Virus record (IMG/VR): IMGVR_UViG_3300046171_000271
Reading direction: 5' to 3' (one strand)
Length of the DNA: 64,000 nt
Origin: a virus
Taxonomy: Duplodnaviria; Caudoviricetes
Shown: in pieces, positions 1-64,000 of the stretch
Position numbering within the stretch: the stretch's first letter is position 1
How the letters are laid out: each line of letters begins with the position of its first letter
Notes under the pieces: model-generated
What the model was told of the DNA's origin: nothing
The model's database searches: none
The model's input: only the letters and a program-made list of their open reading frames with translations
Program-made: the position numbers and the translations under genes

Positions 1-26
1 TAGAGAGAGATTATATCTATGAAAAT

Positions 27-572
27 ATGCGTCGTATTTGTAAATCATATGTTGCTCCTTTTTTAAAGATTCCTAGAAAAGGAACTATTGGAGATGATAC
101 GATCGTCATGCATTTGAGAAGCGGTGATAATTATCATAGAATTTTCGATCCACCAACTAACTATGTTCCTAATCCCCTTATCTTCTATCTTAATTTGATT
201 GATAGTTTTGATAAGTGTATTCTTATCACTGAACCTGATGACAAGAATCCTATTGTCCATGAATTAAAGATGATTGATAAAGTTCAAATTCAATCATCTA
301 CGGTTGAAGAAGACTTTGCAACTTTGATGAGTGCAAAAAATGTTGCACTTTCTGGTGTAGGAACATTTGCTATGGCAGCTGCGTTGTGTTCTAGTAATAT
401 ATCTAATTTGTTTACCACAGATTTGCTATTGACTGAACACCTAAATTATACTATGCTATTCAACACAGATGTTGAAGTTCATGTGATGGAATTGGATAAT
501 TATATTCCAGTCATTCCTTGCAGTTGGGCTAACACTGAAGAGCAGAGACAGTTTATTTTAGATTATAGATGA
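27..572 (+). CDS. GT11/alpha-1,2-fucosyltransferase-like protein, 5' end probably outside the window
   Basis: HLRSGD motif, ILITE and GVGTFAMAAA resemble the GT11 HxRxGD and SNSTFSWW regions; frame is open to the window edge. Confidence 0.6.
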   Translation: MRRICKSYVAPFLKIPRKGTIGDDTIVMHLRSGDNYHRIFDPPTNYVPNPLIFYLNLIDSFDKCILITEPDDKNPIVHELKMIDKVQIQSSTVEEDFATLMSAKNVALSGVGTFAMAAALCSSNISNLFTTDLLLTEHLNYTMLFNTDVEVHVMELDNYIPVIPCSWANTEEQRQFILDYR

Positions 573-1558
573 AAATCTTCGTAACCGGTTGTGCTGGTTT
601 GCTTGGTTCAAATTATTCACGTCATCTTCTTGAAGCGGGACATGAAGTAATAGGTATTGATGATCTCTCTGGAGGGTACAAAGCGTTTGTACCTAAAGGG
701 GAGAAATTTACATTTGTGAAATTAAACCTAGAAAAGAGGAAGAAAGTTGTTGAACTTTTTAAAGAACATCAACCTGATGTTCTCATTCATTTCGCGGCGT
801 ATGCGGCTGAAGGACTTTCTCCTTTTATTCGTAATTACAATTATCGTAATAATCTTATCGTTTCCGCTAATCTAATTAACGAGTGTATTACTTATGAAAC
901 GAAAGTTATATTTACCTCTAGTATGGCAGTCTATGGAGATCAATCTCCACCATTTACCGAAGAAAAGCGTCCACAACCTATTGATCCATATGGTATTGCA
1001 AAATACGCAGTAGAATGTGATTTGAAATTAGCACATGAGCAATTTGGATTACGATATAATATTGTTCGTCCTCATAATGTTCTCGGGGTTTATCAAAATA
1101 TCTGGGATCGATATCGTAATGTGATTGGTATCTTTATTCGTAAGGCATTGAATGGACAACCTATTCTTGTTTATGGAGATGGAGAACAAACAAGAGCATT
1201 CTCTGATATCAAATACTATATGGAACCGTTTGATAAACTCTTGACTGATCATGATGGCGAGATATTCAATATTGGTGCCGATAAACATTTCACATTAAAT
1301 GAAGTTGCAATAACGGTTCAAACAATCGCTGCAAAATATGGTTACCATGTCAACATTGAGCATGGTGAGCCACGGCATGAAGTAAAACATGCTTATTGCG
1401 ATCATACCAAAGCAAAAACAATACTTAACTTCCAGGACAATACAAATCTTAATGAACTCATTGAGAGTATGTTTGTCTGGGCAATGAAACAACCTAATAG
1501 GAAGGTGAAGGATATGGAATATGAAGTGACAAAAGAGATCTATGATTATTGGAAATAA
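569..1558 (+). CDS. NAD-dependent sugar epimerase/dehydratase (GalE-like extended SDR)
   Basis: TGCAGLLG Rossmann motif, TSSMAVYG, YGIAK (YxxxK), RPHNVLG. Confidence 0.9.
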   Translation: MKIFVTGCAGLLGSNYSRHLLEAGHEVIGIDDLSGGYKAFVPKGEKFTFVKLNLEKRKKVVELFKEHQPDVLIHFAAYAAEGLSPFIRNYNYRNNLIVSANLINECITYETKVIFTSSMAVYGDQSPPFTEEKRPQPIDPYGIAKYAVECDLKLAHEQFGLRYNIVRPHNVLGVYQNIWDRYRNVIGIFIRKALNGQPILVYGDGEQTRAFSDIKYYMEPFDKLLTDHDGEIFNIGADKHFTLNEVAITVQTIAAKYGYHVNIEHGEPRHEVKHAYCDHTKAKTILNFQDNTNLNELIESMFVWAMKQPNRKVKDMEYEVTKEIYDYWK

Positions 1559-1561
1559 ATC

Positions 1562-2209
1562 ATGCTTTTAAATTACAATCAACTTAGTTCACAATTTAAA
1601 TTTCGCCAGAATGTAACCGGTATCATCCATATTGGAGGACATACTGGTGAAGAATTTGATGATTATTGTAGGGGCGGAGTAGAAAATCTAATCGCTTTTG
1701 AACCACAAAAGTGGTGTTATGATAAGATGGTTCAAGAGGCTCATAGATGGGACTTTCCAAAAGAAAATATGTTTAATCTTGCTCTGGGAGATGAACCTGG
1801 AGAAGTTGAAATGTATTGTAATCCAGATGGAGCATCTAGTTCTTTATTGAAACCAAAACTTCATCTGGAAGTTTCTCCTGATGTTATATTTAATACAAGA
1901 GAGAAAGTTCAAGTAGTTCGACTTGATGATTTTATTGAGGAATATTGTCCGGAGCATCCTTTTAATTTCATCAATATGGATGTTCAAGGATATGAGATGA
2001 AGGTTCTCAAAGGAGCAATTAAAACTCTTGAATTGATCAAGTATGTCTACTGCGAGATAAACACTGTAGAGATGTATGAGGGTTGTCCACTTGTCTAAGA
2101 ACTGGATGAGTTCTTAGGACAATACAACCTCACGAAGGAATATGCTACTGGATTACATGGATCTGGTACATGGGGAGATGGTTTTTACATTCACGAGGAT
2201 TTAATCTGA
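1562..2209 (+). CDS. FkbM-family methyltransferase with an in-frame TAA at 2096-2098 (probable base error)
   Basis: IHIGGHTGEE, AFEP, NMDVQGYEMKVLKGA; reading through the TAA gives ELDEFLGQY...WGDGFYI to TGA 2207-2209, which overlaps the next ATG. Confidence 0.8.
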
Positions 2210-3067
2210 TGCGAGTATTTGATTCTTTTATTTTCTTTAACGAACTTGAGTTACTTGAGATGCGTCTTAACATTTTGGGTGATGTTGTAGATAAGTTTGT
2301 TCTTACTGAATCTCCTTATACAGTTAGTGGTAATGAGAAACCACTTTACTATGAGGAGAATAAAGATAAATTTGCTAAAGTGGCATGATAAGATCGTTCA
2401 CAATATCACAGAAGAGATTCCAAATGATTTCTCTCATATGATGGAGAAGAGTAAGTTTCATATTGGATATGCAGAACGCGATCCATATGGACAGCGTTTC
2501 ATTGATCTGCCTATTCGTTTTCAACGTGCCGTTTACAATCGGAATGCTAGTTGTTTTGGTATTGAAAAGGCAGGTGTAGAGGATGATGATATTGTGATGA
2601 CAAGTGATGCTGATGAAATTATCAACCCATATGTTTTAGAAGATCTCTCTTGGTTTGATCCTGATAATCATTATGTTGCAGTTGGTAATGCATATTACTA
2701 TAAACTGAACTTCCTCTATCAGGACGATTGGATGGGTACACGTTTATGTACCTGGAAGCATCTTAAGAGCACCACAATCGATCAGCACCGTCAAGATCAT
2801 GAGAATGCACACAAGATTCAGGAAGCATCTTGGCATTTTAGTTTCTTAGGTAATGCAGAAAACTTTAAATTAAAACTTGCTTCCTATGAACATACTGAAA
2901 ACTTTACTGCTGCTAATATTTCTAATGCAGAGGAGAAAGTTGAAAAAGGACTTGATCCCCTTAATCGTGGTATGACATATAGAGCAGTACCTATTGATGA
3001 AAGTTATCCGGAATATGTTCGGAATAATCAAGAGAAGTATGCAGAATTTATTAAATCATGGAATTAA
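2209..3067 (+). CDS. GT17-family glycosyltransferase, apparent +1 frameshift near 2380
   Basis: FDSFIFFNELELLEMRL N-terminus joins WHDKIVH...QRAVYNRN...SDADEI...WHFSFLG after one extra A in gctaaagtgg. Confidence 0.8.
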
Positions 3068-3981
3068 TTGAAGGTGTAGCACTATCAAAACTTTGTGATT
3101 ACTCGTTTGGCGATCAATCGGGACAATGGAGTGGCATATATACACATTTCATGAAGGAAGCTAATCTGATGAATTTTGAATTTGTTAGTAAAGTTTTTGA
3201 GATTGAGAGAAGTAGAAATTATATGACTCTGTTCATTGATAACATTCGTTTATATCATAGAAAGATTGCAGAGGTTAAAGATGAAGATTGGCCTGCTGTC
3301 AGAGCAATGATGCAAAAGAGTAATCTTCTTAATCTCTGTAGAAACTTCAAGGACATGAAGTTTATTATCTTCACCAATCTTGAAGATACTCCGATCGATG
3401 ATTACATTTATGAGTTCATTCCTGATAATGTAGTTCGCATTGTTGCTGTTAATGCCGTCACCTTTGGTGGGAAAGTGATCCCTGCACCATATGGTGTGCA
3501 GAGACGTATGAATCCAAATGATGATAGAATTGAAATTCTTAAACACTACATGAGTGAGAGAGATCCTAGATCATATAGACTTTTATATGTTGGTATAAAT
3601 GAAAACTCTCATCAAGAGCGTAAAGGTTTAACTAGCAAGTTTACTGATGAACTTTGGGCAACGGTGGAAACAGGAAGAGTTGATTTTGAAACTTACTTAA
3701 ACAATATGAGGAAATGTAAGTTTGTTCTATGTCCTAGAGGTAATGCAATTGATTGTCATAGGAACTGGGAGACAATTTACATGCGACGTGTTCCTGTAAT
3801 GAAACGTACTCCTCTATTAGAAGAATTGTATAAAGACTATAAGGTTCTCTTTGTTGACGATTACTCTGAGGTAACAGAACAGCTACTCCTGGATAATAAT
3901 CAGTTATTCCTTGATGCACAGACACAAGATTTATCCAAACTCGATCTTAATAACTTTTTTGAAACATGGAAAAAACCTTAG
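3058..3981 (+). CDS. exostosin-like (GT47) glycosyltransferase
   Basis: KFVLCPRGNAIDCHRNWETIYMRRVPV matches the exostosin C-terminal signature. Confidence 0.7.
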   Translation: MELIEGVALSKLCDYSFGDQSGQWSGIYTHFMKEANLMNFEFVSKVFEIERSRNYMTLFIDNIRLYHRKIAEVKDEDWPAVRAMMQKSNLLNLCRNFKDMKFIIFTNLEDTPIDDYIYEFIPDNVVRIVAVNAVTFGGKVIPAPYGVQRRMNPNDDRIEILKHYMSERDPRSYRLLYVGINENSHQERKGLTSKFTDELWATVETGRVDFETYLNNMRKCKFVLCPRGNAIDCHRNWETIYMRRVPVMKRTPLLEELYKDYKVLFVDDYSEVTEQLLLDNNQLFLDAQTQDLSKLDLNNFFETWKKP

Positions 3982-4689
3982 TAATATCCAATTATAACTG
4001 GGATTTGGAATGGTTGAAGATAACCTATGATTATGGATTTTCTCCTAAAAATACGGTAATTTACGATAAAAGTAGTGCTGATAAAGACTTATCGCATCTT
4101 GGTGAGGTTATTAAGTCTCCTAATGTTGGAGCTAATCAATTTGATATTCTTAGATATATTATTGAAAACTATGAAGATCTCCCAGATATGATTATGTTCT
4201 TTAAGGGGAATCTTTTTTCGAGAAGGTAAAAATTATTACACAACAGAAGAAAGATTCATACAAACCTTAAACTCTACAGAATTCTTTAGTGCTTGGGTTG
4301 ATAAAAATGTATTAGTTGGAGATCTAAGACATACTGATTACACGCCTATTGAAACACTCAATAACGGTAGATTAATACAACCCGTTGCTTGGTGTGATTA
4401 TTCATATAATAATGATCTAGAAAACAGATATTTTTCTAATCATCATGAAGTTCTTGATTGGTGTTTTATTAATCCACCCAAAACCAGAACTATTGAATTT
4501 ATACCTGCTTCAAATTTTGCAGTACCCAAAGAGTTAATATTAAAGTATTCTAAAAATTTATACGATAAACTGGCAAGTGCTTTATATTATGAACCGGATT
4601 CTAAATATGATCCAACTTGTGCAGAAGCTCATATTATTGAGAGAATGTTTTATTTAATTTGGAATCAAGATTTGACGGAAAGAGATTAA
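3966..4689 (+). CDS. DUF3431-like protein, apparent frameshift near 4210-4230
   Basis: LVISNYNWDLEWL, NVGANQFDILRYIIENYEDLPD in the first frame; FIPASNFAVPK and AHIIERMFYLIW in the second frame, ending TAA 4687-4689. Confidence 0.6.
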
Positions 4690-4737
4690 CTAGCAATCAA
4701 TAAATAACTCAGCAAAAAACATTATGGACACCTTTAA

Positions 4738-5871
4738 ATGACTACCGTACCTTATAAGGGTTCTCCAATCTTTAATGAAGATGGAACTTATAGAAAAGAA
4801 GATGATAAAGTTCAAGGAAGAAGTTACAGTAGTAATCTTTCTAAACTTGTAAAGCATATGGATAAATTGCAGGATCTTCAGCAAGGAAAACCTGCATCGC
4901 CAATTATGGCACATATTTCTCTTACTAATGCTTGCAATCTGACTTGTTCTTTTTGCTGTTTTGCAAACAGAGACATCTCAGAAAAGATGCCTACTGAAAA
5001 AGTATTTCAGGCACTTGAAAGTTTTAAAGCGATTGGAGTAACGGGGGTAGAATTTACTGGTGGTGGGGAACCAAGTATTCATCCACACTTTAAAGAAATT
5101 GTTCAATATGCTAAAGATTTGGGATTCAGTCTAGGAATCTGTACAAATGGAGCACGTTTTGGTGCTGATAGGCCCATCAAAAAAGATATTGTAGAATTAT
5201 TTGATTGGGTTCGTTTAGGAATGTATGGATTTTATGAAGGATATGATTATGACTTAAGTGTTTTTGAAGGAACTAATTGCAAACCTTCTGCTGCATACGT
5301 CTGGGATGAAAACTTGGAGACTTCTAAGAATCCAAATATTACGGGAGAGTGGAGTGATGTAAAAAATAAGCGTGTTCTTTCTAAAAAGTTTCAGACTACT
5401 GAAAATTTTATCCGTATGTTAGATTGGGTTGAAGAAAAAGAAATTCCCTGTCGTATTGCATTTAATGCAATTAAAGATGTGAAAGAAACAGAAAAAGATA
5501 TTGAAACAATCCGTGGAATTATCAACGCATACGAAGAAGATCGTGGTAGAAAACTAAAGTCTGCGTTCTTGTCTGACTTTAACTTCAAAGGAGAACGTAG
5601 AAACGATCATTGCTATATGCACATGGTAAAACCATTTTTGTTTACAGATGGGTATGTTTATGCGTGTCCATCTGCAGAGTTGTCTATTGAAAACAACTAT
5701 AACTATGTTCCTGAATCACAATTTGCTGTGTGTGACATTGATGGTATTGAAGATTTTTATAATCAAGGGCCAACTTTGAGACATCATGCTTGTCATTATT
5801 GCAAGTATGCCATGCAAAATGAACTAATTGACGATATACTTACTGATACTATACATAATGATTTCGCTTGA
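4738..5871 (+). CDS. radical SAM enzyme with C-terminal Cys-containing (SPASM/twitch-like) region
   Basis: CNLTCSFC (CxxxCxxC), FTGGGEP, ICTNG, C-terminal HCY...YACPS...CHYCKY. Confidence 0.85.
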   Translation: MTTVPYKGSPIFNEDGTYRKEDDKVQGRSYSSNLSKLVKHMDKLQDLQQGKPASPIMAHISLTNACNLTCSFCCFANRDISEKMPTEKVFQALESFKAIGVTGVEFTGGGEPSIHPHFKEIVQYAKDLGFSLGICTNGARFGADRPIKKDIVELFDWVRLGMYGFYEGYDYDLSVFEGTNCKPSAAYVWDENLETSKNPNITGEWSDVKNKRVLSKKFQTTENFIRMLDWVEEKEIPCRIAFNAIKDVKETEKDIETIRGIINAYEEDRGRKLKSAFLSDFNFKGERRNDHCYMHMVKPFLFTDGYVYACPSAELSIENNYNYVPESQFAVCDIDGIEDFYNQGPTLRHHACHYCKYAMQNELIDDILTDTIHNDFA

Positions 5872-5872
5872 T

Positions 5873-6472
5873 ATGCATCAGTTCACTAAAGATTATTATG
5901 AGGATGGTGTAAGGAAACATATCTCTGGGTATGAAGACTATAAGTGGATGCCAACTCGTTCAATTCCTGAAGCACTTGATATTCAGAATAACTTTGAGTT
6001 CAAAACTTGTGTTGATTATGGATGTGCAAAAGGTTTTCTAGTAAATGCTCTTCGTATTATTGGATGTGATGCTTGGGGAGAAGATATTAGTGAATATGCC
6101 GTTGAAAATTGTCATCCAAATGTGAAAGATTATGTATCTCTCCCGACGGATAAATTTTATGATCTATTAATTTGTAAGGATGTTCTTGAGCATGTTGAGG
6201 TTGAAGATATACCCTCTGTTCTTCAAAATTTTAAACAAAAGTCAAATCAGTTTTTCTTCGTAATTCCTCTTGGAGATAATGATAGGTTTAGAATTAGAGA
6301 ATATGAGGTAGATATTACTCATGTCACCAAGAAAGATGAAGAGTGGTGGATTAAGATGTTTGAATCTCAGGGTATGAAACTTATTAGGTTCTCATATTCT
6401 CTGGGTTCAATTAAAGAAAAATGGGTTGAACCGCATCCTCATGGTAATGGATTCTTTATTTTAGAAACTTGA
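5873..6472 (+). CDS. class I SAM-dependent methyltransferase
   Basis: VDYGCAKGFLV motif I, GEDISEYAV, DVLEHV. Confidence 0.8.
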   Translation: MHQFTKDYYEDGVRKHISGYEDYKWMPTRSIPEALDIQNNFEFKTCVDYGCAKGFLVNALRIIGCDAWGEDISEYAVENCHPNVKDYVSLPTDKFYDLLICKDVLEHVEVEDIPSVLQNFKQKSNQFFFVIPLGDNDRFRIREYEVDITHVTKKDEEWWIKMFESQGMKLIRFSYSLGSIKEKWVEPHPHGNGFFILET

Positions 6473-6475
6473 ATA

Positions 6476-7366
6476 ATGTTAGCGACGGAATTTTTGTATG
6501 GACAAGGACTTGGAAATCAATTATTTGCATATGTAACAACTAGAGTCTTAGCACATAGATTGGGTTATGATTTTGGAATCAAGGGACTTCAAAGTGCGGG
6601 AGATTCCCGTGTCAACAACAAAGGTTTTTATTTTATGAACCTTGATTATGGTAAAAAAGTTCCTGATGACATGAAACCATACTTTGAGTATCGACATGCA
6701 ATTCATACTGATGAATGGTTGCATACTGATATTCGTTTAACTGATAAAAATTTATTATCTATTTCTGATAATCATATAATCTATGGTAATCTTCAATCTG
6801 AAGATTACTTTTGTAATGAAATTGATTTAGTTAAAGAGTGGCTTAAAGTTCGTATAATGTACGAGCATGATGACACAAACGGAAAGAACATCTGCGTTCT
6901 TAATTTCCGTGGTGGAGATATGGTTGGAAATGCTGGTGCTTTTGTTCCCAGAACATATTGGGAAAATGCAATGGATCATATGTCTCAGTATAATCCGAAC
7001 ATGGAGTATTGTATTGTAACTGATGATGTCGAATCTGCTAACAGGATGCTACCAGATATTCCTGCATACCATGTTGACGTGGCATGGGATTATGTCGCTG
7101 TCAAGAATGCAAGGAATGTCATCTGCACCACCTCCACTTTCTCCTGCTTCCCTCTCTGGACATCAAAAAATCTAGAGATGTGTATTGCACCTAAGTATTG
7201 GTTCCATCATAACTTATCTCAGGGTTGGTGGAGTCTTGGATGCAGTATCTATAGTTATCCGACATATTACATGGATAGAGACGGCAAACTCTTTACACCA
7301 GACGAATGTAGAGTAGAATGGGAAGAGTATAAAAAGACTTCAAACATTTACGATGGAGACTTATGA
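6476..7366 (+). CDS. GT11-like glycosyltransferase
   Basis: GQGLGNQLF, GNLQSEDYF, FRGGD, TDD, STFSCFPLW. Confidence 0.8.
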   Translation: MLATEFLYGQGLGNQLFAYVTTRVLAHRLGYDFGIKGLQSAGDSRVNNKGFYFMNLDYGKKVPDDMKPYFEYRHAIHTDEWLHTDIRLTDKNLLSISDNHIIYGNLQSEDYFCNEIDLVKEWLKVRIMYEHDDTNGKNICVLNFRGGDMVGNAGAFVPRTYWENAMDHMSQYNPNMEYCIVTDDVESANRMLPDIPAYHVDVAWDYVAVKNARNVICTTSTFSCFPLWTSKNLEMCIAPKYWFHHNLSQGWWSLGCSIYSYPTYYMDRDGKLFTPDECRVEWEEYKKTSNIYDGDL

Positions 7367-8064
7367 TTAATTTGCCAGATGTCACATTGATATCGGTTGA
7401 TACCACCGATGATTTATCGGGGACACTTAATGGTGTTTATACTAGTATGTCTGGCATCAAATTTGGTGATGTCAAACTTATCACAACACAAGAGCAGATT
7501 GATAATAATCCTAACCTTGTAGAAGATGGTATTACGATGCAGACACCTGTGCGTGATATTAAGAACTACAATGATTACAATTATTACGTTGTATATCACC
7601 TTCATGAACATGTAGACACTTCACATTGCCTTCTTGTTCAACCCGATGGATTTGTATTATTCCCCGATAAATGGGATGATACTTGGCTTGAATACGATTA
7701 TATTGGCGCACCATGGGCGCTTGTAGAAGACGCATACATCGATCCTTTCGGTAGACACTGGCGTGTTGGCAATGGTGGATTCTCCATGCGTAGTAAGAAA
7801 TTTCTTGAAGTCCCTACTAAAGTAGAAGTACCTTGGGAAACAAACAATAGCGATTTTTATTGGATGCCTGAGGGCATTGTAAATTACCATGAGGATGGTA
7901 ATGTCTGTGTTCATAACAGACACATCTTTCAAGAACAGGGTATGAAGTATGCTCCAGTTAATGTAGCAGTCAGGTTCTCACAGGAAACCAGAGTACCTGA
8001 AGCAGAAGGTGTAACACCATTTGGTTTCCACTATAGATTACCCCCAGGAGTTGAACTATCATGA
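7363..8064 (+). CDS. DUF5672-like glycan-cluster protein
   Basis: CLLVQPDGFV, YDYIGAPW, VGNGGFSMRSKK, EDG, FSQE, PFGFH. Confidence 0.7.
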   Translation: MINLPDVTLISVDTTDDLSGTLNGVYTSMSGIKFGDVKLITTQEQIDNNPNLVEDGITMQTPVRDIKNYNDYNYYVVYHLHEHVDTSHCLLVQPDGFVLFPDKWDDTWLEYDYIGAPWALVEDAYIDPFGRHWRVGNGGFSMRSKKFLEVPTKVEVPWETNNSDFYWMPEGIVNYHEDGNVCVHNRHIFQEQGMKYAPVNVAVRFSQETRVPEAEGVTPFGFHYRLPPGVELS

Positions 8065-8867
8065 TCGGACATAATCACATTGGCAGAAACGGAAGATTTG
8101 GTAATCAAATGTTTCAGTATGCTGCAACTAGAGGTATTGCGGCAGCAAGGGGATATGATTTTATTATCCCTGATGGGCCTAGAACAGACGAAGAGTTTTA
8201 TGATGAAGAGAAACAACATAAACTCTTCATGGCATTTAATATGACAGGTGCTAAGAATATTGGTTTACTAGAGGCGAGTTATCGTAAAGAAGCATCTTTT
8301 AGATATGATAAAGAACTTGTAAAAAGGTGTCCTGATAATGTAAATCTCTACGGATACTTTCAATCAGAAAGGTATTTCTTTCATATTGAAGACGAAATTC
8401 GTGAGGATTTTACCTTTAGGGATGAAGTAGAAGAAAACTGTCATAATTTTCTAGATCAAGCAGTAAGTGAAAGTGAATTTATTACTCTTCATGTTCGTCG
8501 TACAGATCATTTAATCAAACCAACATTCCATCCAGTCTTACCTATCAGTTATTATGAAGAAGCACTTGGACGAATGCCTAAGGATATCCCTGTGGTTGTA
8601 CTCACGGATGATCCATCGTGGGCATTCGGACATAAATTCTTTGAATCAGATCGTTTCTTTATCTCTGAGAGTGACAACATTCACGATATGTGCCTCATGT
8701 CAATGTCACAATACAATATCATCGCAAACTCTACCTTCTCCTGGTGGGGAGCATGGTTAGCAGGACATAATAATGTGATTGCGCCTAAACTGTGGTTCGG
8801 CCCTGATGGGGAGGATCCTACAGACATTTACCAGCAGGAATGGGAGTATCTAGATGTCGAAAATTAG
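8061..8867 (+). CDS. GT11 alpha-1,2-fucosyltransferase-like
   Basis: GRFGNQMFQYA, GYFQSERYF, HVRRTD, IANSTFSWWGAWL. Confidence 0.9.
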   Translation: MIGHNHIGRNGRFGNQMFQYAATRGIAAARGYDFIIPDGPRTDEEFYDEEKQHKLFMAFNMTGAKNIGLLEASYRKEASFRYDKELVKRCPDNVNLYGYFQSERYFFHIEDEIREDFTFRDEVEENCHNFLDQAVSESEFITLHVRRTDHLIKPTFHPVLPISYYEEALGRMPKDIPVVVLTDDPSWAFGHKFFESDRFFISESDNIHDMCLMSMSQYNIIANSTFSWWGAWLAGHNNVIAPKLWFGPDGEDPTDIYQQEWEYLDVEN

Positions 8868-9615
8868 TCTTGCAATTCCCTGTCATGATAGGGGAGAAAA
8901 TGGCCCTCTTTGGTTAGATGAATTATTTCAATCAATCAAGTCACAAACATTTCAAGATATTGATATTGTCATCTCAGATCAAAGTGAGAATGATTTGATT
9001 TTAGATAAGTGTAAAGAGTGGAATGATGATTTTGAGTTTACCTATGTGAGGTATGAGGGAAGCACTCCCTGTGATAATATCAATACCGCTTTGGAGAACT
9101 GTACTGGTGACATCACAAAAATCATTTTTTCGGATGATGTCTTTACAAAAGACATTGCATTAGAGACTGTTGATCATGTATTAGAAAACTTTGATTGTAA
9201 TTGGATGTTCACTGGATATTGTGAGACTAATGATGGAAAAACATTTTATTCTCTTAAGCGTCCAAAGTGGGTGAAGGAAACTCTGATTGGAAGAAATCTT
9301 TTGAGTAGTCCTTCAGGTGTAGCATTTAAAACTGAATGTGGTGTGAAGTTTGATCCAAATCTAAAATTACTGTTAGATGTGGATTTCTACCACAACATGA
9401 GAATAAAAAATGGATTACCTGCCTTCTTTCCTGAAGTTTTTTATGCTAATAGGAATCATAGTAATAGGGTAAGTAGTCAATCTACATCTCAGTATGATTG
9501 TACAATTGAGCATCCTGAAGGTAATTGGATGATGAATCGCTCGGAATATGAATATATAACAGCGAAATATAAAGAATTTTTTGAGAATGATATGAGGTAT
9601 CCTGATGAAACTTGA
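8854..9615 (+). CDS. GT2-family glycosyltransferase
   Basis: ISLAIPCH, IVISDQS, IFSDD (DxD-like), SPSGVAF, DVDFY. Confidence 0.75.
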   Translation: MSKISLAIPCHDRGENGPLWLDELFQSIKSQTFQDIDIVISDQSENDLILDKCKEWNDDFEFTYVRYEGSTPCDNINTALENCTGDITKIIFSDDVFTKDIALETVDHVLENFDCNWMFTGYCETNDGKTFYSLKRPKWVKETLIGRNLLSSPSGVAFKTECGVKFDPNLKLLLDVDFYHNMRIKNGLPAFFPEVFYANRNHSNRVSSQSTSQYDCTIEHPEGNWMMNRSEYEYITAKYKEFFENDMRYPDET

Positions 9616-10417
9616 TTTAACTGATGCAACTTTTATTATTCCTATTCGTATTGAATCTGAGGATAGGCTGAGGAATGTTATTACTTCAGTCGCATTTCTT
9701 TTAAACAACTTTAACACCAATATCATTATCAAAGAGGTTGATAAGACTTCTGTATTCAAAGAGAGGGCACTTCCTCAGTTAGAAAGTTTTTTTGGAGAAG
9801 TCAAAATAAAGCATATCTTTGAAGAGAGTGATGAACCTCTGTTTCATCGTCAGAAAGTTCTCAATGAAATGATAATCGAGGCAGACACTGAAATTGTAGT
9901 TAATTATGATTGTGATGTTATTCTTCCTCTTAAATCATATGAAATGGCATACGAGGGAATTAAGCAAAAGATTTATGATGTAGTATATCCATACGGAGAA
10001 GGATTGTATCAGCGGCAAGTGAATGCAGAGGATAAAATTGTATCTGCTTTCCTTGATAGTAATGATTATTCTGTTTTAGATTCAGTCTCTAATGATCATA
10101 CATCAGACTTTGGGTGGGCTCAGTTCTTCCGCCGTAGTGTTTATATTGAAGGTGGTATGGAGAATGAAAATTTCCGTGCATATGCACCCGAGGATAAAGA
10201 GAGGTATTTTAGATTTACAACTCTGGGATATAAGGTAGGTAGAATCAGCGATGTAGTTTATCATTTAGAACATGCTAGAGGAGAAAATTCATGGTTCTCC
10301 AACCCACATATGAAATCAAATCTTCATGAGTGGGAAATGATAAGTAGAATGGACAAAAAGCAATTAATGGATTATTATTCTAAACAAGAATATCTGGAGA
10401 AGTATGCTCGCATTTAA
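9605..10417 (+). CDS. GT-A fold glycosyltransferase (GT2/GT7-C like)
   Basis: FIIPIR, YDCDV (DxD), GGMENENFRAYAPEDKE, VYHLEH. Confidence 0.7.
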   Translation: MKLDLTDATFIIPIRIESEDRLRNVITSVAFLLNNFNTNIIIKEVDKTSVFKERALPQLESFFGEVKIKHIFEESDEPLFHRQKVLNEMIIEADTEIVVNYDCDVILPLKSYEMAYEGIKQKIYDVVYPYGEGLYQRQVNAEDKIVSAFLDSNDYSVLDSVSNDHTSDFGWAQFFRRSVYIEGGMENENFRAYAPEDKERYFRFTTLGYKVGRISDVVYHLEHARGENSWFSNPHMKSNLHEWEMISRMDKKQLMDYYSKQEYLEKYARI

Positions 10418-11258
10418 TCAACTCGGAAACCTAGGAAGACTAGGAAATCAAATGTTTGAGTATGCTGCGCTTCGTGGTATTGCTGCTAAACATGGTTATG
10501 ACTGGTGTATCCCTCCATATAATGCGCAGAGTATTGAGAACTATAGTCTTCATTATTGTTTCAAGATGGAGGATGTAAAAGAAGAAAACCTTCAACAGAG
10601 GAATGCTGGATTTATTCAAGAAAGATTCTTTCAATATGATGAATATCTCGTAGAGAAGTGTCCTGATAATGTTAGTTTGCATGGATTCTTTCAATCCGAA
10701 AAATATTTCAAGCATATAGAAAGTGTCATTCGGAAAGAGTATACTTTTCATGATGAGCATCTTGAACCATGTAAACAAATCATGGATGAATTTAAGGATC
10801 AAGAACCAATTATGCTTCATGTTAGACGAGGTGATCCTAATCTGACAGATCCTCGTGGATTTAAATGGGCATACACTCAGTGTTCATCAATGCACCCACC
10901 TCAGACTATTGATTATTATGAACGTGCTCTTGCAGAATTTGATGACAATCAACCCGTCTTTGTATTCTCTGATTCTGTTGATTGGGTAAAAAAACAAGAA
11001 TTTTTTTCTGGTGATAGATTTTTTATTTCAGAACCAGTTGATAAATATGCAGATGGATCTTTTACTCCATATGCTGACTTGTGCTTGATGTCTTTGTGTT
11101 CTCATGCTATTATTGCTAATAGTAGTATGAGTTGGTGGGGTGCCTGGTTGCAGACAAACCCTAACAAAAAAGTAGTTGCGCCAAATAATTGGTTTGGCCC
11201 TGCATATGCAGATAAGGATACTACTGATCTTTATTGTCCTGATTGGATCATCCTATGA
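10404..11258 (+). CDS. GT11 alpha-1,2-fucosyltransferase-like
   Basis: GRLGNQMFEYA, GFFQSEKYF, HVRRGD, FSD, IANSSMSWWGAWL. Confidence 0.9.
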   Translation: MLAFNQLGNLGRLGNQMFEYAALRGIAAKHGYDWCIPPYNAQSIENYSLHYCFKMEDVKEENLQQRNAGFIQERFFQYDEYLVEKCPDNVSLHGFFQSEKYFKHIESVIRKEYTFHDEHLEPCKQIMDEFKDQEPIMLHVRRGDPNLTDPRGFKWAYTQCSSMHPPQTIDYYERALAEFDDNQPVFVFSDSVDWVKKQEFFSGDRFFISEPVDKYADGSFTPYADLCLMSLCSHAIIANSSMSWWGAWLQTNPNKKVVAPNNWFGPAYADKDTTDLYCPDWIIL

Positions 11259-12094
11259 ACAGAATTAACGATTATACTGAACTGGAATCTAGGATCGTTT
11301 CCTGGATTCGTGAATATGCTGATAATAATGCTATCAATGCATTAGTTGTTGGTGTTTCCGGTGGTATTGATTCCGCTGTAGTTTCTACGCTTTGCGCTAG
11401 AACTGGAATTCCCACCTTTGTATTGACGATGCCTCTTGCATCAAAAATGGATAATACTATTCTATCTACATCTCACGCAACATATCTCCGAGAGACATAT
11501 GATAATGTAGTGATGCAGAATGTAGAATTATCTTCTACATATGAACAACTGCTGAAGTCTATTGATTGGTGGACTGATATGCACGGTGGAGAGAGAGGAA
11601 CTTATACCTCTAATCAACTTGCAAATGCCAATACCAAGTCACGTCTACGTATGGTAACTTTATATCAAGTTGCAGGATCTGTTGGGGGTATTGTTGTAGG
11701 TACTGGTAACAAAGTTGAAGATTATGGTATCGGATTCTATACTAAATATGGTGACGGTGGTGTTGATATCGCACCTATTGCTGATCTGTACAAAACAGAA
11801 GTATGGGAACTTGGTAGACATCTTGGTGTCGATCAGCGTATCATCGATGCTGCTCCTACAGATGGACTGTGGGAAGACAGCAGAACTGATGAAGCACAGG
11901 TTGGTGCATCCTATGAGGATCTAGAATGGGTGATGGAGTCTGAAATTTTCTCTCATGAAAAAGAACCAGAGTCTGCTACCATGTGGAGAGGCATAGAACT
12001 GACTGAAAATCAAAAATCTGCTATCAAGCAGTATGGTAAGTTTCACCGTCAGAACAAGCATAAAATGATCTCTATTCCTACATTCAAACTATGA
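11255..12094 (+). CDS. nadE: NH3-dependent NAD+ synthetase
   Basis: VGVSGGIDSAV PP-loop, NTKSRLRM, GTGNKVE...FYTKYGDGGVDIAPIADLYKTEV, PTDGLW, DEAQVG. Confidence 0.9.
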   Translation: MNRINDYTELESRIVSWIREYADNNAINALVVGVSGGIDSAVVSTLCARTGIPTFVLTMPLASKMDNTILSTSHATYLRETYDNVVMQNVELSSTYEQLLKSIDWWTDMHGGERGTYTSNQLANANTKSRLRMVTLYQVAGSVGGIVVGTGNKVEDYGIGFYTKYGDGGVDIAPIADLYKTEVWELGRHLGVDQRIIDAAPTDGLWEDSRTDEAQVGASYEDLEWVMESEIFSHEKEPESATMWRGIELTENQKSAIKQYGKFHRQNKHKMISIPTFKL

Positions 12095-13227
12095 AAATTG
12101 GTGTAATTGGTGCGGGGCGACTTGGTATTTGCTTCGCACTTCTTTGTGAACAAGCAGGGTATGATGTATTAGTCTCTGATATTCGCGAAGATTACGTTGC
12201 GGATCTTATGGAAAAGAAGATCAAGACTAACGAACCTGATGTTCAAGATTTACTTAATCAATCTAATAATTTTTCAGCTACAACTAGCAATCAAAAAGTA
12301 ATCGAAGAGTGTGATATCGTTTACACTCTTGTTGCAACTCCGTCTTTACCTAGTGGTGACTATGATGTCAGTGCCGTTTGGAGAGTTGTTGATGATATCA
12401 TCAAGTCTGGTGTAAAAGATAAGTCTTTCATCGTTGGATGCACCACTAATCCTGGTGATTGTGAGATGTTCCAGGAAAGACTAGATGAAATAGGATGGGA
12501 AACATTCTATAATCCAGAGTTCATCGCTCAAGGATCTATTGTTAAAGATCTTCAGAATGCCGATATGGTTCTCATTGGTGGTAAGTGGGGTAAAACATTT
12601 GATAAATTATCTGACTTGTATCATAAAATTCAAGTTACTAAACCTCAGATTAGTTTGATGTCTAGAACAGCTTCTGAGGTGGTTAAAATTGCCACTAACT
12701 GCTTCCTCACTACGAAGATTAGTTATGCCAACATGATGGGACAGGTTCTTACTCTTGACGGTATGGAGGATGAGATTGATACTGTGCTTGATGCCATTGG
12801 TGCTGACAGTCGAATTGGTAAAAAGTATTTGAAGTTTGGTTATGGTTTTGGTGGCCCTTGTCTGCCTAGAGATAATCGTGCTTTTGCTGCTTATGCCAAG
12901 AGTCTTGGAGTCGAATATAATTTAGGCGCTACGACTGATAATTTTAACGAGGCACACAGTAAGTTTCTTCTTGATTATATGATTTGTAAGAATCATAAAA
13001 GTCTTCCTTACTATTTTGACTATGTTTCTTATAAAAGAGGAACAGATATACTTACAGAAAGTCAGCAGTTTAAACTCTGTAGAGCATTGCTTGACGAAGG
13101 ATATATTGTGTATATTAATGATAACGAAACTATCCTAAATCGTGTTAAAGATACTCTGTATGATCAATACTATGATAGAGTGAAGTTTGGAGAACCTGAC
13201 GAGGAAGTATTTAAAGTAGATATCTAA
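12091..13227 (+). CDS. ugd: UDP-glucose 6-dehydrogenase-like
   Basis: GVIGAGRLG, YNPEF, KIATNCFLTTKISYAN, DSRIG, GFGGPCLPRD. Confidence 0.85.
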   Translation: MKIGVIGAGRLGICFALLCEQAGYDVLVSDIREDYVADLMEKKIKTNEPDVQDLLNQSNNFSATTSNQKVIEECDIVYTLVATPSLPSGDYDVSAVWRVVDDIIKSGVKDKSFIVGCTTNPGDCEMFQERLDEIGWETFYNPEFIAQGSIVKDLQNADMVLIGGKWGKTFDKLSDLYHKIQVTKPQISLMSRTASEVVKIATNCFLTTKISYANMMGQVLTLDGMEDEIDTVLDAIGADSRIGKKYLKFGYGFGGPCLPRDNRAFAAYAKSLGVEYNLGATTDNFNEAHSKFLLDYMICKNHKSLPYYFDYVSYKRGTDILTESQQFKLCRALLDEGYIVYINDNETILNRVKDTLYDQYYDRVKFGEPDEEVFKVDI

Positions 13228-14051
13228 TGACTTTTGCTAACGCTGAAAAGAACAAATCAAAACATAAACTCCGTAACTTTGGCCCTGTTTATTATCTAAA
13301 CTTGGATGATCAACCAGAAAGGCGTCAGTTTATGGAAGATCAATTTGAGTATTGGGGAGTTGAAAACTATGAACGCATTTCTGCTTATGATGGCAGAGAT
13401 GATGATCTTGGCCATATTCTCAAAGGTAAATATCCAAATCAAATGTCATCCGGTGAGATTGGTTGTACCACTTCTCATCTTAAAGCACTCAAACATTGGT
13501 TAGATACATCTGATAGTCCTTATGCGATCATTATGGAAGATGATTGTAGTCTTGAAACAGTTCAGTGTTGGAATTTTGTTTGGGATGATTTTATTGCATA
13601 TGCTCCGTATGACTATGATGTAATTCAACTTGCAATTATTTGTACTGGAGATATTCATGTTAAGATTCATAAGAGGTTCGTCAATGACTTTTCTACCGCT
13701 TGCTATATGATTACTAGACGCCATGCACAAAAATTGATAGACTTTCATGTGCGTGGAAACAAATACAAATTAGATAACGGAGTAAAACCACGTCCTGTTG
13801 CAGATGATTTAATCTATAATTCTGGTAATACATATTCGATCCCACTACTTCTTTACCGCACAGAACTTGGTTCTAGTATCCATCCAGAGCATGTTGATGC
13901 ATATCATATAGGTAACTATAAAGCACAATCTAACTATTGGATCACAAACGGATCTAATATGAGTATCAAAGAACAAATGGATTATGATCCATATCTGGGT
14001 AGAATCACAGAAAACTCTGCTGCAAAAAGTTCGGAAACCTCAACAAGTTGA
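13227..14051 (+). CDS. GT25-family glycosyltransferase
   Basis: YYLNLDDQPERR, ISAYDG, GEIGCTTSH, IMEDD. Confidence 0.85.
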   Translation: MTFANAEKNKSKHKLRNFGPVYYLNLDDQPERRQFMEDQFEYWGVENYERISAYDGRDDDLGHILKGKYPNQMSSGEIGCTTSHLKALKHWLDTSDSPYAIIMEDDCSLETVQCWNFVWDDFIAYAPYDYDVIQLAIICTGDIHVKIHKRFVNDFSTACYMITRRHAQKLIDFHVRGNKYKLDNGVKPRPVADDLIYNSGNTYSIPLLLYRTELGSSIHPEHVDAYHIGNYKAQSNYWITNGSNMSIKEQMDYDPYLGRITENSAAKSSETSTS

Positions 14052-14081
14052 CAGAATCTGAAGAAACTGTTATCATAAATA
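14048..14081 (+). promoter_or_regulatory. sigma70-type promoter overlapped by a late-promoter-like ATAAATA
   Basis: TTGACA 14048-53, 17 nt spacer, TATCAT 14071-76; ATAAATA 14075-81. Confidence 0.7.
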
Positions 14082-14085
14082 CTTA

Positions 14086-14174
14086 ACCTTTTGCTTTGCA
14101 TTAGGTATAATTACACAGAACCATGTCGAGGTTCTTTCCATCTGCGGGTATTCATTCCGCAAGTAAATAAAGGT
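14086..14174 (+). ncRNA. structured 5' leader (candidate cis-regulatory RNA)
   Basis: hairpins AGAACC/GGTTCT (14117-35) and TGCGG/CCGCA (14143-61); ACCT(TT) 14086-91 can pair with AGGT 14103-06 or AAAGGT 14169-74. Confidence 0.5.
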
Positions 14175-14184
14175 ACACAAAAAA

Positions 14185-14559
14185 ATGTTTAAATCTGTAT
14201 TCGCAGCAACTGCTGCTCTGTTCACTTCCGCAGGCGCTGCCCTTGCAGGCCCTTATGTCAACGTCGAAACCAACGCAGCTTGGGCAGGCGATGATTACGC
14301 TGGGGCTACTACAGATCTCCACGTAGGCGTTGAAGGTGAAGTCGGTACTGCTGATGTCTATGTACAAGGCGGCCCTTCTATCGTTGCTATCGATGGTGAA
14401 GAAAACGAAACCCGTTTCTCTGGTAAGGTTGGTGTTGGTTTCCCTGTCTCCGATGCTCTTGGTGTCTATGGTGAACTTTCTGCGATTACCGCTACCGATG
14501 AGTTTGAACTTGATGATCTCAGCGTCGGTGGTAAACTGGGTGTGAAGTACAACTTCTGA
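14185..14559 (+). CDS. small exported beta-barrel-like protein (PhCOG173-like), copy 1
   Basis: signal peptide ending ALA-GPY, alternating beta-strand pattern, C-terminal KYNF; position upstream of pstS. Confidence 0.65.
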   Translation: MFKSVFAATAALFTSAGAALAGPYVNVETNAAWAGDDYAGATTDLHVGVEGEVGTADVYVQGGPSIVAIDGEENETRFSGKVGVGFPVSDALGVYGELSAITATDEFELDDLSVGGKLGVKYNF

Positions 14560-14589
14560 TAAGTTAATTAATATACATCTAGATGTGTT

Positions 14590-14617
14590 GGGGTGCTGAC
14601 GAGCACCCCTTTTTTTT
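14590..14617 (+). terminator. intrinsic terminator
   Basis: GGGGTGCT-GACG-AGCACCCC followed by T8. Confidence 0.85.
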
Positions 14618-14618
14618 G

Positions 14619-14690
14619 TTTAAATTTTGTTTAAACCGCTCTATATACCAAGGTTTGTCTTTGGTTAACGAATTTAACCTATTCTTAAAT
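14619..14690 (+). promoter_or_regulatory. candidate pho boxes upstream of the beta-barrel/pstS unit
   Basis: TTAAA/TTAAA/TATAT at 11-nt period (14620, 14631, 14642) and TTAAC/TTAAA (14674, 14685); resembles cyanobacterial PhoB/SphR TTAA repeats. Confidence 0.5.
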
Positions 14691-14761
14691 ACATAACCAG
14701 AAGTCTCTGTTATACTATCAAAGTCTTCAAAAGACAAACAAGTAGTTTGCAAAACAAAGAA

Positions 14762-15133
14762 ATGAAAACACAAGCACTTGCCGCACTGGCACTGACTGCA
14801 CTGGCGACACCTGCTCTGGCTGGCCCTTATGTCTCCACTAAGTCAGAATTTAAGGGTGATGAAGATGGATATGGTAAGACTGTTCATCAAGCTCGCGTCG
14901 GTTATGGAACCAAACTGAACGGTGGTATCAAACCTTACGTTGAAATTGGCCGTGGAATTTCCGCTGATGATGGTGTAGAAGTTTTTGATGGTGATGGTTT
15001 CACTGTTGCTGAAGTTGGTGCATCTTTCCCCATTACTGAAAGTTTCTCCGCTAAGGCAAAGTTTGAGCACAAGTGGGCTGAAGATGATGCTCGTGATTGG
15101 AAGTTTGAAGTTGGCACCAAGTACAAGTTCTGA
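14762..15133 (+). CDS. small exported beta-barrel-like protein (PhCOG173-like), copy 2
   Basis: signal peptide ending ALA-GPYV, GKTVHQARVGY, C-terminal KYKF; clearly paralogous to 14185..14559. Confidence 0.65.
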   Translation: MKTQALAALALTALATPALAGPYVSTKSEFKGDEDGYGKTVHQARVGYGTKLNGGIKPYVEIGRGISADDGVEVFDGDGFTVAEVGASFPITESFSAKAKFEHKWAEDDARDWKFEVGTKYKF

Positions 15134-15160
15134 TCTCTAATTTAAAACGAGGACATAAAA

Positions 15161-16123
15161 ATGAAATTCGCCGCAATCGCTTTGGGCGCACTCTCCTTAG
15201 TTGCGCCTAGTGCTCAGGCTGTAGAAACTCTGAATGGTGCTGGCGCATCATTCCCCGCTCCAATCTACCAGCGTTGGTTTAAGGACTATGCTGAAAAAAC
15301 TGGTAATCAAGTCAACTATCAAGCAGTTGGTTCTGGTGCTGGTGTCCGTCAATACAAAGCAGGAACCACTGATTTCGGTGCTTCCGATAAGGCAGTATCT
15401 GATAGCAAACTGTCTGGCATTTCCCGTCCTATGGTTCAAATTCCTATGACTGGTGGTGCTATTGCTGTAGCATACAATAAGCCTGGTTGTGATCTTAAAC
15501 TGACTCAAACAGAAGTTGCTAAAGTTTTTTATGGAAGTATTAATAACTGGGCACACTTCGGTTGTGGTGATGCTCCTATCACTATTGCTGTTCGCTCTGA
15601 TGGTTCGGGTACGACAGCTGGTTTTACTAATTCTCTCTCTGCTTTCTCAGTTTATTGGGATGTTAAAGTCGGACGTGGTAAGTCTGTGAAATGGCCTGGC
15701 GCTAACACCGTCGCTGGTAAAGGTAACAGTGGTGTTGCTGGTGTCATCAAGAACACCGAAGGTGCTATCGGTTATCTGAACTATGGATATGTTGTTGGCG
15801 ATCGTTTCCAACAGGCTGCCATTAAAAATAAAGCAGGTAATTATGTCAAAGCAAATGGTGAAACTTCTGCTGCCGGTTTAGCACAAATCAAACTTGATGA
15901 TAAACTGCGTGGAACCGACGCTAACCCCGCTGGTGCTAACTCATTCCCCATTGTATCTCTCACTTGGATTCTTGCTGAACCAGGACATAAGACTGATTCA
16001 GTTAAGTCTGCTCTTCGTTATATGTTGAGTGAAGAAGCACAAGGTATTTCAGATTCTCTTGGTTATGTACCTCTCCCTGAGTCTCTTCGACAGAAATCCC
16101 TTGCCGCTGTTGACTCTCTCTGA
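15161..16123 (+). CDS. pstS: phosphate ABC transporter substrate-binding protein
   Basis: LNGAGASFP, YQAVGSGAG, DFGASD, RSDGSGTT, GKGNSGV, GAIGY, FPIVSLTW. Confidence 0.95.
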   Translation: MKFAAIALGALSLVAPSAQAVETLNGAGASFPAPIYQRWFKDYAEKTGNQVNYQAVGSGAGVRQYKAGTTDFGASDKAVSDSKLSGISRPMVQIPMTGGAIAVAYNKPGCDLKLTQTEVAKVFYGSINNWAHFGCGDAPITIAVRSDGSGTTAGFTNSLSAFSVYWDVKVGRGKSVKWPGANTVAGKGNSGVAGVIKNTEGAIGYLNYGYVVGDRFQQAAIKNKAGNYVKANGETSAAGLAQIKLDDKLRGTDANPAGANSFPIVSLTWILAEPGHKTDSVKSALRYMLSEEAQGISDSLGYVPLPESLRQKSLAAVDSL

Positions 16124-16151
16124 TATAATATAGACTTAAGTGTAATTTACT

Positions 16152-16361
16152 ATGAATGATTGTGATCCCAAGTGGAGACGTTGGTGTATTGCCTGCTGTT
16201 CTTCGCAACTATGGTTAGTTCCTGCCGCTCTGCTTGGGATTCTCATTCTTATTGAGAGTGTTCATACTTCTGCTCATCTTAAGATGGAGCAAGATGTTCA
16301 TGGATATTGCAGTAAAAATGTAGAACATCAAAAAAATCTTGAATTTGAGGAAGATTGGTGA
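16152..16361 (+). CDS. small membrane protein, unknown function
   Basis: one hydrophobic segment; operon-like spacing. Confidence 0.55.
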   Translation: MNDCDPKWRRWCIACCSSQLWLVPAALLGILILIESVHTSAHLKMEQDVHGYCSKNVEHQKNLEFEEDW

Positions 16362-16543
16362 AAAAGAAAGTACAGAAAATGTTAGAATGGTTCTATCAGG
16401 AAACTGATAGGGGTGAACAAAACATCGTAGAGTGTAAAAATGTTTATGATCTTGTAGAAAGACTTCAGTATCGTCTTGAAGATTTGGAAAATGAGCATAT
16501 GCAGTTATTACGAAGATTGGAAAGTCTTGAAAAGAAAAAATAA
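16355..16543 (+). CDS. small coiled-coil hypothetical protein
   Basis: overlaps the upstream stop and ends before a terminator. Confidence 0.55.
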   Translation: MVKKKVQKMLEWFYQETDRGEQNIVECKNVYDLVERLQYRLEDLENEHMQLLRRLESLEKKK

Positions 16544-16559
16544 GTAATAATTACTACAG

Positions 16560-16595
16560 GGAACGCTTGACAGCGTTCCTTTTTTACTATATAAT
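16560..16595 (+). terminator. terminator hairpin overlapping a sigma70 promoter
   Basis: GGAACGCT-TGAC-AGCGTTCC+T tract; TTGACA 16567-72, 17 nt, TATAAT 16590-95. Confidence 0.85.
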
Positions 16596-16612
16596 ATGTA
16601 AAGTTTCATAAC
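16595..16612 (-). promoter_or_regulatory. HLR1 (RpaB-site)-like direct repeat at the hli start site
   Basis: minus strand GTTATGAA-AC-TTTACATA, 14/16 to (G/T)TTACAWW-N2-(G/T)TTACAWW. Confidence 0.5.
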
Positions 16613-16621
16613 AAAAAGTTA

Positions 16622-16840
16622 ATGACTGTTACAACAGAAGATGGTGGACGCCAGAATTTGTTTGCTCGCGAACCAAAAATGTACATCTCAAAATCTGACG
16701 CTGAGCGTTATGGTTATGAGTCATATGCGGAACGAGCAGAGAAACTGAATGGACGTACTGCTATGCTTGGATTTGTTGCTGCTATTATCTCTTATGCTAC
16801 TAGTGGTAGTGTATTTTTCTTTGGTGCTTTCGGATTCTGA
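16622..16840 (+). CDS. hli: high-light-inducible protein
   Basis: AEKLNGRTAMLGFVAA chlorophyll-binding helix motif. Confidence 0.95.
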   Translation: MTVTTEDGGRQNLFAREPKMYISKSDAERYGYESYAERAEKLNGRTAMLGFVAAIISYATSGSVFFFGAFGF

Positions 16841-17053
16841 TTGATGCTTGAACTCCTTACTTATTATGTAATCGTTTCCGTTGTATTCATCGGAGCACCC
16901 GGTGTATTTTTTTACATCGTATTCATGCCTGCCCTACAAAATACAAAGGGTAGAATGGTTGGATACAAAGATCATAGGGACTATGGTGATTCCTCCATTT
17001 ATGAAAATTCACCATCTGATCAAACTAAATTTTACCTTACTTTAGAATCATGA
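16841..17053 (+). CDS. small membrane protein, unknown function
   Basis: N-terminal TM helix; lies between two hli genes. Confidence 0.55.
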   Translation: MMLELLTYYVIVSVVFIGAPGVFFYIVFMPALQNTKGRMVGYKDHRDYGDSSIYENSPSDQTKFYLTLES

Positions 17054-17157
17054 ACGAAACAGCAGAAAGAATTAACGGACTCGCAGCCATGATTGGTGTT
17101 ATTGCCGCTATGGGTGCATACGCAGTCACAGGACAAATTATCCCTGGAGTATGGTGA
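17050..17157 (+). CDS. hli: short high-light-inducible protein (35 aa, below the ORF-track cutoff)
   Basis: MNETAERINGLAAMIGVIAAMGAYAVTGQIIPGVW. Confidence 0.9.
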   Translation: MNETAERINGLAAMIGVIAAMGAYAVTGQIIPGVW

Positions 17158-17276
17158 TGCTAGTCCTGGCAATGTCTTTATTTGCAGGATTTATTGTGGG
17201 ATCATTCTTGGGAAGAGATATTAACGACGACGATGATATGGATGGAGGTATGCTGGTGCCAGCATCAACCTCTTGA
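17157..17276 (+). CDS. 39-aa membrane peptide with acidic DDDDMDGG tail
   Basis: ATG overlaps the hli TGA; TM helix followed by an acidic stretch. Confidence 0.55.
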   Translation: MLVLAMSLFAGFIVGSFLGRDINDDDDMDGGMLVPASTS

Positions 17277-17290
17277 TAAAACTAAATAAG

Positions 17291-17328
17291 AAAGCGGTAT
17301 TGACTTACCGCTTTTTTTATGCTATTAT
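17291..17328 (+). terminator. terminator hairpin overlapping a sigma70 promoter
   Basis: AAAGCGGTA-TTGACT-TACCGCTTT+T tract; TTGACT 17300-05, 17 nt, TATTAT 17323-28. Confidence 0.85.
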
Positions 17329-17340
17329 GACTTTGTCAAT

Positions 17341-17928
17341 ATGAAAACTATGAATCTCTTTTTTATTGGAGTAGTGACAACTGGTGCATTTTTTTCTTTT
17401 CTTTTCAAAGAAAAAAATCAAAAGATCGATCCTCCTGTAGAAATTGCTGTTCAAGAATTTAAATCTCCATCTTGGAAGTGTCCTGATTGCACTCCAGAAG
17501 AAAAATATATTTTACAAGAATTACAAGAAAAAACTAAAATTGTAGATAGGAATGCACTTGCGACTATCCTGGGAAATATCAAACAGGAAAGTAAGTTCAT
17601 TGCAAACATATGTGAGGGAGGTGCTAGAGTTCCTTATGATCGTTGTCACCGAGGTGGTTATGGAATCATTCAGTGGACATCAGAGAATCGTTACTTGGGA
17701 TTAGGAAACTTTGCTAAAAAGTATGGTTGCGATCCTAGTAATTTTAAATGTCAAACTCGTTATATGATTAATGAATCTGTCTTTCAAAAATATCTTCCAA
17801 TGTTTGAGGGATCAGGTGAATCAATTTCGCAATATATGGTTCCTGCCTATTATTGGTTAGGATGGGGAATCAAAGGAAAACGAGAAATTTACTCACATAA
17901 CTACTATCAGAAACTAGTTTTGCAATGA
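17341..17928 (+). CDS. membrane-anchored phage-tail-lysozyme-like protein
   Basis: N-terminal hydrophobic anchor; ATILGNIKQES and GYGIIQWT match the tail-lysozyme (Phage_lysozyme2) pattern. Confidence 0.65.
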   Translation: MKTMNLFFIGVVTTGAFFSFLFKEKNQKIDPPVEIAVQEFKSPSWKCPDCTPEEKYILQELQEKTKIVDRNALATILGNIKQESKFIANICEGGARVPYDRCHRGGYGIIQWTSENRYLGLGNFAKKYGCDPSNFKCQTRYMINESVFQKYLPMFEGSGESISQYMVPAYYWLGWGIKGKREIYSHNYYQKLVLQ

Positions 17929-18341
17929 TTAATAAAATTAAAAAAACACTAAGTCAAGTCCTCTTCTCTGATGATTCTACGAAACTTCCATTTTGGGATG
18001 ATACAGACATTGAATGTGCAATTGATGAAGAAGTTGTGGACTGCAGTGAAATGGACAGTCCTCCTTATGTCGGTATTCCTGCTCCTGCGTACCTAGAGGA
18101 TGATCCTTGGTTCCCTAATCCTTTCATGAAAGACAAAGAAATAAAATTTGCTGGCAATTATCAAGGGCCACTGTATGCCCCATATACTGCAGTGGATGAG
18201 TTTAAAAAGTCTACTGGAGATGATGGAATGCATCAAAAAATGTATGAAATGTCTACCAGAAGTGGCAAAACAACTTTGCAACTAAATCTTATTGGAGGAT
18301 CTGAAAACTTTCAAGGCGGTTCTGAAAATGTCCATCGATGA
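17925..18341 (+). CDS. hypothetical protein
   Basis: ORF with overlapping start/stop junctions. Confidence 0.5.
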   Translation: MINKIKKTLSQVLFSDDSTKLPFWDDTDIECAIDEEVVDCSEMDSPPYVGIPAPAYLEDDPWFPNPFMKDKEIKFAGNYQGPLYAPYTAVDEFKKSTGDDGMHQKMYEMSTRSGKTTLQLNLIGGSENFQGGSENVHR

Positions 18342-18549
18342 TTGGCGCTACAACGATCACAAAATGAAAGTGCGCCAACAGGCACTGACAATTCTACTTG
18401 CAAAATATGGAGGACAAATGGATGGTGTCGTCCCTAAATACTCTAGTCAGTCCATCTATGAATGTGCTAACGACTGGGTTTCGCAAGGTAACATGCATAC
18501 GGCTGGCATAGTACAATACTACAAGGCATATTATGCAAAAAGTAATTAA
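18328..18549 (+). CDS. hypothetical protein
   Basis: MSIDDWRY...YECANDWVSQG; tight spacing. Confidence 0.55.
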   Translation: MSIDDWRYNDHKMKVRQQALTILLAKYGGQMDGVVPKYSSQSIYECANDWVSQGNMHTAGIVQYYKAYYAKSN

Positions 18550-18760
18550 CGTATTAGCACTACTTTCATTCGTAGGAACTTCTGCTATAATTGCAGGCGG
18601 AGGTTATGTTTATCTCAATAAGGATAACATTATTGCGAATGTCAAGTCACGAATGTCTGAAGCGATTGGAGAAGCAATTACAGATGCTCTTCCTGTTGCA
18701 TTAGATGCAGAACTTCCAGAAGCACTTCCACAAACAACTGGTGGAGTATTACCTTTTTAA
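18533..18760 (+). CDS. small membrane-anchored protein
   Basis: MQKVINVLALLSF TM start, ends TGGVLPF. Confidence 0.6.
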   Translation: MQKVINVLALLSFVGTSAIIAGGGYVYLNKDNIIANVKSRMSEAIGEAITDALPVALDAELPEALPQTTGGVLPF

Positions 18761-18763
18761 TTT

Positions 18764-19417
18764 ATGAAAAAATTTTTTATGATGCTAATGGCAGCGGCAT
18801 TGACTGCACCTGCTATTGCTGAAGAATCAAAAGTCAAGAGATGGAATTCTTTTGACTCTATGGGATGTATGATGCTTCGTGAATGCACCGAAGATGTAAG
18901 ACAGGTGAAAACTTGGATGAGTTTTGGTGAACAATATGAAGTATATAAAGATGAGATCTCCGATATCCTCACTAGTCTCAATCAAATTGGAGTCAATGTT
19001 TATATCGGTGACAACAAATATTTTGCTTTTGCTACACGCGGACTTTATTATGTAAAGGGAAATGATATGTTCTTTAATGAGAAATATCTTTCTACTCCCA
19101 ATGTACTTCTGAAAGTTCTTCGCCATGAAGGTTGGCATACTGCTCAAGATTGTATGGCAGGAACTATTGACAATACATTTACAGCTGTAATTCTGCAGGA
19201 TGGTAAAGTTCCAGATTGGATTGTTAATGGGGCAGAGAAAACCTATCCAGCATCAGCAGCACCATATGAATCAGAAGCAATGTATGCTGCATTCTCTGAC
19301 ACCATGACTAGAGATGCTCTTAAAGTCTGTGCAGGCCCTAAAAAAATGTGGGAAGTTTATAAACCAACACCTCTTACTAAAAAATGGTTGATGGAGCAAG
19401 GATATATTTCTAAATAA
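18764..19417 (+). CDS. exported protein with an HExxH zinc-peptidase-like motif
   Basis: signal peptide; LRHEGWHTAQDC; downstream YESEA. Confidence 0.55.
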   Translation: MKKFFMMLMAAALTAPAIAEESKVKRWNSFDSMGCMMLRECTEDVRQVKTWMSFGEQYEVYKDEISDILTSLNQIGVNVYIGDNKYFAFATRGLYYVKGNDMFFNEKYLSTPNVLLKVLRHEGWHTAQDCMAGTIDNTFTAVILQDGKVPDWIVNGAEKTYPASAAPYESEAMYAAFSDTMTRDALKVCAGPKKMWEVYKPTPLTKKWLMEQGYISK

Positions 19418-19437
19418 AGAAGATTTATCCATTACTT

Positions 19438-19890
19438 ATGCCAGGAACTGAATCCGGAGACAATAAGGAAGTTAAGAAGGATCTTAAAAAGAAAGGTATT
19501 ATCGGTAAACTAAAAGATGCAGCAGAAGATAAAGAAGAACAGTTAGCAATTTTATCTACCTTTGTACGTTTGGGCATCCTTGTTTGGAGTGGAGGAATTC
19601 TTACTTTGGCATATGTCGATTTGCCTAAGGCATTAAACTTTCCTGAACAGGATCTCGATCCGACTTTTATCGCCAGTGTTTTCACCGGGGTTTTAGCTAC
19701 TTTTGGAGTTCAGACTACTAAGAAGAGTGGTGGTGCTGCTAATGGTGCAGGAAGTATAACAAAAGCAGATATGGAGAGATTGATTGCTGCAGCTGCTCAG
19801 ACTGCACCAGCACAAACAATTCGTGTAGAACAAGCACCTCTTATAATTCAGACGAAGGACGGAGAACCACCTGTAAAACCGGCGGTATGA
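19438..19890 (+). CDS. two-TM membrane protein
   Basis: two hydrophobic helices around QDLDPTFIASVFTGVLATFGV; preceded by CTAAATA 19420-26. Confidence 0.6.
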   Translation: MPGTESGDNKEVKKDLKKKGIIGKLKDAAEDKEEQLAILSTFVRLGILVWSGGILTLAYVDLPKALNFPEQDLDPTFIASVFTGVLATFGVQTTKKSGGAANGAGSITKADMERLIAAAAQTAPAQTIRVEQAPLIIQTKDGEPPVKPAV

Positions 19891-19894
19891 TATT

Positions 19895-20416
19895 ATGTTT
19901 AAGTGGACTGCTCTTACAATAGGAACATTGATTGGGGTTGCTCATATTGGCGTCATTGGACATCTTATAAATCGTCCTAAGATACCAGTAATAAATCTTC
20001 CAGTAGGAGATTACACGACATATAAGTTAGAAGCAGGACGGGAAGGATACAAAATAGAGTATAGTTCTAATGATCCCAAAGTGATTGGGAAGAAAAAAAC
20101 AGTAGATAAAGAAAATGGATTATTTGGTATAGGTGGAAAAACTACTGTAGTAACTGATGAAGAATATACAATGGAAAGTCAGGATGATTCTGTGGGAAAG
20201 TTGAGTGCAAAAAAAGAAGAGTGCATCAAGGCGGCAGGTGGAGGACAGTCAACAGGAAGGATTGTCGGAGCTAGTGTAGGCGCTGCAGCAGCTCCATTCC
20301 TTTCTAGCATTCCTTATGTTGGTTGGGTTGCTGCTGGTTGGGCAGCGATGTTTGGGCAGAGTCAAGGATCTGAGATTGGTGGGGAACTAGCCACTGCATT
20401 AATGGATTGTGAGTAA
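19895..20416 (+). CDS. membrane protein with a glycine-zipper C-terminus
   Basis: GRIVGASVGAAAA...GWVAAGWAAMFGQSQGSEIGG. Confidence 0.6.
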   Translation: MFKWTALTIGTLIGVAHIGVIGHLINRPKIPVINLPVGDYTTYKLEAGREGYKIEYSSNDPKVIGKKKTVDKENGLFGIGGKTTVVTDEEYTMESQDDSVGKLSAKKEECIKAAGGGQSTGRIVGASVGAAAAPFLSSIPYVGWVAAGWAAMFGQSQGSEIGGELATALMDCE

Positions 20417-20491
20417 CTCAAAATAAAATTTAGTTACAAAACAATTTTATAGACAAGATAACATATAGATAGGGTAGTTGCATAAACTTAT

Positions 20492-20815
20492 ATGAAGTTT
20501 CTATTTGGACTTCTTGCTACATTATTTCTTGCTGCACCTGCTTGGGCTGTAGATGTGCAGATGGGATCTGGTGGCAATTTGGTTTTTGATCCTGCTGAAG
20601 TTACAATTAGCGCAGGAGAATCGGTGCATTTTGTAAATAATATGCTCCCACCTCATAACGTCATTGTCGAAGATCATACAGAGTTAAGTCATGAAACCCT
20701 GGCAATGATGCCTGGTGAAGAGTTTGATGTTGCATTTCCCGAACCTGGTGACTACACTTACTGGTGTGGGCCCCACAAAGGAGCAGGTATGATCGGTACA
20801 ATTCATGTAGAATGA
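20492..20815 (+). CDS. petE: plastocyanin
   Basis: signal peptide, PPHNV, YWCGPHKGAGM copper ligands. Confidence 0.95.
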   Translation: MKFLFGLLATLFLAAPAWAVDVQMGSGGNLVFDPAEVTISAGESVHFVNNMLPPHNVIVEDHTELSHETLAMMPGEEFDVAFPEPGDYTYWCGPHKGAGMIGTIHVE

Positions 20816-20949
20816 ACTCTGATCAAAGAAGAGAGTTTTACAAATCCTTAAGAGAAAGGATCAAACAACTAAGAATGGAACATTTATTTGAAGAACCATG
20901 CCCACTCTATGAACCAGAATGGGAGGAAGAAGACAATGAACACTATTAA
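20812..20949 (+). CDS. small hypothetical protein
   Basis: MNSDQRREF...EEPCPLYEPE between petE and PTOX. Confidence 0.55.
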   Translation: MNSDQRREFYKSLRERIKQLRMEHLFEEPCPLYEPEWEEEDNEHY

Positions 20950-21484
20950 CACTGTTGTTTTAAATTTCACTGTAGCAATTATTGATTTTCTCTATCAAGG
21001 TAGAGACTTTCAAAGATTTTGGGTTCTAGAAGAAATTGCTAGAGCACCATATTTTGCTTTTTTAAGTGTTTTGCATTTAAGAGAATCTCTAGGATTACGT
21101 GGCCCAGAGCACATTTATCTGATGAAGGAACATTTTGCTCAAACACTTAACGAGACAGAACATTTGGAGTATATGGAAAGTAGGGGCGGTAGTGCTTATT
21201 GGATTGATCGCTTCTTTGCCAGACATCTTGTACTTGCCTACTATTGGATCAATGTGGTTTATTATTGGTTGGCTCCTCGCTCTGCTTACCATCTCTCCTA
21301 TGAGATAGAAGTTCATGCATCATTAACATATGCAGAATACTTGACTCGTTTCCCTGACGATAAAAAAATCTGCGAAATTATGAATGATGAGATTCAACAC
21401 TTTCAAGAACTAGAAGAGGCAATTAAATTGATTGATCCAGATCGCTTATCTGTCGGGGAAAACGAATTACAAAATCAGAGTTAA
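20936..21484 (+). CDS. ptox: plastoquinol terminal oxidase
   Basis: RFWVLEEIARAPYFAF, ETEH, EIEVHA, DEIQH di-iron motifs. Confidence 0.9.
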   Translation: MNTINTVVLNFTVAIIDFLYQGRDFQRFWVLEEIARAPYFAFLSVLHLRESLGLRGPEHIYLMKEHFAQTLNETEHLEYMESRGGSAYWIDRFFARHLVLAYYWINVVYYWLAPRSAYHLSYEIEVHASLTYAEYLTRFPDDKKICEIMNDEIQHFQELEEAIKLIDPDRLSVGENELQNQS

Positions 21485-21489
21485 AGAAA

Positions 21490-22509
21490 ATGAGAGTTGG
21501 AATTATCGGACTTGGTAGAATGGGCGAGGGTATGTCTCGTCGTATGATGAAAGAGGGTATCGAAGTTTGGGGATACCGTAGAAATTATGAAAAAGCACAG
21601 GAACTTTTTGAAAATGGTGGGGTTGATGGTGTCGCCATAGACATCAAAAATCTCTGCGGAATGGTGAAGAGTAAGTCTCCTGGCATTTTTATGATGGTTG
21701 TACCAGCAGAAACAGTAGAGGACACCTTAAATGAGTTACTACAATTTTGTAGTGAAGGCGATATTATTATTGATCATGGCAATTCCAATTTTAAAGACTC
21801 TAGACGCAGGGCAGAACGGTTGGAAAAACTTGGCATCCAATATATTGACTGCGGTACTAGTGGTGGTGTTTACGGTTTGGAGCGTGGATACTGTCTTATG
21901 GTTGGTGGTTCAGATACTGCAGTATCCATCTGCGCTCCTATCTTCAGGGCCCTCGCACCCGGTATCGGATCAGCTCCCAGAACTGATCCTATGAGTAAAG
22001 CAACGAGTGCTGAATATGGATGGTTACATTGTGGGCCTCCTGGTGCAGGACACTTTGTAAAAATGGTTCATAATGGAGTTGAATATGGAATCATGCAAGC
22101 ATATGCAGAAGGATTTAATATCCTGCATGAAGCTAATGCTGGGGCAAAATATGTTAAGGAAGGCGATGCTGAGGTTGCTCCGATGGAGAATCCAGAAGAT
22201 TATCAATATGATATTGATTGTTCTGAGGTGGCTGAGTTATGGCGTCGTGGTAGCGTTGTGGGGAGTTGGTTGCTTGATCTTACCGCTGATGTACTACGCG
22301 GCGATAGAGAGCTTAGCAAGTTCGGTGGGGGAGTTAGCGATAGTGGTGAGGGGCGTTGGACTGTTCACGCTGCTGTGGATCTTGGTGTTCCCGCACCTGT
22401 TATATCTACCGCACTATTTGAACGATTTGGATCAAGAAAGTTAGGGGCATTCGCTAATAAAGTGCTAAATGGTATGAGGTACATGTTTGGAGGACATCAC
22501 GTAAGATAA
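21490..22509 (+). CDS. gnd: 6-phosphogluconate dehydrogenase (short form)
   Basis: GIIGLGRMG, IDHGNS, DCGTSGG, GHFVKMVHNGVEYG, DSGEGRW. Confidence 0.95.
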   Translation: MRVGIIGLGRMGEGMSRRMMKEGIEVWGYRRNYEKAQELFENGGVDGVAIDIKNLCGMVKSKSPGIFMMVVPAETVEDTLNELLQFCSEGDIIIDHGNSNFKDSRRRAERLEKLGIQYIDCGTSGGVYGLERGYCLMVGGSDTAVSICAPIFRALAPGIGSAPRTDPMSKATSAEYGWLHCGPPGAGHFVKMVHNGVEYGIMQAYAEGFNILHEANAGAKYVKEGDAEVAPMENPEDYQYDIDCSEVAELWRRGSVVGSWLLDLTADVLRGDRELSKFGGGVSDSGEGRWTVHAAVDLGVPAPVISTALFERFGSRKLGAFANKVLNGMRYMFGGHHVR

Positions 22510-22510
22510 A

Positions 22511-22639
22511 ATGGCAAATTCACCAACAGATAAAAGTAAACAATTTGAAGAGTCTGGTATGACTCTTATTACTCAAATAGAATCTGATAAGTATCTTAAA
22601 AAAATTAAAGATAAAAATTCTAAAAAGGAAGATAAATGA
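22511..22639 (+). CDS. 42-aa hypothetical protein
   Basis: MANSPTDKSK...; fills the gap after gnd, stop overlaps the next ATG. Confidence 0.45.
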   Translation: MANSPTDKSKQFEESGMTLITQIESDKYLKKIKDKNSKKEDK

Positions 22640-23106
22640 TGTGCCTTGGTACAATGACAATTGTGACTACTTTAGCCACGATAGTTACAGGTTTAGTAAC
22701 ACCCGAAAAAGTAAAAACTTACGTTTCGCTTAATGCTGATCCTTGGGATAATAATGAGCAAATAAATTTTCAAGAACCTATGGGATTACTTGGTATTGAG
22801 TATGACTATAATAAACATACTCGAATATTTGCTGAACATATCTCATCACCAATGCAATGTGATGATCATCCAGGCATCAATCATGCGGGTGTCAAATTAC
22901 TTGCTCCTATCAATGACATTACTCTTTATTCTGGATTGAGTTTCAATAATTCATATATTGATAGTAACGATAAATTTAGTTCGCCTCTTACATCATTTGG
23001 TTTTGAATATGGAGATACAGTTAAACTATATGCCGAATACTTAGTTGATATAGATGATTTTGATGACGGCAGATTTTCCACTGGATTTAAGGTATTTTTC
23101 AAATGA
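22636..23106 (+). CDS. hypothetical, possibly exported beta-rich protein
   Basis: hydrophobic N-terminus, alternating beta pattern, C-terminal FSTGFKVFFK. Confidence 0.5.
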   Translation: MMCLGTMTIVTTLATIVTGLVTPEKVKTYVSLNADPWDNNEQINFQEPMGLLGIEYDYNKHTRIFAEHISSPMQCDDHPGINHAGVKLLAPINDITLYSGLSFNNSYIDSNDKFSSPLTSFGFEYGDTVKLYAEYLVDIDDFDDGRFSTGFKVFFK

Positions 23107-23234
23107 CTCTTGCTAATGCACTACTATGGATCTCAATACCATTTGTATTATCCACAATATATTTCGGGATACGAAAAGGTGAAAATAACTACTACGAAAC
23201 AGACAAGTATGATGGAAACGGAACCGCTCACTAA
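23103..23234 (+). CDS. 43-aa membrane peptide
   Basis: MTLANALLWISIPFVLSTIYFG...YYETDKYDGNGTAH; explains why zwf starts near 23209 rather than 23110. Confidence 0.55.
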   Translation: MTLANALLWISIPFVLSTIYFGIRKGENNYYETDKYDGNGTAH

Positions 23235-24549
23235 AGGCATAGTAATATTCGGTGCTACCGGAGATCTGTGTAGAAGAAAACTTATTCCAGCACTTTACAA
23301 ATTATGGCAGAAAGATCTTCTTCCAAATGGATTTTCAATAACTGGTGCTGCCAGAAGAGATATTGGAGTTAATGCTTGGAAAGAATCTCTTGGAGAATAC
23401 CCAGATCAATTTTCACATCAATTAGATTATGTTTCGTGTGACTTATCTAATCAAGAAAGTTTAAGTAATCTTCCACAATCAGACGACACAACTTACTTCT
23501 TATCTGTTCCACCAGAGAGGTACGAAAATGCCATTACTAGTCTCAAAGGATCAGGATTACTCGATGATCCAGAAACATCCCGTGTTGTTATTGAAAAACC
23601 CTTTGGGTACGATCTTGAATCTGCTAATCATTTACAGTCAGTGGTGGGCAGACATTTACGCGAGAAACAAGTATATCGCATTGATCATTATCTTGGCAAA
23701 GACACTGTTAATAATATTCTTGCCACTCGTTTCGGTAATATATTATTGGAACCACTTTGGAACCGGGAGTACATAGAAGAAGTACAGATTTTCGCAACTG
23801 AGACTATCAGTTGTGAAGGTAGATCTCAATATTATGAGGGTGCAGGCGTTGTGAGAGATATGCTTCAGAATCATATGCTTCAGGTTCTGGCATTAATTGC
23901 GATGGAAGCTCCTTGTCGGATGAACGCAAAAGAAATTCGTAGAGAGAAAACAAAAGTTCTTTCTGCAACTCGTTTGGGTACAAAACTAATCTGTGGACAA
24001 TATGAATCTTATAAATCTGAAGAGGGCGTTGATCCTTTCAGTAATACTCCTACCTTTGTTTCTGGTGATTTATATATCGATAACTGGCGTTGGAAGGGAG
24101 TACCTTTTCACTTCATGACAGGTAAAAAAATGCCTTATCAAGGCGTTGAAGTTGTCATTAAATTGAAATCTCCACCACTTTCTTTATTTGACGGAGAAAA
24201 AAATAATCGAATTGTAATTAGATTACAACCTCATGCACACCTCGATATTCAAATTGATGTTAAGTCACCAGGACTAAGTGATAGTGTAGAACTTGCTACA
24301 TTAACTCATCGTTATCCTGATTGGTTAGGAGTAGATGGTTATGAAAAACTTTTATATGATTCTATAAATGGTGATCAATCACACTTTGTTCATTCTGAAG
24401 AAGTGATAGAATCATGGAGAATTGTTGACGATCTACTTTGCGAGGGGGATGAATGTCCTATAAGAACTTCACCTTATATCTACCATGAAGGTTTATGGGG
24501 CCCTATGCATAAAACAGAGTTTATTACTAAATGGGATTATCCTGCATGA
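23209..24549 (+). CDS. zwf: glucose-6-phosphate dehydrogenase
   Basis: IFGATGDL, IEKPFG, RIDHYLGK, RDMLQNH, WRWKGVPF. Confidence 0.95.
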   Translation: MMETEPLTKGIVIFGATGDLCRRKLIPALYKLWQKDLLPNGFSITGAARRDIGVNAWKESLGEYPDQFSHQLDYVSCDLSNQESLSNLPQSDDTTYFLSVPPERYENAITSLKGSGLLDDPETSRVVIEKPFGYDLESANHLQSVVGRHLREKQVYRIDHYLGKDTVNNILATRFGNILLEPLWNREYIEEVQIFATETISCEGRSQYYEGAGVVRDMLQNHMLQVLALIAMEAPCRMNAKEIRREKTKVLSATRLGTKLICGQYESYKSEEGVDPFSNTPTFVSGDLYIDNWRWKGVPFHFMTGKKMPYQGVEVVIKLKSPPLSLFDGEKNNRIVIRLQPHAHLDIQIDVKSPGLSDSVELATLTHRYPDWLGVDGYEKLLYDSINGDQSHFVHSEEVIESWRIVDDLLCEGDECPIRTSPYIYHEGLWGPMHKTEFITKWDYPA

Positions 24550-24748
24550 TCCTATAGTTTTAGAATGGATAGGTGTAGTCCTTGCATTTTTGTTTGGACT
24601 CATTATGATTTGTCAAGGACACTTCATTTACCATCAAAAATATGGATACTCCAGAAAAGAAACCGAAAACCCCGAAGCAAGGGACAGAGTTAGACGACAA
24701 ATCGAAAAGGCGCTTAGAGATTTCAAAAATGATTCATCCTCACGATGA
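24485..24748 (+). CDS. small membrane protein (start uncertain)
   Basis: TM helix followed by QGHFIYHQKYGY. Confidence 0.45.
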   Translation: MKVYGALCIKQSLLLNGIILHDPIVLEWIGVVLAFLFGLIMICQGHFIYHQKYGYSRKETENPEARDRVRRQIEKALRDFKNDSSSR

Positions 24749-24911
24749 TGAACCTGATCCTACCGCCCATATGGGAAACTATAATTTCCCTCAGATGCTA
24801 TTTGCTTTTTGTCTTGGATTTGTAACTATGTTTGTTCTTTCAGTAAATGAGATAAACGAATTTAAAGGATGTCCTTTGCCAGAATACTTTCAAAATGAGG
24901 TAAAAGGATGA
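24729..24911 (+). CDS. small membrane protein
   Basis: GNYNFPQMLFAFCLG...FKGCPLPEYF. Confidence 0.55.
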   Translation: MIHPHDDEPDPTAHMGNYNFPQMLFAFCLGFVTMFVLSVNEINEFKGCPLPEYFQNEVKG

Positions 24912-25069
24912 TGCATACTGCTGGACGCTTAGCTTATAATGTGTTAAATAATCCATATGGATTAGGTATCCTATCATGGTTTCTTGTATTTGTTCCAATA
25001 ATTGGAATGTGGGCAGTTCATAAGTATGGATGGGAGCACTGGGAACCATTTACTAAAAAACACAAATGA
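24908..25069 (+). CDS. 53-aa membrane peptide
   Basis: LNNPYGLGILSWFLVFVPIIGMWAVHKYGWEHWEPF; overlapping junctions at both ends. Confidence 0.55.
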   Translation: MMHTAGRLAYNVLNNPYGLGILSWFLVFVPIIGMWAVHKYGWEHWEPFTKKHK

Positions 25070-25260
25070 ACATAGTATTACTCGCATGTTTCTTGCCATT
25101 ATTAATAATTTTTATTATAATTAAATTGTCTGTTTGGTTATCCGGAATTTATACCGAAGAAAAGTATGTCGAATCAGAATCCAGACGAGAACACGGCCCA
25201 TATTTGGAAAACCCGTATGAAGATATTGACAGAGAGGCAGAAGAGCGTGAAGGTTTCTGA
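25066..25260 (+). CDS. small membrane protein
   Basis: N-terminal TM helix, acidic tail. Confidence 0.5.
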   Translation: MNIVLLACFLPLLIIFIIIKLSVWLSGIYTEEKYVESESRREHGPYLENPYEDIDREAEEREGF

Positions 25261-25396
25261 AATCATTGACGATGCATTGTATCAATATTATGTCGTAGAA
25301 AATGATCTTCCAGTTCCAAATTGGAGATACATAAAGGATCAAGATTGGTGGTTAGAATATCTTGATAGTATGGGTATTGATAGGAGAAATCCATGA
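25247..25396 (+). CDS. small hypothetical protein
   Basis: GTG start; PVPNWRYIKDQDWWLEYL. Confidence 0.5.
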   Translation: MKVSEIIDDALYQYYVVENDLPVPNWRYIKDQDWWLEYLDSMGIDRRNP

Positions 25397-25593
25397 ATTT
25401 TGAGTTAACAATGGAAGATTTTACAATCATCCAAAATGCTCTACATTATTATAAACATGTAGAGAAACGCGGACATTTTTCACAATATGATGTTGAGCGT
25501 ATAAATCAATTGAGAGATAAGTTATCTTATCAACTAATCCCTAGTATGAATAGTAAAGATGGAACTGTTCCTTCGCCCCCTAGAAAATCCTAA
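25393..25593 (+). CDS. small hypothetical protein
   Basis: overlapping start/stop with upstream ORF. Confidence 0.5.
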   Translation: MNFELTMEDFTIIQNALHYYKHVEKRGHFSQYDVERINQLRDKLSYQLIPSMNSKDGTVPSPPRKS

Positions 25594-25873
25594 TGATCCT
25601 GTCTGGAGTGTGATTATTTCAATTATCATACTTTTGATAGGAGTTTTTTATATAATCGTCTATATACTAAGAATTGATGAAAGTGAATCTTATGGGAGCG
25701 ATGACACCCCCGAGTCGGAAAAGTTGTTACAACTTTCGAGTGATAGAGATCAATCGAGTAGTGGACGGGGACACGATCGATGTGACGATCGATCTGGGAT
25801 TCGATCTTTACAAGAAGGAGAGAGTGAGAATAGCGGGAGTGGACACCCCGGAGAAAAGAACCAGGGATCTTGA
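25559..25873 (+). CDS. small membrane protein overlapping the nuclease gene
   Basis: RPLENPNDPVWSVIISIIILL TM segment; 3' part runs in an alternate frame of the nuclease. Confidence 0.45.
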   Translation: MELFLRPLENPNDPVWSVIISIIILLIGVFYIIVYILRIDESESYGSDDTPESEKLLQLSSDRDQSSSGRGHDRCDDRSGIRSLQEGESENSGSGHPGEKNQGS

Positions 25874-26153
25874 TGAAAAAGAACTGGGAATTGATGCTAC
25901 CAATTGGATGAAGGAGAAACTAGACGGTGCTATTTCTGGAGACGACGATCTCATCATTAGAACTGAACTGGTTGGTGGTATGGGTAAGTACGGTAGGCTT
26001 CTTGGTTGGTTATATATTGGAGATGGAGAAACATCGCTAAATGAGCAGATGATTGAAGAAGGATATGCATGGGCATATGATGGTGGAACAAAGCAGAAAA
26101 ACTTTGAGGAACTGAGAGAAATAAGACGTTCTCATGGTACTTTAGTGGGATGA
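25692..26153 (+). CDS. thermonuclease (SNase)-like nuclease
   Basis: RVVDGDTID, RVRIAGVDTPE, GKYGRLLG, LNEQMIEEGYA. Confidence 0.85.
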   Translation: MGAMTPPSRKSCYNFRVIEINRVVDGDTIDVTIDLGFDLYKKERVRIAGVDTPEKRTRDLDEKELGIDATNWMKEKLDGAISGDDDLIIRTELVGGMGKYGRLLGWLYIGDGETSLNEQMIEEGYAWAYDGGTKQKNFEELREIRRSHGTLVG

Positions 26154-26944
26154 TACCATTAATACCTGATGTGAATAATGGAATTAAAAAAATTCCAGAC
26201 ATATCTATTCCAAGTTACATAACAAATCCACCATCTGCATTACCAATATACCCACCAGTGACAACTGAAATTGGTGTACCAATTGTTAATATTCCTGGTT
26301 GTGTTGAAGCACATAAAGATAGTAGTGAAAATCAAACTCTTACTTCAGAAGATGATGATGGTGTGGTAACTTTTTGTGATGCGGGAGCTCCTAATTTTTA
26401 TCCATTAAATTATGACTCAAATATTGAAATAAAACAGGATCCACCCCCACCTCCAGCATATAAACCACCGGAACCTAAACCACCTACAGTTCCAAAAGCA
26501 AAAACACCAAACATACCTAAATCAAAAAAACCTGATTGCCCTTCAGACATACAGGTGTTGACTGAACCTATTGGCGAAGTAATTGGTGATCAAGTTGTAG
26601 TCGAACATCGATTGGTGATGCAAGGAAATAATTGGGTTTGCATTACCGTAAAGAGAGATGTTGATATACCTACTCAAGTATTAGAAAATATTCCTAGTGC
26701 TGGTGCTGTGACGGCAACGGCGTCGATTGCAGTGGTTGCCACGACTTCGGCACTGATCGCAAAACCTCTTGCTGATCTTTTGTTAAGAGTGGTGAAACCG
26801 ACTGTGAAGAAGGTATTGAAGAAGGTTGCTGCCTTACGGGGTAAGAAGATCCGGGAATTGTCTGCCGGGGAACGGCGGGCTGAGCAGAGACAGAGGAACC
26901 ACGCGCTGAAGATGCTGCGTTCTGTAACCCCGAAGAAGAAATAG
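26150..26944 (+). CDS. Pro-rich hypothetical membrane-associated protein
   Basis: PGCVEAH, TFCDAG, Pro-rich linker, hydrophobic ASIAVVATTSALIAKPL, basic tail. Confidence 0.6.
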   Translation: MIPLIPDVNNGIKKIPDISIPSYITNPPSALPIYPPVTTEIGVPIVNIPGCVEAHKDSSENQTLTSEDDDGVVTFCDAGAPNFYPLNYDSNIEIKQDPPPPPAYKPPEPKPPTVPKAKTPNIPKSKKPDCPSDIQVLTEPIGEVIGDQVVVEHRLVMQGNNWVCITVKRDVDIPTQVLENIPSAGAVTATASIAVVATTSALIAKPLADLLLRVVKPTVKKVLKKVAALRGKKIRELSAGERRAEQRQRNHALKMLRSVTPKKK

Positions 26945-27760
26945 GACGTGGGATAGAATGACGATGAGGCGATATTACGTTTACGTTTTGCACTAATACG
27001 TCTGCACAAATTTTTCCATATTGACTACGTGGATGAAAACGAATTCCTGCTTTCATTAACTCACCACAATTTTTTAGTCTGGCTAATTCAAAGTCCAACC
27101 GCTTATTAGCAAGTAATTGTGTTTGTAGAGCGATTTGAGTTTCTGCTGCTGTCTTACAACGCTCTTGTAATCCTCCATCAAGAGGTATAGAAAGAGTCGC
27201 GGATAATCCAATACTGGTGCTATAGTTTCTTGTATTACCAGTTCTTACTGGTTTTTTCCAAAGTTCTGATCCAGGATTATCAGGAACGCCATCACCCTGC
27301 ATTTCCATAACGGTGATAGTCATATCCTGTCCATCTTCATATGCTCTTACTTCTTCTCCTTCAGCATTAATATATGTTCTATTATCATACCATTCTTCCC
27401 AAGGCCAGTTCTTTACATTTTTTTGTACTTCTACCATTCTTCCTTCAAAATCTCTAGCATCATATTGAGGTTCCAAATAAAAAGTTTCAAAGGGATCCTT
27501 ATCATTTTTAGCATGTGTAATGTAAGGTGTAAAGTTCGCAGTAGGCCCCTGGCAACTAATACCACCACCATAAGTGTTTGTAATATAAGGCCCTTGAAGC
27601 ACCTGAATAGCCTGATTGGTAACTGAGCCTGATGAATTAGCTATTGGATTTGCTGTTGCACTTACACCCCCCACATCTGCCGCCAGTGTGACAGGGGCAG
27701 TCGCAAGATTTGTTAGACATAGTGCTATTGGGTAAAGATACTTGTAGTGTCGGTTACGCT
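26694..27760 (-). CDS. exported hypothetical protein; start codon unresolved
   Basis: signal-peptide-like YKYLYPIALCLTNLATAPVTLA then ADVGGVSATANP...; the only in-frame ATG (28016) lies deep inside the upstream gene. Confidence 0.6.
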
Positions 27761-28195
27761 GGTAACTTCTGTGACTCTTTGAATCACTGTTTGGTTTGAA
27801 ACCCCAGGCCCGTCGTAGGTTTGAGTAAACTGGAATGCTTCTCCGGGGTTTGTTATCGTGAACTTTGAATTGGAAAAGTCTAGTCCAGCTGAAGGACTTG
27901 TTATTTGTCCCTCTGCTCCTCCTAGAGGATTCACTATCACATTGTTGTTTGTTGTAGAAGGCAGTAAAGGTTGTCCGTTGTTGGACACGTTGCTTCCAGT
28001 TACTGAGTATTGCCATCCTGTATTATAATCTATTGAATTTATAGTTTCAGTCACTTTCGATGTCGTTTCTGTGTGGCTCGTCATAGAGCCCTGTGTGAAA
28101 TTTGGAACGACAGGCACTGAGTATGCTGGTTGAGTCAAACCATGGATGATACCAAGAATCAACCCAAAAGAGATTGCTTCTTGAAGTCTAGTCAT
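27725..28195 (-). CDS. exported beta-rich hypothetical protein
   Basis: signal peptide, VPVVPNFTQGSMTSHTETT. Confidence 0.65.
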   Translation of the reverse strand: MTRLQEAISFGLILGIIHGLTQPAYSVPVVPNFTQGSMTSHTETTSKVTETINSIDYNTGWQYSVTGSNVSNNGQPLLPSTTNNNVIVNPLGGAEGQITSPSAGLDFSNSKFTITNPGEAFQFTQTYDGPGVSNQTVIQRVTEVTSVTDTTSIFTQ

Positions 28196-28692
28196 CAGTC
28201 GATTACAGTGATCTCAGAGACAAATTGGCCGATAGCCGTGGATCCAGCTCCACCCGCAGTCACCGTAAGTGCGCCAGATGATGTTACAGTACCTGCTAGA
28301 GAGGTATTATCGCCAGCAGCGTAAGAAGTTACACTGGAGAAATTAGGTGCTGCACCTAAAGAGACAGCAGCAGTTGGTACTGCATCTGCTTGAGTATAAG
28401 ATTGACTGAATGAGAACGCAGAACCAGCAGTATCTTGAGTTGCTGAAATAGTTCCAGGATTATATACCCCAGAAGTAATTGTACCGGCAGAAACAGTTCC
28501 TGCAGTTGTACCATCAGTAGTATCGATATTAGATCCAGAGATACTAAATGAAGATCCAATTCTGGAAGATGTTGCTCTCGCTGCATCAACAGTTAATTGA
28601 ACACTAGATGCATGTTTAGAAACAAGTCCGCCTGCATTAACAGAACTTGCAGTCAAAAATAACATTCCAAAAGCAATTAACGCTTTTTTCAT
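28195..28692 (-). CDS. exported Ser/Thr/Gly-rich hypothetical protein
   Basis: signal peptide MKKALIAFGMLFLTASSVNA; SSVQLTVD. Confidence 0.65.
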   Translation of the reverse strand: MKKALIAFGMLFLTASSVNAGGLVSKHASSVQLTVDAARATSSRIGSSFSISGSNIDTTDGTTAGTVSAGTITSGVYNPGTISATQDTAGSAFSFSQSYTQADAVPTAAVSLGAAPNFSSVTSYAAGDNTSLAGTVTSSGALTVTAGGAGSTAIGQFVSEITVID

Positions 28693-28715
28693 TTATCTAA
28701 GCACATAGGCAAAAG

Positions 28716-28722
28716 TATTTAG
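28716..28722 (-). promoter_or_regulatory. T4-type late promoter for the minus-strand three-gene unit
   Basis: CTAAATA on the minus strand, about 24 nt upstream of ATG 28692. Confidence 0.55.
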
Positions 28723-28806
28723 ATTTTTTATTTATCTACAAGATATTTTTGTATCTTCAAGAACAACAAACCTAGTCTAACTAATTTTTTAACTAGAGTC
28801 AAGAGG

Positions 28807-28840
28807 TTGACAAAGTCAGGATTTCAGTATATTATAAATA
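28807..28840 (+). promoter_or_regulatory. psbA dual promoter (sigma70 plus late)
   Basis: TTGACA 28807-12, 17 nt, TATTAT 28830-35; TATAAATA 28833-40. Confidence 0.8.
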
Positions 28841-28854
28841 CATCAACGACATGG

Positions 28855-28872
28855 AACGTTAAGTTCTGTAAA
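28855..28872 (-). promoter_or_regulatory. HLR1-like repeat in the psbA leader
   Basis: minus strand TTTACAGA-AC-TTAACGTT, 13/16 to HLR1 consensus. Confidence 0.4.
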
Positions 28873-28880
28873 GTTGTATT

Positions 28881-28977
28881 ACTCTCTGCAAACCGAGGCC
28901 TCTAGGGAGTATAAAAACGCCTCTAATACCTATCTCTGAGGGTGAGATAGGAATATTTACTTCAGTGTCCCTGCACT
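28881..28977 (+). ncRNA. structured psbA 5' leader, PhotoRC-II-like
   Basis: ACTCTCTG/TAGGGAGT stem with GAGGC/GCCTC crossing it (H-type pseudoknot), then hairpin CCTATCTC/GAGATAGG; a cyanophage psbA leader motif is known, identity not verified. Confidence 0.6.
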
Positions 28978-28998
28978 CATAATTAACCCTTTTTCAAA

Positions 28999-30075
28999 AT
29001 GGCTTCAACTCTTTCAAGGCAACAAACATCCACTTGGGAAAATTTCTGCGAGTGGGTAACTTCTACCAACAACCGTCTGTATGTCGGTTGGTTCGGCGTA
29101 CTGATGATCCCAACTCTGTTGGCAGCAACAATTTGCTTCATTGTCGCTTTCGTCGCTGCTCCCCCTGTGGACATCGACGGCATCCGTGAACCCGTTGCTG
29201 GTTCTTTAATTTACGGTAATAACATTATCTCTGGTGCTGTTGTACCTTCTTCTAACGCTATCGGACTTCATTTCTATCCCATCTGGGAAGCAGCTTCTCT
29301 CGATGAGTGGTTGTATAATGGTGGCCCTTACCAGTTAGTTGTTTTCCACTTCCTCATTGGCGTCTTCGCATATATGGGACGTGAGTGGGAACTGTCATAC
29401 CGTTTGGGTATGCGCCCCTGGATCTGCGTAGCATACTCTGCACCTGTTGCAGCAGCATCCGCAGTTTTCCTTGTCTATCCTTTCGGCCAAGGTAGTTTCT
29501 CCGATGGTATGCCTCTTGGTATCTCTGGTACTTTTAACTATATGCTTGTATTCCAAGCAGAACACAATATCCTTATGCACCCGTTCCACATGCTCGGTGT
29601 TGCTGGGGTATTCGGTGGATCTCTTTTCTCTGCTATGCATGGAAGTCTGGTTACTTCTTCGCTGGTTCGTGAAACCACAGAAACTGAGTCCCAGAACTAT
29701 GGTTACAAGTTCGGACAAGAGGAAGAAACATACAACATCGTCGCTGCACACGGTTACTTTGGACGTTTGATCTTCCAATACGCTTCCTTCAACAACTCCC
29801 GTTCGCTGCACTTCTTCTTGGCAGCATGGCCTGTTGTCGGTATCTGGTTCACTGCTCTTGGTGTTAGCACCATGGCATTCAACCTGAATGGTTTTAACTT
29901 CAACCAGTCCATTATCGATGGACAAGGACGAGTTCTGAATACCTGGGCAGATGTTCTTAATCGCGCTGGACTTGGAATGGAAGTAATGCACGAGCGTAAT
30001 GCTCACAACTTCCCTCTCGATCTCGCTGCTGCTGAGTCAACTCCTGTTGCTCTGACTGCACCTACCATTGGATGA
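28999..30075 (+). CDS. psbA: photosystem II D1
   Basis: near-canonical D1 throughout; no intron seen. Confidence 0.99.
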
Positions 30076-30094
30076 TATGCAACCTGGTAGTTTC

Positions 30095-30124
30095 AACCCT
30101 CTCACGTCAGTGGGGGGGTTTTTT
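30095..30124 (+). terminator. psbA terminator
   Basis: AACCCTCTCAC-GTCA-GTGGGGGGGTT followed by T tract. Confidence 0.8.
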
Positions 30125-30196
30125 ATAGGCATTTTAACTCTAGTATTACCACTACTAGTTGTGATAATATTCTAAAATACAAAAAGGTAAATAAAA

Positions 30197-31252
30197 ATGG
30201 TAACATCAACTATTAAACAACCAACAAGGGGGTGGTTCGATGTCCTTGATGACTGGCTTAAACGCGATCGCTTTGTCTTTGTGGGTTGGAGTGGACTACT
30301 TCTTTTTCCCACTGCTTATCTCGCAATTGGTGGCTGGCTTACTGGTACTACGTTTGTCACGTCTTGGTACACTCACGGACTCGCAAGTAGTTATCTTGAG
30401 GGTGCTAATTTTCTTACAGCGGCTGTGTCAACGCCTGCTGATGTTATGGGCCATTCTCTTCTTCTACTTTGGGGTCCTGAGTCTCAGGGAGATTTCGTCC
30501 GGTGGTGCCAACTTGGAGGGCTTTGGGCCTTTGTTGCTCTCCACGGTGCCTTTGCCCTAATTGGATTCATGCTTCGTCAATTTGAAATCAGTCGTCTAGT
30601 AGGTATTCGTCCTTACAATGCTATTGCGTTCTCTGGGCCTATTGCTGTTTTTGTCTCTGTTTTCCTCATCTATCCACTCGGACAGTCGAGTTGGTTCTTT
30701 GCGCCGAGTTTCGGTGTTGCGGCGATTTTCCGCTTCCTACTCTTCCTCCAAGGCTTTTCATAACTGGACGCTCAATCCCTTTCCATATGATGGGAGTAGC
30801 AGGTATCCTGGGTGGTGCTCTGCTTTCTGCTATCCATGGTGTCACTGTGGAGAACACATTGTATGAAGATGGAGATCAAGCAAACACATTCAAGCTTTTG
30901 ATTCCACGCAGGAAGAAGAAACTTATTCAATGGTCACTGCAAACAGATTTTGGTCACAGATCTTGGGATCGCGTTTAGTAATAAGAGGTGGTTGCATTTC
31001 TTTATGCTTTTTGTTCCTGTCATGGGCCTTTGGACTTCCTCTATTGGCATCATTGGCCTTGCTCTTAATCTTCGCGCCTATGATTTTGTAAGTCAGGAGA
31101 TTAGAGCTTCTGAAGATCCTGAATTTGAAACGTTTTACACAAAGAACATTCTTTTAAATGAGGGACTCCGTGCATGGATGGCACCAGTAGATCAACCTCA
31201 TGAATCATTTGTATTTCCAGAGGAAGTTCTTCCGAGGGGCAACGCACTCTAA
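30197..31252 (+). CDS. psbD: photosystem II D2, broken by about four single-base indels (probable sequencing errors)
   Basis: D2 sequence continues across shifts near 30745, 30780, 30895 and 30960; ends [10 protein letters not shown]. Confidence 0.95.
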
Positions 31253-31323
31253 TCTTTAATAAGGATTTCTCTTATTAAAGGAAACCCACTAAACCTTTAA
31301 TAAGATACTTCCATAATCGTCAC

Positions 31324-31361
31324 AGCACTCCTTCACAGGGGTGCTTTTTTTATTGTATAAT
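31324..31361 (+). terminator. psbD terminator, possibly overlapping a promoter
   Basis: AGCACTCC-TTCACA-GGGGTGCT+T tract; TTCACA, 18 nt, TATAAT 31356-61. Confidence 0.75.
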
Positions 31362-31381
31362 ACTCTTAGTGTGGATTTATT

Positions 31382-31690
31382 ATGACTCACTTTGATTACA
31401 TCACAAAACATATGCTTCCTGGTTGGGTTGAGTCTTGGACTTATAACTTCAGGATATGGGCAGATTTAATGACTGGTAACTACAAACCATATGCAAATCC
31501 TTGGGGTGAAAGTCCAGAACGAGAATGTTATGAATGGTTCTGGACATCTATTAATCTAGATGATATATACACCAAAGAGTTTATTGAAGAACTTTTGCAG
31601 ATGAAGAAAGATGTTGAGAGTGGTAAAGTAAAAACATATCCTTTGGATGATGTTCTCAAATTATGGGGAGAGGACAATGAACAACTTTGA
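31382..31690 (+). CDS. hypothetical protein
   Basis: Trp-rich ORF after the promoter. Confidence 0.55.
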   Translation: MTHFDYITKHMLPGWVESWTYNFRIWADLMTGNYKPYANPWGESPERECYEWFWTSINLDDIYTKEFIEELLQMKKDVESGKVKTYPLDDVLKLWGEDNEQL

Positions 31691-31889
31691 AGTATTCTTT
31701 TATTTCGTTTGCTTTGCTGTTATTGCAGGTGCTGCATTTGCGATGATGTGGAGTAATATTCAATCTATCAATATGATGATGGATGAACCTCCTAAACCAA
31801 AACATCCTGAAGCACCAGAAGAAGGAGATGAGGTTATGTATGTTGATTTGTCTAGGGAAAGACTGGAAAAGTTGTATGAGGACGAGTAA
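31677..31889 (+). CDS. DUF2973-like small membrane protein
   Basis: TM helix then KHPEAPEEGDEVMYVDL. Confidence 0.55.
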   Translation: MNNFEVFFYFVCFAVIAGAAFAMMWSNIQSINMMMDEPPKPKHPEAPEEGDEVMYVDLSRERLEKLYEDE

Positions 31890-31894
31890 TAACT

Positions 31895-32089
31895 ATGCTT
31901 ACGATTATTAATCATGTAACTGCATTTTGGACAGTGGTTGTTATGAATTGCATTCAACCTGTCAATTGGCAACAATGTCTACCTGTTCATGAATGGTTGT
32001 TGCCAGAACTTAATGTTGGTATTACAATGTTTTTTGACAAGGAAAAATCATTCTTGTATAAATCAGAGAAGGAGTATCTATCTAAATGA
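31895..32089 (+). CDS. hypothetical protein
   Basis: NCIQPVNWQQCLPVHEWL. Confidence 0.55.
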   Translation: MLTIINHVTAFWTVVVMNCIQPVNWQQCLPVHEWLLPELNVGITMFFDKEKSFLYKSEKEYLSK

Positions 32090-32730
32090 AAATTTTTCTT
32101 GATACTGCGGACACAGATGTGATCGCAAAGTATTTTTCTACGGGGTTAGTAGATGGTGTAACTACTAATCCAACTCTTATTATGAAGAGTGGTAAAAATC
32201 CAGAGGATGTTTACCAAACAATCAAGGACATGGGTGTCAAAGACATCAGTATGGAAGTCGTTGGTTCTGATCTTGAAATGTATGATGAGGGCAAACGTCT
32301 TTATGAGAAGTTTGGTGATGTATGTACTGTGAAGGTTCCTTGCACACGCGAGGGTTTATCCGTCTGTAAAGCACTTTCTGATCAAGGTGTCAAGGTTAAT
32401 GTCACATTGATCTTCTGTGCGGCACAGGGCGTTCTGGCTGCCAAAGCGGGTGCCGCTTATGTTTCGCCATTTGTAGGACGCTTGGATGATCAGTCAGTTG
32501 CGGGACTTGAAGTTGTTCGTTCTATTTCTGAGTTGTATCGCATTCATGGAATGAAGACTCAGGTTCTTTCTGCGTCTATTCGTAGTGTTCAAAGAGCAAT
32601 CCGTTCATGGTATAATGGTGCTGAGATTTGCACAATGCCACCAAAGGTATTTGATCAAATGTATGATCACATTCTCACTGACAAAGGTTTAGAAATTTTC
32701 GATAAAGATTGGGAGTCTGTTAAAAAATGA
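32086..32730 (+). CDS. talC: transaldolase (TalC/MipB type)
   Basis: IFLDTA, GVTTNPTL, VKVP, NVTLIF, YVSPFVGRLDD. Confidence 0.97.
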   Translation: MKIFLDTADTDVIAKYFSTGLVDGVTTNPTLIMKSGKNPEDVYQTIKDMGVKDISMEVVGSDLEMYDEGKRLYEKFGDVCTVKVPCTREGLSVCKALSDQGVKVNVTLIFCAAQGVLAAKAGAAYVSPFVGRLDDQSVAGLEVVRSISELYRIHGMKTQVLSASIRSVQRAIRSWYNGAEICTMPPKVFDQMYDHILTDKGLEIFDKDWESVKK

Positions 32731-32966
32731 GAAGTTTTTCAGTTTACACAAAGATTGGTTGCCCATATTGTACTAAAGTAATTGCTGCTCTTGGACTTGC
32801 AGAGCAACAATTTGTAGAGTATAAATTGGGAAGAGATTTTACAAAAACAGAATTTTATGAAAAGTTTGGTGTGGGATCAACCTTTCCCCGTGTTGTATTA
32901 AATGATGAATTGATTGGAGGATGTCAAGAAACTGTAAAGTACCTAAGAGAAAACAATTTGGTTTAA
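32727..32966 (+). CDS. glutaredoxin
   Basis: CPYC active site, TFPRV, IGG. Confidence 0.9.
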   Translation: MRSFSVYTKIGCPYCTKVIAALGLAEQQFVEYKLGRDFTKTEFYEKFGVGSTFPRVVLNDELIGGCQETVKYLRENNLV

Positions 32967-33319
32967 TGGATCAAGAAGTCTACGGAATCGTTGAACAGTC
33001 GATTGATGATGCTTTTATGCAACAAAAATTTAGATTGAATTTCTATGATTATCTTAGAGTAATTGATGCGAAAAGAAAAGACGCTGACGAATTTATTGCC
33101 AGTAGCACCTTCAAAGAAATAAATGATCTAATCATTGAATTGGATGAATATTTAAAAGGAGGACAGGACAATGAACACAAGCAATTACGTGAAGCTTATG
33201 GACATATTCCTAAACCTCAAGCAAGAAAAATCAAACAATTTTTAGAGGGTATCCTTAAAGACGCCGAGAGGTATAGTTATGATAGAAGGCCAGGACGGAG
33301 AACCAAACGCTCTAAATAA
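32966..33319 (+). CDS. conserved cyanomyovirus-type hypothetical protein
   Basis: LREAYGHIPKPQARKIK. Confidence 0.6.
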   Translation: MDQEVYGIVEQSIDDAFMQQKFRLNFYDYLRVIDAKRKDADEFIASSTFKEINDLIIELDEYLKGGQDNEHKQLREAYGHIPKPQARKIKQFLEGILKDAERYSYDRRPGRRTKRSK

Positions 33320-33482
33320 ATCAGAACCCCATCTTAATCGAGGGGTAGAGTTATTACTTAGAAATAGGAGGAGAGCAGAACCGCCCAAAACTTTCCAGGT
33401 AAGGTTTGGAAATATGGTTTCTCTCTTCAAGAGAGACTTTGTTTTCCACTTCAATTTTTATTTGGACATTAGGAAAAGATAG
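33279..33482 (+). CDS. hypothetical protein (start uncertain)
   Basis: NRGVELLLRNRRR; late-promoter-like CTAAATA near 33312. Confidence 0.45.
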   Translation: MIEGQDGEPNALNKSEPHLNRGVELLLRNRRRAEPPKTFQVRFGNMVSLFKRDFVFHFNFYLDIRKR

Positions 33483-33501
33483 ACTCTAGGAGGACGGGAA
33501 A

Positions 33502-33726
33502 ATGTTAGCAGTAACATTAACGATCGGAACATTGGTATCAATCATGTTCTTTTTTGTTGGAGGTATGGTAGGATGGTTAGCGAAAGAACATGTTTACGCT
33601 ACACAACCAGTGTATACACATCCCGAAATGTTTGATGAAAATGGGAATATTCTTCCCGATGAAATAGTAGCAGTACGATTTGAAAACGATTATGGCGACT
33701 ACGACGAAGACGAAGAAGAAGGTTGA
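33502..33726 (+). CDS. small membrane protein
   Basis: TM helix then HPEMFDENGN. Confidence 0.6.
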   Translation: MLAVTLTIGTLVSIMFFFVGGMVGWLAKEHVYATQPVYTHPEMFDENGNILPDEIVAVRFENDYGDYDEDEEEG

Positions 33727-34246
33727 ACTTCCACCCAATCCTTTTCTTTTTGAAATTTTAGAACTTGCAAGTAAGCAACGTGCTAAGGCAAAGAAAGTTG
33801 AAGTTCTTCAGCAATATGAAACTGATGCTCTCAAAACTATCTTGATTTGGAACTTTGATGAGACTGTCATTAGTTTAGTTCCAGAAGGTGAAGTGCCATA
33901 TGCAGATGGTAACGATCAATCTGTTTATTCTGGAACTCTATCTGAAAATCTAGCACGGGAAGCAAGAGGTGGAGAGTCTGCAACTGGACAAGATTTAGAC
34001 GGCAGAGGTAAGACTTCACTGCGTAGAGAATATAAAAATCTTTATAACTTTGTGAAAGGTGGTAATGATTCTCTCAGCAATATTCGTAGAGAAATGATGT
34101 TTATCAACCTTCTTCGCGGTTTGCATCCACTGGAAGCTGAGGTTCTTTGTTTGGTAAAGGACAAAAAACTTGCAGATAAGTACAAAATCACTTATGATGT
34201 AGTCAAACAGGCATATCCTGACATTCAGTGGGGTGGACGCAGTTGA
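33692..34246 (+). CDS. conserved T4-like hypothetical protein
   Basis: EGEVPY, SLRREYKNLYNF, RREMMFINLLRGLHPLEAEVL. Confidence 0.65.
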   Translation: MATTTKTKKKVELPPNPFLFEILELASKQRAKAKKVEVLQQYETDALKTILIWNFDETVISLVPEGEVPYADGNDQSVYSGTLSENLAREARGGESATGQDLDGRGKTSLRREYKNLYNFVKGGNDSLSNIRREMMFINLLRGLHPLEAEVLCLVKDKKLADKYKITYDVVKQAYPDIQWGGRS

Positions 34247-34497
34247 AGATTATTAAAGAAGATTGTGATCCTAATGTTGATAACAAAACGGATCTTCCTA
34301 ATAATTGCTATCTTGTAACATACAAGATTGATGATGTAGAGCACTATGATTTAGTATCTGCAGCAAAACAATCAAAAATTTTTGATGCTTACTACGATAA
34401 GTATAAAAGTGATTTCGTAACCATGGTGCAGTCTGAAGGTAGGATCAATCCCAAACTTTGGGGTAATCCTCCTCCAAAAGATAAAAAGAAAAAGTAA
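34228..34497 (+). CDS. hypothetical protein
   Basis: EDCDP, IFDAYYDKY, GRINPKLW. Confidence 0.6.
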   Translation: MGWTQLKIIKEDCDPNVDNKTDLPNNCYLVTYKIDDVEHYDLVSAAKQSKIFDAYYDKYKSDFVTMVQSEGRINPKLWGNPPPKDKKKK

Positions 34498-34712
34498 TGA
34501 GTGGATTCAAAGGATTCATCAATAATCCAGATAAAGACGGAAACGTTAGGTTTGAAATAGATACTGATGAAGTTAGAAAACTTATCAAAAAATACAAAAA
34601 ATTAAAGAAATTTCAAAAATCAAATATCGCTGAATTGTCTAAACTTTCTGGTGTTGAAACAGAGGTTGATCGCTTGATTAACGAAATATGGCATCGACCT
34701 CAGAAGCACTAG
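34497..34712 (+). CDS. hypothetical protein
   Basis: ATG overlaps upstream TAA. Confidence 0.5.
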   Translation: MSGFKGFINNPDKDGNVRFEIDTDEVRKLIKKYKKLKKFQKSNIAELSKLSGVETEVDRLINEIWHRPQKH

Positions 34713-34716
34713 AATA

Positions 34717-35044
34717 ATGGGTAAGCATTACCTTCTTAATCTTTATGGATGTGACTTTTATGTTCTCAATAATGAAATATATTTGAGAAACCTTATCAAA
34801 CTTGCTGCAGAAACATCTGGAGCAACAGTGCTTGAAACGATTTCAAATAATTTTGCTCCTCATGGGAGTGACTGCAATCTGTCTTCTTGCTGAAAGTCAT
34901 ATTAGTATTCATACTTGGCCTGAAAAGGGCGAAGCAGCTGTGGATATTTTTACTTGTGGTGATGCAGAACCTAAGATTGGTTGTGATATAATTACTTTAC
35001 AAATCAAACCAAAAAATCACACTCTTAGTTTCATCGAGCGATAA
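34717..35044 (+). CDS. speD: S-adenosylmethionine decarboxylase-family proenzyme, apparent frameshift near 34865
   Basis: MGKHYLLNLYGC N-terminus joins GVTAICLLAESHISIHTWPE...DIFTCG. Confidence 0.85.
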
Positions 35045-35057
35045 TAAATATCCGTAT

Positions 35058-35264
35058 ATGATCTTTATTATGAATTACAAACCTTACAGTCCTGAGTGGC
35101 ATAGATATCGCTACCTCAAGGAAGCAGTCTATCAGTATCTTGATGATTACGTGGAAAATGAAGTAATCGTGAAAGATATTTTAAGCATTGTGTGTGAGCG
35201 TCAAGAACGAGCACATGCAGAATATCACAAATTAGAAGACTTAGAACTAAAACTCAGAGACTAA
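35058..35264 (+). CDS. hypothetical protein
   Basis: YKPYSPEWHRYRYLKE; follows ATAAATA. Confidence 0.55.
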   Translation: MIFIMNYKPYSPEWHRYRYLKEAVYQYLDDYVENEVIVKDILSIVCERQERAHAEYHKLEDLELKLRD

Positions 35265-35265
35265 T

Positions 35266-35585
35266 ATGTTATCTACCGCATACCGTCTTCGTCTGGAGTC
35301 TATCTGTCGTTGCATTGCCAACAAAGAAGACGTTCCACTAGGAGGATATGATTTGGGCAGAAAAACTTGCCAAGGCACATACCCTTGCTAGGGATTGGTT
35401 GAATAAAAGCACGTCGTCAAGCTGCTCATGATATAGAGGAGGGAAGTGTTGATGATTTTATGAATAGGATGGGGTTAGGTGATCCCGATCCCATCCAATT
35501 ATAAAACGGGATTCGATGGTGCAGATGAAATTGTAGACTGGTTTAAAACAAGGACAAACCTGATGATTGGAGGCAACGTGACTAA
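35266..35585 (+). CDS. hypothetical protein broken by several indels
   Basis: frame pieces MLSTAYRLRLESICRCI / DMIWAEKLAKAH / DDFMNRMGLGDPD / KPDDWRQRD join into one ORF. Confidence 0.55.
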
Positions 35586-35599
35586 CATTATTACTAAAA

Positions 35600-35767
35600 A
35601 TGGACATTACACTTTCTAGTGAAGAAGCAGAACTTCTATTAAACTTGATGATCAATTCGCATATGGATGATAAAGATGATACTTTCCTTGAATATGATTG
35701 TTTTGGAGAGTTAATGAATAAACTTCTGAAGACATGTAGAAAATTTGATGAGGAGAAAGGTGACTGA
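35600..35767 (+). CDS. 55-aa hypothetical protein
   Basis: intact short ORF MDITLSSEEAELLL... Confidence 0.4.
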   Translation: MDITLSSEEAELLLNLMINSHMDDKDDTFLEYDCFGELMNKLLKTCRKFDEEKGD

Positions 35768-35908
35768 AGAAGAAAGAAAATTTATCATAAATCTACAACT
35801 AAATAATATTTGTGAAATATTAGATGGGAAACTTAACCATCAACAGGTTATAGACTCTAAAGGTAAATGCTTCAAGAAGAATTATAATCGAATATCAGGA
35901 GAAAAGTA

Positions 35909-36135
35909 ATGCAGGCCTGGATCTACAGTAACGGAAACCAAGAATGTGAAAGAGCTGCTATGCTTTTAAAAAGTATCCATAATTGATTTTCATGAATATC
36001 TTTTAGATAAAGATTTTACAGAGTCTCAGTTCAAAGCAGAATTTGGTGAAAGTGCAGAATATCCACAAATTGCTATTGGTGTAAAGCATCGCGGTAGTCT
36101 CAAAGAACTTTGAATTATCTAAACAAAATAAATTA
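35909..36135 (+). CDS. glutaredoxin-like protein broken by indels
   Basis: YSNGNQECERA...EYLLDKDFTESQFKAEFG..AEYPQIAIG. Confidence 0.55.
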
Positions 36136-36162
36136 CAAATGTTCATGTTGATACCAACACAT

Positions 36163-36191
36163 TTGACTAAATAGAATTGAAAGTGTATCCT
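36163..36191 (+). promoter_or_regulatory. sigma70-type promoter with overlapping CTAAATA, directly upstream of the tandem RNA elements
   Basis: TTGACT 36163-68, 17 nt, TATCCT 36186-91; CTAAATA 36167-73. Confidence 0.6.
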
Positions 36192-36199
36192 ACACTTGT

Positions 36200-36448
36200 C
36201 GTTCATCTCATGCTCAGTATCCTTACTGGCATTGACCCTTGCCTCATCATAATGACGCGTCACTCCTTACGGGTGGCACATGTCTTGTGAAAGGTTCTCT
36301 ACAGACGATCGAGTTGAAATTCCAATGCAGATCCCAATCTCGAGCGCTTCGGTCTAAGTATGAATCTGATAGGTTACCTTAGAGTCGAAAGTTGACGGGC
36401 GAATGTGAAGGGAGCATTCACATGAGACGCAAGTAAGTCGCGGAACGG
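36200..36448 (+). ncRNA. glutamine-II (Downstream-peptide)-like riboswitch fold A with an approximately 208-nt P2 loop
   Basis: P1 CGTTC 36200-04/GAACG 36443-47; P2 TCTCATG 36206-12/CATGAGA 36421-27; junction CGCAAGTAAGTCGCG. Confidence 0.65.
36210..36425 (+). CDS. small protein inside the P2 loop of fold A, broken by indels as sequenced
   Basis: ATG and TGA are both in the P2 strands and in the same frame; frame 0 stops at 36288-90, but shifted pieces read MLSIL.., PYGWHMSCERF, MNLIGYL, ..GAFT. Confidence 0.5.
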
Positions 36449-36450
36449 AG

Positions 36451-36630
36451 CGTTCATCCCGTGTTTGAATTTTTACTTTACTCTGGTATTCATTGCACCG
36501 ATGCTAAGGATATGATCCGACGTATCGAAGCAAGTAACAGTGTAAGTAAAATTACTAAGGCTGAGGTTGTTGAGACCGTAAAGGAAGCAACACCTGAGTG
36601 CAAATGGGACGCAAACGACTGAAGGAACGG
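36451..36630 (+). ncRNA. glutamine-II-like riboswitch fold B with an approximately 141-nt P2 loop
   Basis: P1 CGTTC 36451-55/GAACG 36625-29; P2 TCCCGT 36457-62/ATGGGA 36604-09; junction CGCAAACGACTGAAG. Confidence 0.7.
36461..36622 (+). CDS. 53-aa protein inside fold B
   Basis: intact GTG..TGA ORF MFEFLLYSGIHCTDAKDMIRRIEASNSVSKITKAEVVETVKEATPECKWDAND; GGAG at 36447-50 upstream. Confidence 0.7.
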   Translation: MFEFLLYSGIHCTDAKDMIRRIEASNSVSKITKAEVVETVKEATPECKWDAND

Positions 36631-36663
36631 ACCTAAAAATCCAACTACTTCAGGAGAAAACCA

Positions 36664-36828
36664 ATGAACACACTTACTATCATCAAAAAGCAAATCAACA
36701 AGGCAGCAGCTCTGCATGACGCACAGATTACTCACACCGCATATCGTGGTGTAAAGTCTGAAGTTCGTAAGGTAGGACAGGAGTCTCACGGCACCTTCTG
36801 CTACCGTGGTCGTATCTATACCAAGTAA
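36664..36828 (+). CDS. DUF4278-like YRG peptide (54 aa)
   Basis: MNTLTIIKKQINKAAALHDAQITHTAYRGV...FCYRGRIYTK; SD AGGAG 36652-56. Confidence 0.75.
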   Translation: MNTLTIIKKQINKAAALHDAQITHTAYRGVKSEVRKVGQESHGTFCYRGRIYTK

Positions 36829-36834
36829 GGAACT

Positions 36835-36930
36835 ATGGAAGCACTACAGTTAACTGGGCTCTTATCCTTAGGTTGTTTTGTTGCTATATCGGTATTTTAC
36901 GGTGAACTCGTCCTTCTTTACAAACACTGA
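36835..36930 (+). CDS. 31-aa membrane peptide
   Basis: MEALQLTGLLSLGCFVAISVFYGELVLLYKH; AAGGA upstream. Confidence 0.55.
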   Translation: MEALQLTGLLSLGCFVAISVFYGELVLLYKH

Positions 36931-36941
36931 GGGAAAAACAA

Positions 36942-37100
36942 ATGCTGAAGATCAAACTTTATTATGATCTTCCAGAATATAATCCAGAAGTTCACGATCC
37001 TGATAGGGTTTTCAGACTTCTAACATATCGTGGAGTAACTTATGCTAAGTGGATTAATTTAAAATCTCTAGGCATATCAAACTGGAAAGTATTTAAATGA
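36942..37100 (+). CDS. second YRG (DUF4278-like) peptide (52 aa)
   Basis: MLKIKLYYDLPEYNPEVHDPDRVFRLLTYRGVTYAKW... Confidence 0.6.
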   Translation: MLKIKLYYDLPEYNPEVHDPDRVFRLLTYRGVTYAKWINLKSLGISNWKVFK

Positions 37101-37134
37101 GGACCTTGACGGGTCCTCTTTTTTTGTCTATAAT
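37099..37134 (+). terminator. terminator hairpin overlapping a sigma70 promoter
   Basis: GAGGACCT-TGAC-GGGTCCTC+T7; TTGACG 37106-11, 17 nt, TATAAT 37129-34. Confidence 0.85.
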
Positions 37135-37155
37135 TAGTTGAAACTATACTATCTT

Positions 37156-37341
37156 ATGGAAAGAGACAAACTTAAATTGATAGTACGGAATCTAAAACTT
37201 CTTGTTGAAGCATTGGAGTCTGAAGTTTATTCGGATATTGATGCTTATACAACACGGCAAGAGAATTATGATGATCCTGCTGCAAATTACATAACTGATT
37301 ACGACGAAGTATTTAATGACGATGATGGATACCCAGACTGA
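37156..37341 (+). CDS. hypothetical protein
   Basis: KLKLIVRNLKLLVEALESEVYSD; acidic tail. Confidence 0.6.
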   Translation: MERDKLKLIVRNLKLLVEALESEVYSDIDAYTTRQENYDDPAANYITDYDEVFNDDDGYPD

Positions 37342-37383
37342 TTAGTAAAACTTATCTCTGTTACTCCTGATGCAGAGAAGCAC

Positions 37384-37976
37384 ATGGCCTATTGTGCTCG
37401 CGTAAGTAATCCAAACAATCAGGAGAATGAAAAGTTTGCAGGTCTCCTCAGATATTGTATCAAGCATCAACATTGGAGCATCTTTGAGCAGGCAACAATG
37501 ACTCTAGAGTTGAATACTACAAGGGGAATTGCGGCCCAAGTGCTTCGGCATAGGTCTTTCACATATCAAGAATTTTCACAACGTTATGCTGATTCCTCCT
37601 TATTGGGTGAGACGATCCCGCTCCCCGAACTCCGCCGCCAAGACACCAAGAATCGTCAGAATTCTATTGATGATGTTGACCCGTTTGTTCGTCAAGAGTT
37701 CCAGATTAAAATTACGAAGCACTTTGAAGAAGGTATGAAACTTTATCAGCAGATGCTTGATGCTAACATCGCAAAGGAATGTGCCCGCTTTGTTCTCCCC
37801 CTTGCCGTCCCACCAGACTTTACATGACGGGTTCTAGTCGTCATGGATCCATTATATCGATTTGCGCTCTGCAAACGGCACACAGAAGGAGCACATGGAC
37901 ATTGCTAAGGATGCTAAGACAGTATCTTCTGTGAACAGTTCCCTGCTGTTGCAGAAGCCATTGAGTGGGTTAATAA
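37384..37976 (+). CDS. thyX: flavin-dependent thymidylate synthase, with indels; true start probably about 40-60 nt upstream
   Basis: HWSIFEQ, QVLRHRSFTYQEFSQRY ThyX motif, KECARFVLP; C-terminal pieces continue in shifted frames. Confidence 0.9.
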
Positions 37977-37996
37977 ATATTCATCTAAGTTAATTT

Positions 37997-38240
37997 ATGG
38001 CAACATATCCTGTTATTAATAAAGAAACTGGTGAGCAAAAAGAAGTAAACTAGTGTACATGAATGGACTCAGTGGTGTAAGACAATCCTGAATGGGAAAG
38101 AGACTGGAGTGATCCAGCTACCGCATCCTGCTTGTGGTGAAATTGGTGAAGTGTACGATAAACTCGAAAAAGACATCCTGGATGGAATGATGTCCTGTCA
38201 TAGTGCATCAAGTCCCGGTTCTTCAGTAAGAACTCTTAAT
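37997..38240 (+). CDS. small conserved protein upstream of phoH, broken by indels
   Basis: MATYPVINKETGEQKEV...NPEWERDWSDP. Confidence 0.5.
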
Positions 38241-38241
38241 T

Positions 38242-38996
38242 ATGCCAGCAAAAAGAAAAAGCGATCAACCAGTTGGATGTCGGTTTAACCGCAAAGCAAA
38301 TGAAGCGTCGTAAACCAATCAATAGTGAATTAATGAGGAGTATTGATCCTCTCACCGACAATCAACAAAAACTTTTTGATGCATATTCTGACAATAAAAA
38401 CTTAGTTGCATATGGTGCGGCCGGAACAGGTAAAACATTCATCACCCTTTATAACGCACTTAGAGAAGTTCTTGATGAAAGATCTCCATATGATAAAATT
38501 TACATAGTCAGATCATTAGTAGCAACTAGAGAAATTGGATTTTTACCTGGAGATCATGAGGATAAATCTGATATTTACCAGATCCCATATAAGAATATGG
38601 TAAAGTATATGTTCTCTCTTCCTTCAGAGACAGATTTTGAAATGCTTTACGGCAACCTTAAAACACAGGGAACAATCAGTTTTTGGAGCACCTCATTTAT
38701 TAGAGGAACAACTTTAGATAGAGCGATCATTATTGTTGATGAATATCAAAACTTGAATTTTCATGAACTTGATAGTATTATTACAAGTGTGGGTGAGAGT
38801 AGTAAAATTATGTTCTGCGGTGATGCTCGTCAGTCTGACTTGAATAAGGCAAATGAAAGGAAATGGTATTGTAGACTTTCTTTCTATTCTTAGGACTATG
38901 GACTCCTTTGAATGTATTGAATTTGGTATTGAAGATGTTGTAAGATCTGGTCTAGTTAAAGAGTATCTCACCGCAAAAATGGAACTTAATCTGTAA
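38242..38996 (+). CDS. phoH: PhoH-family ATPase, with indels
   Basis: GAAGTGKT, RSLVATREIGFLPG, FIRGTT, IIVDEYQN, FCGDARQSDL, EDVVRSGLVKEYL. Confidence 0.92.
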
Positions 38997-39001
38997 TCAT
39001 T

Positions 39002-39687
39002 ATGAAATTTAATTATGTAAATCATCTCGGTGATCTTGAACTTGAAGCCAAAGCATACTGGTGACATCCGTCTCTATAATCTCCCAAATGGAGAGTGGGT
39101 GCCATCTATTACTTCTGTAACTTCATTTTATAACCGTGAGATTTTTACGAAGTGGCGTAAGAGAGTTGGTATTGAAGAAGCAAATCGTATTACTAAAAGA
39201 GCAACTAGTCGTGGGACAGACTTTCATGAAGGCTGTAGAAGTTTACATGAAGAATGATGAGATTGATTGGAATAAATTTAAACCTCTCACCAAGTTTATG
39301 TTTCATCATGCCAAACCATATCTTGATAAGATAAATAATGTACATGCCATAGAAAGAACTCTATATTCAGAGTACCTTGGGTTAGCTGGTAGAGTTGACT
39401 GTATCGGAGAGTATGAAGGAGAACTCGCAGTCATAGATTTTAAAACATCTGAAAAGATTAAACCTGAAAAATGGTTAGAAAACTATTTTGTCCAAGAGAC
39501 ATTTTATGCATGTGCTTACTATGAGATGACTGGTATTCCAGTTAAAAAACTAATTACTCTCATGGTAACTCCAAGTGGTGAGGTAGAAGTATTTGACAAA
39601 AGGAACAAAAACGACTATATTAAACTTCTAGTTCGTTACATTAAAGAATTTGTACATCACAATACTAGGACAGAGAATGGAGAATGA
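39002..39687 (+). CDS. PD-(D/E)xK exonuclease, with indels
   Basis: PSITSVTS, RGTDFH, AGRVDCIG, VIDFKTS, YFVQETFY. Confidence 0.85.
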
Positions 39688-39934
39688 ACTAGAAAAAGCA
39701 CTAGAAAAAAAATTCTTCTGCCCGTCAAAATTCGCGCAAGATATAGAAAAACTTGTACTTGAAAATCAAGACATGAGTTATATCGATGCAATTGTTCACT
39801 TCTGTGACATGAATTCAATTGATGTGGAGTCCGTACCTAAACTAATATCTAAACCTCTAAAAGAGAAGTTAAAGTACGAAGCAATGGAACTTAACTTTCT
39901 TAAGAGAACATCTCGTGCCAAGTTGCCCCTCTAA
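39677..39934 (+). CDS. gp33: late transcription coactivator
   Basis: YIDAIVHFC, ISKPLKEKLKYEAMELNFLK. Confidence 0.85.
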   Translation: MENELEKALEKKFFCPSKFAQDIEKLVLENQDMSYIDAIVHFCDMNSIDVESVPKLISKPLKEKLKYEAMELNFLKRTSRAKLPL

Positions 39935-40007
39935 CCAAAATTAGCTTTTAATTTCAAAAAAGGGGTAAAAAAAATTTCGGCAAAATTTTCGTCTATAGGG
40001 TTTTTCA

Positions 40008-40607
40008 GTGATGCCGTTCGATGCATATAAATCATATCTCTCTTTGAAGAATCACTTCACTAAAGAGAAATATGATTATCATAAGTATTGTGGTAAAAGT
40101 CGTGCCACAGTAAAGTCTTTCTATAAACGTAAAGATCGCTTCTGGTTTGAGAAGTTAGCACGTAACAAATCAGACAAAGAAGTAATCGAATTTTTTGTAT
40201 CTAACTTTATTGATTGCACTGATCCTGCAAAACTTTGGATTGGTGAGATGATTCGAGAAGGTGAAGGTAGATACATGTCATGGAAGAAACGCACTCAATC
40301 TCTCTCTTATCTTTTTAAGGAAGAAACTAGTAAAGTATTCGTTGATAACAACATAGATTCAATGTTTGCCTTAGATGGATCAAAACATCCGCAAATTCTT
40401 AAAGAATATCTTAAAGGCAATATCTCTATTGAAACTATGGTAATCTTGGATCTTATCCTTGGTTATAAAAATAAATGGGACAATCAATTGACAGATCCGG
40501 TATGGACATCTGTTAGTTTAAAATTAAGAAAGTACACACCTTTTCTAAATATAGATGTATTTCGTTACAAAAAAATATTGAAAGAAGTAGTTTTAGGAGA
40601 AACATGA
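40008..40607 (+). CDS. gp59: helicase loader
   Basis: YLSLKNHF...YDYHKYCGK, FYKRKDRFWFEKL, ISIETMVILD. Confidence 0.9.
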   Translation: MMPFDAYKSYLSLKNHFTKEKYDYHKYCGKSRATVKSFYKRKDRFWFEKLARNKSDKEVIEFFVSNFIDCTDPAKLWIGEMIREGEGRYMSWKKRTQSLSYLFKEETSKVFVDNNIDSMFALDGSKHPQILKEYLKGNISIETMVILDLILGYKNKWDNQLTDPVWTSVSLKLRKYTPFLNIDVFRYKKILKEVVLGET

Positions 40608-40948
40608 GTTTTTTTGAATCTGAAGTAGTCCGAGCAGAAATGACGGAAATTCAAGAACTTCAGGAAGAAGTTTATAGTAGTGTTTTCAAGTTTCCCTCTA
40701 TGAATATAGAGGAGAAAAAGTTTCATGTGTCTCTTTTGGAAAAATTACTGGATAAACAGAAAGTTCTCTATACGAGACTTAGTTTGTCCGATGATCCTGA
40801 AGCAAAGATGATGAAATCACGTATTGTAGAATCTGCTACAATGATGGGGCTTCCGAAAGACGTTGACATTAGTGTCGTATTTTCTAATATGGGAAATATG
40901 CTTGACGCCATGAAGAAGCAGATTGACATTCAGGGTTCAGACATGTAG
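40604..40948 (+). CDS. DUF1825-like protein
   Basis: MSFFESEVVRAEM, RLSLSDDPEAK. Confidence 0.7.
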   Translation: MSFFESEVVRAEMTEIQELQEEVYSSVFKFPSMNIEEKKFHVSLLEKLLDKQKVLYTRLSLSDDPEAKMMKSRIVESATMMGLPKDVDISVVFSNMGNMLDAMKKQIDIQGSDM

Positions 40949-40951
40949 AAT
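40923..40951 (+). promoter_or_regulatory. sigma70 promoter of gp32, followed by an A-rich unstructured leader
   Basis: TTGACA 40923-28, 17 nt, TAGAAT 40946-51. Confidence 0.75.
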
Positions 40952-40993
40952 GACGAAGTACCCAAAAGCCAAATCTCACAAATACAAAAAACA

Positions 40994-41937
40994 ATGTCCT
41001 TTTCTGATCTCAAAAAGCAATCTTCTATTGGTTCTCTGACTTCTAAACTTGTCAAAGAAGTAGAGAAGATGAACAACAGCGGTGGTGGAGGTGATGATCG
41101 CCTCTGGAAACCTGAAGTAGATAAAGTTGGTAACGGGTTCGCTGTCCTCCGTTTCCTTCCTGCCCCAGAAGGAGAAGATCTTCCTTGGGCAAAGATGTAC
41201 TCTCATGCCTTTCAAGGCCCTGGTGGTTGGTACATTGAGAATTCTCTCACAACTCTGGGACAAAAGATCCCGTATCAGAGCACAATCGTGAACTGTGGAA
41301 CAGTGGTATCGAATCTAATAAAGATACTGTTCGTAAGCAGAAGCGCAAACTGTCTTACTATGCAAATGTTTATGTCGTGAAGGATCCCACTAATCCTCAC
41401 AACGAAGGTAGTGTCTTCCTTTATAAGTTTGGTAAGAAGATCTTTGACAAGATCATGGAAGCAATGCAACCTGAGTTTGAAGATGAAACTCCTATTAACC
41501 CTTTTGACTTCTGGCAGGGTGCAAACTTTAAACTGAAAATCGTTAAGAAAGACGGTTATTGGAACTATGATAAGTCTGAGTTTGAAGCACCTTCTCCACT
41601 TCTTTCAGATGATGATGCTATGGAAGCAATTTGGAAGAAGCAGTATTCTCTCGCAGGATTGACTGATGCAGATCAATTCAAGTCTTATGAGGATCTTGAG
41701 CGTCGTCTGAAGTATGTTTTGGGACAGAAGTCCCGTACTCCTTCCCCTGCAGATGAAGAGACTGAATATGATGATTATGCAGCAAAAGAGTCTGCAGAAC
41801 GTCAGATTCAAGAGTCATTGACACGTTCTAAGCCTGACTTTAACTCTCCTGATATCACTGCACCTACACCAGTTGTATCTAAAGATGAAGATGAAGATGA
41901 TGCACTCTCGTACTTCCAGAAACTGGCAGAGAGTTAA
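40994..41937 (+). CDS. gp32: single-stranded DNA-binding protein, apparent frameshift near 41270
   Basis: DDRLWKPEVDKVGNG, RFLPAP, HAFQGPGGWYIENS, FDFWQGANFKLK, acidic tail. Confidence 0.95.
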
Positions 41938-42602
41938 TTAAACAATCTAATATCTTCTCCTCTCTTTAAGGTTCTACTCACATACTGAGTAGAACCTTTT
42001 CTATATTGCATCAATCTTTGAGTATCTTCAAGAATGATTTCAATATATTCTGGTTTCAATAGATAGATATTTCTCTTTGCTTCTTCTTTACGAACTTCAT
42101 AAACATAGTTTGTAACTGCATCTACTTCATTCGTTCTTATAACATATTGATTCCTCTGTCTATCAAAGTATTCAACTTTATAATTTTTAGGAACAGTCAA
42201 ACCTTTAGGCGTTACAATCTCCCCAGAATCATTCTTCAGTTCTCTGGTTTCATAATGATGAATATTATTTGTTTTTTCAATACTTCCATATTTTTTTATT
42301 AAAAACTCATTGAATGCCGACTGGTTCATCGGCCACTCATTTTGAATATTTACAATATTATTTGATAAAAGAACTAACCAATCAAATGTTTCATCACCAT
42401 AAATTTTAAAAGCAATATTGTCAGGACGATCATCACCAACAATTTGATATTTAGTAAAATATGCTAAGTTATCAAGAATATCTTGACGAAGTTTTACTCT
42501 TTTAAATAAGTTTTTTACAACTTGATAATCACCAATGCTCTTGCCATCAGAGTCTCTGTTGACATAATCGAAATTTGGTACTTGTCTAAAATAACTTGCC
42601 AT
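41934..42602 (-). CDS. gp53: baseplate wedge subunit
   Basis: KNLFKRVKLR, GDDRPDNIA, WLVLLSNNI, IHHYET. Confidence 0.85.
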   Translation of the reverse strand: MASYFRQVPNFDYVNRDSDGKSIGDYQVVKNLFKRVKLRQDILDNLAYFTKYQIVGDDRPDNIAFKIYGDETFDWLVLLSNNIVNIQNEWPMNQSAFNEFLIKKYGSIEKTNNIHHYETRELKNDSGEIVTPKGLTVPKNYKVEYFDRQRNQYVIRTNEVDAVTNYVYEVRKEEAKRNIYLLKPEYIEIILEDTQRLMQYRKGSTQYVSRTLKRGEDIRLFN

Positions 42603-43996
42603 TAGTAACCTATATTTGTATCTTCATCATCATAATTATCGCTAGTGATTGGATCAAGTTCATTGAATAACATATCAATTTTATAAGTCGTCATCGTTCT
42701 TGCCGGATCATCAAATGTCATATATGTCGATCCATCACCATATGATGTATTTAGACTAACTAATGCACAATCAAGAATTTTTCCAATAGAAGGATGATCT
42801 TCGCCTTCACCTGTTTTATATTTTATTTCAAATAAATTTGGAGTTACTAAAAACAATTTTTGACTGGATGTTTTAACGGACATTCCTTGTTTAAAAAATC
42901 GTATAATTTTTTTAATTTGAGTTGCCTCCCCTCTACTTCTTGCAGACATTGTGAATGAAAACTTAAAAGTTCTCATTCCTGGTGCTTGGAAAAGCAATTC
43001 CATATTCGGGTTAAGAATACCGCCACCAAGCCTGGAAAGCATTCCTCTTTTTCCCATACCCGTTTCAGCAAGTTTTACTCTAAGTGCTGATATTATATTA
43101 CCACCTTCGTTTGATCCAATAATGTCTCTCAATTGTTCGGGAGTCGCCTTCAATAAATCCGACATTGAATTTATTGCTCCTCCAATCACTTTTCCTGGAT
43201 TTAATAAAAATCCAAAACCTGCTGCATCAATTGCATTAAGTGAATCTGTATTAAAATCTACGTTATTGGTATCATATATTCCTCCGGGAATTGGAAGTGT
43301 TACTGATCCTTCAATTATACCTTTTTCTGTTTTTCTTTTTCCTACGACTAGAGGATCATTTTGTTCAAAATTAAACTCAAAATCTCTTGCCTCTGCAATA
43401 TATTTCATTGTAAATATTATTCTATCTTGCTTTGAAGTAGCAATGGTTTCTGGATAATATAGATTATCATATTTTTGCCGTCGATTTTTTGCTTCTAACA
43501 ATAATGGAACTCCTTCAGGAGATAAACTTTCTTCATTAAAACCGATATTGGAGACTACATCCTTTAAATCCTCTACAAAACTAATATCTACATCCATTTC
43601 TTCTTGTCGCATCCAAAAAAAAGGATCGTGTGTTTGGGGATTTAATCCGAGTTCTTTAGATTTTTTTGCAATCGCATCACCACTGGCATCTGCTAGGTTT
43701 CTTTTTAATGATAATTTACCACTTTCTTGTAATTCTTTTTGTAACTCTTCATCTGCAAATTCTGTAAAATTATCTCCATCTTTGATTAATCTATAATACG
43801 TATTTCCATCTTTTAAATAATATTTATCCCCTTGACTATCCACATCATCGTTGTCTGACTTTTTGTCTTCATATACGTCTTCATCAATTAACTCATATAT
43901 TCTTACATTTCTTAGTTTTTCCCCTTCAATTAACGAGCGTGTCCTAAGATTCTTTTTCTTCTTTGTTGTTACAGTTATTGATTCTATATATGACAT
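42602..43996 (-). CDS. gp48: baseplate tail-tube cap
   Basis: NPNMELLFQAPGMRTFKFSF, IKKIIRFFK, LFNELDPI; upstream ATAAATA 44013-19 on the minus strand. Confidence 0.8.
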   Translation of the reverse strand: MSYIESITVTTKKKKNLRTRSLIEGEKLRNVRIYELIDEDVYEDKKSDNDDVDSQGDKYYLKDGNTYYRLIKDGDNFTEFADEELQKELQESGKLSLKRNLADASGDAIAKKSKELGLNPQTHDPFFWMRQEEMDVDISFVEDLKDVVSNIGFNEESLSPEGVPLLLEAKNRRQKYDNLYYPETIATSKQDRIIFTMKYIAEARDFEFNFEQNDPLVVGKRKTEKGIIEGSVTLPIPGGIYDTNNVDFNTDSLNAIDAAGFGFLLNPGKVIGGAINSMSDLLKATPEQLRDIIGSNEGGNIISALRVKLAETGMGKRGMLSRLGGGILNPNMELLFQAPGMRTFKFSFTMSARSRGEATQIKKIIRFFKQGMSVKTSSQKLFLVTPNLFEIKYKTGEGEDHPSIGKILDCALVSLNTSYGDGSTYMTFDDPARTMTTYKIDMLFNELDPITSDNYDDEDTNIGY

Positions 43997-44015
43997 TAGT
44001 CAGACTTTTTTCTAT

Positions 44016-44510
44016 TTATGGGTTTGTGAGATAATATGCATAGGGAATATCAAGCAATGATTGAAGTTCACTTGTTCTAACAAGATGCAAACTTCCTGGT
44101 ATCTCATTCCAGGTATAGTTTCTTACTTTATTCCAGTGAAAGTTTAGTCCAGTGAATCCCCAACGATTTACGCTAGTCACAGCGACTAGCGGATGTTGAT
44201 CATATTTAAGTTTGGGAGTTTTTGCATTGTAGATATACGTATATACTTCACCGAGATCTGGAATAACCACAGTTTCATTCAATATTGCCATTATCTCAAG
44301 CATCATTTCTTCAGGATCTCCTAAGTCTCTGATAGAGTCTTTTTCGGGTTCAATGCGATTATCACCAACTTGTTCTTCAAATTGATGTTCATCTGCGGTT
44401 TGTCCTTCTTCACGTTTTAGACGCTTTTCTTCTTCTCTTGCATCAATTTGTGCCTTCACTTCTTCATAGGAAGGCCCACCTGCTCTTCTTCGTTTAGCCC
44501 TTCTTGCCAT
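44016..44510 (-). CDS. gp2: DNA end protector-like protein
   Basis: YNAKTPKLKYDQHPLV, GLNFHW. Confidence 0.7.
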   Translation of the reverse strand: MARRAKRRRAGGPSYEEVKAQIDAREEEKRLKREEGQTADEHQFEEQVGDNRIEPEKDSIRDLGDPEEMMLEIMAILNETVVIPDLGEVYTYIYNAKTPKLKYDQHPLVAVTSVNRWGFTGLNFHWNKVRNYTWNEIPGSLHLVRTSELQSLLDIPYAYYLTNP

Positions 44511-44936
44511 AATTGATACCTAACTCGTCTTCTGTGATGATTTTAAATTCGATCAATCTATCAGCACACCATTCACGAGCTGCATTCCACTTTGCTTGAT
44601 TAATAGCATAGGTTTTGCATTCAAACAAAGAAGACTTACTGGTTGGTTTTTTAGTTTGCTTCTTTGGTTTAACTTCAATAACATATGTCTTCACTTGTCC
44701 TGTACTTTCCTTAACTTTTATGATAAAATCGGGGAAGTATCTGTGAACTCTTTTATCAACTGGTGACAAGTATGGGATAAGAATTCTTCACTACCCCACT
44801 CAAGGATATTTTCAGTTAAGTCGCACCACTTACAGAAACGTCTTTCCCAGTTGCTTCTGCATATAATATTATTCGCATTTCCTTTATATTTTTTAGGATT
44901 GGAAGGATTGTAGATACTTTTCTTACTAACTCCCAT
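44494..44936 (-). CDS. gp4: head completion nuclease, apparent frameshift near 44770
   Basis: NPKKYKGN, RSNWERRFC, WGSEE, HRYFPDF, IEVKPKKQ, KIITE. Confidence 0.9.
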
Positions 44937-44965
44937 ACATAATATATACGGTAACAACTATTTAG

Positions 44966-45820
44966 ATGGCAACGGCAAAACCGACTAAAAAAACAGTTGC
45001 TGATTTAAAAACAAATATATTAAATCCAGCACTTACATCTACTTATGAATGTTCCTTTGCTTTTCCTGGTGCAGTCACAAAGTGGGCTAATAATAAAACG
45101 ACTGGAATCGGCAATGGTATAGATGTAATTAAATCACAAAATTTAACGATAGCATGTAGAGAGGCATCACTTCCTGGAACCTTCTTTAGCAACTCATGAG
45201 ATGTTAAATGACTTTCACTGGTATTAGAGAAAGACACGTATATAGAAGACAATATGATGACACTGCATCATTTACATTTTATGTTGATGTAAATTATGAC
45301 TTGATTTTTATTTTTGAAAACTGGTTAAATTTTATTGTCAATCAAGATTCATCTGATCCCACTGTAAATAATCCAAATTATTCTTATAGGGTAAATTTTC
45401 CTAATGAGTATAAATCTCAAATTTTTATAAGAAAATTCGAGAGAGATTATGCTGGAAGAAATTTGGAATATACATTTTTTGATGCATATCCAAGTTCAAT
45501 TAATTCGATGCCAGTCACTTATGATGAATCTCAGGTTCTTCAGATGTACGGTAAACTTTAATTTCTCTCGTTATGTAATCAATGCTCCTAGTGGATTCAC
45601 TCCATATTCAGAATTACTTGCTCCAGAAACTACTACTAACCTCCCTGAAGAACAACAAAAATCATCTGTAATCAATGATGCAACTCCTATAGGAACTTTG
45701 GGAGGCACAGAAAATAATCGCGGTGTGGAAAGAGATACCGGATCAGGGGCCCCCCTAGATGGATCAACCGATCCAGAACCCATTACCACAAGACAGGCGC
45801 TTGGATTAGATCCTCTTTAA
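44966..45820 (+). CDS. tail-tube initiator/tail-tube-like protein (gp54/gp19 family), with indels
   Basis: CREASLPG, YRRQYDD, FYVD, AYPSSINSMP; position between gp4 and gp26. Confidence 0.65.
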
Positions 45821-45852
45821 GGATAATAAATACACATACTGAATAACATATC

Positions 45853-46572
45853 ATGCCTTTACCAAAAATTTCTACACCAACTTATGAGTTGGAATTGCCT
45901 TCAACTGGAAAAACAATCAAGTTTCGTCCCTTTCTTGTCAAAGAAGAAAAGTTATTAGTTCTTGCCTTAGAAAGTAACGATACGAAAGAAATCACCAACG
46001 CTATTAAGGCAGTATTAAAGGATTGTATTCAAACAAGAGGTATCAAAGTAGAGAGTCTTCCTACTTTTGACATTGAATATTTGTTCCTTAATATTCGTGG
46101 CAAATCTGTTGGTGAAGAAATTGAGGTAAGTATTCTCTGTCCTGATGATGGGGAAACTTATGCTGAAGTACAAATTAATATTGATGATATAAATGTTTTA
46201 AAAGATAGTAAACACTCTAACAAAATTAAAATTGATGATGACGTTGATGATGGAAATGAGATATCCCTCATTAAATGAGTTCATTAAGAATAATTTTGAT
46301 TTTGAAACCACTAATCAAGTAGATCAGTCATTTGATCTTATTGCATCTTGTGTAGATAAAATTTATTCTGAAGATGAAGTATGGGCATCTGATGATTTCT
46401 CTAAAAAAGAAATCATGGAATTTTTGGAGCAAATGAATTCTTCTCAATTTAAAGAAATTGAAAAGTTCTTTTCTACTATGCCCAAGTTAAGTCATGAGAT
46501 TGAGGTTTTAAATCCAAAGACTAATAAAAAGGAACAGTAGTTCTAGAGGGACTTTCAAGTTTTTTCGCATAG
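45853..46572 (+). CDS. gp26: baseplate hub subunit, with indels
   Basis: MPLPKISTPTYELELPS, FRPFLVKEEK, LNIRGKSVGE, MPKLSHE. Confidence 0.85.
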
Positions 46573-46583
46573 CACTCTCCCAT

Positions 46584-46754
46584 ATGAATTTGGAGAGTTT
46601 CTTTAAATTAAATTTTTCTTTGATTCAGTTTCATAAATACTCATTAACAGAGATTGAAAATATGATACCTTGGGAGAGAGATGTGTATGTCGAACTTCTG
46701 AGATCCCATTTAGAGGAAGAGAAACTTAAGATGCAACAGCAGCAAGGGAAATGA
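46584..46754 (+). CDS. gp51: baseplate hub assembly catalyst-like small protein
   Basis: HKYSLTEIENMIPWERDVYV. Confidence 0.7.
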   Translation: MNLESFFKLNFSLIQFHKYSLTEIENMIPWERDVYVELLRSHLEEEKLKMQQQQGK

Positions 46755-49391
46755 TTATTGACATCCCATCAAATTTAAAACTTCCACCAAATTTCCTCTA
46801 TAGTAAAGGAGTATCTGGAAGATTCAGTGTCGAATTTGATTCTGATTTTGATGCTGTAATATATTTCGCTGGCAAATCTCCTTCTCCTAAAGGTAAAACT
46901 CAAAAACCTTTGATGGATTGGTTGATGAGTCTTGGAATTACTTTTGATGATATTAGGGATCATCGCAATAAAATACTTGATGTGATAAGGCAACTAACAG
47001 ATGTTGCCATGGATTCAAATTATGTTACAGTACCTCCTATACCTCAAAGTTTTACTGTAGAAAATGAAGAAGAAAGTGAGTCTGAAAATAATGAAAATTT
47101 AGATGCTCTTCTTGCATCTATTAGATCAAAAAAGATGAGTCTGCCAGTGAGAGAGATTTGGATGCACTTCTTGCATCTGTCAGATCTGAGGAGACATCTA
47201 CTACAATTAATCCTGCTAAATTTTTCGATAATGATGAATATGACGATTACTACAAAGAATTAGTTGATGAAGGTTCTATTGACGATCAAAATCTTTCATC
47301 AAATGAAAGACAAAGAGGAATTGCTGCCTTTAGAAGTAATAAATTAGATTTCAAAAAATTTGTTACTGATATACAATCATTAAAACCTGAAGTTGAACAA
47401 CTTAATCAAGAACCTCTAACAATTAAAGAGCAGTTTTTTACTGCACCAAAGATTGAACCAGATAAGTTAATACCTTCTAAAGATAAAGAAGCACTTAAAA
47501 TTGAACCAGATAAGTTAATACCTTCTAAAAATTCAGAAATAAGTGAGGAATTTAACGAAAAACTTGATGAGCTCATTGCAGTTATCAAGGATGATAATAA
47601 GTTAGAAGAAGAAAGTCAAAAATTTGAAAATAGAGAAAAACAAAGAGAGAAAAGAAAAAATAGAGAAAATAGAATAGAAAATAAAAAACGAACGAAATTA
47701 TTTTCAATAGATCTGAAAAAAGGCACTGGAAAAGTCAGTAACTTTTTTGACGATTTGATGAACTTTTTAACATTTGCTGTATTAGGTGGTTTAGTATCTG
47801 GGTTATATAATTTTATTATGGATCCCGAAAATAATGAAAAGATTGAAGCAACCCAGAAATTTTTAAAAAATAATTGGCCTTTACTTTTAGGCGCTGCGGC
47901 ATATTTTTTAACACCTTTAGGCGGACTTGTTAATTTTTTAGTGAAAACTATTGGGAGTTTTGCTATAAGACTTGGTGCTTTGATTCTTAAACATCCTTTA
48001 TTAGCAGCTGCATTGGTTGGTGCAAGTGCCCTTGTCTTGGCAACAGCCGATGAGGCTGCTGGTGGTATTGTAAAAGAGATGGATGCAGAAGGAAGACTTC
48101 CAGGTGATCCAGGGTATGATGAACGCACTAAAGGAAAGATAACACTAGACAAATTGAAAGAAGTAAGGCCAGATTTAGTACAAGAAGCAGAAAAAGAGGG
48201 TACTACTAGCGAAGAGGAGATAGAAGCAGAAAAAACAATTATCGGAGATGGTTTAGCTGGATTTAGTCTTGGTGGTATGAATATGGGAACAGACACTGTT
48301 CCTGCTTTATTAACTCCAGGTGAAGTTGTTATGAACAAACCTGCTGTTGATGCAATTGGTGCAGAATCTCTCTTAGCACTTAATAGACAATTTGGCGGGC
48401 CTAATGCTAATCGCCCAAAATTTGGAAAAGTGCCAGGTTATGCTCTTGGTGGATATATTGGTGACAACCCTCCTAAATCCAGAGATCAATCTCTTTTAGC
48501 TTCTAATGTTAGTTTTGGTGGAAATGTTAATGTAAGTTATGGTGCTAATCCTGCACAAGCAACATATCAATCATTAAGAGATGCTATTAATAATGCAATT
48601 AGTAATCCAGGACAAGCACAGTCAGCATCTTCAGAGATGGGTGAAACGCGGACTACAATAAGTGGCAACTTAAATTTAAGTGGTACATTTGGTGGTGGAA
48701 ATGATGTACAGAGAGAAAAGAAAAAGAAGAAGAAAAAAGAAGAAGAAAGTCAGTATGATCCCGATAATCCTAAGCATAGACTTAAATCAGAGGTATTAAA
48801 AATAAGAGAAGAAAGACAAGCAGAACTTCGCAAAGAGAACAAATTCGAGACAAAAACTATGTTTGCAGTTCCTACTGGAACTGGTGGAAGATTTAACACT
48901 AGTCAAGCATCAGGATCCAATAAAGTGTCTCCATTTAAACCAGTAGGAACAAATATAACTGGCGGCACAAATTTTAGTAGACTGAAAATTATTGGAGATC
49001 CTACTGGCCCTGGATCAACTGGACGTGTAATTAGTGAAAAAAGATATGATAGACTCTTTGGATCCGGAGGAGTATATGCACCTGATGCTACCGGAACTAG
49101 AAAAACAGTGCCAAGTACTATTGGAAAACCATATGCGGGCAGTAAAATGGAGATGACAATACAAAATTTCGGTTTTCAAAGTTCTAGTAAAAATGCTCGT
49201 CCTGTAAATACTCCTAATATACCCACAGAAACAAGAAACTTCATGTTACCTCCAGTCGAAGTTTCAAGCAGTAAACCGAACATGGGTAGTAATCAAATGT
49301 AGATGTTCCATCATTTAATATTTCATCATCAAACACGATGAGAGATTTTGTTTCTCGTGGTATTGGTATTCATGATCTGGTAGGTGCATGA
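46751..49391 (+). CDS. large baseplate/tape-measure-like protein, indels near 47150 and 49295
   Basis: charged coiled-coil, hydrophobic Gly/Ala segment, TDTVPALLTPGEVVMN motif typical of tape-measure C-termini. Confidence 0.6.
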
Positions 49392-52113
49392 TGAAATTAA
49401 CTAATTTTAGTTCAGTTGTCAGTACATATAAAGAAAATTTTCTTTTAAGAAAGAAAAGGTTTTTTGATGAAAAAAAACAAATAGGGGATGAAAAGAGAAA
49501 AGAAAGAGAAGAAAATATAGAAACCGTTAAGGCAGTAGAACCTCTTATAAAAACCAGCACGGGTAAAAGAACTAAACCAAATAATTTTCTTGATGGCATA
49601 TACAGGTTTTTGGGTTTGCTTTAGCTGGATTAGTATTGAGTAATCTTGATAGTATAATTTCTATAGCATCTGAAATTTATAAAAAAATAAAAGAACTTAA
49701 AGAAGGAATTGAAAATTTTGTAACTAGTATTCAAGATACAATTGATTCATTTTATAGTGGTTTTGAATCCTTCAAACAAGACTTAGACGACTTATTATCT
49801 CCTATTACAAATGCAGATTTGTCTGTAATTGAACCATTTAAAGAGCAACTTGAAGCAGTTTTATTTGCTACATTAGGAGTTGTTGATAATCTTTTTAAAA
49901 AAATTCCGGATGGATCACCATCGCCCAAACCATCACCTTCAACGCCACAGCCACCAACACCACGTCCTATCTCAAGATTTAGAGCTCCTGGACAATCTCT
50001 TGCTGGGGGTACATTTCAAGAAAATTTAAACAGACAACAACTAACAAGACAAAGAATGCTGTCGCCAAGAGGCCAGACAGGCCCTCTTGGTAGACTTAAC
50101 ATGATGAGAAGAGGATTTGGAGCTCGTCTTGAAACTGGAACTGCATTTAGGGGGGTGGGAAGTGGTGCTCAAAGGGGTGCTGTAAGGACATTTAGACAAA
50201 TAAAAAATCTTAAAAATATTGGTAGAATTGGTGGACGTGGACTTGGAGGAAGAATTCCTATTATTGGCCCTCTTCTTTTAGGTTATGATGCTTATATGGA
50301 GGATTTAGATGGTGATGGAAATCCAGATAGAAATATTGATAAGTCATTATTTGTTGCAGGTGGAGCTGCTATCGGAGGTTTTTTAGGAACATTCATTCCA
50401 ATTCCAGTACTGGGTTCAATTTTAGGAACATCAATTGGTGGATACGTTGGAGATTTATTTTATACCTTACTTAAAGGTGGTGGAGCAAAAGAAGTAGGAC
50501 GAAAACTAAAACAAGATGTTTTAAAAATTATTGATGCTGGAAATTTAGTTAAAGATTGGATATTAAGAGGTATTGGTAATATACAAAATCAAGACGGTGG
50601 AATACTTGGCAATATTCCAATTGGTATACCATTTACTAATATGAAGTTTAAACTTGGTGGATGGGCAGAAATATTAAATCCACTTGGTGATCCTTTTAAA
50701 AAATTATCTATTCTTAAAAAATCATTCTTCTCAGGACAGAATGTAGGAGATTCAACAGTCACAGCATTTATAGGAGATGATTCTTCCGATGATGATTCTC
50801 CTGATGATGATTTTCCTGATGGTGGAAGAAATATAGGATCTCAAAATATAATTCCAAACAGCGCCGAGGAGATAAGAATTGCTGCAGCTTTATATACTGA
50901 AGGAGGTAGGGGAAAATCAGCCACAGACGTTTTACAAGTAGTAGCAAATAGAAAAGCAAGTGGGTACAAGGGTTATAAAGGAGACAATTCTTTTACTGGT
51001 TTATTGGCAGCGGATAATCAGTTTCAAGGTGTATATGACAGAGGACAAGATGCGTTTGTAAAAATACAAACCCTTGCTGATGCTGCAAGATGGGCTGGGA
51101 CTACAGAGCAAGTAATTAAGGGTTATATTGCTGATATGCGAGATCGAGGTTATAGATCAGATTCTGCAAGATTTGTTAAGGGAGCAGTCGAATTTAGAGG
51201 ATCTCCCGCAACTGTTTTAAAAGTGAATAGTGACAATAATCCAAATAATAATATACCTGCAGATGCAAAAGGAAGAATACGAAACAGTGCATGGCGTGGT
51301 GGATCTGGTGATAATCAATTCTTTACAACGCCTGATGATCAGGGGGCTGGAACTAAGGCTTCTCCTATACTTTATAAGGGGGTTACTACTACTCTTAATA
51401 GGAAAAATGAAAATAATACAAAAACAACTTATGCTATTCTTTGCTATGGAACAAATGATTTTAGCTTGAGTGAATCTGAGATTAAGAAGAGAGCCACTAG
51501 AATGATTAGGGACTTGAAGTCAAAGGGGTATAATGTTGTCGTTGTTCCACCAAGTCCTCAACTTTATATTAGCAGAACTAAACAATCATACAAAGCACCA
51601 TATAGAGGTGTTCTTTCTGCAGCTGCTGAGACAGGAGTTGATATAGAATTTGGAGTATATGCACCAACAGATCAACTGGGAAAATATGTACACCTTACAC
51701 AGCGTGAAGCCGATAGAATCCGTAAAGATTATCAACCAGCAATTTATGTTGGTGATAGCAATGCGGTGAAAATTGCAGGTAAACTTAAAGAAGCAAAAGC
51801 GCAAATAAAGGGTAAATCCATCACCACATCTGTGGATGGTTATGGCGGAGATAAAATCCAAGCATTGATTAATAACATAATTTCATCATCACCAACTATA
51901 ACACCAACCAGACTAACAGTACCATTAGAAGAAATATCAAGAAATTTAGACAGTCCTGAGGGAAGAGAATATTTTAGACGTTTAGATGCAGGAGAACTTA
52001 CGGGCACTCTTGTTAGTAGTGCGGGATTAAATCAACCTACTACATATTCTATGAACGGTATACAAACTAGAGAAATAATTAACAATATCATATTACCTAT
52101 AAGCGTTGCCTAA
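49388..52113 (+). CDS. large tail/baseplate protein with cell-wall-hydrolase-like and SGNH-like domains, indel near 49615
   Basis: Gly-zipper region; AAALYTEGG..VLQVVANR..NQFQG (SleB-like); GTND, YVH, GDS motifs. Confidence 0.6.
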
Positions 52114-52114
52114 G

Positions 52115-53410
52115 ATGAAAGGAAACAAACCTGTAAATTATAGAAAATTAGAAGTATTTTCTAATGAAAATGATGACTCTGTAGATATCAGAGGTGGTGT
52201 TCCTGTGCTTGAATATCGTGAGAGTGTCCTCAGTCCTTATATTACAATTGATTTAAGTATCATTGATGCTGGAACAGCATCACCAGCAAAAGATGGTTCT
52301 AGAGGAACCATAGGAATCTTAGAATCAATCAAACTTCAAGGGACAGAAAAATTTAAATTAAAGTTAGAGGATCAGTTTGGTAATCAAATTGATCTCTCCG
52401 GAGAAGATGATCTACGACTCGCTAAGACAATGTTTGCCGGTAAGGGAGTTAATCAATCATCCTGCTCTGTAAGAATTGTGTCAAAAGAAGCTTATGACAA
52501 CACTCTCTTAAAAAATAGAATGATAAATTCTTATCTCGGAAAAGGTGATGTTATCATAAGAGAAGCACTTAAGTCACTAAAGACTGAAAAAGATTTATTT
52601 GCAGATACAACACAGAATGACATACAATTTAATGGTGATGATAGATATCCTTTTGAGATGTGTTTGGATGTTCAAAAAGTATCAATTCCTGTAGGAATAA
52701 AGAGTGCTGGGTTTTTATTTTGGGAAACATCAAAGGGATATAACTTTAAATCTCTTGATAAGATGTTTGATACGACTGGAAAGACTATCAAAAAATTTGA
52801 AGAGACAGGATTTGCAGATAGTCGTGTTAGTCCTGGTTATGATGGAAAAATTCTTAAATCAAGTTTTCTTCTTATCACTGATATGCTCAAACAGTTTGAA
52901 GAAGGAGCACATAACACTGAATTAGATCTTTTCAATCCTTTCAATAAAACGTTAGTATTTCAAACTCTTGAAACATCAGAAGATGATTATGAAAAAAATA
53001 CCATACAAGCTGGGGTTGATACTCCAGTATTAAGTGATGAATATAGAAATGAAGCAACTAATAGTTTACATAGAACAAAAGATGTTGGACAGAAGATTAA
53101 TCCAGGAGGAGGATTAGCAGATATTGATGACACAAAATTCGATATTGTCAAGACTTCCGCACAATCATTGCAGAATTATAGGCGAAAATTTGGTTTATCC
53201 CTTAATATAGTAATTGATGCAGATCTTTCATTGAGTGCTGGTGATCTTATCTTCTGCAAATTCCCTGAAACTTCTCAAAAGAAGAGTCAGTCTGGAAGTC
53301 CAAAAGATAGTGGCATATATATGATAGCGGATTTGTGTCATTATAGTACGCCAACACAGGCGTTTACTGGATTAAATTTAGTACGAGATTCTTACGGAGT
53401 TAAAAGTTAA
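52115..53410 (+). CDS. baseplate hub protein (gp27/late-D-like)
   Basis: YRESVLSP, FLFWETSKGYNFKSLD, LSAGD, SGIYMIADLCH, LVRDSYG. Confidence 0.7.
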   Translation: MKGNKPVNYRKLEVFSNENDDSVDIRGGVPVLEYRESVLSPYITIDLSIIDAGTASPAKDGSRGTIGILESIKLQGTEKFKLKLEDQFGNQIDLSGEDDLRLAKTMFAGKGVNQSSCSVRIVSKEAYDNTLLKNRMINSYLGKGDVIIREALKSLKTEKDLFADTTQNDIQFNGDDRYPFEMCLDVQKVSIPVGIKSAGFLFWETSKGYNFKSLDKMFDTTGKTIKKFEETGFADSRVSPGYDGKILKSSFLLITDMLKQFEEGAHNTELDLFNPFNKTLVFQTLETSEDDYEKNTIQAGVDTPVLSDEYRNEATNSLHRTKDVGQKINPGGGLADIDDTKFDIVKTSAQSLQNYRRKFGLSLNIVIDADLSLSAGDLIFCKFPETSQKKSQSGSPKDSGIYMIADLCHYSTPTQAFTGLNLVRDSYGVKS

Positions 53411-53637
53411 TGGAAAGCGTCGAAAAGCACATCCAAAAAGACAAAGAGATCCTTCAAGATCCTACAACGTCTCCACAACAGCGCCGCCACATCGAAGGAG
53501 AACTACATGAGCTTGAAGTTTATGTAGAGAACCACAAAGAAGAAATTGAAGCAGGGGATCATCATGATCCAACTGCATTAGAACTTTTTTGCGAAGTTGA
53601 ACCAGACGCTGATGAGTGCAGAATTTACGAAGATTGA
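53410..53637 (+). CDS. cp12: Calvin-cycle inhibitor CP12
   Basis: C-terminal DPTALELFCEVEPDADECRIYED. Confidence 0.9.
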   Translation: MESVEKHIQKDKEILQDPTTSPQQRRHIEGELHELEVYVENHKEEIEAGDHHDPTALELFCEVEPDADECRIYED

Positions 53638-53642
53638 TATAA

Positions 53643-56600
53643 ATGTCAGGACTTTCGGATAAGTACAACTACAAATTAACCTCTGAATACCTCTGGCAAC
53701 TAACTCATATGCCTGCGGTGATTGTTGGTGTCGAAGCACAAGACACAACACAATTCTCTGAAAAGTATGGAGATACCCCACCTGATGTAGTTGCTCAGCG
53801 TTATAGGATCAGACTTTTAGGTATTGATCCTCCCGACAAACCCGAAAATTTACTGCCGCTTGCATATCCTCTTCAACTTACGAGTGGATTGGGTGCTCAA
53901 GATTCCGGGATCATTAGATATACGCCCAATACATATGTCTATGTTTCAAAAGATCCAAACAGTGAGGCATATTATATTGAAAGAGTCATTCCTAATGCTA
54001 TTGCCAAACTTTTTAAATCTGACTCAGCTGACTTATCAGGAACAGGAATACTCCCTTATAGTGGTTTTATTCCTGGGGTAACTGTCGTTCCTGATCCATT
54101 TATTAATGATTTAAAAACAGATTTAAATTCTGCTGAACTTTTTAATACTCAACTACCGTCTCTTGCGGATGTAAATCACGATTATAAAACAAAACTTCCA
54201 AAAATTAAGAGTGCTTGTGATACTGTAAATGTAGATGGTGTCAATGATGCCATCGAGGGCATGATTAAAGATGTTGAATCTCTGAGGACTGGAATTATCG
54301 GTGATGATAGTTTCCTTGCTACTACTCAGAATTTTTTATCAGATGCACAAAATTTCGTTAGTAATACTATACCAAACACATCATTAGGTGTAGGAATTGG
54401 AGAAGATAGTTTTGACATAAGTATTGGAAATGCTGCGGGTGATATCGCAAGAATAATGGCAGCATTAGTTCAAAAAGTTAGAAAATGGATACTTAGAAAA
54501 ATAACAACTGTTGCGAATGTAGTTATAGGTAAAGTTCCATTATCCGCAAGATATCTTGCAAATGAAGTGGGGGACAAAGCACTAACCGCCGCATCTTGTG
54601 CGATTGCAAAAGTTCTAGCAAATCTTGAGGAAACAATTGCTAATATTCTCAAGACTATTGTTAATAAAATTTTAAATGCTGCTGAATGTTTAGTTGAGAA
54701 TGTTATTGGTGGTATTATAGGAAATATTCTTGGAAATATTACTGGGGTTATCAATAGTATATTAAGTAAACTTAGTAGTGTACTCGGTGGACTTGGAGCT
54801 TCTGTAGGGGCAATTATTGATCTAGCAGGAGATATGCTTGATTTTGTGATTAGTATTCTAGATATATTCACTTGTAAAGCAGAAAATCTCTGTCCCGATT
54901 CTAGCACCTGGGATTTTCTTCAAGGTTCAAAACCAAAAAAGAATGAAACTCTAGACTTTGATAGAATATTTGAAAAAGCAAAAGGTGTGACTGCCACCGT
55001 GGCAGACACAGTAGGTAATGTAAGTACTGAGGTTTTACAATCTTTTGATGAAGTTACACGAGAGGGATTTAAAGAAGTTATATTTACAAAAGACGATGGA
55101 ACTGAATTTAATCCACTTGATGAAATAGATTCTGGAATAATTTGGCAAAATATAATTGATGGCGGGTGTAATACAGATGCTGTTAGTTGTGGCCCTCCCT
55201 AATGTTGTATTTTTTGGTGGTGATGGTGACGGAGCAACAGGAAATCCCGTCGTTAATTTAGCAGGAGAACTAATTGGTGTTGATATTATAACTCCTGGAC
55301 AGTATGTTAAACCTCCCTTAGTTTCATTTGAGGATGATTGTGGAAATGGTAAAGGTGCGATTGGTAAGGCAATATTAGGGAGAGTTAAAAATAAAATCGT
55401 TTATGAATGGAAAGAGAGAGTTATCAATGCTGAAGAAGGATCGTTTGCTAATTTTACTATAGTTAGATCTGGACGCACTGATGTTAAATCTAGAGTTAAA
55501 GTCAAAACTCTTAGAAGTAAGGGAAGTGCCATTGCTAAGAAAGATTTTAAATTTTTAAAAGAAAAACTTACATTTAAACCTGGAGAAACAGAAATAAATT
55601 TCAGGGTTAAAGTGAGAGCAAAAGGTAAAGGTGGTGAAGGATTCCAAAACACTGAAGAAGAAGGAAAAGAAAAATTCTATGTTAGTATTACAGCACTTAA
55701 ATTAAAAAAAGAAAAGAATAAAAATATTAAATTAAAAATTAAAAAGAAAAACAAATATGCAAAATGTATAATTACTGACTCTTTTGATGATGAAGATTTA
55801 AGGGAGGATGACATCATCGATGATGATGATGATCTGGATGATGAGGAGGTTGATGATAATATTGATGATCCTGATGATGATAAGGATGATGATATTATAG
55901 GAGTAACAGATGTCGTCATGGATGATTCTGGATATAACTATTTGCAAAATCCGACAGGAGAAAAAGGTGGTGGCGGAAGAGTTTGGGCTAATAGATGTCA
56001 AACTACAGTTCAGAGAGCCAATTTTAATTGGGATACACCTTATAATAAAGATGATGAAATAACAGCATATTATGGAGATACTATTACTTTACCCGGTAAA
56101 AAACCTGTTTTAATAGATCAAAACTTTACTGCTGATATGATTCCAGGTTGTATTGTTAAAGGTACAAATCCTAAAATCAAAGACATGACTAAATTTGATT
56201 ATAAGGTTGGAAAAGTTTATGAAGAGGGTAAATCATATAAATTTGGAGCGGCTTCAGATTATAAACTTGCCAAGGAACAAGGATTTTCTGATCAAGACAT
56301 TAGATTTTACTTAGAAAATAAATTCTTCATTAGAATTGGTGGAGTGATGAGAGAAAAATTATTAGATCCCAATTTTGGTAAAATTCCTGAATTTAGCGTT
56401 ACAGTAACTGCACCAGGATGTCCTCCCGGAACGCCTGAGGATCCAAATGAACGTCCATCACCACCAACACTACCATCATCACTACCAACAGCAAGTCTTA
56501 TAGCAACAGCATCTGCTGGAGGATCTTATACGTTGAGATGGAGTTCTACTGGTGGATCAACCTATACTTTGACTGGCGAACCTAATCCAGGAGCTTCTGG

Positions 56601-57627
56601 TAGTAAGATTGTTTCTCCAAAATCATCAACATCTTATACTTATACTGTTACAGACGCATCTGGTAAATCTACATCTGCTAATGCAACAGTTGTAGTTCCA
56701 GAGGCTTCCGTAGCACCACCACCATCAGCAAGTCTTATAGCAACAGCATCTGCTGGAGGATCTCATACGTTGACATGGACTTCTACTGGTGGATCAACTT
56801 ATACGTTAACAGGTGAACCTAATCCAGGATCTTCTGGTAATAAAAAAGTTTCTCCAAAATCATCAACATCTTATACTTATACTGTTAAAGGGCCTGGTGG
56901 AACTACATCTGTATCTGCAACAGTCATAGTTACAGAGACAACTAAATCACCAACACCACCGACAGCACCAACCGCGCCACCAACCGCGCCAACAGCAAGT
57001 CTTACAGCAACGAAAATTTCTGGAGGATCATCCACCTTGACATGGAGTTCAACTGGCGGATCAAAGTATACTTTAACTGGTGAACCTGATCCCGGATCTA
57101 CTGGTAGTAAGAGTGTTTCTCCAACATCAACAACAACTTATACTTATGTTGTAGAAGATGCATCTGGTAATACTGCATCTGCTAGTGCAATAGTTGTAGT
57201 TTCAGCGGCTGCTACACCATCAGCACCGCCGCCACCACCGACACCACCGACACCACCAACTCCAGATGACGATGATGATGGTGATAGCGGTAGTAATAAA
57301 GAAGTCGTCGCAATATTAGATAATAAAGTTTTTATTGAAAATGGAGGATTTAAATATTGCGAAGACGATGAATTAATTATTGGTGATGGAAATAATGGAT
57401 CTGGTAGATTGATTGTCGATAGAAGAGGTACAATCAGAGGAGTTGTAATTACTAATCCTGGTATTGGTTTTACAAGCATTCCAGAAATGAGAATAAATAC
57501 GAAGTGTGGTGGATTTAATGCTAATTTGAAACCAATATTGAAATTTATTAATGTTAATGATTCTGGATTTGTTGTTCCACCAGGAACTCCAACTATAAAA
57601 GTTATCGATTGTGTAGGTAAGGTATAA
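53643..57627 (+). CDS. gp5-like baseplate hub/spike protein with inserted Calx-beta-like and Ig-like modules, frameshift near 55200
   Basis: N-terminal RYRIRLLG OB-fold pattern; CGPP joins NVVFFGG after one extra C; repeats and charged linkers. Confidence 0.6.
56488..57205 (+). repeat. three tandem approximately 70-aa Ig-like repeats with Pro/Thr linkers
   Basis: units start 56488, 56725 and 56992: ASL(I/T)AT...GGS.TL.WSSTGGS.YTLTGEP.PG.SG.K.VSP.S.T.YTY.V. Confidence 0.9.
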
Positions 57628-58237
57628 TGGGTGCAGCAAAGTGTCCTGATTTTAAAAGTATCGGTAATACCGTTGGCGAAGTTGCATTTGAACAGGTAGA
57701 TAGTCAAAATAATAAACAAGCGGTGATGATACGCCGTATTTTTCCCAATCCTGGATTTAGAAGAAGTCAATATATTGGACTTCAAATGAGTGGAGCACTC
57801 AATGGATCTATTAACGTATCAGCACCAGCATGTTACAATGTTCGTTGTGGAGAAAAACCAGTAGATGGCATCGCTGGCGTAACATACGCTGAAAACGGTG
57901 ATTTAATTTTATATGCCCCTAGAGGAAGAATAAGAATCGTAGCGCAAGATATTGATCTTATTGCAGAAGGTAATGGTGACACTACTGGGTTCATAAACAT
58001 TCATTCAAATGCTGCCATTGATATGGACACTGCTGAAATGAGTGTGCAGGCAGATGATTCTGTTGGTATTGCTGCAGAAAGAAGTGTAAATATTAATTGT
58101 ATGCAAAAAGTAAAGTGAGTGCAGCAAACTTTAAAGTAGTTGAAACTGCTGATGTTGCTTCATTGCTAGGCACTGGATCCAATACTGTTTTCCAGACAAT
58201 TGAAGGAGTTAAAAAACTTATAAGGAGTTTAGTATAA
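57627..58237 (+). CDS. gp5 C-terminal/spike-like beta-helix protein, indel near 58110
   Basis: AENGDLILYAPRGRIRIVAQDIDL and repeated beta pattern. Confidence 0.55.
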
Positions 58238-58238
58238 C

Positions 58239-59264
58239 ATGGAAGTAGGAGATATTCATGTAGGAAAACAACTATCTTGTGTTTTCACACCCCAAGGATT
58301 AAATCCAACTACAGCAATTAATCCATTTGGTTTTGGAGAAAAAGCTGTTTGCGGAACAGGACATTTTAATGGTGGTGTGTTAGTTGGAAGTGGTAAATAT
58401 TTCCCAGTGCCTCACCCAACGGCATCATTGATGGTAACTCGTCCATCTCTTGATGAAAATCCATTAGCTATTGCTCCATCAATTGTCCATATTAGAGGTG
58501 CTTTACCCATACCACCAACACCAATTGATGTAATTGTTGGTGATGAAGCATTTGGGCCTGTTGGTGTTAAGATGTTTTGCTCAACTTTAAATATAGTTAC
58601 CGCATCTCTTACAGTTGAAATAGCACCTCTTAAGAAAAAGACTATCGCCCTAGAAAAGGCAACAGGTGCTGAAGTAACAACAGGTGCTCAAGTTGAAACT
58701 GGTGTTCAAGCACAAGCAGGTGCAGAAGTAAGAGCATCTGCTAAGTCAATTATGGGCCCTACAGCTTTTAGTGGAAACGTTACTGCTCCTGTTTTTATAG
58801 GAGCTCTTAATGGTGTTGCAACTGGAAATAAAACCATAGGTGCTTTTGATATTCCTCATTGGACGAAGAAAAATACCAGAATACGTCACATCATTGCTGA
58901 AGGCCCTGAACCTGGAATATATGTTCGTGGAAAAGTAAAAGGCAATGTTATTGAACTCCCAGAATACTGGGAAGGACTTGTTGATCCAGATACAATCACA
59001 GTTACTTTAACTGCTTTTGGCAGGGCTCAGAATTTATATGTTAAAGAAATTGAAGATGGTAAGAGAGTGATTATTGCAAATGAAGATCTCTCTACGCCAA
59101 ATTGTCATTATGAAGTGTGGGTAGCAAGGTGGATTGATCCACGAGATCATGATAAAATATTACATGTAACTTATGAAGGAGAAACACCTGCAGATTATCC
59201 CGGCGATCCTAAAGATTTCTTAGTAGGTGGTTGGGATTATGATCGAAGAGAAACAGAGTGGTAA
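58239..59264 (+). CDS. tail spike-associated protein with C-terminal chaperone-like domain
   Basis: EATGAEVTTGAQVETG repeat; FDIPH..RHIIAEGPE..YVRG..IELPEYW..DTITVTLT. Confidence 0.55.
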   Translation: MEVGDIHVGKQLSCVFTPQGLNPTTAINPFGFGEKAVCGTGHFNGGVLVGSGKYFPVPHPTASLMVTRPSLDENPLAIAPSIVHIRGALPIPPTPIDVIVGDEAFGPVGVKMFCSTLNIVTASLTVEIAPLKKKTIALEKATGAEVTTGAQVETGVQAQAGAEVRASAKSIMGPTAFSGNVTAPVFIGALNGVATGNKTIGAFDIPHWTKKNTRIRHIIAEGPEPGIYVRGKVKGNVIELPEYWEGLVDPDTITVTLTAFGRAQNLYVKEIEDGKRVIIANEDLSTPNCHYEVWVARWIDPRDHDKILHVTYEGETPADYPGDPKDFLVGGWDYDRRETEW

Positions 59265-59305
59265 TGAATCAAATGATAATCATTTTTTTAATGGGAGAAT
59301 AAACT

Positions 59306-60748
59306 ATGGCATCAGAGGATATTAAAAAACTTATTAAAAAATCTGTTGATGTTAAAGTTCAACAAATTGGATTTGTTCAAGATGAAATTGTCATCGCTGA
59401 TGATGATAAATCATTTTATGATGAAGCAATAGAAAAGATTGAAAGACATGTTTTTGAAGAAATTGAAGATGTAAATAGATCATTTGTTGATGTCCAGACT
59501 GCATATCAGGATCGAATTGATTCACCCTGTAGAACAGATTTATTTTGGAGATATGTTGGATCAGTGACAGTTGGTAGTGAAAGGCCAACCACCACAAATT
59601 ATTTCTTATGCACAAAATTAAAAGTTACACCTTATAGTAATAATGTTGGACTTGGATCAACAACAACAACATCTACTATGGTAAAATTGAATTCTGATGG
59701 AACCACTACTACAGTTAATCTTGAAAATGAACTTGCTTTTGATCGAAGAGATTTTTATGGATTAAAATACTATGAAGAACCATTTAATGAAGATATTGGC
59801 AATTCTTTAATCGGTTCATTTATTGGTACATGTAGTGTTGGATCAACAGAGATCACTATAATGAATCTAACGGAAAATAACACAAAATATGAACCTGGAC
59901 AGATGATTTCTCGTTGCACTAAGCCTGATGTTCTTTTAATTGATCCTGTTAAAATTACAGAAGTTGGTATTGGAACATTAACAGTAAATCTTAATCCTGT
60001 TGGTATAGATAGCACACAAGCAACAGTTAATATTCTTAAGACTAATGTTGCGATGGGGAATAGTGCAACTGCTCCAGAACCTGATAATTCACTCGTCAGT
60101 TTTAGAGTTATTGCAGATCCTGATGACTTTTTAGAAGGTACGCAAAAATATCAAATTCCATTTGAAAAAGATCCATTTAATGATCAAGTCATTAGTATTG
60201 CTACAACATCTAATATTGGTGCAGGTAAATCAGTTTATCTTGTCCAAAATGGAGTTACTACTAAACAAGATGAATGGAATACTGGAGATATATACAAAAT
60301 AAATGATAATGGAGACTTTTATGTTACCGAACCAGAAGTTGGCCCTGGAAGAATTTACTTTAAACTTGGATTTGATGAAAAACCAATTCTTTTAAATGGA
60401 GATGACGCTGAGGAAGGTGATGTTAGAACAAACATTGGCGGGATGCCAGGGCCATTTCCTTCTCCATTCTACGAATCATTAAATTCTTGCTCATCTGCAA
60501 TTAATGATGCAATAACAAATACACTTGGTATTTCATCCACAAAGGAGACTGCACTTGCTAATAATGATTCAGTAAATCAAAAATTACTTGTGGCATCTAA
60601 TGCATTACGAACACAGCGTAATATTTTTTCTCTTAAAATTTTCGGTATGCGTAAGATTTTGGGAAGTGAGAATAGTGATATAGATACTTTTAATGGACTT
60701 AATTCCATTTTAGAAGATCCTACAATTTTGGATGTTATAGATGACTGA
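59306..60748 (+). CDS. virion structural protein, unknown function
   Basis: long ORF in the late cluster, coiled-coil termini. Confidence 0.6.
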   Translation: MASEDIKKLIKKSVDVKVQQIGFVQDEIVIADDDKSFYDEAIEKIERHVFEEIEDVNRSFVDVQTAYQDRIDSPCRTDLFWRYVGSVTVGSERPTTTNYFLCTKLKVTPYSNNVGLGSTTTTSTMVKLNSDGTTTTVNLENELAFDRRDFYGLKYYEEPFNEDIGNSLIGSFIGTCSVGSTEITIMNLTENNTKYEPGQMISRCTKPDVLLIDPVKITEVGIGTLTVNLNPVGIDSTQATVNILKTNVAMGNSATAPEPDNSLVSFRVIADPDDFLEGTQKYQIPFEKDPFNDQVISIATTSNIGAGKSVYLVQNGVTTKQDEWNTGDIYKINDNGDFYVTEPEVGPGRIYFKLGFDEKPILLNGDDAEEGDVRTNIGGMPGPFPSPFYESLNSCSSAINDAITNTLGISSTKETALANNDSVNQKLLVASNALRTQRNIFSLKIFGMRKILGSENSDIDTFNGLNSILEDPTILDVIDD

Positions 60749-60983
60749 ACCTAATTTTGAATTTCTGCACGGCAGAACAACGAAGAATATGATTGAACTT
60801 CCTAAGTCATGGGAAGATACTGTAGATATGAGTACAGTGACGATTCACCTTACTCAGGTGGGTTCTAACCAGGACTTGCGTGTGAAGCGTCACCAGGGTA
60901 CAGAGATTCACCTCTCAACCAATGGACTGCCAGTAGATTGCTATTATATGATCGTGGGTGAATTGCTTGACAAGGACGCCTGA
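60741..60983 (+). CDS. stand-alone copy of the chaperone-like domain seen in 58239..59264
   Basis: LHGRTTKNMIELPKSWEDTVDMSTVTIHLTQVG vs VRGKVKGNVIELPEYWEGLVDPDTITVTLTAFG. Confidence 0.65.
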   Translation: MTEPNFEFLHGRTTKNMIELPKSWEDTVDMSTVTIHLTQVGSNQDLRVKRHQGTEIHLSTNGLPVDCYYMIVGELLDKDA

Positions 60984-60995
60984 GTCCTCTATAAT
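60967..60995 (+). promoter_or_regulatory. sigma70 promoter for the small-ORF/tRNA unit
   Basis: TTGACA 60967-72, 17 nt, TATAAT 60990-95. Confidence 0.85.
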
Positions 60996-61020
60996 AAGTG
61001 GGTAATCAAGGGAACACCCA

Positions 61021-61203
61021 ATGCAAGACGAGTATCTCTCCCGAGTCGTCATCGATCCTTCTGCCCGTAACTTTTATCTTTACTCTAGCGAGGGTGATGA
61101 AAAAGTTGTTGATTGTACTACTATTGACGAATTCATGAGTGTGATGTCTTTTATTCGTTCTACTGCGTCTGACGACGTTATTGCATATGCTAACCCACTC
61201 TGA
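61021..61203 (+). CDS. small conserved hypothetical protein
   Basis: FYLYSSEGDEKVVDC. Confidence 0.6.
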   Translation: MQDEYLSRVVIDPSARNFYLYSSEGDEKVVDCTTIDEFMSVMSFIRSTASDDVIAYANPL

Positions 61204-61238
61204 ATCCCTGTATCAAGAAATCCTTAAGTGTTACGAGT

Positions 61239-61400
61239 ATGAGAGCAGAAACCCGACAATCTATGGAAATGTTATTCGAGTCGAAATGGAATTTGCCAAA
61301 AGCAGCAGAAAATTGCGGGTTGACAAATAAAGAAATGAAAATAACATTTAACGAATATTGTCGTCTTAATCCACCAACGTATGATTCTCAACAACCTTAA
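61239..61400 (+). CDS. 53-aa hypothetical protein
   Basis: SMEMLFESKWNLPKAAENCGLTNKEMKITFNEYC. Confidence 0.6.
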   Translation: MRAETRQSMEMLFESKWNLPKAAENCGLTNKEMKITFNEYCRLNPPTYDSQQP

Positions 61401-61656
61401 AATTTATTGTCAGACTGAAGAAGATCAAGAATCAATTGTTGACTACATACTTGATGAATACCCAGATGTTAAGATTAGCACCTGGGAACCTGATGGAGAA
61501 CCAGGATCATGGGGAATGTTCGTTGATGACTTCCCTATTGAAGTTTGGGAAATGCTCTGCCGATTCCTTGATAGTGAAGATGCATTCGTGCTTGACGAAG
61601 AAGTGGAAATGGCGTTAGAATGTGATGAACCAAGGATAAACAAATACTATCCTTGA
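61381..61656 (+). CDS. acidic hypothetical protein
   Basis: ORF-track 91 aa, upstream of the tRNA. Confidence 0.55.
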   Translation: MILNNLKIYCQTEEDQESIVDYILDEYPDVKISTWEPDGEPGSWGMFVDDFPIEVWEMLCRFLDSEDAFVLDEEVEMALECDEPRINKYYP

Positions 61657-61680
61657 TTTTTTGGGAGCAATCTCATTTTT

Positions 61681-61754
61681 GCGCGAGTAGTCCAATGGCA
61701 GGAGACACCAAACTTAAAATTTGTACAGTGCGGGTTCGAGTCCCGCCTCGCGTA
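61681..61754 (+). tRNA. trnL: tRNA-Leu(UAA) with a short variable loop, no encoded CCA
   Basis: acceptor GCGCGAG/CTCGCGT, anticodon TAA 61715-17, T-arm GCGGG-TTCGAGT-CCCGC, discriminator A. Confidence 0.85.
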
Positions 61755-61760
61755 TTGCTA

Positions 61761-61802
61761 AACAGTAGACAATACTAAATAACGACAGTATAGTCTTCTG
61801 TT
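61761..61802 (+). promoter_or_regulatory. late promoter embedded in a hairpin that covers the HNH translation start region
   Basis: 16-bp stem with 2 mismatches (61761-76/61787-802) ending 1 nt before ATG 61803; CTAAATA 61775-81 at the top. Confidence 0.75.
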
Positions 61803-62264
61803 ATGGCAAAATCTAGGAATTACACTAATGAACAATTTGCGGAAGCAGTTGCGAATAGTGGTAGTATACGTCAAGTTCTGCAAAAACTGAATTTGAGAGA
61901 AGCTGGAGGAAACTACCAGTGCGCCAAAGAGCGTATTGGACAATTAAATTTAGATATTTCTCATTTTCACGGACAAGCATGGAATAAAGGTAAAAACTTA
62001 CCTAAAAGGCAACCCCTAGAAACTTATCTTGTGGAGAATAAACTAGTTCAGTCAAATAGTCTCAAAAAACGCCTAATCAGAGAAGGCATCAAACAACACA
62101 AATGTGAGATGTGCGGTATTACAGAGTGGAACGGCAAACCCACTCCCATTGAACTTGATCATATTGATGGAAACCGGTATAATAATACCATAGAGAACCT
62201 ACGCATTCTCTGCCCCAACTGTCACGCACAGACAGATACATATAGGGGCAAAAATAAAAAATAA
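61803..62264 (+). mobile_element. free-standing HNH endonuclease between two tRNA genes
   Basis: CEMCG...ELDHIDGNRYNNTIENLRILCPNCHAQT. Confidence 0.85.
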
Positions 62265-62268
62265 CATT

Positions 62269-62340
62269 GCCCCTGTAGCTCAATGGCAGAGCAACGCTTT
62301 TGTAAAGCGTAGGTTGTCCGTTCAAATCGGATCGGGGGCT
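62269..62340 (+). tRNA. trnT: tRNA-Thr(UGU), no encoded CCA
   Basis: acceptor GCCCCTG/CGGGGGC, anticodon stem ACGCT/AGCGT with TGT 62301-03, GTTCAAAT T-loop. Confidence 0.92.
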
Positions 62341-62359
62341 TAACGAGAAGACAGCGGTA

Positions 62360-62366
62360 ATAAATA
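62360..62366 (+). promoter_or_regulatory. late promoter
   Basis: ATAAATA 28 nt upstream of the structural gene ATG. Confidence 0.6.
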
Positions 62367-62393
62367 ACTCATACAGAATAGTGTGTTAGTAAG

Positions 62394-64000
62394 ATGCCTC
62401 TCAGTCGTCTAGATAATTTTCTAAAGAATGCGCGTGGCAACATTCTCTACGTAAACCCAAACGATTTAGATGCCACAGACTCTATTGAGAATCAAGGAAA
62501 TTCTCTAGCACGTCCATTTAAGACGATTCAAAGAGCACTTATTGAATCAGCTAGATTTTCATATCAAACTGGATTAGATAACGATAGATTTAGTAAGACA
62601 ACTATACTTTTATATCCTGGTGAGCACGTAGTTGATAATCGTCCTGGATGGATTCCGGACGGAGCAGGTACTTTTAAATTAAGAGACGGATCTACATCTA
62701 CAGATTTTCCCGATTTTTCACTGAGCACTAATTTTGATCTCACATCTGACAACAACGCATTATATAAACTTAACAGTGTTCATGGTGGAGTTATTCTACC
62801 TAGAGGAACTTCTCTGGTAGGTTTAGATCTTCGTAAGACAAAGATTCGTCCTAAGTATATTCCTGATCCTGAAAATGCAAACATTGAAAGATCCGCGTTA
62901 TTCAGAGTAACTGGCACTTGTTACACATGGCAGTTCTCCATCTTTGATGGTGATCCTAACGGAACAGTTTTCAAAGATTATTCTTCAAATATTTTTGTTC
63001 CAAACTTCTCTCACCATAAACTTACTTGCTTTGAGTATGCTGACGGAAAGAATAATGTAAAAATTAATGATGCGTTTATTTCTGATTATGATGGCGGAAG
63101 AACCTGATCTTGACATGTATTATGAAAAGGTTGGTTTAGCATATGGTGTTTCATCTGGAAGACAAATCACACCAAACTATCCTAATTCTGGAGTTGATAT
63201 TCAACCCAAGATTGATGAGTTCCGTATTGTAGGCCCTAAGAGTGGTGCAATTGGTATTTCAAGTATCAAAGGCAGGTGATGGCGTAACTGCTACAACAGA
63301 AGTTACTGTTACTCTTGAGAGTGCATTATTTGGTTTAGATGTTGATACGCCAATTAAGGTATCTGATGTTGCTACAGATGCATATAACGGACAGTTTGTT
63401 GTTAGTGATGTATTAGCATCAACAACTGAGGGAACCACACAGTTTAAGTATAGTGTATCTAATCCTCCTTCTAATGCACTTCCTACCGTCACTGGATCAA
63501 AGGTAGATCTTCAGTCTGATAGTGTCACTTCAGCATCTCCCTATATCTTCAATATCTCTCTGCGTTCCGTCTTTCGGTATGTGCGGAATGCACGCTGATG
63601 GAAGCAAAGCACTAGGATTTAAGTCCATGGTAGTTGCCCAGTTCACGGGCATTGGACTTCAAAAAGATAAGAATGCATTTGTTAAATATAATCCTACCAG
63701 CGGTGAGTATAAGGATTCAACCTTTGCTGGTAATGCAAACATCAATGAAGATAGTCGTGCTATCTTTAAACCAGATTACGAAAACTATCATATTAAAGCA
63801 TCAAATGATTCTGTAATTCAGATCGTTTCGTGTTTTGCCATTGGTTATGCTCAGCACTTTGTAACTGAAAGTGGTGGTGACTTATCAGTCACTAACTCTA
63901 ACTCAAACTTTGGTGCAAAAGCACTTGTATCTAAAGGATTCAAGAGCACTTCATTCTCAAGAGATGATGTTGGATATATCACTCACATTATTCCACCGAA
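62394..64000 (+). CDS. N-terminal part of a very large virion structural/fibre-like protein, with indels; runs off the window
   Basis: MPLSRLDNFLKN..ILYVNPND..RPFKTIQRALIE; frames rejoin near 63100, 63270 and 63580. Confidence 0.7.

Follow-up and report, generated by a model that had tools for sequence, protein, structure and literature searches.

A predicted nested double glutamine aptamer with genes in its loops at the head of a cyanomyovirus early transcript

Layout and conservation of the locus

The window analyzed here is a 64,000-nt stretch of viral DNA (Duplodnaviria; Caudoviricetes; IMG/VR record IMGVR_UViG_3300046171_000271), in which an earlier note, made from the sequence alone, had described two back-to-back motifs resembling the class II glutamine riboswitch, each with a small gene in its P2 loop, at positions 36163-37134. 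Every sequence feature of that description was found where it had been placed (Table 1), and the motif pair with genes inside is confirmed as a sequence-level observation. Each copy (units A and B) consists of CGTTC-A with one P2 strand, an ORF, and the second P2 strand with CGC and GAACG-G, and the 3-nt gap between the units is GAG at 36448-36450, counting the G of GAACG-G. The early promoter noted right before the motifs is likewise present (TTGACT-17-TATCCT), and the transcript is predicted to start at, or just 5' of, aptamer base 1. A promoter of the form TTGnnn-N16-18-TAnnnT lies 7-9 nt 5' of CGUUC in 165 of 191 distinct relatives. Loose ends at position 36200 are assembly strand flips at the inverted repeat.

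Table 1. Coordinates of the features at the locus, with the basis of the assignment where one is given
Feature	Position	Strand	Basis
Sigma-70-type early promoter, TTGACT, 17 nt, TATCCT	36163-36191	+	
Outer aptamer P1 5' strand CGUUC (unit A, 36200-36204) and conserved A (36205)	36200-36205	+	Aligned to RF01739 P1; partner assigned by exclusion
Outer P2 5' strand UCUCAUG, including the AUG (36210) of ORF A	36206-36212	+	
ORF A, phrog_6471 family, filling the outer P2 loop; broken here	36210-36425	+	
Outer P2 3' strand CAUGAGA, with the ORF A stop UGA (36423)	36421-36427	+	
CGC (36428-36430; gives the outer core its third-strand and linchpin nucleotides) and AAGUA (E-loop 5' half)	36428-36435	+	CM alignments
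P3 5' strand AGUCG	36436-36440	+	Compensatory variants
Inner core P1: CG, GAACG (36443-36447; unit A GAACG-G, 36443-36448), loop GAG (36448-36450), CGUUC (unit B, 36451-36455)	36441-36455	+	Covariation
Conserved A and inner P2' 5' strand UCCCGU (36457-36462), overlapping the GUG (36461) of ORF B	36456-36462	+	
ORF B (phrog_504), 53 aa; occupies the inner P2' loop	36461-36622	+	
Inner P2' 3' strand AUGGGA (36604-36609), then inner-core CGC (36610-36612) and AAA (codons W-D-A-N)	36604-36615	+	
P3 3' strand CGACU	36616-36620	+	Compensatory variants
CUGAAG, 5' strand of the alternative helix blocking the ribosome site	36619-36624	+	Covariation, MFE
GAAG (E-loop 3' half), outer P1 3' strand GAACG (36625-36629), linchpin G (36630); unit B GAACG-G, 36625-36630	36621-36630	+	CM alignments
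CUUCAG, blocking-helix 3' strand; overlaps AGGAG, the ribosome site of the first YRG gene	36648-36656	+	
First YRG peptide gene, 54 aa, phrog_545, proposed regulated output	36664-36828	+	
31-aa hydrophobic peptide	36835-36930	+	
Second YRG peptide, phrog_6192	36942-37100	+	
Intrinsic terminator at operon end	37099-37125	+	

The YRG motif is present in both of the downstream peptides so named, which belong to PHROG families 545 and 6192 of unknown function. They had been likened to the DUF4278 genes found downstream of known glutamine riboswitches; the Pfam DUF4278 domain was not detected in them, and no other family was returned at E<=1.

The motif is conserved far more than expected by chance. 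A 41-nt junction of the element occurs, unannotated, in at least 412 isolate cyanophage (cyanomyovirus) records, and the entire frame is kept by 194 distinct relatives. When a 15-mer junction was searched for in bacterial genome contigs, the 120 matches were all chance ones, in unrelated bacteria and lacking the aptamer context. A survey in 2017 reported just two glutamine aptamers among cyanophage genomes and judged the use of riboswitches by phages to be rare (PMC5473149). The full-text literature search yielded no description of the nesting or of the aptamer-loop genes, a mention in Ames and Breaker 2011 being possible.

The earlier note also held ORF A to be damaged by indels. The frame is indeed broken in the window, and the damage is probably a sequencing fault and not a feature of the phage. 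Compared with a close relative (L130), ORF A of the window carries 13 insertion runs (15 nt) and no deletion, single-base insertions against L130 are found in the upstream genes of the window too, and the extra bases of ORF A are absent from every contig of four other samples. A true pseudogene was rejected as the default explanation, since insertions occur upstream as well and none appears in the contigs of the other samples.

Class and topology of the predicted aptamers

In an Rfam scan of the window, this region gave no match at the gathering score or even at E<=10. As a stand-in for in-silico deletion of the loops, natural short-loop relatives were scored against RF01739 (glnA RNA; gathering score 35 bits) and RF01704 (33 bits). 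The RF01739 score was reached by two single aptamers (L255, 45.1 bits; L254, 42.7 bits) and by nested short-loop forms (L112, 46.4; L257 and L259, 40.2 each; L288, 37.0 bits), and the short-loop forms match the model over its full length with every pair canonical, which upholds the proposed identity as a glutamine aptamer. L112, of a compact nested type of about 90 nt, equals the window at all bases outside the two hairpins. Since this short-loop form passes, the failure of the window to reach the RF01739 cut-off can be ascribed to loop insertions of 215 and 147 nt together with the nesting, as anticipated in the suggestion that long loops would conceal the element from covariance models. In the Weinberg alignment, only unit A of such sequences was aligned, the remainder being treated as flank.

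The assignment to class II did not hold, for the architecture is that of type I (glnA RNA, RF01739), with P3 and the E-loop AAGUA/GAAG, both halves of which are conserved. The RF01704 cut-off was reached at only 2 of 16 short-loop loci, namely on unit A of L257 and L259 (35.7-35.9 bits), scores that are explained by shared core sequence; four of the eight P2 pairs in the best RF01704 alignments are non-canonical, and an RF01704 search of four isolate phage genomes gave chance-level matches only. The A33:G42 pair of type II (PMC6698751) is absent, the window having G..A in unit A and A..A in unit B, and the type II H-type pseudoknot is not supported, as GAACG(1) covaries with the downstream CGUUC(2), the numbers denoting the first and second copies. 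In contrast to the G:C linchpin of the RF01739 consensus, the linchpin in both cores is C:G (CGC...GAACG-G), which is the type II polarity.

The element thus has likenesses to several known systems. It resembles the gifB-type RF01739 aptamer of Synechocystis (PMC6212724) in its P1 (CGUUC/GAACG), a P2 that follows a conserved A, the E-loop AAGUA/GAAG, and P3, and in both leaders the ribosome site with which a 3' segment pairs belongs to an IF17-like (YRG) gene. It departs from RF01739 in that a second, permuted core lies in its P3 loop, the linchpin is C-G and not G-C, and the P2 loops hold genes of 53-68 aa, so that 420 nt separate the P1 strands. With RF01704 (PMC6698751) it shares the pocket nucleotides (CGUUC-A, CGC, G-GAACG-G), the C:G linchpin, and a place ahead of genes for YRG peptides, which in the case of RF01704 are those of marine picocyanobacteria, whereas it has an E-loop and P3 instead of the H-type pseudoknot with P2 flanking GAACG. 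Like side-by-side tandem glutamine aptamers, it brings two putative cores for one ligand into one leader; unlike in these, the cores are nested, a helix is shared, and the inner core is permuted (P1 capped, P3 open).

The topology also differs from the two independent back-to-back folds first proposed. GAACG(1) pairs with CGUUC(2), CGUUC(1) probably pairs with GAACG(2), and P3 joins both linkers, whereas a tandem arrangement, in which each CGTTC would pair in cis with the nearest downstream GAACG, is contradicted by covariation and the P3 linkage. A double change to CAACG(1)/CGUUG(2), with the outer strands unaltered, occurs in six distinct sequences. All five pairs of P3 (AGUCG/CGACU) are intact in 200 of 201 distinct sequences, counts that ignore shared ancestry, and at least four types of compensatory variants were found (AGUCA/UGACU, AAUCG/CGAUU, AUUCG/CGAAU, and AGACU/AGUCU). 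Among the forms with both loops compact (n=17), pairing extends to 99% of cells, and these forms score 0.186 for covariation, compared with 0.062 in shuffles. The outer P1 strands are invariant (205+ sequences) and hence carry no covariation signal themselves; CGUUC 36200 is matched with GAACG 36625 by exclusion through the inner CAACG/CGUUG change and by the Rfam CM alignment. The inner core has a loop of 3-4 nt in place of the free ends of normal aptamers and lacks an E-loop, while retaining each of the glutamine-contacting nucleotides of the solved structures. The first base of its loop is G in 218 of 219 sequences, with the remaining loop bases variable, the A following CGUUC(2) is equally conserved (218/219), and the CG preceding GAACG(1) is kept in 211 of 219.

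The P2 hairpin after the conserved A covaries strongly in short-loop forms, and the stems also stay paired and covary across the ORFs in homologs, a point for which the earlier note had proposed a check. Across ORF A, positions 1-3 are paired in all 64 sequences, position 3 being C-G in 40, U-A in 20, and U.G in 4; across ORF B, positions 1-4 are paired in at least 99% of 169, position 4 being C-G in 121, U-A in 40, and U.G in 7. Pairs past position 4-5 hold in only 38-82% of the ORF-bearing forms. In the nearest-neighbour model, the nested fold of the full-length window RNA lies 14.3 kcal/mol above the minimum free energy (MFE), and that of relatives with both ORFs lies a median of 8.4 kcal/mol above it; each ORF adds only about 1-2.5 kcal/mol to the predicted cost. 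Forcing the window RNA into the tandem fold costs 2.5 kcal/mol more than the nested one. A glutamine-II aptamer made of two pieces still binds its ligand (PMC6698751), which makes long-range assembly plausible.

In the proposed structure, the early cyanomyovirus transcript would open with a double glutamine aptamer, one fold within the other. The outer fold would be of the type-I glnA kind, with P1 at 36200/36625, the P2 hairpin at 36206-36427, the E-loop AAGUA/GAAG, and P3 at 36436/36616. The inner fold would be a circularly permuted core lodged in the P3 loop, with the local hairpin GAACG-GAG-CGUUC (36443-36455) as its P1, followed by the P2' hairpin (36457-36609) and its own CGC, and P3 would be common to both folds.

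Genes in the aptamer loops

Both ORFs evolve as coding sequence, in agreement with the view that each hairpin encloses a real gene instead of a short loop. Across the three codon positions, ORF B (n=80) has entropies of 0.96/0.53/1.28 and ORF A (n=34) of 0.75/0.56/1.21. Both genes encode small proteins with two cysteines, and the ORFs fill the loops end to end. ORF A is 65-68 aa long in relatives, with its stop in the P2 3' strand, and ORF B reads through the P2' 3' strand, CGC, AAA, and the P3 3' strand, its UGA overlapping the E-loop 11 nt past the stem. The start codons lie in the stems, as had been observed (ATG 36210 in TCTCATG and GTG 36461 in TCCCGT), and the last codons of ORF B, W-D-A-N-D-stop, are the aptamer 3' motif itself. 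Third-position entropy in the last five codons of ORF B is 0-0.27, compared with 0.43-1.99 (mean 1.28) at all earlier residue codons, because these codons are also aptamer sequence, and even the divergent loop-B proteins all end in DAND.

All four loop states, with either loop short or gene-filled, occur among the 194 architectures (117, 52, 13, and 12), and at least one ORF is carried by 181 of them. In phage Syn9, ORFs occupy both loops (gp196-gp198). The inner loop is GAG, giving GGAG with G36447, in 52 of 63 ORF-bearing forms compared with 1 of 20 compact forms, and this GGAG sits 10 nt 5' of the ORF B start. The offset of the start codon is fixed at 10 nt in most forms (B, 104 of 108; A, 27 of 39).

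Pfam searches with the loop proteins returned no significant family, a single weak gp196 match falling below the cut-off (E=0.058); PHROGs assigned them only to families of unknown function (phrog_6471 and phrog_504), and an Atlas look-up returned nothing. Their homologues are all annotated as hypothetical and lie on phage-sized contigs. Similar arrangements are known from group I and II introns, whose peripheral loops can carry ORFs (PMC3984707): the functional RNA accommodates a protein gene in a loop while its closing stem is kept, and ORF-containing and ORF-less forms coexist. The introns differ from the phage element, where the host RNA is a putative metabolite sensor in a 5' leader and not a ribozyme, the loop ORFs are not homing endonucleases, and the start and stop codons lie within the stems.

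Proposed control, competing readings, and significance

Homology and covariation argue for control of the first YRG gene by a glutamine ON switch, the blocking helix CUGAAG/CUUCAG matching that of a known type-1 switch. This helix is present in the MFE structure of the window RNA and cannot coexist with P3 and the E-loop. It covaries: all 31 CUAAAG variants have CUUUAG as the partner, and the partner of CUGAAG has C or U. The gifB type-1 glutamine switch is an ON switch and offers a precedent for the mechanism (PMC6212724). When the ligand is absent, CUGAAG would pair with CUUCAG beside the ribosome site of the YRG (IF17-like) gene; the glutamine-stabilised fold would take CUGAAG into P3, the E-loop, and P1, freeing that site. 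We infer that glutamine may also shut off the loop genes: in the bound fold, ORF A would have its 5'-proximal AUG buried and ORF B its GGAG and start codon, ribosomes on either ORF would melt P2, P2', and P3, and glutamine would in this way move translation away from the loop genes and toward the YRG peptides. A nested double glutamine aptamer with loop genes and a YRG ON-switch output, including this control of the loop genes, is what we consider probable from the sequence comparisons.

A stricter version, in which the two-site sensor acts as a reciprocal translational switch on one mRNA, is a tentative model that we find possible yet rather doubtful. At low glutamine, ribosomes would load at the AUG of ORF A and at the GGAG and start of ORF B while the YRG site is blocked; at high glutamine, both cores would fold, possibly cooperatively through the shared P3, so that the loop-gene starts are buried and the YRG site is freed. 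However, ribosomes that reach the ORF B stop and terminate there would open the blocking helix themselves, and the two outputs may therefore not be reciprocal. Alternatively, the nested switch might control only the YRG gene, the loops being tolerated sites for extra or swapped small genes. Recombination between the near-identical aptamer halves could then swap the loop genes, whose translation would be constitutive or loosely affected by glutamine. Group I introns, with their loop ORFs, provide a parallel for insertions tolerated in this way. The four loop combinations are found even among close relatives and within single metagenomes, the nearly invariant flanking halves could serve as recombination anchors, and glutamine aptamers form their P1 and P2 stems with no ligand present (PMC6698751). 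We nevertheless think this explanation unlikely, given the fixed offset of the start codon inside the stem, the ORFs that span the loops end to end, the inner loop that turns into GAG/GGAG specifically where an ORF follows, and the continuation of ORF B for 11 nt beyond its own stem through CGC and P3; such features suggest that the RNA and the loop genes are adapted to each other.

Another possibility is that the aptamers are dead in ORF-bearing phages, their halves being kept as translation signals or coding sequence, and that only the short-loop forms work. The predicted folding cost climbs with each ORF and is high in the window, and the distal stem pairs are weak, but stem positions 1-4, P3, and the blocking helix covary within the ORF-bearing forms themselves, synonymous sites are frozen in the ORF B tail, and these forms are the majority (181/194), so that we judge such a relic to be quite improbable. 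Two independent side-by-side class II aptamers, each closing on its own ORF as first proposed, are a little harder still to reconcile with the data and very improbable. Motif order and spacing fit that arrangement, unit A of two loci exceeds the RF01704 cut-off, and GAACG(1), being transcribed before CGUUC(2), could pair briefly with CGUUC(1); yet CAACG(1)/CGUUG(2) would then mean C.C and G.G mismatches, P3 covariation links the two linkers, AAGUA of unit A and GAAG of unit B make one E-loop in the nested fold only, and both the non-canonical P2 pairs of the RF01704 alignment and the energy of the enforced tandem fold count against it. That there is no riboswitch at all, and that this very highly conserved intergenic block around variable small genes, beside an early promoter, marks a boundary at which cassettes recombine or RNA is processed, as with the promoter/stem-loop cassettes of T4-type phages, is scarcely credible: short-loop forms match the whole of RF01739 with all pairs canonical, all ligand-contacting nucleotides are retained, and the YRG gene context is usual for glutamine riboswitches.

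The nested double aptamer would have consequences for how riboswitches are counted in phages. With its core unannotated in at least 412 isolate cyanomyovirus genomes, phage riboswitches may be undercounted; the element was missed earlier because the folds are nested and the loops hold genes, and covariance-model scans have a blind spot for aptamers with long loop insertions. Two architectures were not found described, a permuted aptamer nested in the P3 of another and genes with start and stop codons in aptamer stems, and the locus offers a natural system for studying translation against ligand-dependent RNA folding on one mRNA. If true, the reciprocal switch would provide the first natural case of coding genes inside the aptamer loops of a riboswitch, and also the first of one aptamer, circularly permuted, nested within a second. 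The predicted viral control point would sense glutamine ahead of peptides related to the inactivators of host glutamine synthetase, with a bearing on how nitrogen flows in marine Synechococcus and Prochlorococcus under infection, and a reciprocal switch would mean that the virus re-programmes the nitrogen handling of its host according to the glutamine level of the cell.

Layout and recognition of the locus

The window derives from a T4-like cyanomyovirus, and the homologous locus is found in 434 records of phages that infect Synechococcus or Prochlorococcus. Reading of 35900–37400 confirmed all coordinates of the earlier note. The promoter ends 7–9 nt 5' of CGUUC in 165 of 191 loci, so that transcription is predicted to begin at the aptamer. 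Some relatives carry a manA RNA (RF01745, 169–176 bits) 3' of the nested aptamer operon (L259, 1299–1496; L286, 2312–2505; L308, 712–914), and L259 carries an additional single aptamer of the type-I glutamine model RF01739 downstream (1194–1242, 37.7 bits).

Features of the window
Feature	Position	Remark
PhotoRC-II RNA	28869–28964	Rfam, 67.1 bits
Sigma-70-type promoter	36163–36191	
CGTTC-A-TCTCATG	36200–36212	
CATGAGA-CGC-AAGTAAGTCGCG-GAACG-G	36421–36448	
CGTTC-A-TCCCGT	36451–36462	after GAG linker, whose first G is the final G of the preceding GAACG-G
ORF B, 53 aa	36461–36622	C-terminus W-D-A-N-D-stop inside last motif
ATGGGA-CGC-AAACGACTGAAG-GAACG-G	36604–36630	
Two YRG peptide genes	starts 36664, 36942	
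31-aa hydrophobic peptide gene		in operon downstream of ORF B
Terminator	37099	end of operon
Two tRNA genes	61681–61754, 62269–62340	

The Rfam scan of the window's element gave no match at the gathering threshold and none at E ≤ 10. An exact search of viral contigs for the 18-nt junction yielded 120 loci, extended by extra pattern scans to 194 distinct complete architectures, in which each hairpin occurs in two states, with a short loop of 10–47 nt or with an ORF-filled loop. Hairpin A is short and hairpin B holds an ORF in 117 of the 194; both hold ORFs in 52, both are short in 13, and only hairpin A is filled in 12. In L130–L133, close relatives of the window, ORF A is intact while hairpin B is short, and the joint lacking ORF B (36459/60 to 36605/7), filled by three different short fillers, occurs in DNA and RNA contigs of other marine samples. 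RF01739 has a cut-off of 35 bits; it gives 45.1 and 42.7 bits for single aptamers that precede a YRG gene, and 46.4, 40.2, 40.2 and 37.0 bits for double short-loop forms. The highest-scoring of these, L112, equals the window at each base outside both hairpins and is therefore a natural loop-deleted version of its element. The loop deletion suggested earlier was checked on such short-loop relatives, which pass the cut-off, and the claim that the loop genes hide the element from covariance scans is borne out. Metatranscriptome contigs reaching 36200 (RNA runs X5 and X16) run on into the reverse complement of the junction; these breaks do not mark a transcript end but arise where the assembly switched strand at the inverted repeats CGUUC/GAACG.

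Nested topology and the inner core

The earlier note had read units A (36200–36448) and B (36451–36630) as independent class-II glutamine aptamers side by side, each closed over its own ORF. The glutamine-aptamer identity stands on the RF01739 scores; the class and the arrangement do not. In two loci the Glutamine-II model does score unit A above its threshold (35.7–35.9 bits), but four of eight P2 pairs are non-canonical there, indicating that it scores the shared core rather than the class-II pseudoknot. RF01739 aligns the double forms from the first CGUUC through the last GAACG, and the P3 loop takes everything between AAGUA-AGU and ACU-GAAG. The two halves of the type-I E-loop are split between the units (AAGUA in A, GAAG in B) and can come together only if the units are nested. 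P3 pairs AGUCG of the first linker with CGACU of the second, and all five pairs are kept in 200 of 201 distinct sequences across the variants AGUCG/CGACU (103 sequences), AGUCA/UGACU (46), AGUCG/CGAUU (14), GGUCA/UGACU (11), AAUCG/CGAUU (9), GAUCG/CGAUU (7), GGUCG/CGAUU (5), AUUCG/CGAAU (3), AGACU/AGUCU (1) and AGUCU/GGACU (1). Six distinct sequences, drawn from three or more promoter and hairpin-A contexts, carry CAACG at the first GAACG together with CGUUG at the second CGUUC, while the outermost CGUUC and GAACG are unchanged. This double change is compensatory only if those two inner segments pair, and in the side-by-side arrangement it would give C.C and G.G mismatches. In an alignment of 17 forms with both loops short, 99% of cells are paired under the nested structure, whose covariation score of 0.186 compares with 0.062 in shuffles and no more than 0.053 when the partners are slid. 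On this comparative evidence one core lies inside the other.

The inner element resembles another aptamer core in circularly permuted form, in the order P1 hairpin GAACG-loop-CGUUC, a conserved A (218 of 219 sequences), hairpin B, CGC, AAA and the P3 3' strand; at the opposite end, CG (211/219) connects the P3 5' strand to GAACG. The first base of the inner hairpin loop is G in 218/219, with the following two or three bases variable, as would be predicted for a G that forms the linchpin pair with the inner CGC, like C19:G41 of the solved glutamine-II structure (PMC6698751). Both cores retain all glutamine-contacting nucleotides of that structure (PMC6698751), and the inner core, with its capped P1, may be able to adopt the pocket. 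At short hairpin B the inner loop is variable (GAU, GUA, GUU, GGG and others) with a constant first G. Counting only loci whose loop the search pattern left free, GAG occurs in 52/63 forms with an ORF and in 1/20 with a short loop (p = 4e-10). In the window, GAG (36448–36450) creates GGAG 10 nt 5' of the ORF B start, so that the aptamer loop also serves as the predicted ribosome site for the gene it precedes.

Genes in the aptamer loops

Variation that peaks at the third codon position marks the loop ORFs as real genes, as claimed earlier: entropy at positions 1/2/3 is 0.96/0.53/1.28 in the ORF B main family (n = 80) and 0.75/0.56/1.21 in ORF A (n = 34). These genes are also shaped by the RNA that encloses them. 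ORF B belongs to PHROG family 504 and ORF A to family 6471, both of unknown function, and all homologues are unnamed and on phage-sized contigs. Every loop protein has a hydrophobic N-terminus and a pair of cysteines spaced about 36–38 residues apart (Cys-X36-38-Cys), and a distant paralogous relationship between the A and B families is possible (hhalign P = 3.7e-4, probability 36%).

The start codon has an offset of 10 nt from the start of CGUUC, which puts it at stem positions 5–7, in 104/108 B and 27/39 A forms. The ORF A stop is usually inside the stem 3' strand, as UGA-GA, UAA-GA or UAG-GA paired with UC-UCA, UC-UUA or UC-CUA, respectively. Stem positions 1–3 across ORF A are paired in 64/64, with C-G 40, U-A 20 and U.G 4 at position 3 (Fisher 5e-13, shared ancestry ignored); across ORF B, positions 1–4 are paired in at least 99% of 169, with C-G 121, U-A 40 and U.G 7 at position 4 (Fisher 8e-32, shared ancestry likewise ignored). 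The ORF B stop falls 8 nt before the aptamer end in 103/108. Its last codons double as aptamer sequence, as proposed: third-position entropy in the last five is 0, 0, 0, 0.27 and 0.17, versus 0.43–1.99 at all earlier residue codons, and the rare synonymous changes are P3 variants, each matched on the partner strand. Even divergent, poorly aligning loop-B proteins (L010–L385) all end in DAND, since the aptamer RNA fixes the last codons.

ORF A (36210–36425) is indeed damaged in the window, where unit A has 14 substitutions and 13 insertion runs (15 nt) relative to L130 and has lost no bases; the 7-bp stem around it is intact. The frame damage could reflect a pseudogene, but the extra bases are absent from all contigs of four other samples, and the genes upstream (35000–36100), left only as short ORF fragments, show similar scattered single-base insertions relative to L130 with almost no deletions. 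Uncorrected insertion errors in the assembly fit this pattern better.

Known glutamine aptamers and proposed control

Glutamine riboswitches are known in some T4-like cyanophages (PMC9964418, PMC9602691). There is evidence that the present architecture went unrecognised: Weinberg's alignment covers at least two marine scaffolds with short A and ORF B over unit A only, leaving ORF B and the 3' half as flank, and a later survey counted just two glutamine aptamers in cyanophage genomes (PMC5473149), whereas the 41-nt junction is present, unannotated, in 412 isolate records. Full-text literature searches turned up no account of nesting, of a permuted inner core or of genes in aptamer loops, though a mention of nesting in the original 2011 binding paper is possible. 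By homology the element belongs to the glutamine-aptamer lineage, with an architecture beyond every current model.

The YRG peptides probably represent the class of IF17-like proteins whose genes commonly follow glutamine riboswitches in marine picocyanobacteria (PMC2864571, PMC6212724). A search of these peptides for Pfam DUF4278 was negative. The aptamer 3' end CUGAAG (36619–36624) is complementary to CUUCAG (36648–36653), which adjoins the AGGAG of the first YRG gene; where relatives read CUAAAG the partner is CUUUAG in 31/31, and opposite CUGAAG the partner position is occupied by C or U. This helix, present in the minimum free energy (MFE) structure of the window RNA, is incompatible with P3, the E-loop and P1. 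Sequence, homology and covariation together identify it as an alternative helix predicted to block the YRG ribosome site. The arrangement is the same as in the gifB type-1 switch, where an aptamer 3' segment pairs with the ribosome site and glutamine was found experimentally to free that site and raise IF17 synthesis (PMC6212724). Syn9 (L002, about 1255–1300), L046, L112 and others have an extra AAACGGAUC-hairpin-AGAAGGUUAA between the aptamer end and the YRG ribosome site, which is similar to the CGG...P3...GAAGG portion of type-I aptamers and lacks a CGUUC partner.

The nested topology with its two gene-filled loops likewise emerges from sequence, homology and covariation. With nearest-neighbour energies, the median cost of the nested fold above the MFE is 3.9 kcal/mol with both loops short, 5.2 with ORF A only, 6.4 with ORF B only and 8.4 with both ORFs, a small rise suggesting that the genes add little. 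The window's own nested fold lies 14.3 kcal/mol above the MFE, a modelled gap that counts against easy folding of this sequence. Glutamine would bind at one or both cores and turn the YRG gene on, and a folded aptamer would preclude translation of ORFs A and B, just as their translation would preclude its folding. Folding would hide the start region of each loop gene, in ORF A the short leader with the AUG and in ORF B the GGAG with the start codon. A ribosome on either ORF would open the outer and inner hairpin stems P2 and P2', and on ORF B also P3 and the E-loop. The blocking helix would likewise be disrupted when a ribosome terminates on the ORF B stop codon, so the two outputs may not be strictly reciprocal.

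Follow-up and report, generated by a model that had tools for sequence, protein, structure and literature searches.

We report a leader RNA in the DNA of a T4-like cyanomyovirus in which two glutamine-riboswitch cores appear to be nested one inside the other and joined by a shared helix, P3. The leader occupies positions 36200-36663 of the 64,000-nt stretch of viral DNA that was analysed (the window), which also carries a PhotoRC-II RNA and tRNAs. Judging from the covariation of its parts in relatives, it is probably one RNA device; as a mechanism we favour a translational ON switch with a single expression platform and two putative ligand sites. The initial annotation of this DNA had proposed two aptamers, A and B, lying side by side and docking through the pairing AGUCG:CGACU, in competition with a second pairing that sequesters the Shine-Dalgarno sequence (SD) of a downstream peptide gene. 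The observation behind that proposal is confirmed and the competition between the two pairings is supported, but the architecture differs from the one first put forward. The features of the locus are as follows.

36163-36191, + strand: promoter-like site TTGACT-17 nt-TATCCT, a consensus match alone, ending 8 nt upstream of outer P1
36200-36204, + strand: outer P1, 5' strand CGUUC, pairing with 36625-29; pair 5:36 covaries in relatives
36206-36427, + strand: outer P2, stem UCUCAUG (36206-12) / CAUGAGA (36421-27), with an insert of ~208 nt that holds a decayed ORF-A
36428-36435, + strand: linker CGC and AAGUA, the latter the predicted 5' half of loop E; agrees with the consensus CGGAAGUA of Rfam Glutamine
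36436-36440, + strand: P3, 5' strand AGUCG; covariation in relatives
36442-36455, + strand: inner P1' hairpin, made of G35' (36442), GAACG (36443-47), loop GAG (36448-50) and CGUUC (36451-55)
36457-36609, + strand: inner P2', UCCC (36457-60) / GGGA (36606-09); its closing pairs covary and it encloses most of ORF-B
36461-36622, + strand: ORF-B, 53 aa, with a GUG start inside the P2' stem and its UGA stop (36620-22) inside the anti-SD strand
36610-36615, + strand: linker of the inner core, CGC and AAA; CGC in most and UGC in few of 220 relatives
36616-36620, + strand: P3, 3' strand CGACU; covariation in relatives
36619-36624, + strand: anti-SD strand CUGAAG, overlapping P3, loop E and G35; paired in the predicted minimum-energy fold
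36621-36623, + strand: GAA, the predicted 3' half of loop E; agrees with the consensus GAAGGAACG of Rfam Glutamine, with G or A at 36621 in relatives
36624-36630, + strand: outer G35, P1 3' strand GAACG and linchpin G36630; covariation in relatives
36629-36642, + strand: small hairpin GGA (36629-31) / UCC (36640-42), in the predicted fold, with weaker support
36648-36656, + strand: CUUCAG, the anti-SD target, overlapping the SD AGGAG (36652-56); covariation in relatives
36664-36828, + strand: open reading frame of the putatively regulated gene, a 54-aa peptide with two YRG motifs
37099-37118, + strand: intrinsic-terminator-like hairpin that closes the small operon

Because a promoter-like site precedes the first conserved RNA element and a terminator-like hairpin lies at 37099-118, the leader seems to share a single short transcript with three or four tiny genes; the relatives Syn9, L101, L146 and L190 carry TTGACT...TATAAT at the equivalent place. 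Region 36150-36900 has similarity matches in 434 Synechococcus and Prochlorococcus phage records, mostly at 60-80% identity, and the counterpart of the leader stretch in phage Syn9 is annotated as gp196, gp197 and gp198. Three sets of loci supplied the relatives: 80 gathered through the downstream peptide, about 120 through the junction pattern GGAACGGAKCGTTCA, and about 90 real elements from a scan in which position 36 of the inner GGAACG had to be other than G while its partner could be any base. Parsing of these sets gave 220 unique elements, which share ancestry, and the counts of haplotypes and pairs given below are not counts of independent events. A scan of 185,579 species genomes returned only 10 matches, all of them in MAG or SAG contigs and several of these phage-sized; the nested arrangement looks phage-borne.

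Covariation of P3 and the topology of the two cores

Both complementarities noted in the initial annotation, AGTCG (36436-40) with CGACT (36616-20) and CTGAAG (36619-24) with CTTCAG (36648-53), are read at those coordinates, and the two helices share bases 36619-20, as it had stated, and are mutually exclusive there. Within a single window such matches are weak evidence for either pairing. By chance a 478-nt stretch is expected to hold about 100 complementary 5-mer pairs, and by our own arithmetic the chance of a match is about 0.05-0.07 if the search is limited to two junctions of ~10 nt (or to one junction and a 35-nt tail). As short complementary matches are common in one sequence, a comparative test was needed; the search for compensatory changes in homologous phage loci that the annotation had suggested finds both pairings conserved and covarying, far beyond chance. 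The view that the complementarities arose by chance, or as a by-product of the coding of ORF-B (C-terminus WDAND, then stop), can point to how common short matches are in 478 nt and to the coding role of 36606-22, but it is refuted by the comparative data, in which pairs and strand lengths covary and the same elements occur in compact relatives that are free of the ORF, and we leave it almost no probability.

The pairing AGUCG:CGACU is, on this comparison, a true helix. It occurs in the relatives as 26 haplotypes, among them AGUCA:UGACU, GGAAGG:CCUUCC and forms with GG..:..CC at pair 1, with compensatory changes at five positions (pairs 1, 3, 5, 6 and 8) and an eighth pair that is U:A, G:C or A:U. 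The lengths of the two strands vary together (5:5 in 160 unique sequences, 8:8 in 42 and 6:6 in 11), and at all loci one strand begins directly after AAGUA while the other stops directly before (G/A)AAGGAACG. When 24 compact elements are aligned with MAFFT, pair 1 is AU in 15, GC in 5 and GU in 3, and pair 8 is GC in 7, UA in 4 and AU in 3; none of 500 shuffles matched the covariation of P3 in this alignment, none of 2000 matched the observed pairing, and sliding the partner strand by one column lowered pairing from 93% to 34-52%. Because the flanks AGUA and GAA match the Rfam Glutamine consensus CGGAAGUA-P3-GAAGGAACG, we identify the helix as a glutamine-I P3 stem with loop E (AGUA/GAA) that would join the two cores, and not as a kissing contact. 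Loop E counts among the defining features of the glnA RNA (PMC6698751); one third of the relatives carry AAA in place of the consensus GAA. Two local readings of the junctions were also considered. Mini-hairpins of AG and CU, as a purely local account of class-2 junctions, were rejected on the covariation of the eighth pair between the junctions, which favours the long-range helix, and a 3-bp helix of CGC (36439-41) and GCG (36450-52), as P2 of fold A, was rejected as too short and unsupported.

The topology of the two cores turns on the partners of the P1 strands. CGTTCA is found at 36200 and 36451, and GGAACG at 36442 and 36624. In the glutamine-II structure the pseudoknot is CGUUC:GGAACG itself, which together with the CGC linker and the linchpin pair C19:G41 surrounds the ligand (PMC6698751), so that the earlier description of class II aptamers as using a pseudoknot from the AGUCG junction was inexact. 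The P1/PK pair C5:G36 is one of only two pairs of this pseudoknot that are neither ligand-contacting nor more than 97% conserved (PMC6698751), and it is thus able to covary without loss of binding. When the 220 unique relatives are paired in the nested manner, the inner pair 36:5 is G:C in 158, C:G in 55 and A:U in 7, and the outer pair 5:36 is G:C in 210 and A:U in 5, with no mismatches at either. Side-by-side pairing of the same data places C.C in 49, A.C in 7 and C.U in 5 within one P1 helix (61 mismatches) and G.G in 50, G.U in 7 and A.G in 5 within the other (62 mismatches). Five sequences combine an outer U:A with an inner G:C in the same molecule (CGUUU...GCAACG-loop-CGUUG...GAAACG), and the inner C:G state is seen on at least five P3 backgrounds.

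The linchpins were read in both arrangements. Base 3 of the first linker and the base after the outer GGAACG form C:G in 196 of the 220 relatives, G:C in 21 and C.A in 3; the second linker always offers C opposite the G that follows the inner GGAACG, and in 220/220 the inner G41' is the partner of its third base. Linchpin pairing in the alignment is 100% when nested against 62.5% in tandem, and reading the linchpins side by side yields 21 G.G and 21 C.C. Between the inner GGAACG and CGUUC there are always 3-4 nt (GAG, GAU, GUUC and others), which fits a hairpin loop; the valid count for inner P1' is that of the anchored parse of 220 elements and not that of the MAFFT alignment, which shifts three rows with a 4-nt inner loop (L220, L248 and L290) and so produces 'other' cells. 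The closing pairs of outer P2 are 100% paired in the compact relatives, with double changes in 4/4 pairs. Because P1 pair 5:36 and the linchpin pair covary in this way, we read the outer aptamer (36200/36625) and the inner hairpin (36443-55) as nested, and covariation in the relatives shows both the helices and the nesting of the two cores. For the window itself we infer nesting from these relatives; all four of its P1 strands are canonical, and side-by-side pairing could also form there.

A tandem arrangement, with A at 36200-36447 and B at 36451-36629, each closed by its own P1 and touching the other through AGUCG:CGACU as a kissing helix, is disfavoured by this covariation, and we regard it as very unlikely. 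Both copies of CGUUC and both of GGAACG are identical in the window, which makes such pairing possible, Rfam aligns the compact relatives locally, as does the Weinberg 2010 alignment glnA.sto, and the P1 of A could form first during transcription. Against this, each P1 would carry a mismatch (C.C, A.C, G.G or A.G) in 61-62 of the 220 unique relatives where the nested fold has none, 21 sequences would be left with G.G and C.C as linchpins, each fold would own only half of loop E (AGUA in A, GAA in B), and the one nucleotide between P3 and the GGAACG of A would set the helix of that GGAACG at the opposite end of P3 from the linker of A. The docking of two side-by-side aptamers is thus not supported by the covariation at P1 and the linchpin, which indicates nesting.

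Class of the two cores and relation to known riboswitches

The outer unit is, from its predicted pairings, a complete glutamine-I-type aptamer with a three-way junction, and at each position the composite agrees with the Glutamine consensus CGUUCA-P2-CGGAAGUA-P3-GAAGGAACG. As in RF01739, P1 is CGUUC with GAACG (36200-04 with 36625-29), and P2 comes directly after CGUUC-A (36206-12/36421-27), with a large insert unlike the consensus. The joining segments J2/3 CGGAAGUA and J3/1 GAAG are present in sequence as CGCAAGUA (36428-35) and GAAG (36621-24), the predicted loop E; P3 between AGUA and GAAG is AGUCG:CGACU and not a simple hairpin; and the long-range linchpin joins C36430 of the linker to G36630. 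The inner unit runs, from 5' to 3', through a P3 strand, C, GGAACG, the loop, CGUUC-A, P2', CGC-AAA and the other P3 strand. As this keeps the circular order of elements of a normal aptamer, opened in P3 and closed at P1, we read the inner unit as a circularly permuted core placed in the outer P3 loop. Its linchpin would pair G36448 of the loop GAG with C36612. The ligand-contacting positions C1, G18, C19, C39 and G40 (named in PMC6698751) are present in both cores, and P3 bears a predicted ligand-binding junction at each of its ends.

An Rfam scan of the window found no glutamine family at gathering level or at E <= 10. Each local fold of the compact relatives scores 24-32 bits with Glutamine (RF01739) and 23-29 bits with Glutamine-II (RF01704), which is below gathering, with E of ~1e-3 to 1e-1; the RF01739 threshold of 35 bits is reached neither by the window nor by the compact relatives, and the 23-29 bits of the latter compare with a gathering score of 33 for RF01704. 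The miss by RF01739 likely reflects a model that expects a local P3 hairpin. The glutamine-II arrangement, in which a P2 encloses GGAACG, the 3' strand of P2 follows directly on G42 and A33 pairs with G42, was not found at either GGAACGG of the window: the inner one is followed by AG and then CGUUCA, and after the outer one the complementary strand lies 17 nt away, in a helix that uses the equivalents of A33-G35.

A comparison with glutamine-I (glnA RNA, RF01739) brings out CGUUCA, P2, CG(C/G)AAGUA, P3, GAAGGAACG and the linchpin in the same order, a predicted loop E, a position in the 5' leader of a YRG/DUF4278-type peptide and a likely ON action at the ribosome-binding site (RBS). It differs in that the P3 loop of the cyanophage leader is a whole second aptamer core instead of a hairpin, P2 holds the ~208-nt ORF insert, the P1 strands lie 425 nt apart and the Rfam model is blind to the window. 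The inner core resembles glutamine-II (the Downstream-peptide motif, RF01704) in its CGUUCA, hairpin, CGC-A, GGAACGG and C:G linchpin and in having no loop E, and the downstream genes belong to the same peptide family. Here, however, the core is circularly permuted, its P1/PK is closed by a loop of 3-4 nt and its third helix is open; the P2 of glutamine-II encloses GGAACG, whereas the third helix of the inner core lies 5' of GGAACG, as in glutamine-I.

Two glutamine aptamer cores per leader are also a feature of the tandem doublets (Weinberg 2010; PMC9481103), which the literature describes as side-by-side units with separate platforms, whereas in the present leader the two cores would interlock in one fold, sharing a helix and a single platform. 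The glnA alignment of Weinberg 2010 holds the same phage and marine sequences as side-by-side units; in glnA.sto the first fold is placed in the sequence flanking the second, and the P3 strand has no partner. Sherlock 2022 lists 157 glutamine doublets, filed as pseudo-cooperative with multiple expression platforms (PMC9481103). Our reading suggests that these 'tandem' doublets are not independent switches but a single interlocked fold whose two sites share one platform; such a fold predicts real cooperativity and a different dose-response curve. In the tandem glycine riboswitch, too, two aptamers for the same amino acid are joined structurally over one platform, with cooperativity possible; there the aptamers are consecutive and dock by tertiary contacts, whereas here one permuted core would sit inside a stem of the other. 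The literature searched, with the Ames and Breaker primary paper outside its scope, yielded no description of a nested or permuted glutamine aptamer, and a natural circularly permuted aptamer within another would add a new principle to the design of RNA sensors. The survey of McCown 2017 counted no more than two glutamine aptamers in the genomes of phages and inferred that riboswitches are rare there (PMC5473149); against those two stands a single leader type present in 434 cyanophage records and hundreds of viral contigs, apparently missed by curated Rfam models because of its nesting and inserts.

The anti-SD helix and the proposed expression platform

The second pairing, CUGAAG:CUUCAG, reaches the SD AGGAG, which lies 8 nt before the ATG at 36664. 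Among 94 distinct 3' regions 99.5% of its cells are paired, and no shuffle of 500 matched this. In the same 94 sequences pair 36621:36651 is GC in 38, AU in 32 and GU in 24 and is never unpaired; A.C is never found there in all unique sequences (Fisher p = 2e-17), and two sets of near-identical tails (L006 with L034, L002 with L025) differ at the positions of this pair only. It is the one covarying pair of the helix, and two of the five SD bases (A36652 and G36653) lie in Watson-Crick pairs; a predicted extension to C36616:G36656 through tandem G.A pairs could cover the whole SD. The helix is present in the minimum-energy folds of both the local region and the full leader, as is the small hairpin at 36629-42 in the predicted fold, which is 94.7% paired in the relatives (third pair GC in 32, GU in 29, AU in 18 and other in 14). 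Nearest-neighbour energies of -138.7 kcal/mol for the anti-SD state against -124.7 kcal/mol for the forced nested fold favour the former, so that the aptamer state would need tertiary and ligand energy.

The anti-SD strand is made up of the last two bases of P3, the GAA of loop E and G35, and the small hairpin takes G40 and the linchpin G. Because the end of P3, loop E, G35, G40 and the linchpin G are used by both, the anti-SD state and the aptamer state are predicted to be unable to coexist. An expression platform built from competing pairings, as the initial annotation had it, is thus the best reading of two helices that are conserved, covarying and mutually exclusive, one of them covering the start of the SD. 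We propose that without ligand the anti-SD helix would form, aided by the small hairpin, and occlude the SD; once glutamine binds, 36619-24 would be held by P1, the linchpin, loop E and P3, the SD region (36648-56) would be free, and the freed SD would turn translation of the YRG peptide ON. From this architecture we infer that both cores bind glutamine, that expression is turned ON and that any cooperativity would act through the shared P3, the direction because known glutamine riboswitches of both types are ON switches that free the RBS (PMC6212724; PMC6698751). A subgroup of relatives has a different anti-SD, CUCUUUA:UAAGGAG, immediately 3' of GGAACG/P1 and together with a G:C linchpin, and the CUGAAG:CUUCAG platform is therefore not universal. 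The arrangement of the subgroup resembles the model for Synechocystis gifB, where the proposed anti-SD consists of bases 3' of P1 (PMC6212724); in the window it lies instead on the 5' side of GGAACG, in the P3 3' strand, loop E and G35.

The same helix could be assigned the opposite sense. If CUGAAG:CUUCAG were part of the fold that holds the ligand, acting as a P2 around GGAACG in the manner of glutamine-II, and P3 and loop E were part of the unbound fold, glutamine would hide the SD and the switch would be OFF. The glutamine-II helix whose strands flank GGAACG does stack under the pseudoknot (PMC6698751), and the covarying pair 36621:36651 falls in a segment of the helix where no clash with A33, G34 and G35 would arise. 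We nevertheless consider an OFF switch quite unlikely, as the 3' strand comes 17 to more than 40 nt after GGAACGG instead of directly after G42, three of the six pairs would draw on the bases equivalent to A33, G34 and G35, nothing corresponds to the conserved A33:G42 pair, the arrangement of AGUA/GAA with P3 is the exact glutamine-I consensus, and the glutamine riboswitches tested so far are ON (PMC6212724).

Embedded genes and the downstream peptide

ORF-B is, by its conservation, a real gene. In 168 of 186 unique relatives it is intact, with an AUG start 9-16 nt downstream of the inner CGUUC and a UGA or UAA stop inside CU(G/A)AAGG, the lengths of the inserts that bear it are 3-periodic in 159 of the 186, and its peptides can be aligned by eye (E.LL...C...PEC..DA.D, then stop); it corresponds to gp197 of Syn9. 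The P2 insert of the outer core holds ORF-A, a peptide of 61-68 aa that is intact in 55/59 relatives and is cut to 26 aa in the window, where it continues in other frames. The RNA structure appears to be independent of ORF-B, since the 34 of 220 relatives that lack it keep P3, the anti-SD strand, the SD target and all other RNA elements.

The stop of ORF-B, TGA 36620-22 within CTGAAG, lends itself to another mechanism, also raised in the initial annotation and plausible as an idea, in which a ribosome terminating there opens the SD. Taken as the chief means of opening, with the pairings serving translational coupling and not sensing, it would draw on a conserved ORF-B whose stop falls inside the anti-SD strand in 168/186 relatives, on a G/A change at 36621 that preserves the stop (UGA or UAA), and on the expectation that a terminating ribosome would cover 36619-24. 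We judge coupling in this exclusive role unlikely: P3, the anti-SD strand and the SD target are unaltered in the 34 relatives without ORF-B, the ligand-contacting bases are all conserved in both cores, and the ORF-B start codon lies inside the P2' stem. Coupling and the ligand mechanism are compatible and not mutually exclusive.

Translation of the two ORFs between the P1 strands would unfold P2, P2' and P3, which we counted against the nested switch.

A broader proposal, to which we give somewhat less than an even chance, is that T4-like cyanophages widely carry this unrecognised glutamine-sensor architecture, in which an aptamer permuted and nested in the P3 of its sibling would provide two sites over one platform with true cooperativity, and translation of two genes in the hairpin loops, ending in the anti-SD strand, would unfold and reset the sensor. 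If so, one RNA would combine the sensing of a ligand with the passage of ribosomes.

The gene after the leader had been described as DUF4278-like. A Pfam search of the four small peptides of the window, the 54-aa and a 52-aa one included, returned no match, and these two have only the YRG motifs in common with that family. The peptide at the same position in relative L184 matches DUF4278 (PF14105) with 27 bits against a cutoff of 25.3. Peptides of the DUF4278/IF17-like family are associated with glutamine riboswitches (PMC6212724). The locus points to phage control of IF17-like peptides tuned by host glutamine, and these peptides may act on the glutamine synthetase of the host.

Shared helix, linchpin and expression platform in related loci

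The P3 helix shared by the outer and inner glutamine aptamers takes a longer form in one set of related loci (class 2; L087, L093, L184 and others), where AGCCGACN pairs with NGCCGACU over 8 positions. Nearly all class 2 members retain two symmetric C.A (or A.C) mismatches within this helix, and because these mismatches persist while the adjoining pairs covary, the pattern suggests that non-canonical pairs are conserved within the shared P3 of these loci.

A different expression platform is found in a subgroup (L087, L093, L104, L122 and others) in which the tail immediately 3' of GGAACG begins with CUCUUUA, the complement of UAAGGAG. Wherever this tail occurs, the linker is CGG and GGAACG is followed by C, giving a G:C linchpin between the third linker base and the base following GGAACG, as in glutamine-I. 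Some relatives (L013, L021, L035, L075 and others) carry an additional hairpin of 25-35 nt in the GGAACGG-to-SD interval, between P1 and the anti-SD target (CUUCAG in the window), exemplified by GGAUCC-UGCGUAAGCA-G..GGUU; the loops of these hairpins are GNRA or UUCG.

The marine metagenome sequence JCVI_SCAF_1096627355794 in glnA.sto (supplement of PMC2864571) reads CGUUCA-hairpin-CGAAAGUA-CGCCGACU-GAAGGAACG; it corresponds to an outer aptamer with the 3' P3 strand only and no inner unit, and may have arisen from the nested form by deletion.

Reading frames within the P2 hairpins

The outer P2 hairpin contains the equivalent of Syn9 gp196, an ORF of 61-68 aa that is unbroken in 55 of 59 relatives. 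In the window (36210-36420) it is interrupted by a stop after 26 aa; homologous pieces (HHND..., MSCERF...) lie in two other frames, which implies at least two frameshifts in this copy.

ORF-B, the 53-aa frame of the inner P2' hairpin, begins within the P2' stem itself, with GUG at 36461 in the window and AUG at the same place in 168 of 186 relatives. The inner loop G-GAG of the window supplies a GGAG 10 nt 5' of this start that could serve as its SD; many relatives have GAU in place of GAG.

Flanking features and probable origin of host-labelled matches

A Pfam search of the small ORFs following the 54-aa YRG peptide gene (36835-37100) gave no match. These ORFs and other features of the window are as follows.

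Features elsewhere in the window
within 36835-37100, 31-aa hydrophobic ORF, downstream of the 54-aa YRG peptide
within 36835-37100, 52-aa ORF with LTYRGVTY, after the YRG peptide and the 31-aa ORF
37099-118, terminator-like hairpin, 3' of the 52-aa ORF
28869-28964, PhotoRC-II RNA (Rfam scan, 67 bits)
61681-61754, tRNA gene (Rfam scan)
62269-62340, tRNA gene (Rfam scan)

Two matching loci (L392, L400) are labelled as host genomes, a Synechococcus MAG and a Prochlorococcus single-cell genome. The contigs that carry them measure 194 kb and 189 kb, which is the size of cyanomyovirus genomes; they probably represent phage sequence that was binned together with that of the host.
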